DNA of 64,000 nt. Source: Paramoeba atlantica. Its lineage: Eukaryota; Protista; Discosea. The stretch spans positions 711,930 through 775,929 of the forward strand of contig CDRNVI010000039.1 of the NCBI GenBank assembly GCA_977017575.1. Direction: 5' to 3'. Position numbers and translations under genes: made by a program. The notes beneath the pieces were generated by a model, which had not been told where the DNA came from, ran no database searches, and worked only from the letters and a program-made list of their open reading frames with translations. This document shows positions 1-64,000 of this stretch, one piece after another. The first letter of the stretch is position 1. The number at the start of each line of letters is the position of its first letter.

Positions 1-127
1 ATACTTCTTGACAATTCCTCCCCTTTTGATGCCTCAAAGTAACGTAAATATAAACGTGATGATGATCGAGAGTCGTGTGCCACACGTAGCACCCCGCATT
101 CCACGAGGTCTAATAAATGTTGTAACA

Positions 128-388
128 ATGGGCCTCGTTACAGAGGATGAATATATAAATGCAACGGCAAGTGTGCCCCGAAGGACACGGAGCCCATGGG
201 CCTCCCAGCACGAATGCTGGGGCGGTGGTACCCCGAAGGGTACGGAGCCCATGGGGCTCGTTACAGAGGATGAATAAATGCAACGGCAAGTGTGTCCCGA
301 AGGAAACGGAGCCCATGAGCCTCCCAGCACGAATGCTGGGGCGGTGGTACCCAGAAGGGTACGGAGCCCATGGTCCTCGTTACAGAGA
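128..388 (-). repeat. ~120-bp tandem repeat (about 2.2 copies) with multiple hairpins
   Basis: Anchor ATGG..CTCGTTACAGAG at 128, 251 and 370. The minus strand shows UUCG-capped hairpins (GTACCC-TTCG-GGGTAC, CAGCA-TTCG-TGCTG). Confidence 0.85.
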
Positions 389-554
389 CTGGAGTATTGC
401 CAGGCCGGGGCCAAGCGAATTGATGCGTGACATTTGCAGGCGTGTAAGATTGTTTAGTTAAATGGAGCTAAATGTAGTAGTTCTACTGGATACTAGAAAC
501 AAGTAGTTCAGTTATATTCTTAAGTTCATAATCGTGCTATAGTTGTGTTGAAAT

Positions 555-623
555 CTTCACCCTCACACTCCGCCTAATATGGCGGTGCCGGGCTTGGGAC
601 CGGTAACAAACGTGTTTATGAAG
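555..623 (-). ncRNA. twister self-cleaving ribozyme (type P1)
   Basis: Minus strand: CUUCA UAA ACAC GU uuguua CCGG UCCCAAGC CCGG ca CCGCC-auauua-GGCGG a GUGU GAGGG UGAAG. P1, L1 (UAA/GAGGG), P2, P4, L4 and P5 fall in the canonical twister order. Confidence 0.85.
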
Positions 624-1111
624 AGTGATAATGTCGGATTCAGTGCTCTGAGAGCAAAAATACGCGAAAAACACCCCATTTTTACCCGAAAATCTGCTAC
701 TTTTGGCGCAAATCCTTCAGTTTTCTTCAGCTTTCCAGGTCAAATTTTCTTTTTTAGGCTCTTCGTTAAACGCGGAGGTAGTTTTCAACGCGAAGCACGC
801 AGCATGAGTGACTTCTTTTGAAATTGTGCAACACTTTCAAAAGTTGCAAAAAAAAATCACAAATTTTTGCGAACGCAGTAATAGGTCATGTTTGGCAGCA
901 ATTAAGAAGAGATCAACGAAGTCAGATGGGATCAACATTCTATTTCTATTTCTATTTGTCAGGCCGTTTGTCCAACTAGGGATATGGCCTCACCAGAGAA
1001 GGCTGGTACGCCCCTTCCAAGATTACTTTGGTGTCTGTTGTGCTCAGTCCGATCGAGAAAAGTCATCGAGTCAGCGACTGATTGGCGTGCACTAAGAACA
1101 CCGATGAACCG

Positions 1112-1406
1112 TACCCTAGTTGCCTGTTGTCTGGTTATCTTGACACCGGGTGGTTCACCACGAGAAAGATCGCTACCCTAGTTGTTTAGTGCCTTGTTAT
1201 GTTGGCACCGGGCAGTCTCTTTACAAAAATATTCCTAACACCCTAGTTATTTAACGTCTCGTTTTGTTGACGCCGGGTGCTGGAATTTCAGAAAGCGATA
1301 GTGTACGCTCACCCTAGTCCTTTAGCGTCTCGTTATGTTGACGCCGGGTGAGTTAGCTCGGGAGGCTGGGATCGCTAAGTCCCATCATCCGACATAAGCC
1401 GGATGC
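1112..1406 (-). mobile_element. 5' part of structured SINE-like element: head plus four 41-bp modules
   Basis: Modules at 1112-1152, 1174-1214, 1239-1279 and 1310-1350. The head matches 51430-51495 and 8441-8500. Confidence 0.7.
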
Positions 1407-1560
1407 TCTGATTGCTCTGGCAGATGCATGTGGGATGATGCGCAAGCGCATCTATGCCGAATTTCAGCTGCTGCTACAGGAACTCAATGGGGAGGTGGTT
1501 TATTCACAACTCAGTGAATACCTCCACAAGGATGGTAAAAGTCGCGCTTGTGCGTTCTAA
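1402..1560 (+). pseudogene. C-terminal fragment of a CRE-like RLE non-LTR ORF
   Basis: Translates DALIALADACGMMRKRIYAEFQLLLQELNGEVVYSQLSEYL...AF*, paralogous to the C-terminus of ORF 30747-31610. Confidence 0.8.
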
Positions 1561-2199
1561 GATGTGTAACGGTGTGCCGCCTGGGATCAACATTGAATTG
1601 AAACAGTTATTAAATTTTCTAAAAAAGACGGAAATAGCAGTTAAACCACATTAAGTATCTACCAAAAAGAACCCTGCAGATCCGATAAGTCGTCAATAAA
1701 TATTCGCCCTTGGGAAATAAACAAAAAAAAAGAGAGAGGTGGATGGCGGGTTAGGGCATTCTATATAACAACGAGCTAAAGGGACAGAACAATGACTGGC
1801 GAAAGGGTGGTCCCCGCGTGGACACTCGTTCGCGTAAGGAAGAGATAAATCTCTTGGCGGTGGAGTTCAGTGTTGATATGTTTTATTGGTTATCTTGTTG
1901 CGGTGGTTGTATAACTACCGCTCTACCCTCGATTATAGAAAGTATCTCCCCGCACGAGAAACGCCTTAGCGCTTGCTGGCTCGGAGACGAACTTGGTGCG
2001 GGGAGATACCATTTCTTTTCAGTGGGAATCTGCCACGCCTGTTGCTTCGTATCTCCCTCGCCCCTTTCAATCTGGGTTATCTCCCAGCTGGCCACCTTTC
2101 CATAACATGGCGATCTGTAACAACACTCTCTAAATGGAACACCAGTGCAGCCACTGGTGGCGCACGGTCTCTCATGTGGGTGTTTCATGTGCAGCCACC

Positions 2200-2790
2200 T
2201 GCACCCACGTTCCACTCTAGCTACACACTGCATCAATACAGTCACCGCCTCACGTGGCAGTACACTTACTCTCGCACTTGCCACTGTAGCTACATTGCAT
2301 TACTTCAGTCACTTCCTCACGTGGCAGTGCACTTACTCTCACACTGCAGTCACTGACTCTCTCACGCGCCACTGCATCTGCACTGCGTTCACTGCCTCAC
2401 GTGGCAGTACACTTACTCTCTCACGTGCCACTGCATCTACACTGCGTTCACTGCCTCACGTGGCAGTACACTTAGAGTACTCTTTCACGTACCACTGTAC
2501 TTACAGTGGTAGTGCACTTACTCTCGCACGTGCCACTGCAGCTGCACTGCATCACTGCAGTCACTTCCTCACGTGGCAGTGCTCTTACTCTCTCACGCGC
2601 CTCTGCAGCTGCACTGCATCAATACAGTCACTGCCTCCCGTGGCAGTACACTAACTCTCTCAAGTGCCACTGCAGCTGCACTGCATCACTGCAGTCACTT
2701 CCTCACGTGGCGGTGCACTTACTCTCGCACATGCCACTGCAGCTACACTGCCGTCACTGACTTTCTCACGCGCCACTGTATCTACAATAA
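2200..2790. repeat. degenerate tandem repeat of about 60-65 bp, rich in CTGCAG/CACGTG/TGCA
   Basis: Recurrent CCTCACGTGGCAGT.CACTTACTCTC.CAC.TGCCACTG.AGCT.CACTGCA units. Confidence 0.75.
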
Positions 2791-2813
2791 AAATTCCCGC
2801 TCACGTCTGTGGC

Positions 2814-2910
2814 CTCCTTTAACCCTGCTTATAGTATAAGCAGGGCAATAATATACCGGTCCAAAGCCCGGGACCCACAAGGACACAGTGGGGAATGGTG
2901 ATGGAAGGAG
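2814..2910 (+). ncRNA. degenerate twister-like ribozyme
   Basis: P1 CUCCUU/AAGGAG, L1 UAA and GAUGG, P4 CCGG/CCGG, L4 UCCAAAGC, P5 CCCAC/GUGGG. P2 is imperfect. Confidence 0.55.
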
Positions 2911-2957
2911 CGAAATAGAAAAGCTAGTCCAAGAAGGTTTGGGTATGAATCCTTACA

Positions 2958-3051
2958 GGGTACGTTCGTTGAGTACTCAACGAAAATCCGACGGTTCGTT
3001 GAGTACTCAACGAAAATCAGGTTTTTCGTTGAGAACTCGACGAACGTACCC
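2958..3051. repeat. three 20-bp palindromes at a 30-bp period inside an outer inverted repeat
   Basis: TTCGTTGAGTACTCAACGAA at 2965 and 2995, imperfect copy at 3025; flanked by GGGTACG...CGTACCC. Confidence 0.85.
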
Positions 3052-3267
3052 CCAAGCCGTGTAGATGTCATTCTGACAACGCAGAATGGGTGGCACCGCC
3101 CGGTACCGAATATAACAAGGTACTAAGAAACTTGGGTGGGTGCCATTCGAGATAAAATTTTATATCCAATTGGCACTCCTGTATACACCACACAGGGGTG
3201 AAAACTTCCATCTGGGCGGGTGTCTAAAATTTGTAAAATACAAATAAATAAACTTAGAATTTTTCAA

Positions 3268-3615
3268 TTAGCGGACACCCGCCTTCCTCCACTCTTTTAC
3301 CGCGGAGGATAGTATCGCGGGGTTGCCTTTTTGAACAGCCACATTAATGGCTTGTAGTGCATGACGCAGGAAACCTTTCCTGTCATACGTATACCTTGCG
3401 ATCTCCTTTAGGAGGAGTACGGTGCGCTTCCCTGCCACACCAAAAACGGTAAATGCAAGGGGGTAGAAATGCATACCCCTTTTCGTGGCCATGTCACTGT
3501 GCGCTTTTACTTTCAAGCTTTCCACCCTTTCTAGAGTGTTGCCAGGCGCTACCCATTCGGCCTTAACATAAGAAGGGGCGAGGGGGACATTCGGGATAAT
3601 CTTTGGAATGTGTTT
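3268..3615 (-). pseudogene. C-terminal RLE-region fragment of a non-LTR retrotransposon
   Basis: K..K.H...FYPLAFTVFGVAG...AINVAVQKGN resembles the end of CRE/R2-type ORFs. Confidence 0.6.
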
Positions 3616-4500
3616 GAATTGCGCTTCGAGGAACATATAAAACAGTAGAAAGAACAATAGAAAGCTTTATAAAATATCACAAATATACTTCCCTCATTTG
3701 CACACTACATTCCTCAGATTTTCTCTTGCCATAAATCCTTTCAGAAAATCTGCATACTTGCTGTAAAGTAGCTAATAAAAACAAGATCACCAATACAACA
3801 TATCAACCCTGAACTCCACCACCAAGAGATTTCTTGGTGGTTCAAAGGAAGTTTTCTTCCTTACGCGAACGGGTGTCCACGCGGGGAATGGTTATGGGGG
3901 TTGGTGGGTGGGGCAAAAAATTTTAAAACTGGAAATGAAAATGTTTTCTATAGATACACGTATACTCAATTCCAAACGCTTCAAATTCTTATGAAAGTCA
4001 TAATAAAGAAATATTATGTGCCCCGCAGGGCCAGTTATCACTCTTATAAACCTCTTGCACAATTCTTTCCGTAAACTTTTAGAATTGCGCTTCGAGGAAC
4101 ATATAAAACAGTAGAAAGAACAATAGAAAGCTTTATAAAATATCACAAATATACTTCCCTTATTCGCACACTACATTCCTCTGATTTTCTCTTGCCATAA
4201 ATCCTTTCAGAAAATCTGCATGCTTGCTGTAAAGTAACCAATAAAAACAAGATCACCAATAAAACATATCAACCCTGAACTCCACTACCAAGAGATTTCT
4301 CTCTTCCTTACGCGAACGTGTGTCCACGCGGGGACCGCAAAAAATTTTAAAACTGGAAATGAAAATGTTTCCTATAGATACACCTATACTCAATTCCAAA
4401 CGCTTCAAATTCTTATGAAAGTCATAATAAAGAAATATTATGTGCCCCGCAGGGCCAGTTATCACTCTTATAAACCTCTTGCACAATTCTTTCCGTAACC
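3616..4500 (-). mobile_element. orphan split-direct-repeat termini (B-j-A-B-A) of a YR retroelement, ~466-bp period
   Basis: GAATTGCGCTTCGAGG at 3616 and 4082; G-rich linker at 3889-3914 like those at 22974 and 46375; junction 4060-4087 resembles the other YR families. An inverted B fragment lies at ~1811-1893. Confidence 0.65.
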
Positions 4501-4509
4501 TTTTTTTTT

Positions 4510-4775
4510 TGGTGTTTTTTTATCCACCCTCAAAAGATAGGGTGGTTTTTTTTTGTCAAGGGGCACCTTATTTGCATTACCTAAGGTGCAGGGGTATAGC
4601 GCACCCCACCTCCCTAGCTGTAACCTAACTCCTCTCCAAGCGGAGGTCAGCCGTAGCTTGTTATGGCTGGCTCTCCGGATACGTCGAAAGACGTATTCGG
4701 ACTGCCCGTTTGGGGAGTTGAGGGGCCATAACGTTTCGGAGTCAAAAGGCCCAATACATCATCATCATCATCATG
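4510..4775 (+). mobile_element. 3' half of SINE-like element with (CAT)n tail
   Basis: Near-identical to the reverse complement of 50943-51200. Confidence 0.8.
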
Positions 4776-4974
4776 AATCCTTTCCAGAAAACAAGAGGGG
4801 GGCGCAGAAAGTGGTTTTGGTCCAGCAGGGTTAAAGGAGGCCACAGACGTGAGCGGGAAGTATGGCGTCACGCACGTGACGCTCACTTCTTGTCTCTCCA
4901 CCGGAGCTCGATCCTTCGCCTTGACGTGGCGCTCCGGCTTACCACCCTTTTGGGTGAACCAAGAAGGGATCAGT

Positions 4975-5440
4975 CACGTAAATTGTACCAGACGCGGTAC
5001 AGAGGGAGAGGGCGACACCCCTGACGGTTTCATAAATAGTACCAGACGCGGTACAGAAGAGTAGGGCGACACCCCTAACGGGTCGCATAAATAGTACCAG
5101 ACGCGGTACAGAAGAATAGGGCGACACCCCTAACGGGTCGCATAAATAGTACCAGACGCGGTACAGAAGAGTCAGGTGACACTCCTGACCGGTCGCATAA
5201 ATAGTACCAGACGCGATACAGAAGAGCAGGACGACACCCGTGACGGGTCGCATGAATAGTACCAGATGCGGTACAGAAGAGTAGGGCTACACCCGTGACG
5301 GGTCGCACAAATAGTACCAGACGCGGTACAGAAGAATAGGGCGACACCCCTGACGGGTCGCATAAACAGCACCAGACGCGGTGCAGAAGGTGAGAACGAC
5401 ACCCCTGTTGGTTACAATAACCGTACCAGACGCGGTAGTA
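4975..5440. repeat. 55-bp tandem repeat, about 8 copies
   Basis: GTACCAGACGCGGTAC recurs at 4985, 5039, 5094, 5149, 5204 and onward. Confidence 0.9.
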
Positions 5441-5893
5441 GGTGGTTCAAAACACGAATTCCATCACAAATGGTACCGTTGACGAAGATTGTTGTTGAAT
5501 GTTGTTAGGCTTTCTATCCCATTCGGGATGTTGCCTCCCCGGAGTAAGCCGAGGTAGCTTTGGGGGAGGCTATTACTCAAAGGTGGATTTTCATCCACCT
5601 TGTCCGCTGAAACTATCTTAACCCTTTCAGGTTGAGACATTCAAATCCAAGGACAGCATGCAAAATCCAAGGACTACATAAGTGTGTTCCGCAGGACCGA
5701 GAGTGGCCTCCCCCGGAGTAGCCGCCCATTACTGCTTGCTGGCATAGTTCGGGAGCGTTGAGTCTCAGCTTCAACAGTTTAGACTCCTCAGCTTCAATGG
5801 ACCAAGTCTTCTAGGGTGTTATACAACAACAACAACAAATACACTGAGTCCTTTTTAGTGGACCAGTTAGGGGCTCTCGAGTAGGTTTTTTTA

Positions 5894-6012
5894 AGAGTAC
5901 AACACTCAGGGTTCCCGAGCGATCGCTCACCTCAGTACTAACTGAGCCTGACGGTGCTTAACTTCACAAAGCGAACGGGATGTGGTGTTTTCACCGTAGT
6001 ATGGTCGTACCC
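5894..6012 (-). rRNA. 5S: 5S rRNA copy 1 (probably retroposed)
   Basis: GGGTACGACCATACT...GTGAAGTTAAGC...GTTAGTAC...GTGTTGTACTCT, 119 nt, matching the recalled trypanosomatid 5S layout. Confidence 0.92.
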
Positions 6013-6024
6013 TTTTTTTTAAAA

Positions 6025-6143
6025 AGAGTACAACACTCAGGGTTCCCGAGCGATCGCTCACCTCGGTACTAACTGAGCCTGACGGTGCTTAACTTCACAA
6101 AGCGAACGGGATGTGGTGTTTTCACCGTAGTATGGTCGTACCC
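6025..6143 (-). rRNA. 5S: 5S rRNA copy 2 (probably retroposed)
   Basis: One substitution versus copy 1; joined to it by only TTTT-AAAAAAAA. Confidence 0.92.
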
Positions 6144-7588
6144 CCGTGCTATACCCCCGAGTGGCCTTGGCTTCTCAGCTTCAAAGGGCTAAACCTCGGC
6201 TTCAAAGGGCTCCTATCTCTCCGAATTCTGACCCTAACCCCGTTTTAATGGGTTATTTGCAAGCCGCAGATGAGCGGTACCCAACCCGAAAAGCGGTATG
6301 AAGTTCCCCTTAGGGGCTCATCTTCAGGTGCATTTCAGGCCTATCCATTACAGGGTCTAGCGTTCACACAGTTTTAGTTCCTTGGGAATGATTTTTTAGT
6401 ACCTCTGTTTAACGTTTGGGTTTTCGTGCTCTTTCTATATTCATCTATTGTCTTTATCCAACTTTTTTTATTCTGGGCTTTCAGTTTCGATGAGCAATCT
6501 GTTGTTATCCCAACTCTTTCCAGTGCAGCTACAAGGCTTCTACTATAGCATGGCAGGCTTCGTTTATATGTATTTCCTCTATTTTGAGTTGATCGATATT
6601 TGCCGAATAGCACTCTGTTCGGGAATCTATCTGGACCCATTCTTGCGACGTGTCCAGCAAACAGTAAACTTCGGGCATCTATTTGTGGCTGGAGTGGGTC
6701 CATTCCTGCGATCGATAGGCATTCCTTCTGGGAGGTATATCTTATTGCATCCTTCGCAGATTCTTGGTGTTGTTTATCATTGGAGTCGCTATTGTCGTTC
6801 TTGACCCATGGTATGCCGAAAGATGTTTTGATGTATCTTATATAGGCGCGGTTGAGTTTCAGATGCTGGGTTTGTGTAAGCGCCCACGTTGAGCTCGCAT
6901 ATAGTAGAATTGGTACTATACAGACTTCTAGGATGTCTTTTCGTTTTCCTTGTGATAGCCTTATCTTTCCACAAGTCTCTAAATTTTCTCATACCTGCGC
7001 AAGCTCTTCCTATTCTGTTTTCTATTTCTTCTTCCAATGAAGCATCTTCACTGATGACTGTTCCAAGGTATGAGAAGTTCCGTACTTGTTCAATAGTTTC
7101 TTCTTGTGCTTTTATCTCGGATGTGTAATACTTTTCAGCTTTGCAAGGTTGAATTACCTGTGTTTTAGTTTTCCTTGTGTTTATCCTTACTCCCCATCGG
7201 TTCATAACCCCTACTACTGACGAAGACTGTACCGTTATCATTCCACCCATGCGACTGCATAAGATGGGATTCCGACAACATTGTATAGATGCTGAAATGA
7301 ATTTTGATAGACCAGACAGAAGCATTTCTTGTTTTTCGAAGTGATTACCGAAACATGAGAAATCCTTTAGATGGTAATTGCGGCACTTTGATCTCGCCCC
7401 GGTGGAGAGACAAGAAATGCTTCTAGGCTCAGCTCTGAAGACTAGAAGCTAACTTCTTGGCTTGACATTGAGGGAGAGTCCTTCATCATCTACTAATGCA
7501 ATGTAGAAATACGAGTGTGATGAAATGTGCCAATATGAATATGATCCACCGCAATATGAGAAAACGTGTAGCCTACATAATTTTATAG

Positions 7589-8440
7589 GTGATATCAAAC
7601 GGTTGCGTACAATTTACATACTATATGTCAGACTCGGAGACGGACATCGCTATACTCAACTGCATCGAGGGCGAGTACAAGGTTCTCGAAAAGTACGTTC
7701 TACTTAATATTATAGAAAAGAAAAGTGGACACCCCTTTTCATTGCTTTACATAACAATTGGCCAAAGCGACATTCCTTCACTCTCTCCGTGCTCAAAGCT
7801 GTGGGAGAAACCATTCCCGATGCTGAAAAACTGGATGTTGCTAGTCTAGTTGAAGACGGCAAATAGGATGACAAAAAGGTGACGGGAAAGCTCCTTCTCG
7901 AAATTGCGCGAAACGCGCTCAATAAGATAGAGGTTGATCGCGCGGACGAAGAAGCGAAACCGAAGATGCATGAGACAAACTCGTCAGAGGAGGGTGTACT
8001 CTTCGCTCTCATCGGAAACTACGCGGCACCTAAACTCTCTCAGACGTTCATTGACTCGATAGCACCACCAGGGGTTATCGCCACCCGACAAAGTTTGGGA
8101 ATGAAAAGGGCGATTGCTGACTCTCTGGAAGTAGGGGAGGAAGCTTTATTGGAAGAACACGCTGTCGGCGGAGCGGGATTGCTGAACGCAAAATGGTTGA
8201 CACGAGGTGTTCATCAAATGGTATGGAAGCTACTGAGCAAGGTAGCGGGAAGGGTGATGAACGGAACGGGGAAGCCATCAAAACCTCATGGGAGACAACG
8301 ATACCGCTAATATTGTACGCAATGCGGTTGCTAAAAAGGCAAAAATGATGTTAACAACGCAGCGGTTGCGCATGAAAAATATAAATGCACTCAACAACAA
8401 TCCATCATTACTGGACAGGAGAGCGTATCTCCCCCCGTAT
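7589..8440 (+). pseudogene. fragmented ORF(s) of unknown origin, possibly the gag N-terminus of the YR element at 10525 onward
   Basis: Three consecutive same-strand ORFs; no motif recognised; position upstream of the zinc knuckles is the only support. Confidence 0.25.
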
Positions 8441-8698
8441 GTCAGGGCATTCGACTTTTGTCGAATGATGGGGCGTAGCGACCCCAGCTTCCCTAGCTAA
8501 CTCACCCGGCGTCGCACAACAAGACGCTACATACCTAGGGTGGGTACGATCAAGGTCCCGCGGATGACGCTACCCGGTGCCAGCAAAACAAGGCACAAAA
8601 TAACTAGGGTAACGGTCACCCAGACATCGCAGCGTGAGAATGACACCGCCCGGTACCGGATATAACAAGGTACTAAGGAACTAGGGTGGGTGTCATTC
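8441..8698 (+). mobile_element. structured SINE-like head plus three 41-nt modules
   Basis: GTCAGGG-CATTCGAC/GTCGAATG-ATGGGG...CCCCA head with compensatory changes relative to the 51500 copy. Confidence 0.7.
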
Positions 8699-9040
8699 AG
8701 CATAATCTTTAGAGTGTGTTGTGTTTTTTCACTTCAAAAGAAGTGTTTTTTTCATAAAGAAGATTTTCTTGTAGTATATAAAAGGGGTTAAAAAAAAAGA
8801 TAAGCTGGCTGCTCGCGCTCGATCTGGTCAAATCTTCGGATTTGACCAGCGTGCTGCGTGGCACAGCTCCTAGCAAGCGATAAGGGGGGGCTTGTTCTAG
8901 GGAGGTAACATCTCCTCGGAGATATAATGCCTAAAAAATCAAAATCATGACCGCGGAAAGAGCGAAAGGAAGTGTCATGCATCAACAAAATTGGGATGGA
9001 AGCATGTCAGGCTCACGAAAAGACCCTTCTCTTTTTTTGA

Positions 9041-10435
9041 TTGAACGTAGGGCCAAATGATACGATTACTCTAGGAAATTACGGCATTGTACCAAGGGTT
9101 GACTCATATCGATATCTAGGCCACATGAAACACTCGCATAAGAATCGAGCCACTTTACAAGACCGTATACAATTAGCTTGGAGAGCATTTCATCGCTTAA
9201 AGCCGCTCTGGAGGGAACATTTAAGTGTAACGCTCCGCCTGAGAATATTTAATGCTCTTGTAACATCAGTTTTGTCGTACGGTTTAGCCTCTTTGGTTCC
9301 GACAGGTGTAGAATTAAAGATACTTGACACAGAAGTCAATAAGATGCGCAGAATAGCGACAGGGACGCCGTTGTGGGATGGTTATAAGCAAATACCAACA
9401 TGTGCGCTGTATAGGGGAGAACCGAAAGTTTCAACGCTCCTGAGAGTCAACCGCGCTAAACTAGTTGGACACCTTTTGCGGCATGATTCCCCTTTTGCGA
9501 ATGTTGCATTATGGAACATAAGGGAAGAGGCACGCATACGCTCATTGTCTGAAGCTTGTGCCCAGGATCTAGCAATAGATCCAATAGAAATGCACGAACG
9601 GGCACTTGATCGATGTTCTTGGCGTAATCTTATTCAGAATTTGTACCAACGACTAGAACCTATCGCCTATTATAATCCTTTTGATTCAACTAAAAGAATA
9701 GCAGAAGTTGCAAAGATTTTGCAATCGAATCAAAACTCTCTGGAAAAATGGCACGCATTGCAGTTTCAAGAGGAGAGTGAGACACTTTGGCCCCATAACA
9801 ACTTGCTTCATATATATTGTGATGGTTCAGTGAGAAAGCTTTCGAACAATATATTCGCAGGGGCATGTGCTGTAGCCTTCGAAGGAAACGAGATTCTAGC
9901 GACTAACGACAAAACGTTGGACTCTATTAACGCAACACCAATACGGGCAGAGCTTTCAGCTTTCTTATTGGCATTATCAACTGGTCAAGAGAAGAACGTA
10001 TCTTTCATAGTACACGTAGACTCCGAGCATACATGGAATTTCTGGCACAATTACCGTCGCGCATATCAATTGGGTCATTATGATGGACTTGAGAATGCCG
10101 ATTTGTTGATTCAAATAAACAGTCTAGCACAGGAAATAAACAAGAAACATGAAATTCTAGTTGTCAAAGTCAGAGCACATTGTGGTAATTCAAGGAATGA
10201 ACATGTGGACCAAATTGCAAAGGAAAGTGCAACATCTGAGTCTATAAGCGTCGCGGAGCCCTATATGAATATATGGAGTATCATTCTGGCACAGCAGCAC
10301 AAAACATCGATGGCTCCGTCAATTTCGTCTGAACGGCAGCATCCAACAAACATATCGCCTGTGAATATTGCGTGTAAACATCCGTGTAAAGATAAAAGAA
10401 CGTGTGGTCATAAGTGTTGCAAACGACATTTGTGA
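9041..10435 (+). CDS. 5'-truncated LINE ORF: RT thumb, RNase H and C-terminal Cys/His motif; element ends in (ATT)n at ~10522
   Basis: YRYLG; RNase H residues YCDGS, RAEL, VDSE, HCG...NEHVD; CKHPCKDKRTCGHKCCK. Confidence 0.85.
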   Translation: MNVGPNDTITLGNYGIVPRVDSYRYLGHMKHSHKNRATLQDRIQLAWRAFHRLKPLWREHLSVTLRLRIFNALVTSVLSYGLASLVPTGVELKILDTEVNKMRRIATGTPLWDGYKQIPTCALYRGEPKVSTLLRVNRAKLVGHLLRHDSPFANVALWNIREEARIRSLSEACAQDLAIDPIEMHERALDRCSWRNLIQNLYQRLEPIAYYNPFDSTKRIAEVAKILQSNQNSLEKWHALQFQEESETLWPHNNLLHIYCDGSVRKLSNNIFAGACAVAFEGNEILATNDKTLDSINATPIRAELSAFLLALSTGQEKNVSFIVHVDSEHTWNFWHNYRRAYQLGHYDGLENADLLIQINSLAQEINKKHEILVVKVRAHCGNSRNEHVDQIAKESATSESISVAEPYMNIWSIILAQQHKTSMAPSISSERQHPTNISPVNIACKHPCKDKRTCGHKCCKRHL

Positions 10436-10524
10436 ATAGCATTGAAAGGTTATTAATTTAGTGACATAATCAAGGACTCTTAGCCACTTATAACACAGTG
10501 GTGTATTATTATTATTATTATTTA

Positions 10525-10661
10525 ATCGCCAGCCTTCGAAATGTTCTAACTGTAATCGGTTAGGACATGTCGCACGCGAGTGTCGTGCGCTGACGTATTG
10601 CTTCAAGTGCAGAGGCAACGTTGGACACAAGGGGGGTGACGCGAAATGCCCCAAGAATTGA
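10525..10661 (+). pseudogene. gag C-terminus with two zinc knuckles (YR element family 3)
   Basis: Hand translation CSNCNRLGHVAREC...CFKCRGNVGHKGGDAKC*. Confidence 0.75.
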
Positions 10662-10816
10662 CTAGACTAAGGAGAACGACGGTGGAAGATGTAAGGGAGA
10701 AGCAGAAGCAGAAGTCGAGAAGACCAGTATAAAGTCACACGAAATTAATTTTCTGTACCTTTCTGTCCCTCTACATCACATTACTTTAAAACTGATTTAA
10801 CTAACATAAAAGTTGA

Positions 10817-11758
10817 ATGCTTAAAAAAGTCTCCTTGAAAAGGGTCCGGGACGAGCTTCAACAAGCAAACAAAAACTCTTACAGAATAGAGCAACTTACA
10901 GACGCGGCTGTGAAAGCTTCCACGGCTCGGGAACGAACTAGGGACTGGCGCATCCTGATGCATCTGCTTAGCATAGAACACGTATCTGAAATCACAATGT
11001 CTAGGTTTATTGATGTACTGGCAATTATTGCTGAGCACTATAGTCCCTCTAGACTTGAAAAGATGAGATCGGCCCTTGTTCACCGACAAACTCTGGATTT
11101 GCCGGAGTCCGAAAGGTGGACTCAGGATAGTAAATTCAGAATTGCGTTCCGAGGGCTCATCAGTGAATGCGAGCGACGCGTGAAATGCATCACAAAGAGC
11201 AAGTATAATACCAACTCAGAAGAAGCAGGAACACAAGGCCCGATTTTTGGTCAGAAATTGCAGGAGTTACTTCTCACATGCGTGGAACAAAGAAGGGGAA
11301 TCTAGGCGGGAGCAGTGAAACTGGGTTTCGAAGGCCTTCTCAGGAGTTCAGAGATCAGGACGCTTCGAAAGGAACATCTGATAAGAACGGAGAACGGACG
11401 GTGGTACGTTCGAGCCGTTGGAGGGAAAGGGAGAAGGGAAGATGAGATAAAAGTGTATTTGCGAGATACAGACGCCAAGATCGAGAGAATGTGGATGATC
11501 TTAAAGAAGGGATGTCCAGATGAGTTAATCTTTCCAAACTGGAGCGCCAGGGAAGCGAACAACATAATAAATGACGCTGCCATCGAATACAAATGGGATC
11601 CAAAAAGAATTTGGTCCATGCATTCACTGAGGCATGGTAAGGCGACTGACCTAAAGTTGAGGGGTGTTGAACCCGGAGAAAGGAAATCCTTGGGACGATG
11701 GCGAAGCGCAACTGCCGAACAACATTACAGCCGACACCCCAATCAACATAACCAATAA
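10817..11758 (+). pseudogene. tyrosine recombinase with one in-frame TAG at 11303-11305
   Basis: Two ORFs in the same frame; catalytic pattern LLRSSE, HSLRHG, GRW, HY. Confidence 0.85.
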
Positions 11759-11962
11759 GAGGGCCGAACATGCCATAACATTAGTAAAAGTAATTTAAGG
11801 AAATGTTCTCGCCGATACCTCTAGTGATATGTGATATCTCTAGTGTATGTGAGTAAGTAGTATCTACACGTATGAGAGGTCCCAAATTCTACAAAAAAGT
11901 TAGAAGTTGATGGTACAACTGATATGATAGAATAGTAGTCTCCCACATTACAGTATTCCTTC

Positions 11963-12331
11963 ATGTGTAGTATGACAGGCGACATGGAGTACGTAGAGCA
12001 ACGGCGAGGTGACCATTTAAACACATCGACAGGCTTATACCACCGTACTTTAGAGGAATTCGATATACGAATCGGCACATCACACACCGAATTGCCGCTC
12101 GATCCGATAAGTGTTGCTGGTTGTGTTCTCCTTGGACGACTGAGAGTATGGTCGAGCTCGATGAATATACACTGGCTCACAGAAGCCACAGACATACTTT
12201 CACGAGATGAGGTCTTCAATTCCGTGCTCCAACCGGAAGCAAGAAAGTGCCATTTTGATAAGACGTTCGCCTTGTCTACACTAGATATTAGTCAAATTAA
12301 GAAATGTGGAACTCTGCGCGATATCGATAGA
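11963..12331 (+). pseudogene. RT N-terminal part of YR element family 3, continued at 16925
   Basis: Frame continues exactly across the nested element: ...RDIDR | KSVTSWARAF... Confidence 0.7.
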
Positions 12332-12814
12332 GAAATCAACGTCTTCTCTCCCCTGCATCATAATGAAAGTAAACCATGTTAAAACCAATTTTCCTAGTAA
12401 TATATCGCTTCAATGAAAGTTTCAGTCCAATCATCCCGACTATTTTTAGTTTCCAATAAACTATATCTATCTGACGAATTATCAAGGTACCTGGCCAATA
12501 TAATAAAAACAATCACAGAAACCCAGTCAACAACTCCTCAAACTTACGAACGGGCATCCCGTCCACCAACTCCGCGAACCAACCCGTTCGCCCGTAATCC
12601 AAACTCCCGCGCGCACGTGTTTGTAGCAAATGGTGGCGGCCAATTACTAAAAACTCGTAACGTTTTTCAAGAATTCCTACCGCGTAATAAAATTGAATAG
12701 TATATATTTTCTATATAGCTAATTTTTTTTTTTTTTTGATTCTATATAATGAGTTTTACTAATTAATGGTACATTCATACCTATGCGAGTTTCCATACAT
12801 GTATGTATACATGC

Positions 12815-15721
12815 TTATCCGGTGCGGCTGATAGGGTCCGCTGGGTTTTCGGCAGATCTCACATAACGTGCCATGATACATACGCCAAGGTTCTGATTTG
12901 TCTTCAACACACGCTTGAGCTCTCCGGCAATACTGTCGGATTTCGCGATCTTGCGGTTGAATGCTGCTTGGCAAGAGGTGTTGTCAATAAACAAATCAAC
13001 ACAGGTTCCTTTTTGAAAGTGGTGTGTCAGTTTTTCAAACGCAAGTCGAACGGCCATCGCCTCAGCGTGACTCACTTCGTATTTGAACTCAGGTTGCCAT
13101 TTATCGCCAACAATAATCACTTGTCCGTCGTCCCGGTAAAGAACCGCGCCCCATCCTTTAGCCGACGCATCCGTGTACAGTCGGTGTTTATGCGGGACAA
13201 CGTCAGGATGCGGAGGTGGTGATATAGGCTCATTTACCAAAATGATATCACGCCAATTCGCGAGAATCGATCGGGTGGCTGTCGGAAGAGGAACCGGTTG
13301 ATGTGCGAGTTCGGGGCATCGGTTTAACTCATTGACACGTCGTCTAACAATCTTTAAGGGGAAATGATAGTCTGGTATAATATGACCCAAGACCGCTGCT
13401 GCATAGAGGAGGCGCCCCACCGCCGTCTCCAATTGAGAGTACGTAATATTACGAAACCGATCTCGTGACATTTTCCGTATAACCCTAGGCCCCAGGTTGA
13501 CCTTATGGGTTACGTGATTGTAGAAGACGCCGTTAAAAACATATTCAGTGGAGGGGTCAAAACCAGCCTCCTTGAACAAACCTCCCACTTCCTTACACCG
13601 TGAATCCACGAATTTCACAAATTTATCAGCTTGTTCTTGAGATCCTGCGAAACGAATCCCGTCTATATAGACGTCCACAGATCCAATGCATGAAACTAGT
13701 TCGGGTTTGCATACCGCCAGATCGCCTGCTAGTGTAGCTGTAATCTTGTGCATAATTTCAGGGGCGCATCGGTGCCCCATTGGCATAACCTTCATCTGGT
13801 GTAAGACGCCATTTAGATCTCGAAAGCGAAATTTGGCACGAGCCTGGCGCGGAATTGGAACTTGATAAAATCCACATCGGAGATCGCGCTTCACCCCCAC
13901 TTCTTCGGCAGCCTTATGGAGATAACGAGAAGGATGCAACAAAGGCACGTCTGGCTTGTAGTCTTTTAATCGCAAGTTATCATCCTTGGTCCATGATATG
14001 AAACGGCGCCTATCGTTGCCTTCCTCGTCGGATTCGACTACCGTGAATGGAATTACGTATTGCAGCGTTGGGTACCGGCGTATGTCGTCCTCCTCCACTC
14101 TTTCTATCACTCCGGCTTCAAGTAAACCCGTGATGTCGGCATTTACAAGATTACCTTTTGTTGAAGGCTCTGGTTGGGCTCCTAGTCGTGTATTAAATAA
14201 TTCACCTATTACCGTTTCAAGCCGGCGGCGCGCTTCAGGGGTCATCCAATTCTTTACTTTTTGTACATCCATAACGGGTATTCCAACTTTAACGTGTAGG
14301 GGAAGGTCCATATCTTCGGTACGTGCAAGACGGGATGTACGGCGCGCGCAAATAATGCTGTATCGTCGAACGTGCGGTATTTGATCAAAACAAAGATTTA
14401 CATCCTCTTGAGTCATTGTATTGGGAGGAGAACCGAGGCTCGCTGAGTACCGAGGGCTTTCGCCGTCGTAATAAGGTTGCCGTTGTATCGCAAGAGGGAG
14501 TTTATGCATTGATGCTTTGCTATGTTTTGAACGTCGGAGAGAGCGACGTGTCCGAGCGCCACCTCGCTGAAAAGGTGAGTTATCGCGCCGCGCTTCAGGG
14601 AATGTGTTCCAAATCCCGGACCTAGAATCCTCTGCATCTTTCGGTCCATCTCCCGAACCGTTGTACTCGCTATGTGTTGGCCTTCCCTCATGAATTGGAC
14701 GTAATTTGCAATCTCCTGAGTTCCTTCCCCTTGGATCGCTGTGCACATCGATAGCCGGTACGGGTTGAGACGCGTCGATTTTGTATTCCTCCCCCAATAA
14801 ATTATTACTTCGTTTGGTTGATGTCGCACAAATCGTTCCAGAGTCAGTTCGGCCACCTCTGTCCATCTGGCCGCAGCCTTCCAACAAATCAAGGCGGCTA
14901 TCCCTTCTCTTAACGACAATTTTTCCCTGAGCCGGCGCAGCTGCCATGGAGTAATCGGTTCCATCTGACGAGTAGGCTCGAGAGCCCCCCTTGCTTGTAG
15001 GGCTTTCGCGAACATTTTGAGTGAAATTGGATCCTTTTGGCTTAGTTGAAACACCGTCTGGAGATTTCGGGTGTAGCTTAACAGTGTTGCTGGTGCGAGA
15101 TCGAGTTGATTTAAGAAAAGGACGGCGTGTACTGGATCTCGCGGAAAACCGCTTTGTAGACAAAACTTTTCCAGTCTTTCCCAAAGTCGCGCCCTCGTTA
15201 GCCATGTAGCATTTGTCCACATTGGATTGATTGCGCTTTGAATCTGACGTGCGATAGGACTCAGAGGCGGTAGATTTAGAATTGTATATGTTAGTTTTTG
15301 CTGGACTGAGCGCAATTTTGTTTCCCTGGTGTTGTCTCCCGCGGGTCGTATTTCTTGAGGTTTTTTGGCTTGCGGTTGTAGGCGTTGGCGCTTGGCTTGA
15401 GGGATATTTGACTTTGTCATTAATTCCGCCACCGGATTCCGTGGCGAATGCAGTACCGTTCCGTGACATGCCGTGAAGGCACGCACCTTCCCTGCAGAGT
15501 GCAGTGATGAATTGCAGAATATACCTGGATAAATCACCCGCCGCTTCTTCAGCGGACAGGCACGAGCGATATAAGGGGTGGGGAACCTGGCCTATTGGCT
15601 CCTCTTTGCACCTGTTGTGCCGCTCGTCACCCCGCCCCGAAAACCCGGGGTCGAACGAGTAGAAGATTGATTTAATGGGCAGTTGGCGCGAAAGTGACCT
15701 GGCTTGTGGCATCGATAGCAA
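12815..15721 (-). CDS. RT/RNase H of YR retrotransposon
   Basis: DLRCGFYQ, PMG, YIDG, YTDAS, AEA, IDN, NPAD motifs. Confidence 0.9.
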   Translation of the reverse strand: MLSMPQARSLSRQLPIKSIFYSFDPGFSGRGDERHNRCKEEPIGQVPHPLYRSCLSAEEAAGDLSRYILQFITALCREGACLHGMSRNGTAFATESGGGINDKVKYPSSQAPTPTTASQKTSRNTTRGRQHQGNKIALSPAKTNIYNSKSTASESYRTSDSKRNQSNVDKCYMANEGATLGKTGKVLSTKRFSARSSTRRPFLKSTRSRTSNTVKLHPKSPDGVSTKPKGSNFTQNVRESPTSKGGSRAYSSDGTDYSMAAAPAQGKIVVKRRDSRLDLLEGCGQMDRGGRTDSGTICATSTKRSNNLLGEEYKIDASQPVPAIDVHSDPRGRNSGDCKLRPIHEGRPTHSEYNGSGDGPKDAEDSRSGIWNTFPEARRDNSPFQRGGARTRRSLRRSKHSKASMHKLPLAIQRQPYYDGESPRYSASLGSPPNTMTQEDVNLCFDQIPHVRRYSIICARRTSRLARTEDMDLPLHVKVGIPVMDVQKVKNWMTPEARRRLETVIGELFNTRLGAQPEPSTKGNLVNADITGLLEAGVIERVEEDDIRRYPTLQYVIPFTVVESDEEGNDRRRFISWTKDDNLRLKDYKPDVPLLHPSRYLHKAAEEVGVKRDLRCGFYQVPIPRQARAKFRFRDLNGVLHQMKVMPMGHRCAPEIMHKITATLAGDLAVCKPELVSCIGSVDVYIDGIRFAGSQEQADKFVKFVDSRCKEVGGLFKEAGFDPSTEYVFNGVFYNHVTHKVNLGPRVIRKMSRDRFRNITYSQLETAVGRLLYAAAVLGHIIPDYHFPLKIVRRRVNELNRCPELAHQPVPLPTATRSILANWRDIILVNEPISPPPHPDVVPHKHRLYTDASAKGWGAVLYRDDGQVIIVGDKWQPEFKYEVSHAEAMAVRLAFEKLTHHFQKGTCVDLFIDNTSCQAAFNRKIAKSDSIAGELKRVLKTNQNLGVCIMARYVRSAENPADPISRTG
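14413..15537 (-). CDS. tyrosine recombinase, overlapping the RT ORF in another frame
   Basis: AARW, HSLKR, KH, LLRY (R-H-x-x-R-H-Y). Confidence 0.9.
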   Translation of the reverse strand: MIYPGIFCNSSLHSAGKVRAFTACHGTVLHSPRNPVAELMTKSNIPQAKRQRLQPQAKKPQEIRPAGDNTRETKLRSVQQKLTYTILNLPPLSPIARQIQSAINPMWTNATWLTRARLWERLEKFCLQSGFPRDPVHAVLFLNQLDLAPATLLSYTRNLQTVFQLSQKDPISLKMFAKALQARGALEPTRQMEPITPWQLRRLREKLSLREGIAALICWKAAARWTEVAELTLERFVRHQPNEVIIYWGRNTKSTRLNPYRLSMCTAIQGEGTQEIANYVQFMREGQHIASTTVREMDRKMQRILGPGFGTHSLKRGAITHLFSEVALGHVALSDVQNIAKHQCINSLLRYNGNLITTAKALGTQRASVLLPIQ

Positions 15722-16632
15722 AGAAAGGCCGGGCGATTAGTGGCGATTTTTGAAACACTCATGTGGCGCAGCTTTTCCTCCGCAACTGCCTTCGAGTACG
15801 CATCCTTAGTGTCATCATCCTTGTGGAGTTTTAATTGTACACGTTCGACTTGAATTCCGGATGAGGCCCAATAGTGGTTTCGCAGTTCTTCGATGGCTGT
15901 GCGTACGATTTCGAGAAAATGTTCCTCTCGCCATAGGGGAAAAACTCGTGCCGCTTGGATCCACTCTTGGACTATTTTAAATAGACGTTCACGGATAGGA
16001 GGAGCGTTCAGTAACAAACCAAATTCAGGATGGACGCGTAAATCACGGATAAGGTCTCGTACGCGTAACTCATCCTCGGATTCTAGCCACGGGCCCCATG
16101 TTAGAGGATCGTTTGCGGTGAAACGAGCCGGATCGGTGATAGGCGCATTAGGAGTCTTAGGTTCTTCGTCCGCTTTGCGCCCTCCAGGCATTTTTGCTCG
16201 CACCCGGGTAATTTCCAACGAATAATATTCGATGTCTGGAAAAGGAAAGTCGTATGCCATGCCGGGATCATCGTTCCAAACGGCTTCCATGCCTCCTGAA
16301 TCGTCGGATTTCAGACGAACGTTGCCAATCACAGTTTCGCGCACTGCATCCCCATGGTGACCCCACACGGCTTCTACAGACACATCGTAACCCTTAAGGA
16401 TCAAAGTCCGGACTTTTTGCGCGAATTCCGCCTTATCCTCGTCAGACATCGCTGCAGAGCCTGTTCCCCCCCGAAGCAAAGCCGCCACTTGCTCCGGGTT
16501 CAGCGTCGTACGTTGTCCCCCGTATTGCAGACTCGGATCGACAGGGTTGGGAGATGCCGGATCTTCTCGTATAGGACTCTGTGGCCTCCCCATCGACAGC
16601 GTGCGACGAACAGTATTAAGAATGCTGGTCAT
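15592..16632 (-). CDS. gag-like protein with CCHC knuckle
   Basis: CYRCHKPGHFRANC. Confidence 0.88.
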   Translation of the reverse strand: MTSILNTVRRTLSMGRPQSPIREDPASPNPVDPSLQYGGQRTTLNPEQVAALLRGGTGSAAMSDEDKAEFAQKVRTLILKGYDVSVEAVWGHHGDAVRETVIGNVRLKSDDSGGMEAVWNDDPGMAYDFPFPDIEYYSLEITRVRAKMPGGRKADEEPKTPNAPITDPARFTANDPLTWGPWLESEDELRVRDLIRDLRVHPEFGLLLNAPPIRERLFKIVQEWIQAARVFPLWREEHFLEIVRTAIEELRNHYWASSGIQVERVQLKLHKDDDTKDAYSKAVAEEKLRHMSVSKIATNRPAFLCYRCHKPGHFRANCPLNQSSTRSTPGFRGGVTSGTTGAKRSQ

Positions 16633-16667
16633 AACGCAATTTGAAAAGGGTAAAAGAAGGAGTGTCG

Positions 16668-16700
16668 CAACAAGGTACAGAAACTGTATCTTTATCGTTA
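16668..16700 (-). other. spliced-leader relic joined at a splice acceptor of the gag 5' UTR
   Basis: TAACGATAAAGATACAGTTTCTGTACCTTGTTG fused to CGACACTCC, which in unmodified copies follows ...TTTTTGTGTATAG. Confidence 0.8.
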
Positions 16701-16924
16701 ATCTTTATCGCAATTTGAAAAGGGTAAAAGAAGGAGTGTCGCTATACACAAAAACAATATATATTACTTCATCCCGAGTACTACTAAATTATAAATTTCA
16801 TTACATCTAACAACGGGTGCCCCTTTCGGGGCCACAATCTGTAAAAACAAATCATAATATAAATATTATGTGCCCCGAAGGGCCATTATGTCAATCATCC
16901 TAAATTTCTAAACGTATACTTCTA

Positions 16925-17165
16925 AAAAGCGTAACTAGTTGGGCGAGAGCCTTCAAAACACTGAAAAATAGAACTGTTGCTCGGCTCATTATTAATGCCA
17001 AGGAAGCGAGTCGACTTGTTAACGAACCTCCGCACATCGAACTTCCTTCCCCAGAGGACATAAGGAAAGAACTTTTATGCCTCTTTGTTATGTGACAGGA
17101 GACCTTCGTCATTGGTTTTATCAACTTCCCATTTGCGATAGAAATCCACGCCGAGGGGGCTCCAT
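16925..17165 (+). pseudogene. continuation of YR family 3 RT
   Basis: AFKTLKNRTVARLIINAK, then frameshifted GDLRHWFYQLP. Confidence 0.7.
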
Positions 17166-17287
17166 GAAACATATAGGTAACAAACAAATATAAGTAAATA
17201 CCTATGACTAATATAATCACACTTCCAAATCGTCCCAAAATCAAAGAACACATAATACGATATATAGATAGAATTCACACGCATAAA

Positions 17288-17500
17288 CAGTTTCTGTACC
17301 TTGTTGCCCCATAACAACTTGCTTCATATATATTGTGATGGTTCAGTGAGAAAGCTTTCGAACAGTATATTCGCAGGGGCATGTGCCTTCGAAGGAAACG
17401 AGATTCTAGCGACTAACGACAAAACGTTGGACTCTATTAACGCAACACCAATACGAGCAGAGCTTTCAGCTTTCTTATTGGCATTATCAACTGGTCAAGA
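17288..17500 (+). pseudogene. SL relic (17288-17306) fused to a LINE RNase H fragment
   Basis: CAGTTTCTGTACCTTGTTG followed by a near-copy of ~9791-9990. Confidence 0.75.
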
Positions 17501-17814
17501 GGACCTCATTGTTCTAGGGAGGTAACATCTCCTCGGAGATATGATGCCTAGGGTACTTTGTTGACTTTATATATACCAGATTACTGATATGCTGCAGGGA
17601 GGAGAGCAGATGCGAATTTCACGAGGTAATATCAGAAAGCTGGCTATGGAATACACGGGAGTACTCGGACGGGTTGTGGCCGAGAGTCAGGTTGGCGACA
17701 CTATCGCTGTTTTATGGTCCTCAGACAAAGTATTTTCAAAGCAAATCATATATACTTAGCCCTCATCTAAAATGACATATCCCTCCGCAAGCCAACGTTC
17801 GTGTTTTCAAACTG

Positions 17815-19113
17815 ATGTGGGACGCCAGCGTGCAACAAGATACGGCCCATACCACACAAACTGTCAAATGCCGACACACAGAAGACGATTTGAACCTGGA
17901 GCCAATGCCAACTCTGCGCACAGTTGCACCGGAGTTTATCCCTTGCGTGATCGCAATCTATAGAGATATAGTACGTGACTATGCCGATAGCGCGTATCCC
18001 CAACGCCACCGAATTTGGCACAAGCTCTTTTCCGCCATGAAATACTCGTTAACCACGATTCGTAAAGTCACTGTCAAGCGACGTCGACGACGCCCCCTAC
18101 AATCCATGGAGTCACAAACGCCATTTCTAGACAATATTTACAAAGATTCATCCCTCAGTGCTGATGAGAAGTCGAACAAGCTTAGCGACCTTCACCCCAA
18201 AGGTCCCTTACCACAAAACATCGATGGAGACTTCCCTCGAATCGGGGTAGTTGATCAATCGGAGGTGCGTCAAGCGACGGCGAGGCTATCAAAAGGAGCA
18301 TCGCCAGGGCCCACAGGATTCAGTGAAAACATGATGAGACTTCTGGTAGAGGATGAGGAATCGTGTCTCGCACTCTGTCACATGTTCCGCGACGTCATCA
18401 ACGGAGATCTCGCAGAAAACGTTCGTCAACGCCTAACTCGCTGCAGGATCATCGCGTTAGCAAAACCTCAAAACGGGATACGACCAGTGGCAATGGGAGA
18501 CACTATCCTCAAGATCTGCGGAACGATTCTTTTAATGCGACACAACAATACAGTGGAGAAATTTTGCCAGTCAGTGCAGCGAGGTATTCTTCAACGGAAT
18601 GCGTGTGAATCAATAGTTCATGAGCTTTTGGACGAACACGACACCGGCTACACGATTCTCACAGTGGATTTTAAGAATGCCTACAAAACACCGCATCGTA
18701 CCGCAATTGCTCAAGCCCTACTACAACAGCCTTCGATCTTCAAACCTTTCATGAGAATGTTTTACCTAGAATACGGCAAGCCTTCAGATCTCCTTTTCTT
18801 CGCAAACAATTCGTTACACTCCGTGATTGAAAGTTCATGTGGGTTCAGACAAGGGTCCGCCCTATCCTCGCTCTACTTTTGTGCGTTACTGCAGGGTCCT
18901 TTGAAGGAAATCGCCAGTCTTTACCCGGAAGTCAAGATAAGAGCATATCAGGACGACGTGACAATGAGTTCAACAAATACGACATCCCTAGAAGCAGTAT
19001 TCCTCCATTTGCGAGAATCAACTCAGGATTTGAACCTAGAAATCAATTTCAACAAGTGCGAATGGTTCAAATCTTCAAAGAAACAAGAATTTGAATTGCT
19101 CATCAGAATATAA
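17815..19113 (+). pseudogene. CRE-like RT fragment, 3'-truncated
   Basis: SPGPTG, KPQNGIRPVAMG, DFKNAY, GFRQG, YQDD. Confidence 0.85.
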
Positions 19114-19203
19114 TTTTAATAAACAAATAATTAATTTGTAATCACTAAATATAATTTATCAAATACGAGGCACCCAAATACCTGTGTTTTGAACGTTACT
19201 ATA

Positions 19204-19397
19204 AATCCAGGCTAAAGTGGACGAGGGAGATACTAAAGGCACCTTTGGAAAACCACCACAAAAATGCAACAGTATCTCCCGTTAAAGATTCTTTTGTCCC
19301 ATCCGAATCCTTTACAAATCGGGAGATACCATTCCAGTTTCGAGGTAGTTTTCCAAAGGTGTCTTTAGTATCTCCCTCGTCCACTTTAGCCTGGATT
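19204..19397. repeat. 50-bp inverted repeats around a 94-bp core (MITE-like or hairpin)
   Basis: 19204-19253 versus 19348-19397, one mismatch; no clear TSD. Confidence 0.8.
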
Positions 19398-19469
19398 ACA
19401 TAGCCATCCGGACATGCTCCCTATGGCGCTTTACAGCTTCCCATGCGAGGAAGTCGTATGGCTCCGCCT

Positions 19470-20120
19470 TCTGCCTTTTTCCCTTGCGCCTCCTCCTTCC
19501 TCTAAGGCCTTGCGTGTCACACACTTCCAGGTAAATTTTGGACTATGTAGGTTGTATCGGAACAGGGTGGAGAAATATCGAATGAAGCCAAAGCGTATAC
19601 ACGTATATCAGGCCCCAAACTCTCAAAAAACGGTCTAGGAGTTGATTTGGGAAAAAAATATTTTTTCGCTTTCACCCATAAATTTTTGGTTTTTTTTTTG
19701 AAAATTTCAAAAATTGCTATGATCACCTTGGTGGGGGGGGGCAGGGGTACCCATCGGAATTGTTGAAAAACTAGTGATCTCGTCACTCAATTCGATTCAT
19801 ACGTCTGCATTTTTTCCTTGCGCCTCCTCCTTCCTCATCGGCCTTGCGTGTCACACACTTCCGGGTAAATTTTGTACTATGTAGGTGTATTATCGGCACA
19901 GGGTGGAGAAATATCGAATGAAATCAAAGGATATACAGGTATAGAAGGCTCCAAACTCTCAAAAAACGGTCTAGGAGTTGATTTTGGAAAAATATTTGTT
20001 TTCACTTTCACCCACAAATTTTTAGTTTTTTTTTGCAAAATTTCAAAAATTCCTATGATCACCAGGGTGGGGAGGGGGGGGCAGGGGGTACCCATCGGAA
20101 TTGTTGAAAAACTAGTAATC
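19470..20120. repeat. diverged tandem duplication of about 330 bp
   Basis: GCCTTGCGTGTCACACACTTCC.GGTAAATTTTG and downstream blocks occur twice. Confidence 0.7.
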
Positions 20121-20225
20121 TTGTCACCCTTGTTGACCCTTTCTTTTGTTGTTTTTTTTAAGTTTTTAAACCTGATGTCTGCCGGGGGCACGCGCCCCAT
20201 CATTCGAAAGAGGAGAAAGGCTCCC

Positions 20226-21240
20226 GGAAAGCTACGGGAAACGTGCCATGAGGACTTGTCTGCGCGAAGCGTGTCGTTGTCTTATCCGCAGGTTGTGATT
20301 TCTGGCCTCGAGCGCCCAAACCTCCTTTCAGCTCGGCTGGGTTTCGTCAACTTCCGGATGAGCAATCTTCGCGCTCACGGAAAGCTACGGGAAACGTGCC
20401 ATGAGGACTTGTCTGCGCGAAGCGTGTTGGTGTCTTATCCGCAGGTTGTGATTTCTGGCCTCGAGCGCCCAAACCTCCTTTCAGCTCGGCTGGGTTTCGT
20501 CAACTTCCGGATGAGCAATCTTCGCGCTCACGGAAAGCCACGGGAAACGTGCCATGAGGACTTGTCTGCGCGAAGCGTGTTGGTTTCTTATCCGCAGGTT
20601 GTGATTTCTGGCCTCGAGCGCCCAAACCTCCTTTCAGCTCGGCTGGGTTTCGTCAACTTCCGGATGAGTAATCTTCGCGCTCACGGAAATCTACGGGAAA
20701 CGTGCCATGAGGACTTGTCTGCGCGAAGCGTGTTGGTGTCTTATCCGCAGGTTGTGATTTCTGGCCTCGAGCGCCCAAACCTCCTTTCAGCTCGGTTGGG
20801 TTTCGGCAACTTCCGGATCAGTAATCTTCGCGCTCACGGAAAGCTACGGGAAACGTGCCATGAGGACTTGTCTGCGCGAAGCGTGTTGGTGTCTTATCCG
20901 CAGGTTGTGATTTCTGGCCTCGAGCGCCCAAACCTCCTTTCAGCTCGGCTGGGTTTCGTCAACTTCCGGATGAGCAATCTTCGCGCTCACGGAAAGCTAC
21001 GGGAAACGTGCCATGAGGATTTGTCTGCGCGAAGCGTGTTGGTTTCTTATCCGCAGGTTGTGATTTCTGGCCTCGAGCGCCCAAACCTCCTTTCAGCTCG
21101 GCTTGGTTTCGTCAACTTCCGGATGAGTAATCTTCGCGCTCACGGAAAGCTACGGGAAACGTGCCATGAGGACTTGTCTGCGCGAAGCGTGTTGGTGTCT
21201 TATCCGCAGGTTGTGATTTCTTGCCTCGAGCGCCCAAACC
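20226..21240. repeat. 153-bp tandem repeat, about 6.6 copies
   Basis: GGAAAGCTACGG at 20226 and 20379; 51-codon unit. Confidence 0.92.
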
Positions 21241-22726
21241 TTTCCTTATTGTAAGACCTTTCCTTATTGTAAGACCTTTCCTTATTGTAAGACCTTTCCT
21301 TATTGTAAGACCTTTCCTTATTGTAAGACCTTTCCTTATTGTAAGACCTTTCCTTATTGTAAGACCTTTCCTTATTGTAAGACCTTTCCTTATTGTAAGA
21401 CCTTTCCTTATTGTAAGACCTTTCCTTATTGTAAGACCTTTCCTTATTGTAAGACCTTTCCTTATTGTAAGACCTTTCTTTATTGTAAGACCTTTCCTTA
21501 TTGTAAGACCTTTCCTTATTGTAAGACCTTTCCTTATTGTAAGACCTTTCTTTATTGTAAGACCTTTCCTTATTGTAAGACCTTTCCTTATTGTAAGACC
21601 TTTCCTTATTGTAAGACCTTTCCTTATTGTAAGACCTTTCCTTATTGTAAGACCTTTCCTTATTGTAAGACCTTTCCTTATTGTAAGACCTTTCCTTATT
21701 GTAAGACCTTTCCTTATTGTAAGACCTTTCCTTATTGTAAGACCTTTCCTTATTGTAAGACCTTTCCTTATTGTAAGACCTTTCCTTATTGTAAGACCTT
21801 TCCTTATTGTAAGACCTTTCCTTATTGTAAGACCTTTCCTTATTGTAAGACCTTTCCTTATTGTAAGACCTTTCCTTATTGTAAGACCTTTCCTTATTGT
21901 AAGACCTTTCCTTATTGTAAGACCTTTCCTTATTGTAAGACCTTTCCTTATTGTAAGACCTTTCCTTATTGTAAGACCTTTCCTTATTGTAAGACCTTTC
22001 CTTATTGTCAGACCTTTCCTTATTGTAAGACCTTTCCTTATTGTAAGACCTTTCCTTATTGTAAGACCTTTCCTTATTGTAAGACCTTTCCTTATTGTAA
22101 GACCTTTCCTTATTGTAAGACCTTTCCTTATTGTAAGACCTTTCCTTATTGTAAGACCTTTCCTTATTGTAAGACCTTTCCTTATTGTAAGACCTTTCCT
22201 TATTGTAAGACCTTTCCTTATTGTAAGACCTTTCCTTATTGTAAGACCTTTCCTTAGTGTAAGACCTTTCCTTAGTGTAAGACCTTTCCTTATTGTAAGA
22301 CCTTTCCTTAGTGTAAGACCTTTCCTTATTGTAAGACCTTTCCTTATTGTAAGACCTTTCCTTATTGTAAGACCTTTCCTTATTGTAAGACCTTTCCTTA
22401 TTGTAAGACCCTTCCTTATTGTAAGACCTTTCCTTATTGTAAGACCTTTCCTTATTGTAAGACCTTTCCTTATTGTAAGACCTTTCCTTATTGTAAGACC
22501 TTTCCTTATTGTAAGACCTTTCCTTATTGTAAGACCTTTCCTTATTGTAAGACCTTTCCTTATTGTAAGACCTTTCCTTATTGTAAGACCTTTCCTTATT
22601 GTAAGACCTTTCCTTATTGTTAGACGTTTCCTTATTGTAAGGCCTTTCCTTATTGTAAGACCTTTCCTTATTGTAAGACCTTTCCTTATTGTAAGACCTT
22701 TCCTTATTGTAAGACCTTTCCTTATT
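21237..22726. repeat. 18-bp satellite A (GACCTTTCCTTATTGTAA), about 83 copies
   Basis: Direct reading. Confidence 0.97.
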
Positions 22727-24177
22727 GAAATCAACGTCTTCTCTCCCCTGCATCATAATGAAAGTAAACCATGTTAAAACCAATTTTCCTAGTAATATAT
22801 CGCTTCAATGAAAGTTTCAGTCCAATCATCCCGACTATTTTTAGTTTCCAATAAACTATATCTATCTGACGAATTATCAAGGTACCTGGCCAATATAATA
22901 AAAACAATCACAGAAACCCAGTCAACAACTCCTGAAACTTACGAACGGGCATCCCGTCCACCAACTCCGCGAAATGGTTGGGGGTTGGTGGGTGGGCGCA
23001 ATTTGAAAAGGGTAAAAGAAGGAGTGTCGCTATACACAAAAACAATATATATGACTTCATCCCGAGTACTACTAAATAATAAATCTCATTACATCTAACA
23101 ACGGGTGCCCCTTTCGGGGCCACAATCTGTAAAAACAAATCATAATATAAATATTATGTGCCCCGAAGGGCCATTATGTCAATCATCCTAAATTTCTAAA
23201 CGTATACTTCTAGAAATCAACGTCTTCTCTCCCCTGCATCATAATGAAAGTAAACCATGTTAAAACCAATTTTCCTAGTAATATATCGCTTCAATGAAAG
23301 TTTCAGTCCAATCATCCCGACTATTTTTAGTTTCCAATAAACTATATCTATCTGACGAATTATCAAGGTACCTGGCCAATATAATAAAAACAATCACAGA
23401 AACCCAGTCAACAACTCCTGAAACTTACGAACGGGCATCCCGTCCACCAACTCCGCGAAATGGTTGGGGGTTGGTGGGTGGGCGCAATTTGAAAAGGGTA
23501 AAAGAAGGAGTGTCGCTATACACAAAAACAATATATATGACTTCATCCCGAGTACTACTAAATAATAAATCTCATTACATCTAACAACGGGTGCCCCTTT
23601 CGGGGCCACAATCTGTAAAAACAAATCATAATATAAATATTATGTGCCCCGAAGGGCCATTATGTCAATCATCCTAAATTTCTAAACGTATACTTCTAGA
23701 AATCAACGTCTTCTCTCCCCTGCATCATAATGAAAGTAAACCATGTTAAAACCAATTTTCCTAGTAATATATCGCTTCAATGAAAGTTTCAGTCCAATCA
23801 TCCCGACTATTTTTAGTTTCCAATAAACTATATCTATCTGACGAATTATCAAGGTACCTGGCCAATATAATAAAAACAATCACAGAAACCCAGTCAACAA
23901 CTCCTCAAACTTACGAACGGGCATCCCGTCCACCAACTCCGCGAACCAACCCGTTCGCCCGTAATCCAAACTCCCGCGCGCACGTGTTTGTAGCAAATGG
24001 TGGCGGCCAATTACTAAAAACTCGTAACGTTTTTCAAGAATTCCTACCGCGTAATAAAATTGAATAGTATATATTTTCTATATAGCTAATTTTTTTTTTT
24101 GATTCTATATAATGAGTTTTACTAATTAATGGTACATTCATACCTATGCGAGTTTCCATACATGTATGTATACATGC

Positions 24178-27084
24178 TTATCCGGTGCGGCTGATAGGGT
24201 CCGCTGGGTTTTCGGCAGATCTCACGTAACGTGCCATGATACATACGCCAAGGTTCTGATTTGTCTTCAACACACGCTTGAGCTCTCCGGCAATACTGTC
24301 GGATTTCGCGATCTTGCGTTTGAATGCTGCTTGACAAGAGGTGTTGTCAATAAACAAATCAACACAGGTTCCTTTTTGAAAGTGGTGTGTCAGTTTTTCA
24401 AACGCAAGTCGAACGGCCATCGCCTCAGCGTGATTCACTTCGTATTTGAACTCAGGTTGCCATTTATCGCCAACAATAATCACTTGTCCGTCGTCCCGGT
24501 AAAGAACCGCGCCCCATCCTTTAGCCGACGCATCCGTGTACAGTCGGTGTTTATGCGGGACAACGTCAGGATGCGGAGGTGGTGATATAGGCTCATTTAC
24601 CAAAATGATATCACGCCAATTCGCGAGAATCGATCGGGTGGCTGTCGGAAGAGGAACCGGTTGATGTGCGAGTTCGGGGCATCGGTTTAACTCATTGATA
24701 CGTCGTCTAACAATCTTTAAGGGGAAATGATAGTCTGGTATAATATGACCCAAGACCGCTGCTGCATAGAGGAGGCGCCCCACCGCCGTCTCCAATTGAG
24801 AGTACGTAATATTACGAAACCGATCTCGTGACATTTTCCGTATAACCCTAGGCCCCAGGTTGACCTTATGGGTTACGTGATTGTAGAAGACGCCGTTAAA
24901 AACATATTCAGTGGAGGGGTCAAAACCAGCCTCCTTGAACAAACCTCCCACTTCCTTACACCGTGAATCCACGAATTTCACAAATTTATCAGCTTGTTCT
25001 TGAGATCCTGCGAAACGAATCCCGTCTATATAGACGTCCACAGATCCAATGCATGAAACTAGTTCGGGTTTGCATACCGCCAGATCGCCTGCTAGTGTAG
25101 CTGTAATCTTGTGCATAATTTCAGGGGCGCATCGGTGCCCCATTGGCATAACCTTCATCTGGTGTAAGACGCCATTTAGATCTCGAAAGCGAAATTTGGC
25201 ACGAGCCTGGCGCGGAATTGGAACTTGATAAAATCCACATCGGAGATCGCGCTTCACCCCCACTTCTTCGGCAGCCTTATGGAGATAACGAGAAGGATGC
25301 AACAAAGGCACGTCTGGCTTGTAGTCTTTTAATCGCAAGTTATCATCCTTGGTCCATGATATGAAACGGCGCCTATCGTTGCCTTCCTCGTCGGATTCGA
25401 CTACCGTGAATGGAATTACGTATTACAGCGTTGGGTACCGGCGTATGTCGTCCTCCTCCACTCTTTCTATCACTCCGGCTTCAAGTAAACCCGTGATGTC
25501 GGCATTTACAAGATTACCTTTTGTTGAAGGCTCTGGTTGGGCTCCTAGTCGTGTATTAAATAATTCACCTATTACCGTTTCAAGCCGGCGGCGCGCTTCA
25601 GGGGTCATCCAATTCTTTACTTTTTGTACATCCATAACGGGTATTCCAACTTTAACGTGTAGGGGAAGGTCCATATCTTCGGTACGTGCAAGACGGGATG
25701 TACGGCGCGCGCAAATAATGCTGTATCGTCGAACGTGCGGTATTTGATCAAAACAAAGATTTACATCCTCTTGAGTCATTGTATTGGGAGGAGAACCGAG
25801 GCTCGCTGAGTACCGAGGGCTTTCGCCGTCGTAATAAGGTTGCCGTTGTATCGCAAGAGGGAGTTTATGCATTGATGCTTTGCTATGTTTTGAACGTCGG
25901 AGAGAGCGACGTGTCCGAGCGCCACCTCGCTGAAAAGGTGAGTTATCGCGCCGCGCTTCAGGGAATGTGTTCCAAATCCCGGACCTAGAATCCTCTGCAT
26001 CTTTCGGTCCATCTCCCGAACCGTTGTACTCGCTATGTGTTGGCCTTCCCTCATGAATTGGACGTAATTTGCAATCTCCTGAGTTCCTTCCCCTTGGATC
26101 GCTGTGCACATCGATAGCCGGTACGGGTTGAGACGCGTCGATTTTGTATTCCTCCCCCAATAAATTATTACTTCGTTTGGTTGATGTCGCACAAATCGTT
26201 CCAGAGTCAGTTCGGCCACCTCTGTCCATCTGGCCGCAGCCTTCCAACAAATCAAGGCGGCTATCCCTTCTCTTAACGACAATTTTTCCCTGAGCCGGCG
26301 CAGCTGCCATGGAGTAATCGGTTCCATCTGACGAGTAGGCTCGAGAGCCCCCCTTGCTTGTAGGGCTTTCGCGAACATTTTGAGTGAAATTGGATCCTTT
26401 TGGCTTAGTTGAAACACCGTCTGGAGATTTCGGGTGTAGCTTAACAGTGTTGCTGGTGCGAGATCGAGTTGATTTAAGAAAAGGACGGCGTGTACTGGAT
26501 CTCGCGGAAAACCGCTTTGTAGACAAAACTTTTCCAGTCTTTCCCAAAGTCGCGCCCTCGTTAGCCATGTAGCATTTGTCCACATTGGATTGATTGCGCT
26601 TTGAATCTGACGTGCGATAGGACTCAGAGGCGGTAGATTTAGAATTGTATATGTTAGTTTTTGCTGGACTGAGCGCAATTTTGTTTCCCTGGTGTTGTCT
26701 CCCGCGGGACGCATTTCTTGAGGTTTTTTGGCTTGCGGTTGCAGGCGTTGGCGTTTGGCTTGAGGGATATTTGACTTTGTCTTTAATTCCGCCACCGGAT
26801 TCCGTGGCGAATGCAGTACCGTTCCGTGACATGCCGTGAAGGCACGCACCTTCCCTGCAGAGTGCAGTGATGAATTGCAGAATATACCTGGATAAATCAC
26901 CCGCCGCTTCTTCAGCGGACAGACACGAGCGATATAAGGGGTGGGGAACCTGGCCTATTGGCTCCTCTTTGCACCTGTTGTGCCGCTCGTCACCCCGCCC
27001 CGAAAACCCGGGGTCGAACGAGTAGAAGATTGATTTAATGGGCAGTTGGCGCGAAAGTGACCTGGCTTGTGGCATCGATAGCAA
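24178..27084 (-). pseudogene. RT/RNase H with nonsense change (CAA to TAA at ~25423)
   Basis: Comparison with the intact copy at 12815-15721. Confidence 0.85.
25776..26900 (-). CDS. tyrosine recombinase (intact)
   Basis: Near-identical to 14413-15537. Confidence 0.9.
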   Translation of the reverse strand: MIYPGIFCNSSLHSAGKVRAFTACHGTVLHSPRNPVAELKTKSNIPQAKRQRLQPQAKKPQEMRPAGDNTRETKLRSVQQKLTYTILNLPPLSPIARQIQSAINPMWTNATWLTRARLWERLEKFCLQSGFPRDPVHAVLFLNQLDLAPATLLSYTRNLQTVFQLSQKDPISLKMFAKALQARGALEPTRQMEPITPWQLRRLREKLSLREGIAALICWKAAARWTEVAELTLERFVRHQPNEVIIYWGRNTKSTRLNPYRLSMCTAIQGEGTQEIANYVQFMREGQHIASTTVREMDRKMQRILGPGFGTHSLKRGAITHLFSEVALGHVALSDVQNIAKHQCINSLLRYNGNLITTAKALGTQRASVLLPIQ

Positions 27085-27995
27085 AGAAAGGCCGGGCGAT
27101 TAGTGGCGATTTTTGAAACACTCATGTGGCGCAGCTTTTCCTCCGCAACTGCCTTCGAGTACGCATCCTTAGTGTCATCATCCTTGTGGAGTTTTAATTG
27201 TACACGTTCGACTTGAATTCCGGATGAGGCCCAATAGTGGTTTCGCAGTTCTTCGATGGCTGTGCGTACGATTTCGAGAAAATGTTCCTCTCGCCATAGG
27301 GGAAAAACTCGTGCCGCTTGGATCCACTCTTGGACTATTTTAAATAGACGTTCACGGATAGGAGGAGCGTTCAGTAACAAACCAAATTCAGGATGGACGC
27401 GTAAATCACGGATAAGGTCTCGTACGCGTAACTCATCCTCGGATTCTAGCCACGGGCCCCATGATAGAGGATCGTTTGCGGTGAAACGAGCCGGATCGGT
27501 GATAGGCGCATTAGGAGTCTTAGGTTCTTCGTCCGCTTTGCGCCCTCCAGGCATTTTTGCTCGCACCCGGGTAATTTCCAACGAATAATATTCGATGTCT
27601 GGAAAAGGAAAGTCGTATGCCATGCCGGGATCATCGTTCCAAACGGCTTCCATGCCTCCTGAATCGTCGGATTTCAGACGAACGTTGCCAATCACAGTTT
27701 CGCGCACTGCATCCCCATGGTGACCCCACACGGCTTCTACAGACACATCGTAACCCTTAAGGATCAAAGTCCGGACTTTTTGCGCGAATTCCACCTTATC
27801 CTCGTCAGACATCGCTGCAGAGCCTGTTCCCCCCCCGAAGCAAAGCCGCCACTTGCTCCGGGTTCAGCGTCGTACGTTGTCCCCCGTATTGCAGACTCGG
27901 ATCGACAGGGTTGGGAGATGCCGGATCTTCTCGTATAGGACTCTGTGGCCTCCCCATCGACAGCGTGCGACGAACAGTATTAAGAATGCTGGTCA
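26955..27995 (-). pseudogene. gag with +1 frameshift in a C homopolymer (8 versus 7 C; may be a sequencing error)
   Basis: Comparison with 15592-16632. Confidence 0.8.
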
Positions 27996-28214
27996 TCACG
28001 CAATTTGAAAAGGGTAAAAGAAGGAGTGTCGCTATACACAAAAACAATATATATTACTTCATCCCGAGTACTACTAAAAAATAAATCTCATTACATCTAA
28101 CAACGGGTGCCCCTTTCGGGGCCACAATCTGTAAAAACAAATCATAATATAAATATTATGTGCCCCGAAGGGCCATTATGTCAATCATCCTAAATTTCTA
28201 AACGTATACTTCTA

Positions 28215-30323
28215 GTAATGACCTTTCCTTATTGTAAGACCTTTCCTTATTGTAAGACCTTTCCTTATTGTAAGACCTTTCCTTATTGTAAGACCTTTCC
28301 TTATTGTAAGACCTTTCCTTATTGTAAGACCTTTCCTTATTGTAAGACCTTTCCTTATTGTAAGACCTTTCCTTATTGTAAGACCTTTCCTTATTGTAAG
28401 ACCTTTCCTTATTGTAAGACCTTTCCTTATTGTAAGACCTTTCCTTATTGTAAGACCTTTCCTTATTGTAAGACCTTTCCTTATTGTAAGACCTTTCCTT
28501 ATTGTAAGACCTTTCCTTATTGTAAGACCTTTCCTTATTGTAAGACCTTTCCTTATTGTAAGACCTTTCCTTATTGTAAGACCTTTCCTTATTGTAAGAC
28601 CTTTCCTTAGTGTAAGACCTTTCCTTAGTGTAAGACCTTTCCTTAGTGTAAGACCTTTCCTTAGTGTAAGACCTTTCCTTAGTGTAAGACCTTTCCTTAT
28701 TGTAAGACCTTTCCTTAGTGTAAGACCTTTCCTTATTGTAAGACCTTTCCTTATTGTAAGACCTTTCCTTATTGTAAGACCTTTCCTTATTGTAAGACCT
28801 TTCCTTATTGTAAGACCTTTCCTTATTGTAAGACCTTTCCTTATTGTAAGACCTTTCCTTATTGTAAGACCTTTCCTTATTGTAAGACCTTTCCTTATTG
28901 TAAGACCTTTCCTTATTGTAAGACCTTTCCTTATTGTAAGACCTTTCCTTATTGTAAGACCTTTCCTTATTGTAATGACCTTTCCTTATTGTAAGACCTT
29001 TCCTTATTGTAAGACCTTTCCTTATTGTAAGACCTTTCCTTATTGTAAGACCTTTCCTTATTGTAAGACCTTTCCTTATTGTAAGACCTTTCCTTATTGT
29101 AAGACCTTTCCTTATTGTAAGACCTTTCCTTATTGTAAGACCTTTCCTTATTGTAAGACCTTTCCTTATTGTAAGACCTTTCCTTATTGTAAGACCTTTC
29201 CTTATTGTAAGACCTTTCCTTATTGTAAGACCTTTCCTTATTGTAAGACCTTTCCTTATTGTAAGACCTTTCCTTATTGTAAGACCTTTCCTTATTGTAA
29301 GACCTTTCCTTATTGTAAGACCTTTCCTTATTGTAAGACCTTTCCTTATTGTAAGACCTTTCCTCATTGTAAGACCTTTCCTTATTGTAAGACCTTTCCT
29401 TATTGTAAGACCTTTCCTTATTGTAAGACCTTTCCTTATTGTAAGACCTTTCCTTATTGTAAGACCTTTCCTTATTGTAAGACCTTTCCTTATTGTAAGA
29501 CCTTTCCTTATTGTAAGACCTTTCCTTATTGTAAGACCCTTCCTTATTGTAAGACCTTTCCTTATTGTAAGACCTTTCCTTATTGTAAGACCTTTCCTTA
29601 TTGTAAGACCTTTCCTTATTGTAAGACCTTTCCTTATTGTAAGACCTTTCCTTATAGTAAGACCTTTCCTTATTGTAAGACCTTTCCTTATTGTAAGACC
29701 TTTCCTTATTGTAAGACCTTTCCTTATTGTAAGACCTTTCCTTATTGTAAGACCTTTCCTTATTGTAAGACCTTTCCTTATTGTAAGACCTTTCCTTATT
29801 GTAAGACCTTTCCTTATTGTAAGACCTTTCCTTATTGTAAGACCTTTCCTTATTGTAAGACCTTTCCTTATTGTAAGACCTTTCCTTATTGTAAGACCTT
29901 TCCTTATTGTAAGACCTTTCCTTATTGTAAGACCTTTCCTTATTGTAAGACCTTTCCTTATTGTAAGACCTTTCCTTATTGTAAGACCTTTCCTTATTGT
30001 AAGACCTTTCCTTATTGTAAGACCTTTCCTTATTGTAAGACCTTTCCTTATTGTAAGACCTTTCCTTATTGTAAGACCTTTCCTTATTGTAAGACCTTTC
30101 CTTATTGTAAGACCTTTCCTTATTGTAAGACCTTTCCTTATTGTAAGACCTTTCCTTATTGTAAGACCTTTCCTTATTGTAAGACCTTTCCTTATTGTAA
30201 GACCTTTCCTTATTGTAAGACCTTTCCTTATTGTAAGACCTTTCCTTATTGTAAGACCTTTCCTTATTGTAAGACCCTTCCTTATTGTAAGACCTTTCCT
30301 TATTGTAAGACCTTTCCTTATTG
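28215..30323. repeat. 18-bp satellite A, about 117 copies
   Basis: Direct reading. Confidence 0.97.
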
Positions 30324-33300
30324 TTTTTTTTTTTTGCTAGAACTACATTGTAAATGGAAATATTTGTGGTGCATTTGTAGGAATTTGGAGTATGCCAGAC
30401 GCATACGTTTAAACTTTAATATAATAAAATAGCGTCAATTGACGCATGACGTCAGAAACGGAGGGCTGACCGTCCGGCATAGGATGGCGGAATAGTCGTA
30501 GTTTCTTAAATTCAACTTATAGAATGTTGTGTGTTCAAGAAACTCCAACATGAAATTTTCTTAATTTGCGTCTATAGAAAACCATTTTATACATAAAATA
30601 TCTTTTTTTTTTTTTTATTGTGCAATTCTTTTCGTAAACTTTTATAGTTTTTTTTTCATTCTTATATTATATGTTCTTAGATTCTCAGCGTTAGATTCTC
30701 AGCGAATTGAAATCAGTGCACTGGCGAAGGCGCATTGTTCCGTGCTTTAGAAGGCATATTCCCGACTTTTGTCCTCCTTGCGAAGGTATCGACTCAGCTG
30801 TGAATATGCTACCGCCCCATTAAGCTCCTGCAACAATAGCTGAAATTCGGCATAAACGCGTTTGCGCTGCATTCCACAGGCATCTGCGAGAGCATCCATA
30901 AGAGCCTTCGTGTTTGAATGCATTGCACCCCCTGAGAGGACAGGTATACATTGAAAGCTTTCAGCCATGATCTTCCCGGTCTTGACGTATGTGTCATGTT
31001 TTCGTCGACAGGCGTCGCGGAATAAATGTGCACACTTTGTGTCAAGGTTTGAGGGTGCCAATTCGTGGATGACTGTTAGATCGTAGTATATCTCGCCGGT
31101 TGCCCAATATATAACAATGTCAGGACCGGACCGATGAAACGACCGCCCACCACACGTTTTCTCGTGAAGTTTTCGGTGATTGGGGTTAACGATCTCGTTA
31201 CATTGTGTGCAGCGGAAAGTTGACAGTGCACGGGGCTCCTTTTCGCACGGAATGCCTGTTTTCATACAGAGTTCGTAAATGAAGTTGACCAGAGTGTTGT
31301 GTTTAGTCGTGGCATTGAGACCACCGCATTTTGTACAGCCCATGATGTGTGTCAAGATTGAATCGGAGTCAAGAAGAATTCTGCAGCCGGGGCATGTGAT
31401 GTGTGATGGCAGATCTGGGTGAGCGATCCCCAATCGTGGCATGACGGCGAGACTGAACAGGTGTGATGGTATGAGTCGCGCGTCAGAGTGCGTCCATCCG
31501 TTATTGCCTTTGTGTGTTACTTTTTCGAGTACCTTCGCTATGTTTGATTGCTCGCAGTAGAATTTCATCGCAACGAAATTTATCTCAGCAAAACTAGAAA
31601 AAGTTAGCATAAATAATGATCGCAGGCACCGCAGACCTGAATATCAAGAACACCATATGCAGTGTTGTATTTTGATTTTTGAGGTGACATGCATCACGCA
31701 AGAGACGTGCACTCCTCAGCAGGAAGAAGGAAACTTCCTGTCTCTTCAGTTTGCCGGAGCGTAAATGGGTTATCCGTGCTCATCAACAAACCTCCGAGAC
31801 AAGAAGTCTCACTTTCCTCTGTTTCAGAGTACACAATCTCATCACTTACCCATTGAAAGCATTCCGCAACACTCTCCATCTTTCCAGTTTGCCGGAGCGT
31901 AAGTGGGTTTTCCGTGCTCATCAACAAACCTTCAAAATGAAGAGTGTCTCGTCCTGCTTTCAACGAGCACATGATCTTTTTGCATGCGCATGCCACACTC
32001 AGTGCCTTTTTCACCTTTCCAGTGTCGTTTGCTTCGGAGCGCGGGCGAAAGCGAGGGTCCTCCGACGATGTGACATTTGAAAGGATCATAAAAGGAATAA
32101 AAATCAACAAGGTACAGAAACAAGGTAATCAACAAGGTACAGAAATTGCTCGCGGGTCATCTTTTTCCAAATTTTGATGTGCTTTTGAGCCGCCGTCGTG
32201 GTTTCGTCTACCGGAGGTATGTTGCTCTGAAGGTGGTCCGTTGATCCAACATTTCGCTCCCTGATTCCATCTGTCCGAGCTGAATTGTTTTTGGGGCGCT
32301 CAAGAACAGAGTGGCATGAGGAGCGGTACGCGGCCTCTCGCGTGGAAGAGCAGTCTGTCAAGCCGAGTCCTCCTTTTCTTGTGGGCATTCGCAGCAACGC
32401 GATTTGTTCATCCGAGAGATGTCCGAACCATGATGTAAGAACGTTTTCTACCTCTTTGTCGAATCGGGTCGCTAGTTCAGCTGAAGCGGTGGGGTTGTGT
32501 GCACGGAGGTGGTAGGCCTGTCTAACGTTTATACATCTGGAAAGCAGATTGCACGATACATTGTTAACCCCCATCAATTTGAGCCGTCGGAAGCTGTCGT
32601 TGTGCTTCGTCAGTGACTGTATTAGGCGTTCGCTGACCGATTTGTCGTCCCCGATGAAAGCCCCAAGGATTTTTGTTGCTTTTTTTTTGGTGATTACCCC
32701 GGCGCTCTCTAATTCTTGTGGTAATGGTTCTTCTTCCAGTCCGCCAAACCAGACACATTTTTTGGGAGCAACTATTAGATTTTGTTCCTCTAGAAGCGTT
32801 TTTAGTCGGGAGAAGGCACTGGCCAATCGCTCGGGGTTTTTTGACGCAATAGTTACATCATCGACATAAGCGTTGATTGTGATATCAGGGTGCTCTGCAG
32901 ACAGAGTTTCAAGGATTGGTTGCAATAGGGCACAGAAATAAACCGATGAAAGTGTGGACCCTTGTCGGACACCATTTGTGCTTGGAATTGTTCCTGCATG
33001 GTGACCTTGATTTCCGCAGTATAGCAACTCAGATGCCGTTGCGTATTCAGCATGGAAAAACCTCTGGAAGGGTTTCAATGTAGCAAGACCATATACGGCT
33101 TTCGCCAGGGCTGGTCGCGATGGGGAGTTGAAGGCGTTTTTTACATCTACGGATAGGATGCACGAGCCGTCGCGATATAGGGAGTTTAGCCGATGTACAA
33201 TCTTCTCGCAGCCTGACTTAGATAGAACTCCTTGTTGGAGCGGCGCAAATAGCGGTTGCAGGGTGGGTTCAAATCGCTGAACAAGGACCAAGCCAGAAAG

Positions 33301-34725
33301 TTTCATTAGGACTTCACCAATTGCGATCGGGCGGATGCCTCCATCAGGCTTGGGAATACCAATTAACCTTGCTCGTGTTAATCGGCGCATCAGTTCTTTA
33401 GTGAGAAATCCATTGATCAGGTCCTGAATCATGTGGAAAAGACTCCCGCAGCATACAGGGTCATCGATGAGTATGCGTACTATCGTGTCCGTCGTACCAG
33501 TTGGTCCGGGGCTAGCTCCTTTGGCGAGGCGCAACCCAGCAGAGCGGAGTTCAGTAGGGGTGAGTCCGCCTATTAGGGGGGCGTCACATGGAAGATCAAG
33601 TTCGTATGGGTTTTGTGGGTGTAAGTCTTGAAGTTTCTTGAATGTCTCTTCTTCGGATAAGTATTGCTTCTCAATTTTGCGGTCAAGCACTTGAGCTCCT
33701 TTCCTGGCATATCCTTCTATCACGAGCCGTGTTGCTCTTTTAATGGCTCGTTTATCAGAAGCCGTGAGGTCTCCCTTGTTCTCCGAAAGTTCGTCTCCAT
33801 TGTCTTCTTTTCCATTCGAACGATCCAAAAGTGCTTTCCCATCTTTCATATTCTGTTGGGCTGAGTCTCGCGCTGTTTCCTCCGGCGGAAATGGTCGCCG
33901 ACGTCTGTTGCGATTGGATTGTTGTCGAAGTGTAGCTAAGGATGTTTTCATGGCCGAGAGGACCGCGTGCCAGATTTTGTGTCTTTGTGGGTAAGGGCTG
34001 TTCGCGTAGTCACTCATTATTTCTCGGTATGTGGCGATGACGCCTGGTATTAACTCAGGCCTCATAACTCGTGATGTTGGGATAGGTGCGCGGTCCAGAT
34101 CGTCGTCAGTCCAATCAGGGACGGGAAGGGCTGCATTGGGAATGTGCGGGATCGACTGGTTCAGCTTCGGTGGACAGGTTTCTGGGGACGGTGGAGTACA
34201 GTGCCATATAATTTTGTACACTCTAACCGTTTCTTGTGGTGGCAGCGTTCCGAAAAATTCTTCATCGATCTTGTGGCCTGCAATACCTTTGTATTGCAAG
34301 TTCAATTTGGCGGCACCTTTTCTCCTATTCACGCTGGTAACTTTGCCAATAGATATATTGATCTGGTCTCGGTTATCGAATGTCCATGCGATGGTGCACA
34401 TCGCTCCCTTTTTGACATGTTTCGAGGCATTCCACAAATGATCGGCGGGAATCGGATAGTGAGACTGCGGTGACATAGACCCAAGCTCAGTGCATAGCCG
34501 TCCAGAATCGACTTCTTCGTCGAAGCAAATTCTTTCTAAGTCGTCGTGTCTGGCATGCGGATCGATCGAGTTGACCTTGTCGGGCTCGTGTCCTCCTTCT
34601 GTCGTACCTTCCTGATTTTCGGTGGGTTGAATTATCTCCCCTATGCTATAATCACCATCCTCTCTTTCAACCACTCCGGCAGTGTAAAGTTCACCGATCG
34701 GTAGTGGGATCGACGGGTTGTTTTC
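30324..34725 (-). mobile_element. CRE-like RLE non-LTR element with poly(A) tail, interrupted at 31556-32144
   Basis: RT (SPGPTG, PKPDGGIRPI, DVKNAFN, GVRQG, YVDD), CPGC zinc finger, PDIVI...DLTV RLE motif. Confidence 0.88.
31556..32144 (-). pseudogene. retroposed SL-capped mRNA fragment with a 131-codon hypothetical ORF (31694-32089)
   Basis: Begins with SL 3' ends TTCTGTACCTTGTTG; TSD ATTGCTCGC at 31547-31555 and 32145-32153; removal restores the CRE frame (MTREQ|SNIAK). Confidence 0.8.
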
Positions 34726-36943
34726 GAGAACCTTTCTTTTTATGAGAACCTTTCTTTTTATGAGAACCTTTCTTTTTATGAGAACCTTTCTTTTTATGAG
34801 AACCTTTCTTTTTATGAGAACCTTTCTTTTTATGAGAACCTTTCTTTTTATGAGAACCTTTCTTTTTATGAGAACCTTTCTTTTTATGAGAACCTTTCTT
34901 TTTATGAGAACCTTTCTTTTTATGAGAACCTTTCTTTTTATGAGAACCTTTCTTTTTATGAGAACCTTTCTTTTTATGAGAACCTTTCTTTTTATGAGAA
35001 CCTTTCTTTTTATGAGAACCTTTCTTTTTATGAGAACCTTTCTTTTTATGAGAACCTTTCTTTTTATGAGAACCTTTCTTTTTATGAGAACCTTTCTTTT
35101 TATGAGAACCTTTCTTTTTATGAGAACCTTTCTTTTTATGAGAACCTTTCTTTTTATGAGAACCTTTCTTTTTATGAGAACCTTTCTTTTTATGAGAACC
35201 TTTCTTTTTATGAGAACCTTTCTTTTTATGAGAACCTTTCTTTTTATGAGAACCTTTCTTTTTATGAGAACCTTTCTTTTTATGAGAACCTTTCTTTTTA
35301 TGAGAACCTTTCTTTTTATGAGAACCTTTCTTTTTATGAGAACCTTTCTTTTTATGAGAACCTTTCTTTTTATGAGAACCTTTCTTTTTATGAGAACCTT
35401 TCTTTTTATGAGAACCTTTCTTTTTATGAGAACCTTTCTTTTTATGAGAACCTTTCTTTTTATGAGAACCTTTCTTTTTATGAGAACCTTTCTTTTTATG
35501 AGAACCTTTCTTTTTATGAGAACCTTTCTTTTTATGAGAACCTTTCTTTTTATGAGAACCTTTCTTTTTATGAGAACCTTTCTTTTTAAGAGAACCTGTC
35601 TTTTTATGAGAACCTTTCTTTTTATGAGAACCTTTCTTTTTATGAGAACCTTTCTTTTTATGAGAACCTTTCTTTTTATGAGAACCTTTCTTTTTATGAG
35701 AACCTTTCTTTTTATGAGAACCTTTCTTTTTATGAGAACCTTTCTTTTTATGAGAACCTTTCTTTTTATGAGAACCTTTCTTTTTATGAGAACCTTTCTT
35801 TTTATGAGAACCTTTCTTTTTATGAGAACCTTTCTTTTTATGAGAACCTTTCTTTTTATGAGAACCTTTCTTTTTATGAGAACCTTTCTTTTTATGAGAA
35901 CCTTTCTTTTTATGAGAACCTTTCTTTTTATGATAACCTTTCTTTTTATGAGAACCTTTCTTTTTATGAGAACCTTTCTTTTTATGAGAACCTTTCTTTT
36001 TATGAGAACCTTTCTTTTTATGAGAACCTTTCTTTTTATGAGAACCTTTCTTTTTATGAGAACCTTTCTTTTTATGAGAACCTTTCTTTTTATGAGAACC
36101 TTTCTTTTTATGAGAACCTTTCTTTTTATGAGAACCTTTCTTTTTATGAGAACCTTTCTTTTTATGAGAACCTTTCTTTTTATGAGAACCTTTCTTTTTA
36201 TGAGAACCTTTCTTTTTATGAGAACCTTTCTTTTTATGAGAACCTTTCTTTTTATGATAACCTTTCTTTTTATGAGAACCTTTCTTTTTATGAGAACCTT
36301 TCTTTTTATGAGAACCTTTCTTTTTATGAGAACCTTTCTTTTTATGAGAACCTTTCTTTTTATGAGAACCTTTCTTTTTATGAGAACCTTTCTTTTTATG
36401 AGAACCTTTCTTTTTATGAGAACCTTTCTTTTTATGAGAACCTTTCTTTTTATGAGAACCTTTCTTTTTATGAGAACCTTTCTTTTTATGAGAACCTTTC
36501 TTTTTATGAGAACCTTTCTTTTTATGAGAACCTTTCTTTTTATGAGAACCTTTCTTTTTATGAGAACCTTTCTTTTTATGAGAACCTTTCTTTTTATGAG
36601 AACCTTTCTTTTTATGAGAACCTTTCTTTTTATGAGAACCTTTCTTTTTATGAGAACCTTTCTTTTTATGAGAACCTTTCTTTTTATGAGAACCTTTCTT
36701 TTTATGAGAACCTTTCTTTTTATGAGAACCTTTCTTTTTATGAGAACCTTTCTTTTTATGAGAACCTTTCTTTTTAAGAGAACCTTTCTTTTTATGAGAA
36801 CCTTTCTTTTTATGAGAACCTTTCTTTTTATGAGAACCTTTCTTTTTATGAGAACCTTTCTTTTTATGAGAACCTTTCTTTTTATGAGAACCTTTCTTTT
36901 TATGAGAACCTTTCTTTTTATGAGAACCTTTCTTTTTATGAGA
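34726..36943. repeat. 18-bp satellite B (GAGAACCTTTCTTTTTAT), about 123 copies
   Basis: Direct reading. Confidence 0.97.
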
Positions 36944-37425
36944 TAGTGATAGTGATAGTGATTACAGGCGGTTACCCTAGTACAAGGATGTCGCCTCCCC
37001 TGAGAAAGCAGGGGAACTTGGGGGAAGGAGCCTGGTCGCTGGATCATCGAAACTCTTGCGAGTTTCGAATAGGGTATGCAAATCGGTGAGCGATTTGCTG
37101 CCTCCGCAGATCCTAGGACTTCCTTCCCCGGGCACGTGGAGAGCTAAGCCCTCGCTATTCGGCGAACTGGGTGTTAGCCCTGATTCATTCTGAATGCCCC
37201 ACGTCTCCCGAAGGAGAAACTAGTGCCATATTCGGGAGTATCAAGTCTCAGCTTCAACGGTTTTTGGCTCCTCAGCTTCAACGGACCAAGTCTTCTAGGG
37301 TGTTATACCTTTGAGCGGACTTGGCTCCTCAGCTTCAAAGGGCTAAACCTCGGCTTCAACGAGCTCGTGTCTCTCCGAATTATGACCCTAGCCCTGGAAA
37401 GCTAAAAATAGGGAGCGAACAAACA

Positions 37426-40400
37426 CTATTTTTTCCGTATCGCGAATGGAGTTTTGCGTCTTCTTTTAAGATTAGTTTCTGACTCGTACAATTTAATTGC
37501 CTTATACCAGCATTTCTTATTTTGTGCTTTTGTTTTCCAATGTATGATAGGTCCCATATCTGCTCTTGAGAGCGCTGACTCTATGTTTCTCTGATATGTA
37601 TGGGTTGTTTTCCTAGAAATGTACCTTGCCAATGTTTTGGCTTTGTATTTACCGAAGAGGATTTTATTTGGTACTCTTTCAGATCCCATTCTGGCGATGT
37701 GGCCCACAAAATGGAGTAGTCTGATATCAATTTTTGCCTGGAGTGGCCCCATACCGGATAATCTTAGGCTTTCTTTCTGGGAGATGTACCTTGTCTTCTG
37801 TGACGCTGTTATTTCCTGCTTATGGTTTCGGCATCGTTGAGGTGTATTTATCACCCACGGTATCCCCATTGCTACCTTCACTAATCTGATGTAAGTTTTG
37901 TTAAGCTTCTTGAGTAGTTGTACCGTCAGTGCCCAAGAAATGCATCCAAATAGTAGTCGGGATACGACGCATGCTTCAAAAATAGTTCGCTTGGTTTTCT
38001 TCGAAATGGATCGGTTCTTCCACAAATGTAGGAATTGCTTTAAATTGCTGTAGGCACCCTTGATCCTATTCTTTATGTCTTTGTCGAGTGTTGTGTCTTC
38101 GTCTATAACTGACCCAAGGTAGATAAAGTTCCGGACTTGTTCTAGTTTTTCTTTTCGAATTGTGATGTCGGATGTGTAGTATGAGTTCGATTCTATCGGT
38201 TGGATAACTTGCGTTTTAGATTTATTAGTATTAATTTTAATACCCCATCTGTCCATGATTTCAGACAACGTACTTGTTGCCGTCTGCAAGTCAGATTTAT
38301 CATCTGACCACAGCACGACATCATCCGCGTAAGCGAGAATTCCGACTACATCAGTTCCAGCTACGATTTCTCCTCGATTACTTCGGCCATTTGGGATTCG
38401 CCATTGTATGTTAATCCCTGTGTTTTTAATTTGCATGGATCTCCTGAGAATTGCGTCAAGAGTTGCGTTGAAGAGGGGACAACTCATGGGACACCCTTGT
38501 TTGATGCCGTCTTCTACTTCGAATGTTGTGCTGGATGTCTCGCTGCCCACTATTACCGATGCCTTTGTTTCGTGGTATGTTGCTCGTATAGCGTGTAGTA
38601 GTGGACCTTCGACGCCCATGTTCTGTAGTACGGCCCATACAGCCTTTCGCGGAATTGTGTCGTACGCTTTTTGTAGATCCAAGTATACTAGATACAAGGG
38701 AGTATTGGTGTTGCGTACCTTTTCAGTGATTCTCCGCAGCGTGAAGACGGCATCATCAGTCCCTCTGTTTCGTCTAAAGCCGTTTTGAGATTCATGCAAT
38801 CTCCTATCAATGCGCGGTGTGATTCGACTTGTGAGGACAAGGGACATTATTTTGGATCCTGTATTCATAATGGAGATAGGGCGGTAAGATTGAGGATTGG
38901 ATGCGCTTCCTTTCTTGGCTCCTTTGTAAATTGGTATTACTCTGGCATGGGCCCATTCCTCTGGGATTATACCGCCTTGCCAACATAGTCTCAGAACTCT
39001 TGTCATCCAATCGGTTGTTGCTTTTCCGCCGTATTTAAAAAGTTCAGGTGTGATGCCATCCTCTCCTGGTGCCTTTCTGTTTTTTAAAACAGAAATTGCA
39101 ATTGCTACTTCCTCCTCAGTGGGAGGTAAGTCATTCTGCACTATTTCCAGATGTCGTATTTCATCACTAATTGGGGGGTACTTTATCATTTGTATATCCT
39201 CCTGAATGGCTTCCAGGTTGAATAATGGGCGCTTGGGGTTGAATGTCTCACAGAAATAGTCTCCAAAAGCATTTGCTTTTCCTTTTGGGTATGAAATTGG
39301 TCCATTTTTCGACAGGATAGCGGGATTGTCTTTCGTGGGTATTTTTGTTCTTTCTGTAAGCTCCTTGGCCGCTTGAAATAGTTTATAGTAGTTTCCGTTC
39401 CTAGCTGCTGATTGGATCACATCTGCTTTTGACGCATAATAGGAACTTCTGGCTGACCTGAAAGCTCGTGATACTATTTTGCGCTTTGTCTCGTATTTTT
39501 TTATCGCTTCTTCCTTTTCTTCGGGATTTAGGTCTTGTTTTCGGCAGAACATCAATGCTTCCTGTTTATCTGATATGGCATCTAATAGCTTTTCATCCAC
39601 CCAATGATATTTCGTTTTTGCTTTTGGGTTTCTGCACGCCCTCTGGGCGGAGAGAAGCGTAGCGGCTTTCAGGTTGTTCCACTCTGCTTTGACATTTTCA
39701 CACGGTGCGTGATTCTTTAGTGCTGTGTCCATTAAACTCTTATACTCGTTTTGCTGTGGGGAATTGTATCTTAGTGCGTCAATGGCTATCTTTCTTTTTA
39801 CATGGCTCGATTCACGTATTGGGCGGTAACTTAGCGTTGTGCATACAATACGGTGATCGCTTTCGTATGGCAGTCTTGAAAGAACTCGTGTATTCTCATT
39901 CGTAACGTGTCTCTGTAAAAGTATGTAGTCGATTTGATTTCTGATGTCGCCGTTGGGGTGCATCCATGTCCACAAGTTTTCGCTCTTTCCGCACAACCCC
40001 GTGTTCGCAACCAAGGTGTTTGACAGCACGAATTTGTGGGCTCTGCAGAATTCGATTAACCTATATCCGTTGTCCGTGGTCCTAGTGCCAATGGCATTTT
40101 CTCCAACTATTGGTAAGAGATCTGGTGCACTTTTGATAATGGCGTTGAAATCTCCAAAGATGTGTGGTATTTCATCTTTGGGTCTGCATTTAAGTGCCTC
40201 TTCCAAATCGGCGTAAAATTGGTCTTTCTCCTTTTCCGATGTATCCTCAGTTGGCGCGTACACTGATATTGCGTACATATTGCGAGCATTTCAGGTTTTA
40301 AAACTCGCTGTAATAATTCGATCGGAGATTCCTTTGAAGCTGAGTAAAGCTTGTTTGGCCTTTGGAGATAAGAGGAAACCTACTCCACGACGAAAAAGGT

Positions 40401-41031
40401 TCTTCTCTTTACACCCACTGTGTAGAAGTGTCCATCTCAAGTTTTGATGTACCTCGAATTCAATTTTATTCACCCCAGGAATTCGAATTTCTTGCACGGC
40501 GAGCATCTGTATATTGGAGTCCAGGGCCATGCGAGCCGTAGAGATAGCTCCTTCTACCCAGCTCTCTTCATCTTTTTTGCTGCAATTCCAACTCCTTACG
40601 TTATATGTCCCGACCGTGAAGCCTTTGGGGATGTATTTTTTCTTGATTTTCATAGTTTCTAAACGTTTCTTCCGAAAAGACCGGGACCGTCGTCTCCGCG
40701 GGAGTCTGCAGTATTTGCGATGTGAATGTGTACTCGTACGGACGCTGCGTATCTTTAACGCGATATTTTGGGATGCGGTCGGAGCCAAAGGTGGTGGAAG
40801 CGTCGGCGCCGTGATGCCAAAATTGTTGGCCAGTTCGTCCTCCTCAATAGTTTCCAGTGGATTTGAGTTCGTGTTCGGAGAGGTTTCCCCCATACATGTT
40901 TTCCTTTTTTTCTCCCTTTTAATACGTTTTGTGAACCAAGAACTCATGCGGTGTATCTCCCGTTTTCGATTCCGCTGCCCGCGTTTACCTCTTGACATGT
41001 GTGATGGTTGCCGGGTTAAGGAAGGCACCAA
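37426..41031 (-). pseudogene. APE endonuclease plus RT, one in-frame TGA at 40291-40293
   Basis: GTYNVRS, VQE, VYAP, GDFNA, IDYIL, SDH; RPISI, DLQKAYD, GIKQG, YADD. Confidence 0.88.
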
Positions 41032-41124
41032 GATACGTATTCACGTCCCATATTCTTCACATTGGGGGTGGTTTCATCTCCGACCGGTATGGGGTGAAGG
41101 GGGACATTGGGTCTTAAATAAATA

Positions 41125-41205
41125 CAACAAGGTACATCAACAAGGTACAGACTTTTTAAATATTAAACTTTTAAAATACAACAAGGTACATCAACAAGGT
41201 ACAGA
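41125..41205 (-). other. four stacked SL 3'-end relics at the LINE 5' end
   Basis: (TCT)GTACCTTGTTG at 41125, 41138, 41179 and 41192. Confidence 0.7.
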
Positions 41206-41591
41206 CTTTTTATGAGAACCTTTCTTTTTATGAGAACCTTTCTTTTTATGAGAACCTTTCTTTTTATGAGAACCTTTCTTTTTATGAGAACCTTTCTTTT
41301 TATGAGAACCTTTCTTTTTATGAGAACCTTTCTTTTTATGAGAACCTTTCTTTTTATGAGAACCTTTCTTTTTATGAGAACCTTTCTTTTTATGAGAACC
41401 TTTCTTTTTATGAGAACCTTTCTTTTTATGAGAACCTTTCTTTTTATGAGAACCTTTCTTTTTATGAGAACCTTTCTTTTTATGAGAACCTTTCTTTTTA
41501 TGAGAACCTTTCTTTTTATGAGAACCTTTCTTTTTATGAGAACCTTTCTTTTTATGAGAACCTTTCTTTTTATGAGAACCTTTCTTTTTAT
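41206..41591. repeat. 18-bp satellite B, about 21 copies
   Basis: Direct reading. Confidence 0.97.
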
Positions 41592-41599
41592 TACATGTA

Positions 41600-44500
41600 A
41601 TGTGTGATACTAGGAATAGGGCGAAGGCTTCCGGTCCTTTTCGAGCTTTGCATGAGGTGAAAGCTAAGCTTCGAAAGGCCAAGTGTTCTCGGGGAAACCT
41701 CTTTCTGCCCCCCCAGCGGAGGGAGGGAGTAGCGAAACTTCGGCCGCGCGCGCTTCATCGTATGGCTTGTTTGATGAAAGTTGGGGTTAGGGTCACGATC
41801 GTGTGGCATAAATCATACTGCCTAAAGCTACGCTTGTGGGAAGGAACTATTGTGCGGAACGGGTCAGGGTGTTGCGAGATTAAGTACGACGCAGTACCTT
41901 GCATGGCTTTTTGTTTTCCACCGCAAGATGATCGGATTATTATTTCAGGGGGGTTTGTTGCCTCGGCCAAGAAACAAACGAAGCGAAACGATAGATGCAA
42001 ACGCAAAGCCCGTCCTCCGAGTGGCGCCGGAGGGCGGAGGAGTAACGTGGAAAGTTGCGCTAAGAGAGGGGGCTTTCGAGTAGGTACTTTGAATGTTGAT
42101 ACATTGAAGCTTCGGCATGCGACACATTGGGCTTTACGTAAATCGTTTCGTATATCGCAAATTGTACGTATGATGAACTACTATAATATTTCCGTTGTTG
42201 CATTGCAGGAGACGCGATTGACTTTTAATGGTGGGCAAGATATTTTACGACACTGTGTGCACATTGCGGGGGAAAACATTCACATTTATTTGATGAGCGC
42301 TTCCAAAGGATACAATGGTATGGCGTTCCTGAGCAAAATGCCGCTTACAGTCGAAAAAGTTAGTGACAGAATTATATCTGGTAGTTTGAAAATTGGTAAA
42401 TTGCAAACGTGTATTTTTAATATATATTCCCCAACTGCAGCATCGGATAAAGACAAGCAGGATGAATTTAACGCCAATTTATTTGACGCGTGGCAAAAAA
42501 GTAACCATGGCCTTAAAATCATTTGTGGAGACTTTAATTCCCCGCTGCAGAAGCCTTTTCGCGGAACCGAGCACACTGATCGAACGAAATCTTTTAAACT
42601 CTTTCTTAGCACACTCGAAGCACGTTCAGCACACATGTGCTGTTGGCCTAAACGGCAGTGGACGTATACATTTCCAAATGGAGCAAAAAAGCAATTGGAC
42701 CACATCGTTGTCAACACGCGATTTGCTTCTTCCATGGGTGAAAATAGAGTACTGTTGCCACCCATTCCAACTCCACACTGCTTTAACTGGGTTGGTTTTC
42801 GAATAAAATGGAAGCGTGCATCACTTCCGACCCCACCGAGACCGTATTGGGGTTCACTGAGGGATGAAAAGACTCAAGATGTTTTCATCAAAAGCATAAA
42901 AGAAGTGCTCCATGCTCCACAGAAGCGACAACGAGACGGCAACATGACTGTCTCAATATGGAAACGAATGGAGTCAGCAATCAAGACATCATCCAAAAGT
43001 TTACCAAAGATGTGTAAAAACCTGACGTTAAACGAAGAACAGAAGCGTGATATTTCTAAAGTAAGACCGGAGGAATACAGTGATAACGAAAATGATCTTG
43101 AAAAAGTTGTCAAACTCTCGAGAAATCGGAATTTATTTGAAAAAGCCTCCATTGAGCATACGGCGCAAATTGAAGAAGTTATTGAAACAGAGTGTGCCAA
43201 TCTTGCTGATGACCTGCGCAAGAGATCTGGAGCAGCATTTCGAAAAATTCGGAAAATAATCGGAGACAATAGAGCTAAGATAGGATTCTTCGGAAATAAT
43301 GAGCGACAATGTCTCGAAAAAATTTATGACCATTTCAGTAAAATTGGGCATTCTTCCACCGAGGAGGATGAAGTAGTGAAGTTTATCGATGCATTGAAAC
43401 CCACTGTTCCTATAAACGATGATCCCTTCACCATTGAAGAATTGTATGGAGCTTTGTCAAACATGCATAATGGAAAAGCAGCAGGAAGTGACGACATACC
43501 AGTTGAAGCCTACAAGGCCCTATCGAAAGATGCAGAACTGTCCACTACACTTCTAAACATTATCAATGAGATCCAGGAAACGGGAATTACAGATGATACG
43601 TGGAGGACTGTTCTGCAAGTGCCAGTGCCTAAAAAGGGAAACACCAACGATTTGTTACAGTGGAGACCTATTTGCTTAGTCAATCATATTGTAAAGGTTA
43701 TGAATCGCATGGCCTTGGAAAGAATTCAACCTGCATTAGAAGAAATGCTACGACCCAACCAGTTTGGCTTTCGGCCGAATCACTCAACCTCAGGTGCCCA
43801 AGCAATTTTTTAAGAGATAACTCAAAAGGCATCTCGAGGATCCGGAGGTGTGGCCGTTGGTTTCGTAGATTTCAAACAAGCTTTTCCTTCCGTATCACAC
43901 AGCGCTATTCGAGCAGCCTTATCAGCATTTCACATACCTGAGAACCTCAAAAAGCTAATTTTGGCATTATATTGTGACTTAAAATCTTTTGTGCGCACCC
44001 CATACGGGGATACAGAAAGCTTTCGAGTTCGAAATGGTACACTTCAAGGCGACGTACTTGCCCCCACGATTTTTGTCATGGTGCTGGATCGTATTTTGTG
44101 TGCAGCAATAGATAACAAACAATTTGGATTGATTACACAAAGCCGGGGAACCAGAAGTCGAGGCAAAGAACGCATTCGTGTATCGGATACCAATTATGCC
44201 GACGACATTGCCCTTTTTGCAGAGTCAAAACAAGAACTCTCGAAAATGATTGAAAGCTTGGTTTCTTGTGCCGGGAAATCTAACCTTAGAGTTTCTGTGG
44301 GACCATCAAAAACAGCATGGATGACATTTGGGCGAGTTCCTGATTCGAATGGCCCTTTAATCGTAACAAGCATTGGCGAAATTCCACGAGTAAAACAGTA
44401 CCGGTATCTAGGAAATGTTTACGAAGAGGGCAAAAGATGTAAACCTGCTCTAGAACGTGTAAGGGCAGCATGGTATGCAATGAATAAGCTGCAAGGAATC

Positions 44501-45862
44501 TGGAACTCCCCACTGCCCATAAGTTCAAAGCTAATAGTTTTCAAAACATTGGTAATGCCTGTGTTGGTCTATAGTGCTGGAACTTGGACACTCACGGATA
44601 AAGAAACCAAGCATTTAGATACACAGGTTCATCGAATGAGAAGATGGGTTTGTGGGGTAAGTTCATGGGATGGCAAGAAGGGCACACGTTTGGACTCTCT
44701 ATACCAAGGTGACGACAGAGTCAGCACGACATCGAGAATTAAGAGAGCACAATTGGTTGGTCATCTGGTTCGTCATTCATGTCTCTATACACATGCTTCT
44801 ATGTGGAGACATAATGAGGAAAGCAAATTCCCCACTACTATTGAACAATGCGCAAGGGACTTGAATCTTCTCGTAAGCGAGGTATTCGTACAAGCCCAAG
44901 ATAGAAGTCATTGGTCGTCACTTATCGGGCAACTTCGTAAACGTCTTGAACCCAATCACGGTGTAACAACATTCGGATCAACGAAATGGATGAATGAGTA
45001 TAAGAGAACCTCTAAGGATACAACATACGAGAACCTTCAATTTCTTGAGGAAGGACCCAATGTTTTCCCATTGAATCGCAACGAAGTTCACCTGTATACT
45101 GACGGTTGTCTCATAAGAAAACAAGGGAAAATGCAATGCGGGTGCGACATATTAGCACTGGGGCATCAGCTTCCAACTATAAATTTGGGTTTAAGGCTTC
45201 CGGAGGAAATAGAACGAACCTCTTCCAACTCAGAGATGTATGCCCTTTGTGAAGGACTTGATCAGGCATCTGGCTTAACGCGCACTGTTGTTATTCATAC
45301 TGATTCTACTTATGTCTGGGATTTTGTTCATAAGTTAAGACACCAGTTTAGATTAACGGGATACCAAAAAGCTGAAAACCCTTCCCTCCTTCGTGTTATC
45401 GATGCAAAGCTCCGTAAGATTGAAGAAACGAATTCTATATACGTTGTTAAAGTTAAAGCTCATTGCGGCAACCAGTACAACGAAATGGCTGATTGGCTTG
45501 CAAAGCAAGCAGCTGAAAGACAAGACGTTTCATTATCATCCTTCTGTTTCAGACAAAACATACCGAAATCTAAGAACAATAAAATTGCTAGGAAAAGAAA
45601 TCCAACTCAAGAAGTAAGTAATATGAGTAAATCCAAGGTAGGAAGAGCAAACAGTCAAAGAGGTACATTAGTGCTCCTAAAGGAACCTAAGAAAGCTGAT
45701 AAAGTGAAACATCCATGTAGCACAATAGGAAAACGTGCAAATCGAGATGACGTGCTTTCACAACGAGCTAACAAACGTGGCATCGGGCAAGATTTCAATG
45801 AAAAATCTCATTTTACACCCAAATTTGGTCGAAACCCGCAAATAAAAAGGAATCTACAGTGA
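41600..45862 (+). pseudogene. LINE family 2 ORF: N-terminal domain, APE, RT, RNase H; one in-frame TAA at 43811-43813
   Basis: GTLNV, LQET, GDFNS, LDHIV; RPICL, DFKQAF, GTLQG, YADD; YTDG, TDS, HCG...NEMAD. Confidence 0.88.
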
Positions 45863-47006
45863 GAGAATTGAATGTCTTCTTGATTTTCAGACCATACTGA
45901 AGCTGTCTTCCGACAATATACTATTTATGAGAACGTCTTATCCGACTGCGATCCCTCCCCCCAATTCAAAATAAAATCAATTAACAATATTTGTTAGTGA
46001 CATTAAATCGGTAGCAGTCAGATTGCGGCAAAAAAAAAAAAAAACCTGCATGTGTACATTTCTGTTGTTCCGGAATCTTAATTATTACTCGTTGAGCATT
46101 GTTCCTGGTCGAGGTTTTCATCCTGGCTTGAAATCCGCAGCGAGGCGTCCGAACATTCAAAAAAGCAGAAACAATATAAAGTATCTAATTCCAGAAATAC
46201 ACACTTCTGTCTCTTTTCACTGAACATACAATATTTTTATAGAACAGGAATACATGTATACTACGATCTATAATGCGCACGCTAATAAGATAATAACTTG
46301 GTACCGAATCTAAAATCAATAATAAAACAAGTAAATACTATGTGAAGGGGCTAAGCCCCCCAACACTCGCAGCCGTGGCTGGGGGTTGGGTGGGTGGGCT
46401 TCGAAAACGTGTAGATTTTGTATTTGAATAGTCCCTAAGCACATACACATCCGTTAATAACTTTTCTAATGAATTTACGAAATCAATCAATCAACAGTCA
46501 CATTTTCAATGATAAGTAAAACTATACGTAATAAGCTCTCGCCTGAATTTCTTACCGTAAACTATTAGAAATCCGCAGCGAGGCGTCCGAACATTCAATA
46601 AAGCAGAAACAATATAAAGTATCTAATTCCAGAAATACACACTTCTGTCTCTTTTCACTGAACATACAATATTTTTATAGAACAGGAATACATGTATACT
46701 ACGATCTATAATGCGCACGCTAATAAGATAATAACTTGGTACCGAATCTAAAATCAATAATAAAACAAGTAAATACTATGTGAAGGGGCTAAGCCCCCCA
46801 ACACTCGCAGCCTCCAACCCGCTCACGCGTAGCTATTGAGCTCCTTTCTCGCGTTTATCCAATGTTGCTTGTCATGATAGAATGCCAAAAAGGGTGACCA
46901 AACCTTCGTGACACGCTTTTCCGAGGAACTAGCCCTGCCTAGATTCTGAACTAAAGAAAACAATTTTTTTTTTTTTTTTTTTTTGAAAACTACATGTATA
47001 TGAACG

Positions 47007-49664
47007 TCACTCGAAATTCCGACTAAAATGATCTGCAGGATTGAGCTTTGTCGAAACGTAATTCGCTTTGATGCAAAGGTGTCGTTCTTTCGCCCACTCC
47101 AAAACACTGCACAACTCTGGTGCAATCCCGTCTGATTTACAAATTTTTCTGTTGAATGCGGCCTTGCAGGAAGTGTTATCGATCCACAACTGAAGACACG
47201 TTTGTGGCTCAAATTTGTCCGCAAATTTTTCAAGTGCGAGTCGTACCGCTTGAGCTTCGGCCTTGTTGACTTCATATTCTGTCCCCGGCTCCCACGGACT
47301 TCCGACAATACATACCTCCCCATTGTCGAGATATAAGATCGCCCCCCATCCCTTGGCTGACGCATCGGTATAAAGGTTATGACGCGGCGGTGATAACTCC
47401 GGATGCGGAGAGGGCTCAACGGGTACGTTTTCAAGCAGTTTGTTGCGCCATTCTCCCAGCTTAGAACGAATCTTATACGGAAGGTCCACGACTTGATTAG
47501 CCATATGCGGCACTCGGTTGAGCAAATTTATTCTGCGCTGACAGATTTTTAATACAAAATGATATTTGGGGATTATGAGTCCTAAGATTGCGGAGCAATA
47601 CAAAAGGCGCCCCACCGCCGCCTCTAGCTCCACAAATGTCGGCTTCATAAATGAATCTTCGCGTAGTTTGAGCAACACTTTGGGCCCCAGGCTGACCCTA
47701 TGCGTGCTGTGGTTGTACTGTGCCCCATTAAAAACATACTTTTTCATAGGCAACATACCGGAATCCTTGAATCCTGCGTTCACACCTTCCGCCCGGCGAT
47801 CAACCCACGTCGTATAACGCAACGCTTCGTGCGTCGCACCAGCAAAACGAACTCCATCGACATATACATCGATGTGGCCCTTATCAAAAGTGGCCGGCTT
47901 AGAACAATAATCACTTGATCCAGCGATAGTCCCCATAATGGAATGCATGATTTCAGGGGCACATCTGTGCCCCATTGGGAGAACGCACATCTCGTACACT
48001 TCTCCTGCTTCGTCCAAAAAACGAAATTTCCGGCGAGATTTTTCTGGTATCGATATTTGGTAAAAGCCGCACACCAAATCTCTCTTCACTCCCGAACTTT
48101 CTTTTACGCGGTGCAAATATTTCGCGGGATGCATTAACGGAACGAAAGGTTCATAACTAGAAAGACGTGTGTTATCAGATTTGGTCCAGGAAATGAATCG
48201 CCTGCGTTGTCGCCCTTCATCATCCGATTCTACCACCGTAAATGGAATAAGGTACTGCATTGAAGGTCTCTTAGCAACGTCCTCCGCCGTTAGTTTCTTA
48301 ATGATATTATGCTTTTCAAGTAGTTGAAAGTCTGAGGAAGACAGTCCGCTTTTAACCGCAGGAGGTTCTTCTGGATGTGCGGGCATCTTAAGCGCTTCTT
48401 GCCATACTTCTTGAAATCTCGTGTCAACAGCTGGGGACATCCATTTCCGGACCTTATTAACATCAAGTTTCGGAATATTCGGTTTGACATGCAACGGAAT
48501 CGCGAAATCCTTTTCCTTAGCTAGCTTAGAGCTACGTCGTGTGCAAATTAACGAATGTCGCTTTAAATATGGAACTTGTTTATAACACTCCTGGATCATC
48601 TCTGGGGTCACAGCCCCGGAAGCAGTGCTGAAACTCTTTGGGTCCCCAAGGCTCGCGCGGTCGTCAATTGGTTTGCATTGTAGCGAAGAAGACTTTCCAG
48701 GTTCAAATGTTTTGTGAGGTACTGAATCTCCGACAAGGTGAGGCGGCCCTCGACCACGTGTTGGAATAGATGTGTTATTGCCCCGCGTTTGATTGAGTGG
48801 GTACCAAACCCTCTTCCTAGAATTTTTCTTATTTCCGCATCCATTTCCCGCACGGGAGTATGGCATATCTTCTGTTTTGGCGGAAGCCCCTCTATGTAGC
48901 GTGCTAGCTCTGGCGTCCCCGGACCCGTTATGACGGCATGCATATACGGCCGGAAGGGATTTAGGCGTGTTGATTTCGTCGCCCGACCCCAATAAATCAC
49001 TATCTCGGTTGAGGATACCTTGAGAAACTTCTCCCTGCAGAGTTCGGCGACCTCTGTCCACCGCGCCGCCGCTTTCCAGCACAGCAGCACGGCCATGGTC
49101 TGTGAGACTGTTATCTTGCTGCACAATTTCCGTAGCAGATACGGGGTCAGTGGCTCCATCTGACGTTGTGGCTCCAGCCCCCCCTGCGCTTGTAGTGCCT
49201 TCGAGTATAGCTTGAGAGGGGTGTTGTCCTCGTTTATGCATGTGTAAATGGTGTGTAGACTTCTTGTGTAGGCTAGCCGCGTCGTTACCGCAACGCTTAG
49301 GGAATCCAGAAACAATATGGCGTGCAGCGCAGTTGGACGTATGCTTCTTTTCTCGCAGAACTCGTTTAGTCGCATCCAAATACGTTCCCTTGTGGCCCAC
49401 GTCGTTTCCGTCCACATCGGATATACTGCCCTCTGAAGAGCCGGCGCCAGCGCGTCGTTTGGATCCATACGGAGGAGTTGGCACGTCAAGTTCAACCTTC
49501 TTGTTTTCGCTAAGGGGCCTGATAGGTCCGTTTGGTGTCCTGCGGGACGATTTATCCTCTTTTGAGTTCGACCCGTACCTGTAGTGTTTGTTTGACTCAT
49601 TGTTTGAGTCACGAGTATTTGCTGCGCATTCCGCAGTGTGCTGACATATCGCACACCGTTCCAT
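47007..49664 (-). CDS. RT/RNase H of YR family 2
   Basis: DLVCGFYQ, LPMG, YVDG, YTDAS, IDN, NPAD. Confidence 0.88.
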   Translation of the reverse strand: MERCAICQHTAECAANTRDSNNESNKHYRYGSNSKEDKSSRRTPNGPIRPLSENKKVELDVPTPPYGSKRRAGAGSSEGSISDVDGNDVGHKGTYLDATKRVLREKKHTSNCAARHIVSGFPKRCGNDAASLHKKSTHHLHMHKRGQHPSQAILEGTTSAGGAGATTSDGATDPVSATEIVQQDNSLTDHGRAAVLESGGAVDRGRRTLQGEVSQGILNRDSDLLGSGDEINTPKSLPAVYACRHNGSGDARASTLHRGASAKTEDMPYSRAGNGCGNKKNSRKRVWYPLNQTRGNNTSIPTRGRGPPHLVGDSVPHKTFEPGKSSSLQCKPIDDRASLGDPKSFSTASGAVTPEMIQECYKQVPYLKRHSLICTRRSSKLAKEKDFAIPLHVKPNIPKLDVNKVRKWMSPAVDTRFQEVWQEALKMPAHPEEPPAVKSGLSSSDFQLLEKHNIIKKLTAEDVAKRPSMQYLIPFTVVESDDEGRQRRRFISWTKSDNTRLSSYEPFVPLMHPAKYLHRVKESSGVKRDLVCGFYQISIPEKSRRKFRFLDEAGEVYEMCVLPMGHRCAPEIMHSIMGTIAGSSDYCSKPATFDKGHIDVYVDGVRFAGATHEALRYTTWVDRRAEGVNAGFKDSGMLPMKKYVFNGAQYNHSTHRVSLGPKVLLKLREDSFMKPTFVELEAAVGRLLYCSAILGLIIPKYHFVLKICQRRINLLNRVPHMANQVVDLPYKIRSKLGEWRNKLLENVPVEPSPHPELSPPRHNLYTDASAKGWGAILYLDNGEVCIVGSPWEPGTEYEVNKAEAQAVRLALEKFADKFEPQTCLQLWIDNTSCKAAFNRKICKSDGIAPELCSVLEWAKERHLCIKANYVSTKLNPADHFSRNFE
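48608..49654 (-). CDS. tyrosine recombinase of YR family 2, overlapping the RT frame
   Basis: AARW, HSIKR, KH, LLRY. Confidence 0.88.
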   Translation of the reverse strand: MRYVSTLRNAQQILVTQTMSQTNTTGTGRTQKRINRPAGHQTDLSGPLAKTRRLNLTCQLLRMDPNDALAPALQRAVYPMWTETTWATRERIWMRLNEFCEKRSIRPTALHAILFLDSLSVAVTTRLAYTRSLHTIYTCINEDNTPLKLYSKALQAQGGLEPQRQMEPLTPYLLRKLCSKITVSQTMAVLLCWKAAARWTEVAELCREKFLKVSSTEIVIYWGRATKSTRLNPFRPYMHAVITGPGTPELARYIEGLPPKQKICHTPVREMDAEIRKILGRGFGTHSIKRGAITHLFQHVVEGRLTLSEIQYLTKHLNLESLLRYNANQLTTARALGTQRVSALLPGL

Positions 49665-49733
49665 ACATAACTTGGAGATGAACGTGTAAAATAGCCTGGT
49701 AAGTTCTCCCGCCTTTTGTATAAGGCAGGAGCA

Positions 49734-50283
49734 GAACTACGTGCTTTTCTGCAAGCCTTGACAATCGGACATCAACGAGAAGGAGACTTCGTGGTGCATG
49801 TAGACTCCGAGCACGTATGGCAGTTTTGGCATCGACATCGCATCAGTTTTCAACTAGATGGTTATACAACACTCGAAAATGCGGATCTATTAAAGAAAAT
49901 TGGTGATAAGGCGCAATGTATACTTGAGACGGCAAATGTACATGTCGTCAAGGTAAGGGCGCACTGCGAAAATGCACGAAACGATTTGGCGGACAGAGTA
50001 GCCTACAAAGCAGCAGAAGGTATCGTATCCTTTCTACTAATACAAGAGATTGCCCCTCCACCTGCTTGTGAAAATGCACAGAATAGTAACGAGGCAGTTA
50101 GGCATGAATCGAAGGAGTGTGCTCATCGGTGTAAAGACAAGGAAGCATGCGGACATAAATGCTGCAAAAGGCATTTGCGTCAGTCCAAAGAATAAGAGAA
50201 AGAAAGTGGCATTCAAAGTCATGGCAGAAAGATTCCTAACCACTTTTAAGAACTAAGTGGTATATTATTATTTTTTTTATTAT
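49734..50283 (+). mobile_element. 5'-truncated LINE (RNase H plus Cys motif) with (ATT)n tail
   Basis: Direct repeat TATAAGGCAGGAGCA at 49719-49733 and 50284-50298, part of which may be microhomology. Confidence 0.8.
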
Positions 50284-50330
50284 TATAAGGCAGGAGCACG
50301 AGTAGTTGTTTTCGGGGTGGGGAACGTTTC

Positions 50331-51925
50331 CTAGTGGATCGTTCGTCTTTCGGCACGAGTGTAGCTCACAGGTGTCTTCGTACCGCCACTCGCCACCCCC
50401 CGGTGAAAATCCTTTAAACGTGGACAATTGGCCCGCAAGTGCCCAGGCATGCGACAGTTGAAGCACAGCGGAGGCTGGGTCGCACGTACCCGACGAGACT
50501 GCTTTGAAGTTTCCTCTAGCATAATACGTCCATAGGTGTCGTCAGGGTTCTTTACCTGGTGAAGTCGCTGCTGTACTTTCTCAACTGGAGCGCCGGCCGC
50601 GGCCCAATAATGGTTTCTTAGCTCCTCTATAATGATCTTAGCTATGTTGTAGAAGTTTTCGTCTGTCCATTCTGCCAACTTGCGCGCCGCATAAATCCAC
50701 TGAACGAGCATTTCGAATAAGCGTTCCCGAACAAGCGGAGGATTGAACCGTACGCCGAATTCTTTCGTATCGCGGAGCTCTCGCACCAGTTCCCGTGGCT
50801 TAAACTCATCTGGGGATTCTATCCATGGACCCCATGTTTTTGGTTCAATGGGAGAGAAGTTCTTGGGATCAGAGATGGTCAAACGGTCTACAGAAGGAAG
50901 ATGCTCAACTCGCTCACCGCCTGGCATCCGAGCTTGTACTTTGATGATGATGTATTGGGCCTTTTGACTCCGAAGAGTTATGGCCCCTCAACTCCCCAAA
51001 CGGGCAGTCCGAATACGTCTTGCGACGTATCCGGAGAGCCAGCCATAGCAAGCTACGGCTGACCTCCGCTTGGAGAGGAGTTAGGTTACAGCTAGGGAGG
51101 TGGGGTGCGCTATACCCCTGCGTCTTAGGTAATGCAAATAAGGCGCCCCTTGACCAAAAAAAAAAAAAAACCACTCTATCTTTTGAGGGTGGATATAAAA
51201 AAAAAACACATCACACATTCCAAAAATTTGACCGAATGGCACCCACCCTAGTTTCTTAGTACCTTGTTATATATTCGGTACCGGGCGGTGCCACCCATTC
51301 TGCATTGTCGGAATGGCATCTACCCTAATTATTTAGTGCCTCGTTTTGCTGGCACCGGGTAGTGTCGTCCATATTGTTTTCATCGTGCTCACCCTAGCTA
51401 TTTAGCGTCTTGTTATGCGACGCCGGGTGAGTTAGCTCGGGAGGCTGGGATCGCTAAGTCCCATCATCCGACATACAACGTAAGCCGGATGCCCTGACCT
51501 TTGTACTTTAGCAATCGCCAATGAGTAATAGTCAATATCTGGGAACGGGAAGCTGTACTCCATATCTTGTTCATCATCCCAACGCGCCTTTAATTCTGAG
51601 TGGTCAGGGCCATTGCGATTTTTCAAGTACACTTGGCCGATTACTGTATATTGCTCGGTCTCTTCCTTGTGGCCCCATACTGCCTGAATCCAAACCTTAT
51701 GACCTCGAGAGAGAAGCAATCGCATCTTATGAGCAAATTCATATTTCGCATCATCCGTCATCGGCAAACGTACATCGTTTCCAAGGAGGGCTTCAACCTG
51801 GTCAGGGTTGAGGGTACCGCCTCGTCGGCTATGTCGGGAAACCTGGGGCTCCGGAGCTTGAGGCTCAGGGCTGTTTGCTCTAGATCGTGAAATTGCCCTA
51901 GTCACGGCTTGGACGATTCCAGACA
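50331..51925 (-). pseudogene. gag of YR family 2, split by the SINE-like insertion
   Basis: ...AIAKVQ | ARMPGG... aligns to family 1 gag; CFNCRMPGHLRANC. Confidence 0.85.
50943..51500 (-). mobile_element. complete 558-bp structured SINE-like element
   Basis: TSD TTGTACTTT at 50934-50942 and 51501-51509; (CAT)n tail; no ORF of its own. Confidence 0.88.
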
Positions 51926-51990
51926 TAAAAATTCGAAAACGTGTAGATTTTGTATTTGAATAGTCCCTAAGCACATACACATCCGTTAAT

Positions 51991-54420
51991 GTTGAATGTT
52001 GTTGTTAGGCTTTCTATCCCATTGGGGATGTTGCCTCCCCGGAGTAAGCCGAGGTAGCTTTGGGGGAGGCTATCACTCAAAGGTGGATTTTCATCCACCT
52101 TGTCCGCTGAACTATCTTAACCCTTTCAGGTTGAGACATTCAAATCCAAGGACAGCATGCAAATCCAAGGACTACATAAGTATGTTCCGCAGGACCGAGA
52201 GTGGCCTCCCCCGGAGTAGCCGCCCACTACTGCTTGCTGGCATAGTTCGGGAGCGTTGAGTCTCAGCTTCAACAGTTTAGACTCCTCAGCTTCAATGGAC
52301 CAAGTCTTCTAGGGTGTTATACCCCCGAGTGGCCTTGGCTCCTCAGCTTCAACGGGCTAAACTTCGGCTTCAAAGAGCTCCTATCTCTCCGAATTCTGAC
52401 CCTAACCCCGTTTTAATGGGTCAGTTGCAAGCCGCAGATGAGCGGTACCCAACCCGAAAAGCGGTATGAAGTTCCCCTTAGGGGCTCATCTTCAGGGTGC
52501 ATTTCAGGCCTATCCATTACAGGGTCTAGCGTTCACACAGTTTTAGTTCCTTGAGAATGATTTTTTATTACCTTTGTTTAACGTTTGGGTTTTCGTGCTC
52601 TTTCTATATTCATCTATTATCTTTATCCAACTTTTTTTATTCTGGGCTTTCAGTTTCCATGAGCAATCTGTTGTTATCCCAACTCTTTCCAGTGCAGCTA
52701 CAAGGCTTCTACTATAGCATGGCAGGCTTCGTTTATATGTATTTCCTCTATTTTGAGTTGATCGATATTTGCCGAATAACACTCTGTTCGGGAATCTATC
52801 TGGACCCATTCTTGCGACGTGTCCAGCAAACAGTAAACTTCGGGCATCTATTTGTGGCTGGAGTGGGTCCATTCCTGCGATCGATAGGCATTCCTTCTGG
52901 GAGGTATATCTTATTGCATCCTTCGCAGATTCTTGGTGCTGTTTATCATTGTAGGCGCTATTGTCGTTCTTGACCCATGGTATGCCGAAAGATGTTTTGA
53001 TGTATCTTATATAGGCGCGGTTGAGTTTCAGATGCTGGGTTGGTGTAAGCGCCCACGTTGAGCTCGCATATAGTAGAATTGGTACTATACAGACTTCCAG
53101 GATGAGTCTTTTCGTTTTCCTTGTGATAGCCTTGTCTTTCCACAAGTCTCTAAATTTTCTCATACCTGCGCAAGCTCTTCTTATTCTGTTTTCTATTTCT
53201 TCTTCCAATGAAGCATCTTCACTGATGACTGTTCCAAGGTATGAGAAGTTCCGTACTTGTTCAATAGTTTCTTCTTGTGCTTTTATCTCGGATGTGTAAT
53301 ACTTTTCTGCTTTGCAAGGTTGAATTACCTGTGTTTTAGTTTTCCTTGTGTTTATCCTTACTCCCCATCGGTTCATAACCCCTACTACTGCGTTTAAGGT
53401 ATTTTGCAGTTCCGTTTGTTCGTCCGACCAAAGAACAAGGTCATCCGCATACGCTATGAGTCCGAAAACATCTGTACCGGTTACTTTATCGCCTCGTTGA
53501 GCTCTTCCTTTTGGGATCCTCCATTCGACACGGATGCCTGCAGTTTTAATCTGTAGTGCTTTCCGGAGTACAGCATCAAATGTTGCATTGAATAGCAGGC
53601 AGCTCATTGGACAGCCTTGTTTTAAGCCGCCAGGTATTTCGAAGCTTTCACTCTTCGTGCCGTCGTTTAACATGACGCTTGCAGTTGTTGTGTTATATAG
53701 TGCGCGAATTAGTTCCAATAATGGTCCTTCAATTTTCAAACTCTGAAGGGTGGCCCAGACTGCCTCTCGTGGTAAGGTATCATAAGCCTTCTCGAGATCC
53801 AGGTAGGCAAGATATAACGGTGATTTGTGTCTCCTGACTTCCTCCGTGATTCTTCTGAGTATGAAGATCGCATCGTCTATACCTCTATTATGTCGGAAGC
53901 CATTTTGGGCTTCTAGAAGTCTAGCATCGACGCGCGCTGCAATACGATGTGTGAGTATGCCAGATAGGACTTTCGCTGCAGGGCTCATTATTGAAATTGG
54001 GCGGTAGGATCCGGGATCGCAGGCTTTGCCTTTTGCTGCGCCTTTGTAGATTGGTATGATGTGGGAGTGCGTCCACTCTTTGGGAACCTTGGAGTTTTGC
54101 CAGCAAAGTTTCAATATCCATGTCATCCAAATAATTGCGGCTTTTCCTGCAAATTTGAGATGTTCGGGGAAAATTCCGTCTGGGCCTTGTGCTTTCCTAT
54201 TTTTTAGTGTAGACAGTGCGCGTTCTACTTCCAGTTCGTTTGGAGGATAACTATTTTCTTCTTTTTCCATGCGAAGGACATCGTCCTCTATGGCAGGGTA
54301 CTTTAGTTCTTCTAGGTCTTGTTGTACTCTGGATAAATTAAATAGGGGGTTTGGTGTGTTAAATATCCTAGAAAAGGAAGTGGCCAGTGCTTGCGCTTTG
54401 GCCTCTGGGTCAGAGACCAT
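51991..54420 (-). mobile_element. 5'-truncated LINE family 3 with RT ORF 52543-~54420
   Basis: RPISI, DLEKAYD, GLKQG, YADD; (AAC)-like tail. Confidence 0.88.
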
Positions 54421-54468
54421 TTCATTCGGCATTACGTTTAGATAACTAATTATATAGTAGTAGTATAG

Positions 54469-55550
54469 TATAAATTTAGGTTTAAGGCTTCCGGAGGAAA
54501 TAGAACGAACCTCTTCCAACTCAGAGATGTATGCCCTTTGTGAAGGACTTGATCAGGCATCTGGCTTAACGCGCACTGTTGTTATTCATACTGATTCTAC
54601 TTATGTCTGGGATTTTGTTCATAAGTTAAGACACCAGTTTAGATTAACGGGATACCAAAAAGCTGAAAACCCTTCCCTCCTTCGTGTTATCGATGCAAAG
54701 CTCCGTAAGATTGAAGAAACGAATTCTATATACGTTGTTAAAGTTAAAGCTCATTGCGGCAACCAGTACAACGAAATGGCTGATTGGCTTGCAAAGCAAG
54801 CAGCTGAAAGACAAGACGTTTCATTATCATCCTTCTGTTTCAGACAAAACATACCGAAATCTAAGAACAATAAAATTGCTAGGAAAAGAAATCCAACTCA
54901 AGAAGTAAGTAATATGAGTAAATCCAAGGTAGGAAGAGCAAACAGTCAAAGAGGTACATTAGTGCTCCTAAAGGAACCTAAGAAAGCTGATAAAGTGAAA
55001 CATCCATGTAGCACAATAGGAAAACGTGCAAATCGAGATGACGTGCTTTCACAACGAGCTAACAAACGTGGCATCGGGCAAGATTTCAATGAAAAATCTC
55101 ATTTTACACCCAAATTTGGTCGAAAGGAATCTACAGTGAGAGAATTGAATGTCTTCTTGATTTTCAGACCATACTGAAGCTGTCTTCCGACAATATACTA
55201 TTTATGAGAACGTCTTATCCGACTGCGATCCCTCCCCCCAATTCAAAATAAAATCAATTAACAATATTTGTTAGTGACATTAAATCGGTAGCAGTCAGAT
55301 TGCGGCAAAAAAAAAAAAAACCTGCATGTGTACATTTCTGTTGTTCCGGAATCTTAATTATTACTCGTTGAGCATTGTTCCTGGTCGAGGTTTTCATCCT
55401 GGCTTGAAATCCGCAGCGAGGCGTCCGAACATTCAAAAAAGAAGAAACAATATAAAGTATCTAATTCCAGAAATACACACTTCTGTCTCTTTTCACTGAA
55501 CATACAATATTTTTATAGAACAGGAATACATGTATACTACGATCTATAAT
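54469..55550 (+). repeat. segmental duplicate of ~45178-46274
   Basis: Near-identical, with one ~14-bp indel; spans the LINE 3' end, a poly(A) run and part of YR B. Confidence 0.9.
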
Positions 55551-55649
55551 TGTTGGGGGGAATAGTATTGAGTCTAACTTTTTTTTTAAGCAATAAAATT
55601 AGCAATTTCATATTTTGGAGCCCAAAACTAGCAATTCGATCTCCCGTAA

Positions 55650-56048
55650 GTATAATAACAATAATAACAATAATAATAAAAACAAGCAATCCACGCCCAA
55701 TCCATTCGCGCGTTCCGGACCGGGTCTTTCGACCTCTCCACGGCCTGACTTGTGAACCCTTCCCTTGCTATATGGGAGGGCGCAGGCGCGGGCCTGTGTC
55801 GACAGCGACACGGTCGCGAAACAGGATGCTGGTCGACGGGGAGGAGATTCACTTCCCGTGTACTACCTCACTTGGGGTACCTAGCCCTCGCGGGCTAGGC
55901 GTGAGCATAGACTCTGTCGACTCGACCAACATCCAGGCCAGAAGTTTTCCTTACTCTTCTTTGCCATACCCCACAAGTGCAGGGCCTGTGTTCGCCGAGG
56001 GGAGGCGAAGAACGAGCATACGCGCCTGGGAGCGCATGAGGGTGACGT
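55650..56048 (-). mobile_element. ~400-bp non-coding retroposon-like element with (TTA)n tail and an HDV-like ribozyme candidate
   Basis: GNRA hairpins (CCTAGCCC-GCGA-GGGCTAGG; GGTC-GAAA-GACC); 3' terminus shared with 62853-62895. Confidence 0.55.
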
Positions 56049-59000
56049 CTAACTGTCAGGAATTAAACTCTGTTCTCAAGTTCTCCGGACTAGGAACCTC
56101 TTCACCCAGCCAACTCACGATTTCAAATCAGGCTGTGAAAGGGAAATATCTCCGAAAAACTAATCAGAATGGTTACAACTATGACGAGCAAAGAGTCATT
56201 TTCCCTGACCTCACGCCACAGGACCTGGATTTTACTGTCAGCAGAAGCCCTGGAGGCCGAAAAAAGAAAAAGCACCCCAAGAGCGACCGTCACTCCCGAG
56301 TAGACCTAGAGTCCGAAACCGACAGTGGAGATGGTGCAGTCCCAGAATGCCCTCCCAACGACAGCGCTTCTGAATCCCCAGATGGAAAACGCAAGCGTCG
56401 CGAGCTTACCACCGAAACGGCCAATGGCTTATCGACCGCAAATGTGACGACGGACACCCAACAGACCAAAGAGCGAAACTGTCCAGTGGAGACGTGTACA
56501 TGGAAGACGGGGCCACACGGTGGCCAATGGCGAGCTTTTTATAACCATGTTGCCCACAAGCACTGGGAGGAAGTCTCAGACTCCTGGTGGACAGGGGAAG
56601 GGAGATTTCTGTGTGTAAAATGCTGCAGGCACTATGACTTAGGAAAGCAAGAATCCCATGAGAAACATTGCGAGTTTCAACTCTCACCCTCTCAACTCTC
56701 ACGCTCTCGAGAACAGAAAGCACCCGTTGCCCCTACCAATTCTGCAACCACTACTCCCTCAGAGCGCGCCGCCCAAACCGAAGTCGCCACCTTACCTGCA
56801 CAGACAGCCGCTGACCTAGAGGCCAAGAATGGAAAGATGAGTATCGACGAACCTCTGCCGCCCCTAGCCTCCATATGCTCCGCGCCTATCAACACCTGCA
56901 AGGATATTCCAAACAGTTGCCGACAAGCATGGGCCAAAATATTCTGCGAATATCTATCCTCAGCTGTCCGGGAAAACACGACTAAGGCTTGGACGCTCCT
57001 TGCAATGTTGCCAAAGTGTGTGTTGCCGGCCCCAAGGCGCGGAGGTCATAGGGCGAAAACTTCTTACGCTTCACACGTCCGGAAATGTCTAGCCAAATGG
57101 TCGTCAAAACAATATCTATCACTTTGGAACGAAACATGTAAGACTTTGAATCGTAAGAAACGTGCTGCGCAAGCAACAAGCCTAGAAGACGAGGAGAAGA
57201 AAGCGTGTCTTCGCGCGGAGCGACTGGCCCGCGACGGAGAACTTTCTCGCGCCATGACCGCACTGACTTCTTCGCCGCTAGCACCAGACGACGACAATAC
57301 GTACGCCAAACTTCAGGCCAAACACCCCCCACGAATTTCCGAATCCACAACATCCCCCAGCTTAACTCCGGAAACAGAACCACTCAAAGTCACCGAGGAA
57401 GAAGTCGCAGCTGCGCTCTCAACCTTCCACAGAGGATCATCAGGTGGCGCACTTTGCCTCCGCCCAGAACACGTGCAAGCGGCAATGCAATATCACAATG
57501 ACGGGCACACAAATCCACTGGGCACGCTCACAAATTTCACCAACCATATGCTCGCTGGGAAGTTACCACTCGACGTTCAAGACCACTTTGCCGGAGGAAG
57601 GCTATGTGCTTTGGAAAAGGGAGAACACGACGTGCGCCCAATAGCCGCTGGAGAAACGCTCCGCCGTCTGGTGAGTAAAGTGGCCTGCCTATCAGTAAAA
57701 GCGCGAGCCCGCAAAATTTTCAAAGGCCATCAGTACGGGGTAGCCACGCCCGCCGGGGCCGAGCGAGTTATACATCTGTGTCGCCAGGCCTTTGCTGCTC
57801 GCACGGAAGATGACGACTTTGTTCTCTGTAAAATCGACCTACGTAATGCCTTCAACCAAGTTTCAAGGGACTGGTTCATAGCACTAACACGCGAGCATTT
57901 CCCCACGCTTACTCCTTACGTCGAATGGTGCTACACTTCGGAAAGTAAGCTTACCTTTGGAACACGCGTTATTAAATCTCGTGAGGGTGTCCAGCAAGGG
58001 GACCCTTTGGGCCCTCTTCTTTTCTCGTTAGTCATGAGGGAAGTCGCCTCAGAAATTCACGAAGCAGCCCCCAAATTAGACCTAAACCTCTGGTACCTGG
58101 ATGATGGCGTTTTGGCTGGCACTTCCTGTGATGTGCGACACGCGTTCGACGTTATCGAAATGAAGGGTCCACAATGGGGCCTACACCTCAACGCTGCAAA
58201 ATGTGAGATTATTACCCACCCAGCATCTTCTCATCGTTCTTCTGTTTTTCCCGATCTCCCTGGCCCTAACAAAAACCTCGAAGGCAATTTTTACATTCTG
58301 GGAAGCCCCGTTGGATCGCCAGAGTTTTGTCGTGAATATCTCGTCAACAATGCAGTCGAAATGGCAGAAGATTCTCTGGACGCTATAACGCACCTCGAAG
58401 ACCCCCAGGTTGCCTTATCCCTCATTCGTCACTGCACTGGCTTCTGCCAGATGGTTTACTCCCTACGAACAACCCCAACATCTGAACTTCGGGATCTCTG
58501 TCGGCGCTTGGACGACGCCGTGCAACGCGCGGTAGAGAATTTTTTCCGTCCGCTGACCCCCGAGGCCCGCCGTCAAACACAACGAAACAAGCGATTTGGC
58601 GGGTTAGGACTCCGTTCCGCGGAAGAGCACTCTACTTCAGCCTATATCGCCTCTGTCGCATTTGCATCGGAGCTAGATCGCTGGGACCCCACGGAGGCAG
58701 AAGGTTTCGAAGAAGCCGTAAGCGATGTCAATAAAAGGGTGGGGAAAGACATCGTAGACATTGAATCAGGGAGAATACCGAAAGGTTTCGCCTTGTCATC
58801 CACTCCGCTTTTCAGTAAACGTGGCATTACAGAATCCAGTACCGAATCAGTAATCCCTCGGCAACGAGATCTAAGCGATGCAATCTCATCTCACGAGTTT
58901 CATCAAGCACTCTCCCTCGCTGACCCACGTACGAGGGCTCGATGGATTTCGGAAACGGGGCACGGAGCAGCAGAATGGGCTTTTGTATTGCCGTCGAAAA

Positions 59001-59376
59001 AGAACGGCCACGCTTATACCCCAACCGAGTTTCGGACTCTGGTACGTTGGTGGCTAGGGGGGCAAATATATCCGGGTCCCCGATCTTGTCCCATGGAGAA
59101 GTGCACCCAACCGTTGGGTCCTGAGGGCGATCACGCATTGGCTTGCAAAAGTGGACATGGTATCACCTCGCGGCATAATGCCCTGGCCGCAGAATTTTCT
59201 TCTGAATGTTCTAAGGCTGGGTTCACTACCCAGAGGGAAATGAGCTTGGGAAACAAGGGGCCGGGGGGCGCCCTCACCAGGCCTGGTGATGTCTTCATCA
59301 AAAATTTCGGGCTTGGCGAGGGTCTTGTGCTTGACTTTGCCGTCACCCATGTACAGCAACAAAAATATACGGACTC
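56049..59376 (+). pseudogene. CRE-clade ORF (zinc fingers, RT, CCHC, truncated RLE) between 73-bp direct repeats
   Basis: RPIAAGETLRR, DLRNAFN, GVQQGDPLGP, YLDDG, GGLGL, RHN, RPGD...LDFAV. Confidence 0.88.
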
Positions 59377-59469
59377 AGTGCAGGGCCTGTGTTCGCCGAG
59401 GGGAGGCGAAGAACGAGCATACGCGCCTGGGAGCGCATGAGGGTGACGTTCAGACTTTTTTTTTTTTTT

Positions 59470-60900
59470 ATTCTGTTTTCTTCCGTTTCGTATTGGCGCT
59501 ACCCCCCTTGTCAGGGGGATAGTAACTAACTAAGCTTACGCGTCTTTGTAAGCTGGCTATTGAATAACTAAATATTAAATTTTAAACTTGCGACAACGCT
59601 TTGCCCATTTGAGCGTTCAGAATGACACCGTTTAATTCTTGTAGATGCATTCCAAAATCTCGCACTACGGTTTCACGATCACGTCCGTTTGCATCAGCTA
59701 ATGCCTTCAGAAGGGCGACACTGCTCTTGTTCATGGCTCCTCCGGCAAGCACTGATAGGCATACAAATTTTTCCCGAGGAATTAGATCGGAGTTTACATA
59801 AGTGTCCAGCTTCCTTTTTTCTGCTTCCTGCATCAGTTGGGCTCCCCGTTTGTGGATGTTTGATTTCGATAGTTCATTTGTTACCGTGAAATCATAAAAT
59901 ATTTCACCCGACACCCAAAAGATCACGAGGTCCGGGCCGCTTCGATGGAAGGATGTGGTTCCACATGTTTTCTGATGCTCCTGTTTTCGCTGTTCGCTCA
60001 CCGCTTCGGTACATTTAAGGCATCGGTATGATGTGAATTGTCGCGGTTCACGCTCGCATGGGATCCCGGCTCGCAGACATAGATCGTATATGTGCCGAAC
60101 TAGTGCATTGTGCCTTGTCGTTGCATTTGCCCCCGTGCATTTTACACAGCCAAGTAAATGTGCCAGAGAGTGTTTAGACTCAAGGATCATCTTGCATCCA
60201 GGGCACAGAAAATTATTCGGCATTCTTCTGTGCGCGATTCCGAGTCGCGCCATTACCACCAGTGTGAATTGGGAGGATGGGATGCATCTCGTTCTGCCTT
60301 GTAGCCAGTCGTGGTTCCCCTTCTCGCTGCACGCTTTTACCAACGGTGCTACCTCCTCATTTTTCTTAGTGAGTTCCTGATATACCTTCTGATTTAACAT
60401 TGCATCTGTCACGGCACCATCATCACTTACTACTTCGCTTTCCCGCATCATCTCTTCGTCATGCGTTAACCGAGCTGAGTTGATTTTACAGCGCTCTAGA
60501 GAAACGCGTTTCGAAGAATTGTAAGCAGCATTGCGAGTTTCGGCCGATGATGGTAGACCGAGTCCACCTTTCTTGACGGGCAGTCGACACCAGGAGATGT
60601 ATTTGTCGGACATTTTACCGAGCCATGTGCGCATTACCTCTTCAACCTCCTTATCGAATTGTTTACATAGCTTTTCGGAAGCAGCTGGCGTGTGTACCCG
60701 AGTGTGGTATCTGTGTCGGATGTTTACGCTTTTCGAGAGTAAGTTCCAATGTGGTGTCAGACAACATGGTTAACGCGTGCCCGCCTGCTACGAATGTTGC
60801 ATTCCCGCCGTCTCAAATTATTCGACGACGATGTAAACTGCGAATCCTCTTCAAACAATTCTTTTCGTAAACTATGAGACTTCCTACCACGGATTCTCAC
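59470..60900 (-). pseudogene. 3' part of a CRE-like element (ORF 59582-60634)
   Basis: GGLGL, CPGC, RHN, PDLVI...DFTV. Confidence 0.8.
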
Positions 60901-60911
60901 TGCATATTCCA

Positions 60912-62640
60912 TCAAAAAGCGCAAATATCGTCCCCATGGCTTTGGCTCAGGTACTTTCTGAGCTGGCCTAGGAGAATGTTTCCATTCATCTCCTGCAAGA
61001 GAAGTATGAAATCGTTTTCCACCTTGCTGGGCTCAATAGAAATCTTTTCCGCCAGAAGCCGTAGCAGCTCCCGAGTTCGGGCGTGCAATGAGCCACTTGA
61101 CAGCACCGGTAAACAGGCGAATTGCTCCTCGGCGAACATATTCGATGAGACGTATTTGGTGTTTTTCCGCGCGATCGCATCTTTGATTGCCTTCGCCGGT
61201 GTTGTTCCCGCAAGAGATGGTGCCAGATCGTGTACGACGGTGAGATCATAGAAGATTTCACCTGTCGCCCAATAAATAACCAAATCGGGCCCTGAACGGT
61301 GTAGCGTGCTGCCTTTGCATGTCGCAATGTGCTCTCGCCGACGTTCTTCTCGGATCACCTCGGAGCATGATGTGCACACATATGTGGAGAATTGCCGTGG
61401 CTCTAATTCACAAGGAATACCCGCACGCAGACACATATTATGAATATAGCGTACTAGTGCGTTGTGCTTTACCGTTGTATTCATTCCCGCACATCGGACG
61501 CAACCCGGAATATGTGTAAGGGCAGTGGCACTGTTTAGAAGAACTCTGCATCCGGGGCAGGTGAGAGATTCGGGAAGACGTGGATGGCCCATTCCCAGGC
61601 GGGGCATTACTGCTAAGGTGAATTTCCGCGACGGCACGAGTCGCTCGTTTGCTTGTATCCATGTATAACTACCCTTCTTCGTTGTAGCGTCCATGATTCT
61701 TGCAAATTTCTTGTTCTTCCGAAGGCGCTCCTTCACTTCTTTGTGCATCTTGACTTCGACTGCCGTCATCTCAGCGACAGGTGCAGTGTCCGACTCGCTA
61801 GGCGTGACTTGAGCTGAAAGGAATTTTGGCTGCTCAAAAGCCACACTGCGCGACGCCTGGTACGCGGCCGCTCGGAGTGCATCAGTAGAAGGCAGGCCCA
61901 GCCCACCCATACGAAGGGGAAGCCTTGCCCAGTCCAGTTGATCTTGCGTCATTGGTCCGAACCATGTCTTCAGAACTTTATCAACTTCGCCGTCAAACTC
62001 CTTTGCCATCGCTTCAGAGGAGTTCGGTGTGTGTGTGCGAATATGAAAACGATGACGAATGTTAACACATTTAGAGAGCAGGATAGTAGATACGTTGCTC
62101 GCTCCCATCTGACTTAACCGACGGAAAATTGTTTTATGTTTCTGTAGCTTTTCTAGTAGTAGGGGATCTACCTTTTCGTCTTCTCCCACGTAAGCGCCGA
62201 GAACCTTGATTGCGTCCTTCTCTACGTTGACTTGCGCCATTCGCAGAACTTCCGGAATTTCCGTGCCCTTCGTTCCTCCGAACCACACACATTTATGATT
62301 TGCCATTTGCATGTTTCTTTCATTCAACAAATCCCACAGTCTATAAAATGCCTTCGTTAGGAGTGCAGGATCATCCGAAGCAAAGTTTATGTCGTCTATG
62401 TATGCGAATATTTTGATCGAGGGAAATTCTAAGGCCAGCGTTGCGAGGATGGGTTGCATCATTGTACAGAAAAGAAGCGTAGAAAGGGGAGACCCCTGTC
62501 GAACTCCTGCTGTGCTGAAAACTTTGTCGTGTAACTTTCCGTCTGATCCAAAATACAGCAGCTCCGACGGCTCGGCATATTGAGCGTGAAAAAGCCTCCA
62601 GAACGGTCGCAAACTAGAGAACGCGCAAACTAGACGTCGC
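60912..62640 (-). pseudogene. 3' half of another CRE-like element
   Basis: GVRQG, YIDD, GGLGL, CPGC, PDLVI...DLTV. Confidence 0.82.
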
Positions 62641-62643
62641 AAA

Positions 62644-64000
62644 CTAGAGTAAGAGCAGCGATATGTTGTTCAACCCCATGAGCTTTAGACGTCGAAAAAT
62701 TGCTTCATGCTTCTTAAGCTTTTGCGCTAAACACTCGCTGACCACCTCATCATCTCCTATGAAAGCTCCGAGCGTCTTTGTCGCTGCGTTTTCTGTTTTT
62801 ACACCCTCTGTTTGAAGAGTTTCCGGGATCGGGATTTTGTTCTTTCCACTAATAATAAAAAGAAGCAATTTATGCCCAATTCATTCGCGCGTTCCGCGAT
62901 TTTTTTTTTTTTTTTAGTAGACTCTCTTTACGCTTCGATTACCTTCACAAGATCTATTAATGAAAATAATAAGATTCGTTCCTTTAGATATTATGAAAGT
63001 ATCGCACATATGTCCCGTATCCCAAAATATCACGAATGTTCACGTTCCACTAAACCACACGCATTTATGTTTTGCCATTTTAACTCGTTTTTCAGCCAGG
63101 AGACCATGTAAGCGAAGAAATGCGTTGGCCAATGCTTGATGATCCTCGGACGCCATATTAATATCGTCTATGAAGGCAAAAATCTTTACTTGTGGGAATT
63201 CTGCCGCAAGCGTTTCCAAGATGGGCTGCATGAAGGCGCAAAAGTATAGGGTGGACAGCGGAGAGCCCTGCCGAACTCCAGCAGAGCTGTATATCGTTTC
63301 ATAGTGCTCGCCATTCTTTCCATAATATAAAAGCTCCGATGCCTCGGAGTATTCGGTGTGGAAGAATCTTCGAAACGGTCGCAATGTACACAGACCGAAA
63401 ACAACTTTCGCGATGTCACTGCGCATGGGTGAGTTGAAAGCGTTGGCGAGATCAATGGATAAAATCGCTTTCCCTTCTTGGTAATGACTTTGTAGGCGAT
63501 GTACTACCTTTTCACATCCAGACTGTATGGAGACACCGAATTGTAAAGGAGCAAACAGTTTCTCGAGCGTGTGCTCATGTCGCGCTACCAGTACGATTCC
63601 GGCCAACTTTAGGAACACTTCGCCGACGCATATTGGTCGAATGCCTTTGTCCACTTTTGGTATCGCTACTAGGCGGGAGCGTTTGAGGCGGTTCATCACT
63701 TGCTTCGACAGGAAACCGTTTATGAGGTCAGCAAGCATATGGCACATTGAGACGCAACATATCTCGTCATCCATAAGGAGACGGATAATTGTGTCGGTAG
63801 TTCCCGTTGGACCCGGTGCCGATCCTTTCACAAGTCGCCGACCTGCTGCTCGGAGCTCTTCAGTTGCGATTATTGCTATTTCTGGGGAATCGTCCGGGAG
63901 ATCAAATGTCTCGTGGTTTTGCGGATGGAGATCTTTGAGTTTTTCGCATATTTCGTCATCCGTGAGTTCATGTGGTCGCACTTCTTGATCCAGAACTTTT
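62644..64000 (-). pseudogene. CRE-like RT fragment interrupted at 62853-63044, running off the window edge
   Basis: APGPTG, DLANAFN, GVRQG, FIDD; removing the insert restores CVWFSG|KNKIP. Confidence 0.85.
62853..63044 (-). mobile_element. 192-bp chimeric retro-insertion
   Basis: TSD TTCCACTAA at 62844-62852 and 63045-63053; internal poly(A) followed by a SINE-type 3' end. Confidence 0.82.

Follow-up and report, generated by a model that had tools for sequence, protein, structure and literature searches.

We propose that a twister ribozyme heads a family of tyrosine-recombinase retroelements with DIRS-like ends and a VIPER-like gene order (gag-recombinase-RT/RNase H), and that these elements would propagate through a cycle in which the ribozyme works together with an internal antisense copy (ICR); we place the probability of this reading at roughly 0.75. 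In such a cycle the element would be transcribed within longer host or read-through transcripts, and the twister would fold once made and cut between U618 and A617 (positions refer to the window, the whole 64,000-nt stretch of DNA analysed here). The released element RNA would begin with AAACAC... and be short of its first 16-17 nt. After reverse transcription, the ICR would act as both splint and template, restoring the leader and the 5' strand of P1 and making the circle junction, and the recombinase would insert the circle. Cleavage by a type-P1 twister takes place a few bases into the 5' strand of the motif, so the leader and half of P1 would be lost. As the cleavage point lies 16 nt in from the element's 5' end, the element would need an internal antisense copy of that leader. 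That the whole clade swapped a promoter-defined start for a twister cut, with the ICR re-templating the leader and half of P1 at each cycle, is in our judgement an even bet.

The ribozyme of the window occupies 69 bases of the minus strand (623-555), where sequence confirmed a true twister self-cleaving ribozyme motif of type P1 and family A, complete in the order P1-L1-P2-L2-P4-L4-P5, with cleavage itself predicted. The P1 5' strand CUUCA (623-619) is followed by the UAA of L1 (618-616), the P2 5' strand ACAC (615-612), the dinucleotide GU (610-611), UUGUUA and the first strand of P4. Both strands of P4 read CCGG (603-600 with 591-588), and they close the loop L4 UCCCAAGC (592-599), which was located by an exact match of a 16-nt core, CCGGTCCCAAGCCCGG. 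Then come CA, the P5 hairpin (570-585; CCGCC/GGCGG with the loop AUAUUA), a single A, the P2 3' strand GUGU (568-565), the pentamer GAGGG (560-564) and the P1 3' strand UGAAG (559-555). Within the pentamer, G562-G560 pair with C596-C598 of L4 as pseudoknot T1, a pairing seen through compensatory changes, and the conserved guanine that sits at the base of P2 is G564. The GU at 610-611 is the T2 partner of G593 and C592; most copies in our alignment of 30 distinct copies (alignment A1) carry GC there.

The minimum free energy (MFE) fold yields P1, P2, P4 and P5 (-22.6 kcal/mol, z = -1.8). A first-pass annotation of this DNA had listed every twister part in order at 555-623, including a perfect 5-bp P5, and both the minus-strand sequence and the MFE fold bore it out; the L4 and L1 UAA/GAGGG nucleotides are exact. 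Its coordinates for the cut, 618/617, were also right: the predicted scissile U-A step within the UAA of L1 occupies the position of U6-A7 in the rice twister (PMC6154101). Like rice Osa-1-4 (PDB 4OJI) and the Rfam model RF03160, the motif has P1-UAA-P2, a GC for T2 in most copies, a P4 that closes the same L4 loop, and GAGGG; it also shares with the rice type-P1 twister a double pseudoknot, predicted here, and a predicted U-A cut step near the 5' end (PMC6154101). It differs from the rice type-P1 twister in that P5 is present and P3 absent, a minority layout (among annotated twisters, P5 occurs in ~1% and P3 in 78%; PMC6154101), in that C(G/A)-P5-A(A) stands where the rice twister has a UAAA joiner from P4 to P2', and, for the window copy, in a G-U pair in T2 and an Rfam score under the cut-off. 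T2 can form there as G-C plus U-G, as against G-C plus C-G in 26 of the 30 aligned copies. The annotation had called the ribozyme canonical; the twister identity held, but the adjective was too strong for a motif with P5, without P3 and with GU as its T2 partner.

The twister stands at a fixed position, 16-30 nt inside the 5' ends of the elements, and at many loci an inverted partial copy of the first ~45 nt lies 0.5-1.1 kb downstream. A complete 2.4-kb family-A copy (L056) carries the antisense segment at ~612-770. When reverse-complemented, this segment reads as the 3' end of the element (...AACTCCCT; also given as ...GCATAGCAACTCCCT) joined directly to its 5' start (CATTATCACTCCTTCGTAA...), and it therefore represents a circle junction. 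Head and internal copy are identical over the first 19 nt, a stretch ending 2 nt past the predicted cut, and ~80% identical thereafter. The internal copy of each subfamily carries that subfamily's own leader (A1, A2, D, the window family-D element and L067): ...CACTCCTTCGTAA in A1, ...CACAGGCTTCATAA and ...CACAGACTTCATAA in A2, and 34-38 nt of unrelated sequence in family D (L063, the window element and L067). An ICR is present in L056, L057, L058, L059, L063, L064, L065, L067 and the window family-D element, and triplets of head, ICR and 3' end in the right order and orientation were found at at least 15 loci, spanning 2.4-7.1 kb. A search within 10 kb found no internal spare copy for families B and C.

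This anatomy recalls DIRS-1 of Dictyostelium, in which an internal segment is complementary to the 5' extremity and the adjoining 3' extremity, a circle junction; there the ICR is experimentally essential and is thought to restore the ends missing from the transcript (PMC7192593). The 2-4 bases (CA or CATT) common to both insertion junctions of our elements likewise resemble the DIRS-1 crossover sequence (PMC7192593). However, DIRS-1 has long inverted LTRs and a transcript start set by its promoter, whereas no long inverted terminal repeats were seen here, the only inverted repeats being those between the ICR and the two ends. The missing piece would instead be set by the predicted ribozyme cut, and the complement of the 5' end consists of ~19-38 nt of perfect identity. 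By gene order the elements can be likened to VIPER/TATE of kinetoplastids, which have a gag-like (CCHC) ORF, a recombinase and RT/RNase H in that order, live in a spliced-leader protist and have short non-coding derivatives such as SIRE (PMC6681497). VIPER differs in having split direct repeats (A1 ... B1 A2 B2) and no ICR, and the VIPER/TATE paper mentions no ribozyme (PMC6681497); no such split repeats stood out in a self-comparison of L056.

The link to a recombinase was examined genome-wide. The PF00589 profile matched 92 recombinase-like places. Among the 100 twister cores listed, 9 had a recombinase match 2.7-4.2 kb downstream on the same strand and 11 had one within 8.5 kb, where ~0.9 would be expected by chance; RT/RNase H-like ORFs come directly after such matches. 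The family-D element L063 runs from the twister through a zf-CCHC gag-like ORF and a PF00589 recombinase to a 588-aa ORF, and two loci of another assembly (L067 and L069) show twister, internal copy, gag, recombinase and RT in order; the recombinase gene is present in all three of these family-D elements. Read by eye, the 588-aa ORF contains RT motifs A and B and the D-E-D pattern of RNase H. It aligns collinearly, if weakly, with a Pfam-positive pol ORF of the window (20%, E 0.09); in Pfam it matches RVT_3 only (E 0.023), and it has no sequence match in PDB. Four copies of it, 99-100% identical and fully open, lie downstream of a family-D twister and a recombinase match (assembly G000, C3:116599-118362, C6:135518-137281, C51:253262-255025 and C56:187250-189013), and the subfamily is therefore young. 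The YxDD motif is usual in the RTs of retroelements. The RT-like ORF at L063:4700-6463 (minus strand) reads LLYDSFLVV at that position and Pfam RVT_1 is silent on it, so its polymerase domain may be very divergent or unusual.

Family-A copies are a different matter. All those examined are 1.5-4.3 kb long and non-coding, and the window copy is without a recombinase. The putative tie of family A to recombinase elements rests on the shared architecture, on weak PF00589 matches 2.7-3.0 kb downstream of two A-type cores (C16 and C29) and on one 7.1-kb family-A copy (C4:136815-143959) known by its coordinates alone. The family-D RT protein, used as a query in its own genome, gave no match inside family-A elements, and a 221-aa family-A ORF (L056:1283-1945) has no Pfam domain. 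A large-scale protein search yielded six ENA proteins, all of them unnamed and devoid of Pfam domains. Near one family-A3 head, an ORF at L060:2280-3461 (minus strand) encodes a DDE_3 transposase of the Tc1/mariner type.

The first-pass annotation had proposed that the ribozyme defines an RNA end for a retroposon. The sequence comparisons support a retroelement RNA end, but the element would be of the tyrosine-recombinase type and not non-LTR, and the cut would not mark its border, as it falls 16 nt inside (633 against 618/617).

Spliced-leader-like 19-mers (CAGTTTCTGTACCTTGTTG) occur in the window in inverted orientation beside RT ORFs, at 16668-16686 (minus strand) and 17288-17306 (plus strand). 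Their placement suggests spliced-leader-associated retroelements in a euglenozoan host; the 19-mer itself matched no paper in the literature searched. The window also holds long intron-free ORFs, and together these features would fit a euglenozoan or kinetoplastid-like host with long transcription units. A promoterless element residing in such units would need other means to define the 5' end of its RNA. One further frame of the window, 1647 aa on the minus strand at 32104-37047, combines four LbH-type stretches of the eIF2B-epsilon kind with RVT_1; it could be a fusion of a host gene with a retroelement or a plain read-through frame.

The ribozyme might instead serve expression, by leaving an uncapped 5'-OH RNA whose translation or stability would differ, or by uncoupling the element from upstream trans-splicing and polyadenylation signals, with the ICR unrelated to the cut. 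Cleavage by a twister variant in the schistosome element Perere-3 is sufficient for translation of a downstream reporter (PMC8501958), and the presence of SL-like sequences in the genome would mean that mRNA ends are normally made by trans-splicing. Yet the identity between ICR and head is perfect through the cut and drops after it, and the ICR tracks the leader of each subfamily in lock-step, which is the pattern expected if the leader is recopied from the internal segment in every cycle. We consider expression as the sole role unlikely, and the two roles are compatible.

The cycle proposed here, ribozyme cut plus ICR repair, resembles known ribozyme-headed elements in some respects and departs from them in others. 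Perere-3 likewise carries a twister-class ribozyme at its head that is co-transcribed and frees the 5' end (PMC8501958), as is predicted here. It is, however, a non-LTR (TPRT) element cut beside the target-site duplication, with the flank supplying the P1 5' strand; the present recombinase-type elements own both their P1 5' strand and a leader of 16-30 nt, and the internal antisense copy backs up the two. In L1Tc of Trypanosoma cruzi, an HDV-like ribozyme in the first 77 nt frees the RNA (cited in PMC6765202). The likeness is that, in a spliced-leader protist, a ribozyme cuts the RNA of a retroelement out of long polycistronic transcripts, as predicted here, and the difference is that L1Tc is a LINE element whose HDV-like ribozyme class cuts at its own 5' edge, so that nothing of the element is lost.

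A further alternative is that the twister, in place of trimming a single 5' end, processes tandem or read-through arrays into RNAs that are circular or of unit length. Hammerheads act in this way in retrozymes and Penelope-like elements (PMC6765202, PMC7761336). If tandem copies were cut, the RNA would keep the leader at its 3' end. Each element, however, has one ribozyme, at its head only; the copies examined are dispersed and have unrelated flanks; and the inverted partial copy is incapable of cleavage, as the 3' half of the motif is missing from it. We regard this alternative as very unlikely.

Twister ribozymes and ribozyme-headed retroelements are each already known. To our knowledge, the biological roles of twisters are mostly unknown, and the one documented in eukaryotes is the 5' processing of a schistosome non-LTR element. 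Under the proposed cycle, the same ribozyme class heads a different, recombinase-using order of retrotransposons in a host with long transcription units. If true, this would be the first biological role for a twister in retroelements of the recombinase type, and the purpose of the DIRS-type ICR would be demonstrated by nature in a form that can be read from sequence. The end-repair function of that region has long been proposed; the internal copy covers exactly the piece that the ribozyme would remove, and the function therefore becomes readable and testable. In the full-text literature, a scope short of most subscription journals, we found no pairing of a twister with a recombinase retrotransposon and, in keeping with the first-pass annotation, no twister in kinetoplastid-like protists.

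The motif is abundant and variable. By chance, the window should contain 0.03 copies of its 16-nt core. The 45.7-Mb assembly has 112 places that match this core with no more than one mismatch, including 34 exact matches, and the reversed control has none. With a 101-nt query around the motif, at least 40 family-A copies were found at 75-100% identity. Four families can be told apart by an L4 variant and a matching pentamer after P2: UCCC with GAGGG (A), UUCC with GAGGA (B), UCAC with GAGUG (C) and UCCA with GAUGG (D). Each change in L4 is thus mirrored by a complementary change in the pentamer, and this was seen in the unfiltered listing too. Because alignment A1 was filtered on the expected pentamer, the 100% pairing of T1 within it is in part a product of that filter. 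Before filtering, the matching pentamer was present in 32 of 36 distinct copies, the four exceptions being two single-copy mutations, one truncation and one copy that keeps the T1 triplet. These four families, with their compensatory pseudoknot changes, amount to a natural mutational series for the twister T1 helix.

Across A1, 88% of the cells are paired, a figure that falls to 33-44% once the 3' partners are displaced by 1-3 columns. Both sides change in 17 of 24 pairs, and none of 500 shuffles reached the observed covariation score. Double changes affect 3/3 pairs of T1, 5/5 of P5, 6/6 of P1 and 3/4 of P2; T2 and P4 are nearly invariant, and covariation says nothing for or against either. 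On this comparative evidence, we conclude that the motif is a real twister lineage maintained by selection.

That the first ~45 nt reappear, inverted, within the element could also point to a signal acting at the DNA level, a recombinase site or terminal inverted repeat that merely looks like a twister. This is highly improbable: compensatory changes in P1, P2, P5 and T1 are an RNA signature, the 3' half of the motif (P5, P2', pentamer and P1') is conserved in the sense copy only, and the inverted copy lies within the element, directly against the inverted 3' end, as a circle junction does and a terminus does not. A TIR or DNA-transposon reading of the element as a whole was rejected since the inverted partial copy is internal and fused to the inverted 3' end.

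The first-pass annotation had proposed a covariance-model search with twister-P1 as a check. Run against RF03160, the window copy gave no significant match: 17.9 bits (E 0.28 in 301 nt), obtained from a relaxed scan only, against a gathering threshold of 67.2 bits. At gathering thresholds, Rfam reported no twister in the window and two 5S rRNAs only. Sibling copies scored 24-37 bits and no scored copy reached the threshold. The RF03160 alignment places P2 wrongly into P5, the model expecting P3 and no P5, and the poor fit arises because a layout with P5 and without P3 is handled badly by the model. We built our own covariance model (R1) from A1. It scores the family-A twister of the window, a training member, at 88.2 bits and the family-D twister at 48.5 bits, and within the window it matches these two known sites only. 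Over 160 kb of other loci it matched element heads only, one ribozyme per element. On two contigs of another public assembly, R1 also detected twisters that had no part in its training and whose P5 sequences are new; they stand upstream of gag, recombinase and RT. Chance likeness to the twister consensus, which the Rfam score under threshold might favour, has a negligible likelihood given the rarity expected of the core in the window, its 112 genome matches against none in the control and the covariation across four families. A weaker twister-like match of 20.9 bits lies at L069 323-418 (minus strand), with P4 CCAG/CUGG as a would-be compensatory pair and a pentamer, GAGCG, that mismatches its own L4.

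The family-A copy of the window is part of a deleted element, of which positions 1-633 (minus strand) fall inside the window, as judged by its match to L056. The repeat element begins at 633, 16-17 nt before the cut, since similarity among copies ends upstream of CATTATCAC, and the 16-nt leader CATTATCACTCTTCAT, from the 5' end of the element to the cut and including the P1 5' strand, occupies 618-633. Tandem repeats of ~119 nt lie downstream of the ribozyme (128-387, minus strand; found by TRF) and are a family feature shared with L055, L056 and L064. The element extends to ~C39:711086, ~845 nt past base 1 of the window, for a total of ~1.5 kb. Positions 138-629 and 646-1619 of the window family-A sequence (WIN_A) match 25-516 and 1447-2436 of L056. 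The deletion junction lies at 126-143 (minus strand), and the equivalent of L056 517-1446, including the antisense ICR, is gone; it is because of this internal deletion that a search of WIN_A for an inverted internal spare of the leader found none.

The T2 partner GU is common only to the window copy and a copy at C40:138833 within A1, where column 16 is C-G in 26 sequences and U-G in these 2. The C40 copy shares its flanks with the window copy and the surrounding kilobases are 97-99% identical in inverted order; the pair therefore arose by segmental duplication, not by two independent insertions. Later changes in L4 and P5 have accrued in the C40 twin. By its sequence, the window copy is a dead derivative: its ICR is deleted, its T2 is weakened to G-C plus G-U, and it was passively duplicated together with its flanks. 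Neither it nor its twin shows signs of present selection. The ribozyme of the window copy probably retains the capacity to cut, but the copy would be unable to rebuild its own end.

The window contains a second twister, of family D, on the plus strand at 2813-2911 (also given as 2794-2911), with L4 UCCAAAGC, the pentamer GAUGG, a 6-bp P1 and an extra hairpin in L2. Its antisense spare lies 2 kb downstream, at 4824-4859 (minus strand), and is 100% identical to the first 36 nt of the element, spanning the predicted cleavage site. The family-A and family-D twisters face apart across a 2.2-kb spacer with 67-nt tandem repeats (2212-2759), and the pair is duplicated together on C40. For the 3' end of this family-D element, only a 30-nt partial match was found, near 7390-7419. 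A tyrosine-recombinase ORF fragment (PF00589, E 3e-11) lies further downstream on the plus strand, at 11315-11758. In the region 9041-11758 (plus strand), an RNase H ORF (PF00075) comes first and a recombinase ORF (PF00589) second; such an arrangement is unlike the gag-recombinase-RT of family D and may represent another type of recombinase retroelement. Two tandem 5S rRNA genes, scoring 99 bits each, stand at 5894-6143 (minus strand), to the right of the family-D twister and its spare copy and to the left of the RNase H and recombinase ORFs.

Follow-up and report, generated by a model that had tools for sequence, protein, structure and literature searches.

Two complete 5S rRNA copies joined to a LINE 3' end within one target-site duplication: anatomy and probable origin of a chimeric insertion

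A stretch of 339 bases on the minus strand of the window, which is the whole analysed DNA of 64,000 nucleotides, raises an unusual question: how did two complete 5S rRNA sequences come to lie head-to-tail, each followed by a run of A residues and together followed by a short tail, within the 3' UTR of an unrelated LINE? An earlier note on this DNA offered two answers. In the first, a reverse transcriptase (RT) primed on the 3' end of a retroposon and jumped twice onto oligoadenylated 5S RNA; in the second, the structure is a nascent SINE derived from 5S rRNA. The sequence itself, the native 5S genes, the LINE that supplied the tail, the target site and the other 5S fusions in the 45.7-Mb assembly all bear on this question, and they are taken up here in turn.

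Anatomy of the insertion and its target site

The insertion spans positions 5816-6154 of the window including both copies of its target-site duplication (TSD). The DNA itself shows its parts and the source of each, as well as the empty site and the duplication. Read on the minus strand, the order is TSD, GG, first 5S copy, U4, A8, second 5S copy, U1, A7, the final 61 nt of a LINE, and TSD. The 5' TSD copy, GTATAGCAC (6146-6154), differs from the empty site by one transition. It is followed by two extra G residues at the 5' junction (6144-6145), which are not templated by the upstream flank of the native 5S gene (...acgcc directly before GGG). The first 5S copy (6143-6025) is a complete 5S rRNA by both the Rfam match (RF00001, 98.7 bits, model positions 1-120) and comparison with the native gene, from which it differs by one T-to-C transition. 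Four residues of the Pol III terminator (U4, 6021-6024) are retained on it, at the same place as the TTTT of the native gene. The A8 linker (6013-6020) is missing from the native locus, where the sequence runs on as AAATGCAAG. The second 5S copy (6012-5894) is likewise complete (RF00001, 99.2 bits, model positions 1-120), and it is identical to the native gene. The description in the earlier note of two full copies joined head-to-tail by TTTT-A8 thus agrees with both the Rfam matches and the direct reading.

Downstream of the second copy lie a single U (5893) and an A7 linker (5892-5886), the last A of which may equally be derived from the LINE, so that this junction occupies 5886-5893. The unique 3'-terminal segment of the donor LINE, CCTACTCGAGAGCCCCTAACTGGTCCACTAAAAAGGACTCAGTGTA (5840-5885), is 100% identical to 11 other genomic copies and is followed by the (TTG)n microsatellite tail of that LINE, TTTGTTGTTGTTGTT (5825-5839), as read from the sequence. 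The 3' TSD copy, GTATAACAC (5816-5824), closes the insertion, and its opening GT keeps the TTG register going. The TA7, the tail segment, the (TTG)n tail and the flanking repeats had all been described earlier, and each proved correct to the base. A hairpin, CUGGUCC/GGACUCAG, is predicted inside the segment 5840-5885. The predicted fold of the 62-nt tail has an energy of -14.2 kcal/mol with z = -1.57, and z is +0.62 for 171 nt; the terminal stem-loop is therefore a modest one in prediction, and the 12 genomic copies of the tail hold no variation from which covariation could be read.

Taken as a whole, the insertion amounts to 330 bp with a 9-bp duplication, the two copies of which match at 8 of 9 positions. 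A single TSD pair encloses everything, and duplications inside the insertion are absent. Both 5S units share one orientation with the LINE tail. Each begins at +1 and closes with residues of the terminator, U4 on the first and U1 on the second, after which the A run follows.

The host of the insertion is a minus-strand non-LTR element present in two copies in the window, about 46.5 kb apart. Host copy 1 (5491-7219) is truncated on its 5' side, which ends at 7219, carries a (CAA)n-like tail, and is bounded by GACGAAGA on both sides. Host copy 2 (51993-54519) has an ORF with an RVT_1 domain (52543-54519, E = 2.8e-32); its 3' UTR measures about 550 nt and is closed by a (CAA)n-like tail near 51993. 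The two copies align on either side of the insertion, with 98.2% identity over 325 nt between window positions 5500-5824 and 52000-52322, and 97.8% identity over 1077 nt between 6146-7219 and 52314-53390. These alignments meet at 52314-52322 (minus strand), where the 9-mer GTATAACAC is present once with nothing in between; the empty site proposed at this position is therefore real. Measured in copy 2, it lies about 220 nt downstream of the stop of the RVT_1 ORF, which bears out the placement of the insertion inside a LINE 3' UTR. At least 40 further uninterrupted copies of the site exist elsewhere in the genome, ten of them identical to copy 2.

Native 5S genes and the donor of the LINE tail

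A tandem array of native 5S genes is the simplest conceivable source of two 5S copies in a row, and a native array with the same 12-bp spacer and the same downstream tail had been named beforehand as the finding that would overturn a retrotransposition origin. Tandem arrays of native 5S genes of the same type, repeating about every 2.55 kb, are found on contigs C107, C97, C74, C11 and C3. Every native gene is preceded by ...caagttacgcc and followed by TTTTAAATGCAAGAGG, the downstream flank also being given as TTTTAAATGCAAG. Neither the 12-bp spacer nor the LINE tail is present in the native 5S arrays, whose spacer and downstream sequence differ from those of the insertion. Because both flank and period differ, neither the two A runs (A8 and A7) nor the 12-bp spacing is of genomic origin, and a native tandem array is ruled out as the source of the insertion.

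The donor of the tail, for which a search had been proposed, was found: it is a LINE with an ORF of 1226 aa, whose 3' end matches the tail exactly. The final 61 nt of the insertion occur at 12 places in the assembly, with a 27-nt core identical in 12 of 12, and a search for diverged relatives of this core with up to three mismatches allowed returned the same 12 identical copies only. On contigs C78 and C21 the tail continues upstream without interruption into the UTR and the ORF; on C80 these blocks also lie downstream of the ORF, split by three nested insertions. The intact ORF (L073, positions 3491-7171) carries Exo_endo_phos, RVT_1 and RNase_H domains, and its closest solved structures are LINE-1 ORF2p and R2. 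Its endonuclease is of the apurinic type, giving an APE-RT-RNH ORF. The 3' UTR of about 900 nt contains an internal A run (15-20), a block of 18-nt repeats with the unit ATCCTGGTTGAGCATTTR, the terminal segment and (TTG)5-8. The family is young, with tail-bearing copies of identical core. A stretch of about 560 nt comprising A20, the 18-nt repeats and the tail was first read as a non-autonomous element or as further poly(A) chimeras; comparison of loci L073, L005 and L008 with the copy in the window identified it as plain LINE 3' UTR.

The window itself holds a copy of this family at 42064-46131 (plus strand), whose ORF is 99.25% identical to that of the intact copy. This ORF is split into two frames at about 43813-43850, the internal A run has 15 residues, compared with 19-20 elsewhere, and the 3' UTR breaks off at 46131, before the tail. 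A second piece of the same LINE lies at 54469-55407 (plus strand).

Among the 12 tail copies, five are truncated at their 5' side within a 10-nt zone located 52-61 nt from the end (loci L009-L012 and window position 5885), and the point at which the chimera passes from LINE to 5S sequence falls in this same zone. The zone lies just 5' of the predicted terminal hairpin, and from the clustering of truncations it looks like a hot spot at which the RT may stop or switch. The TSDs that are visible around tail copies of the donor LINE are 9-13 bp long, start with G/T-T and overlap the TTG register, and the insertion studied here carries the same signature. At the other 5' junctions of this LINE, 0-2 extra nucleotides are found and never an A run.

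Origin of the insertion

Based on these observations, the insertion very probably arose by a single event of target-primed reverse transcription in which the RT changed template twice, each time to an oligoadenylated 5S RNA. The endonuclease of the young LINE would have nicked the 3' UTR of a copy of the older, unrelated host LINE at GTATAACAC. The RT would then have primed on the (UUG)n end of its own LINE RNA, copied 61 nt and left this RNA in the zone where stops are frequent. Synthesis would have been taken up again at the 3' end of a 5S rRNA with a terminal U1 and about A7, which was presumably copied to its 5' end, and a second hop would have led to another 5S RNA carrying U4 and A8, again copied to the 5' end. 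Addition of two extra nucleotides and joining of the cDNA to the target would finally have produced the 9-bp duplication. Since the RT would have made its first switch from within the LINE RNA and not from its 5' end, either a broken LINE RNA or pausing of the RT must be assumed. The order of these steps, the template switching and the reading of the A runs as short oligo(A) tails of the surveillance type on 5S transcripts are all reconstructed from the anatomy. The exact LINE 3' end, the 5S termini, the non-genomic A runs, the one TSD and the empty sites support the first answer of the earlier note, with its two jumps. Template switching by LINE RTs, once or twice in succession, has been documented (PMC2104539; bioRxiv 10.1101/2025.02.02.635956) for mammalian L1 and for Magnaporthe MGL, where one tripartite chimera is flanked by a TSD (PMC2104539).

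Two sources can be considered for the A runs. They were probably carried as tails on the 5S RNAs that served as acceptors, a reading favoured because the other 5' junctions of the donor LINE never show an A run. Their addition by the RT itself is possible although less likely. Capture does not depend on oligoadenylation, since the other 5S chimeras of the genome have no oligo(A) linker. In yeast, the surveillance system of TRAMP and the exosome acts on Pol III transcripts that have kept their terminal oligo(U) and gained a short non-encoded oligo(A), and oligoadenylated 5S occurs at and beyond the mature 3' end (PMC3102002). In trypanosomes, an MTR4 homologue is linked to polyadenylated intermediates of rRNA (PMC2175323). 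The U4-A8 and U1-A7 ends found here match the form of such oligoadenylated Pol III transcripts, although the yeast tails have a median of 3-5 nt and the tails here are deduced from DNA (PMC3102002). The chimera can thus be regarded as indirect DNA evidence for oligoadenylated 5S transcripts in this organism.

A broader proposal can be built on this likeness, namely that oligo(A) tags added by surveillance make 5S transcripts preferred landing sites for a jumping LINE RT and that the products seed SINEs headed by 5S. We consider it unlikely. If true, RNA-surveillance tagging would feed the formation of retrocopies, and a 5S-SINE fusion on contig C3 (described below) could be a source gene.

Of the remaining explanations, that of a nascent or active 5S-derived SINE is the one raised by the earlier note, and it can be given only a very low probability. 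It would have Pol III read through from the terminator-less second 5S copy into the LINE tail, the product then being retroposed by the LINE machinery. A 5S head with a LINE 3' tail is indeed the architecture of 5S-derived SINEs; the second 5S copy is identical to the native gene and followed by a single T, and 5S is joined to a high-copy SINE at several other loci. Both a 5S-type head with an internal promoter and a LINE-related tail are therefore present. The search for other copies of 5S plus tail, however, recovered exactly 12 tail copies in the assembly, with 5S on this one only, so the structure is single-copy and not a multi-copy family. Moreover, the first 5S copy still has its T4 terminator, and no T4 stands directly after the tail: the next one on the minus strand comes about 230 nt past the second 5S copy and about 170 nt past the tail. 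Because of this distance, any Pol III read-through RNA would extend past the LINE tail, and as judged from the sequence a Pol III end at or just after the tail is missing. The second answer of the earlier note accordingly finds no support in copy number or terminators, and the chimera is a dead-end fossil and not a propagating element.

A similarly small chance is left to an origin in which the chimeric RNA was made first. Ligation or aberrant processing would here have yielded a 5S-A8-5S-A7-LINE tail molecule that was reverse transcribed in one pass, with no switching; the resulting DNA would look the same, and for U6/L1 chimeras an origin by RNA ligation has been put forward (reviewed in bioRxiv 10.1101/2025.02.02.635956). 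Two ligations would be needed, however, each joining an oligo(A) 3'-OH to the 5'-triphosphate end of a 5S RNA or to an internal position of the LINE RNA, and the recurrent truncation of the LINE at 52-61 nt in copies without any chimera points to an RT that leaves its template there.

Less probable still is the stacking of three independent insertions, in which a truncated LINE tail was followed by an A-tailed 5S retropseudogene and then by another 5S. Only one TSD pair exists and internal duplications are absent; with A7 and A8 lying 3' of each 5S, the later insertions would also have had to hit the 5' edge of the previous one exactly.

The least credible explanation is an assembly artefact produced by a chimeric or mis-joined read. 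No public contig bridges the junctions of the chimera, but a 9-bp duplication, exact 5S termini, U and A runs, a precise LINE end and one common orientation would all be unexpected in an artefact, and the TSD together with the exact RNA-type termini makes it very unlikely. The public data consist of Logan short-read contigs from four runs (X1-X4) labelled as the same organism, with 29-39% of sampled words. Over window positions 5500-6500 these contigs show the empty-site joint (5819 to 6150), from other copies of the host LINE, 5S genes in their native flanks, and LINE tails that run on into LINE sequence. In these four runs, as collapsed contigs, neither a chimera junction nor any of the private variants of this host copy was found. 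Since the variants of the host copy itself are missing as well, the Logan contigs are uninformative on the locus.

Other 5S fusions, related systems and sequence context

The genome contains 41 matches to this 5S type, and at least six or seven loci besides the present one are fused to retroelements. A bona fide second chimera lies at C51:48615 (L066): after a complete 5S and UUUU come 22 duplicated nucleotides and then a high-copy SINE that lacks its 5' part, and the whole is enclosed by a TSD of its own, TGCCAGTCACG. At C48:255204 (L067), C86:63536 (L074) and two loci on C8 (L075 and L076), 5S is joined to a full SINE, the two C8 loci being near-identical with an upstream flank in common. 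In the 5S-SINE fusions the complete 5S passes directly into the 5' end of the SINE (CUCU-U(1-2)), and the junction sequences vary between loci. In the fusion on C3 (C3:779823, L077), 5S is still preceded by 90 nt or more of its native upstream flank and is followed by the SINE and then by non-native sequence. This arrangement suggests that a 5S cDNA was resolved against a chromosomal 5S gene, or that recombination occurred later, so that the locus is a candidate for either a source gene or a product of recombination. At C21:753520 (L070), two 19-nt stubs of the 5S 5' end precede a full 5S with UUU, an array of 18-nt repeats (AAGACCATCGTTTTTTGT) and ATG-containing sequence; this downstream part resembles the 5' portion of a different element. 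A search for oligo(A) linkers at these other 5S fusion loci found none. The capture of 5S is recurrent in this genome, with various partners.

One or two 5S 5' stubs of 18-19 nt (GGGTACGACCATACTACGA or ...ACTAAT) stand directly upstream of the full 5S in both L070 and L067. They look like the outcome of repeated short jumps or of stuttering at the 5S 5' end. The outermost stub of L067 overlaps a possible TSD (AAGGCGACC) by microhomology.

The partner SINE is about 380 nt long, with at least 500 candidate copies and 97-99% identity among 40 scored copies, and it is young. Its head, GGAGGTGGCGGAGTGGCAAG...GAGTTCAAACCCGCTC, is tRNA-like, and its tail is T-rich with GATTTGG repeats; ARAGORN returned no tRNA call on the tRNA-like head.

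The present insertion shows the features by which template-switch chimeras are recognised, namely a LINE 3' end, RNA copies in the same orientation with RNA-type termini, and one TSD with an empty site. It belongs to this known kind, the LINE template-switch chimeras, and calls for no new mechanism. As in the mammalian U6/L1 and 5S/L1 chimeras of the type described by Buzdin, a small Pol III RNA lies 5' of a LINE 3' end within one TSD-flanked insertion, and as in the U6/L1 chimeras the small RNA is 5'-complete and in sense orientation. The mammalian chimeras have a poly(A)-tailed LINE partner, in contrast to the (TTG)n tail, the U(n)A(n) linkers and the protist host of this one. The 5S/L1 class makes up about a tenth of a recent catalogue of human chimeras and is mostly truncated and antisense, whereas both 5S copies here are full-length and sense (bioRxiv 10.1101/2025.02.02.635956). 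The WEIRD-MgSINE-MGL chimera of Magnaporthe grisea likewise joins three retrotranscripts through two jumps within one TSD, and switching took place there, as here, at preferred sites of the first template; it differs in that the present insertion used the 5S acceptor twice and has A runs at both acceptor ends (PMC2104539).

With regard to SINEs, the comparison is of another kind. SINEs derived from 5S rRNA, such as SINE3 of zebrafish and the 5S SINEs of fruit bats and other mammals, are multi-copy and transcribed from the 5S promoter. A 5S head with a LINE-derived 3' tail is common to both, but the structure studied here is single-copy and double-headed, and no terminator follows its tail.

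What the locus adds is of modest extra value: junctions of oligo(U) with oligo(A), the twofold use of 5S, and a protist setting with a microsatellite-tailed LINE. It offers a legible record of double template switching, with exact junctions and with both the donor LINE and the empty site in hand. It also extends the 5S/LINE chimeras, known from mammals and fungi, to what we take to be a kinetoplastid-type protist. Considered together with the other fusions, it marks 5S RNA as a frequent bystander template, the step before the birth of 5S-derived SINEs.

Two motifs bear on the identity of the organism. The 5' end of this 5S type is GGGTACGACCATAC, and in L077 (C3, about 780.1-780.9 kb) an SL-like motif, ...CAGTTTCTGTACCTTGTTG followed by GTATGAG (in longer form ...GATACAGTTTCTGTACCTTGTTG followed by GTATGAG), adjoins a 5S gene. 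Both resemble kinetoplastid sequences, and the organism is presumably a kinetoplastid-type protist. Linked SL/5S repeats occur in bodonid-type kinetoplastids, and an SL-like motif near 5S fits with this.

A second, very different 5S type (GTCTTCGGTCATACCC...) occurs on contigs C137-C182 (loci L013-L042) as dispersed single genes. It is flanked by purine-rich and AT-rich low-complexity sequence. The arrays of the kinetoplastid-type 5S are carried by different contigs, and two organisms are probably represented in the assembly.

Elsewhere in the window, an 18-bp unit, GACCTTTCCTTATTGTAA, is repeated over a long array at about 21075-27000, detected as 325 overlapping 300-nt register matches with 18-bp spacing. 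The 18-nt units of the donor-LINE 3' UTR and of C21:753520 differ from the unit of this array.
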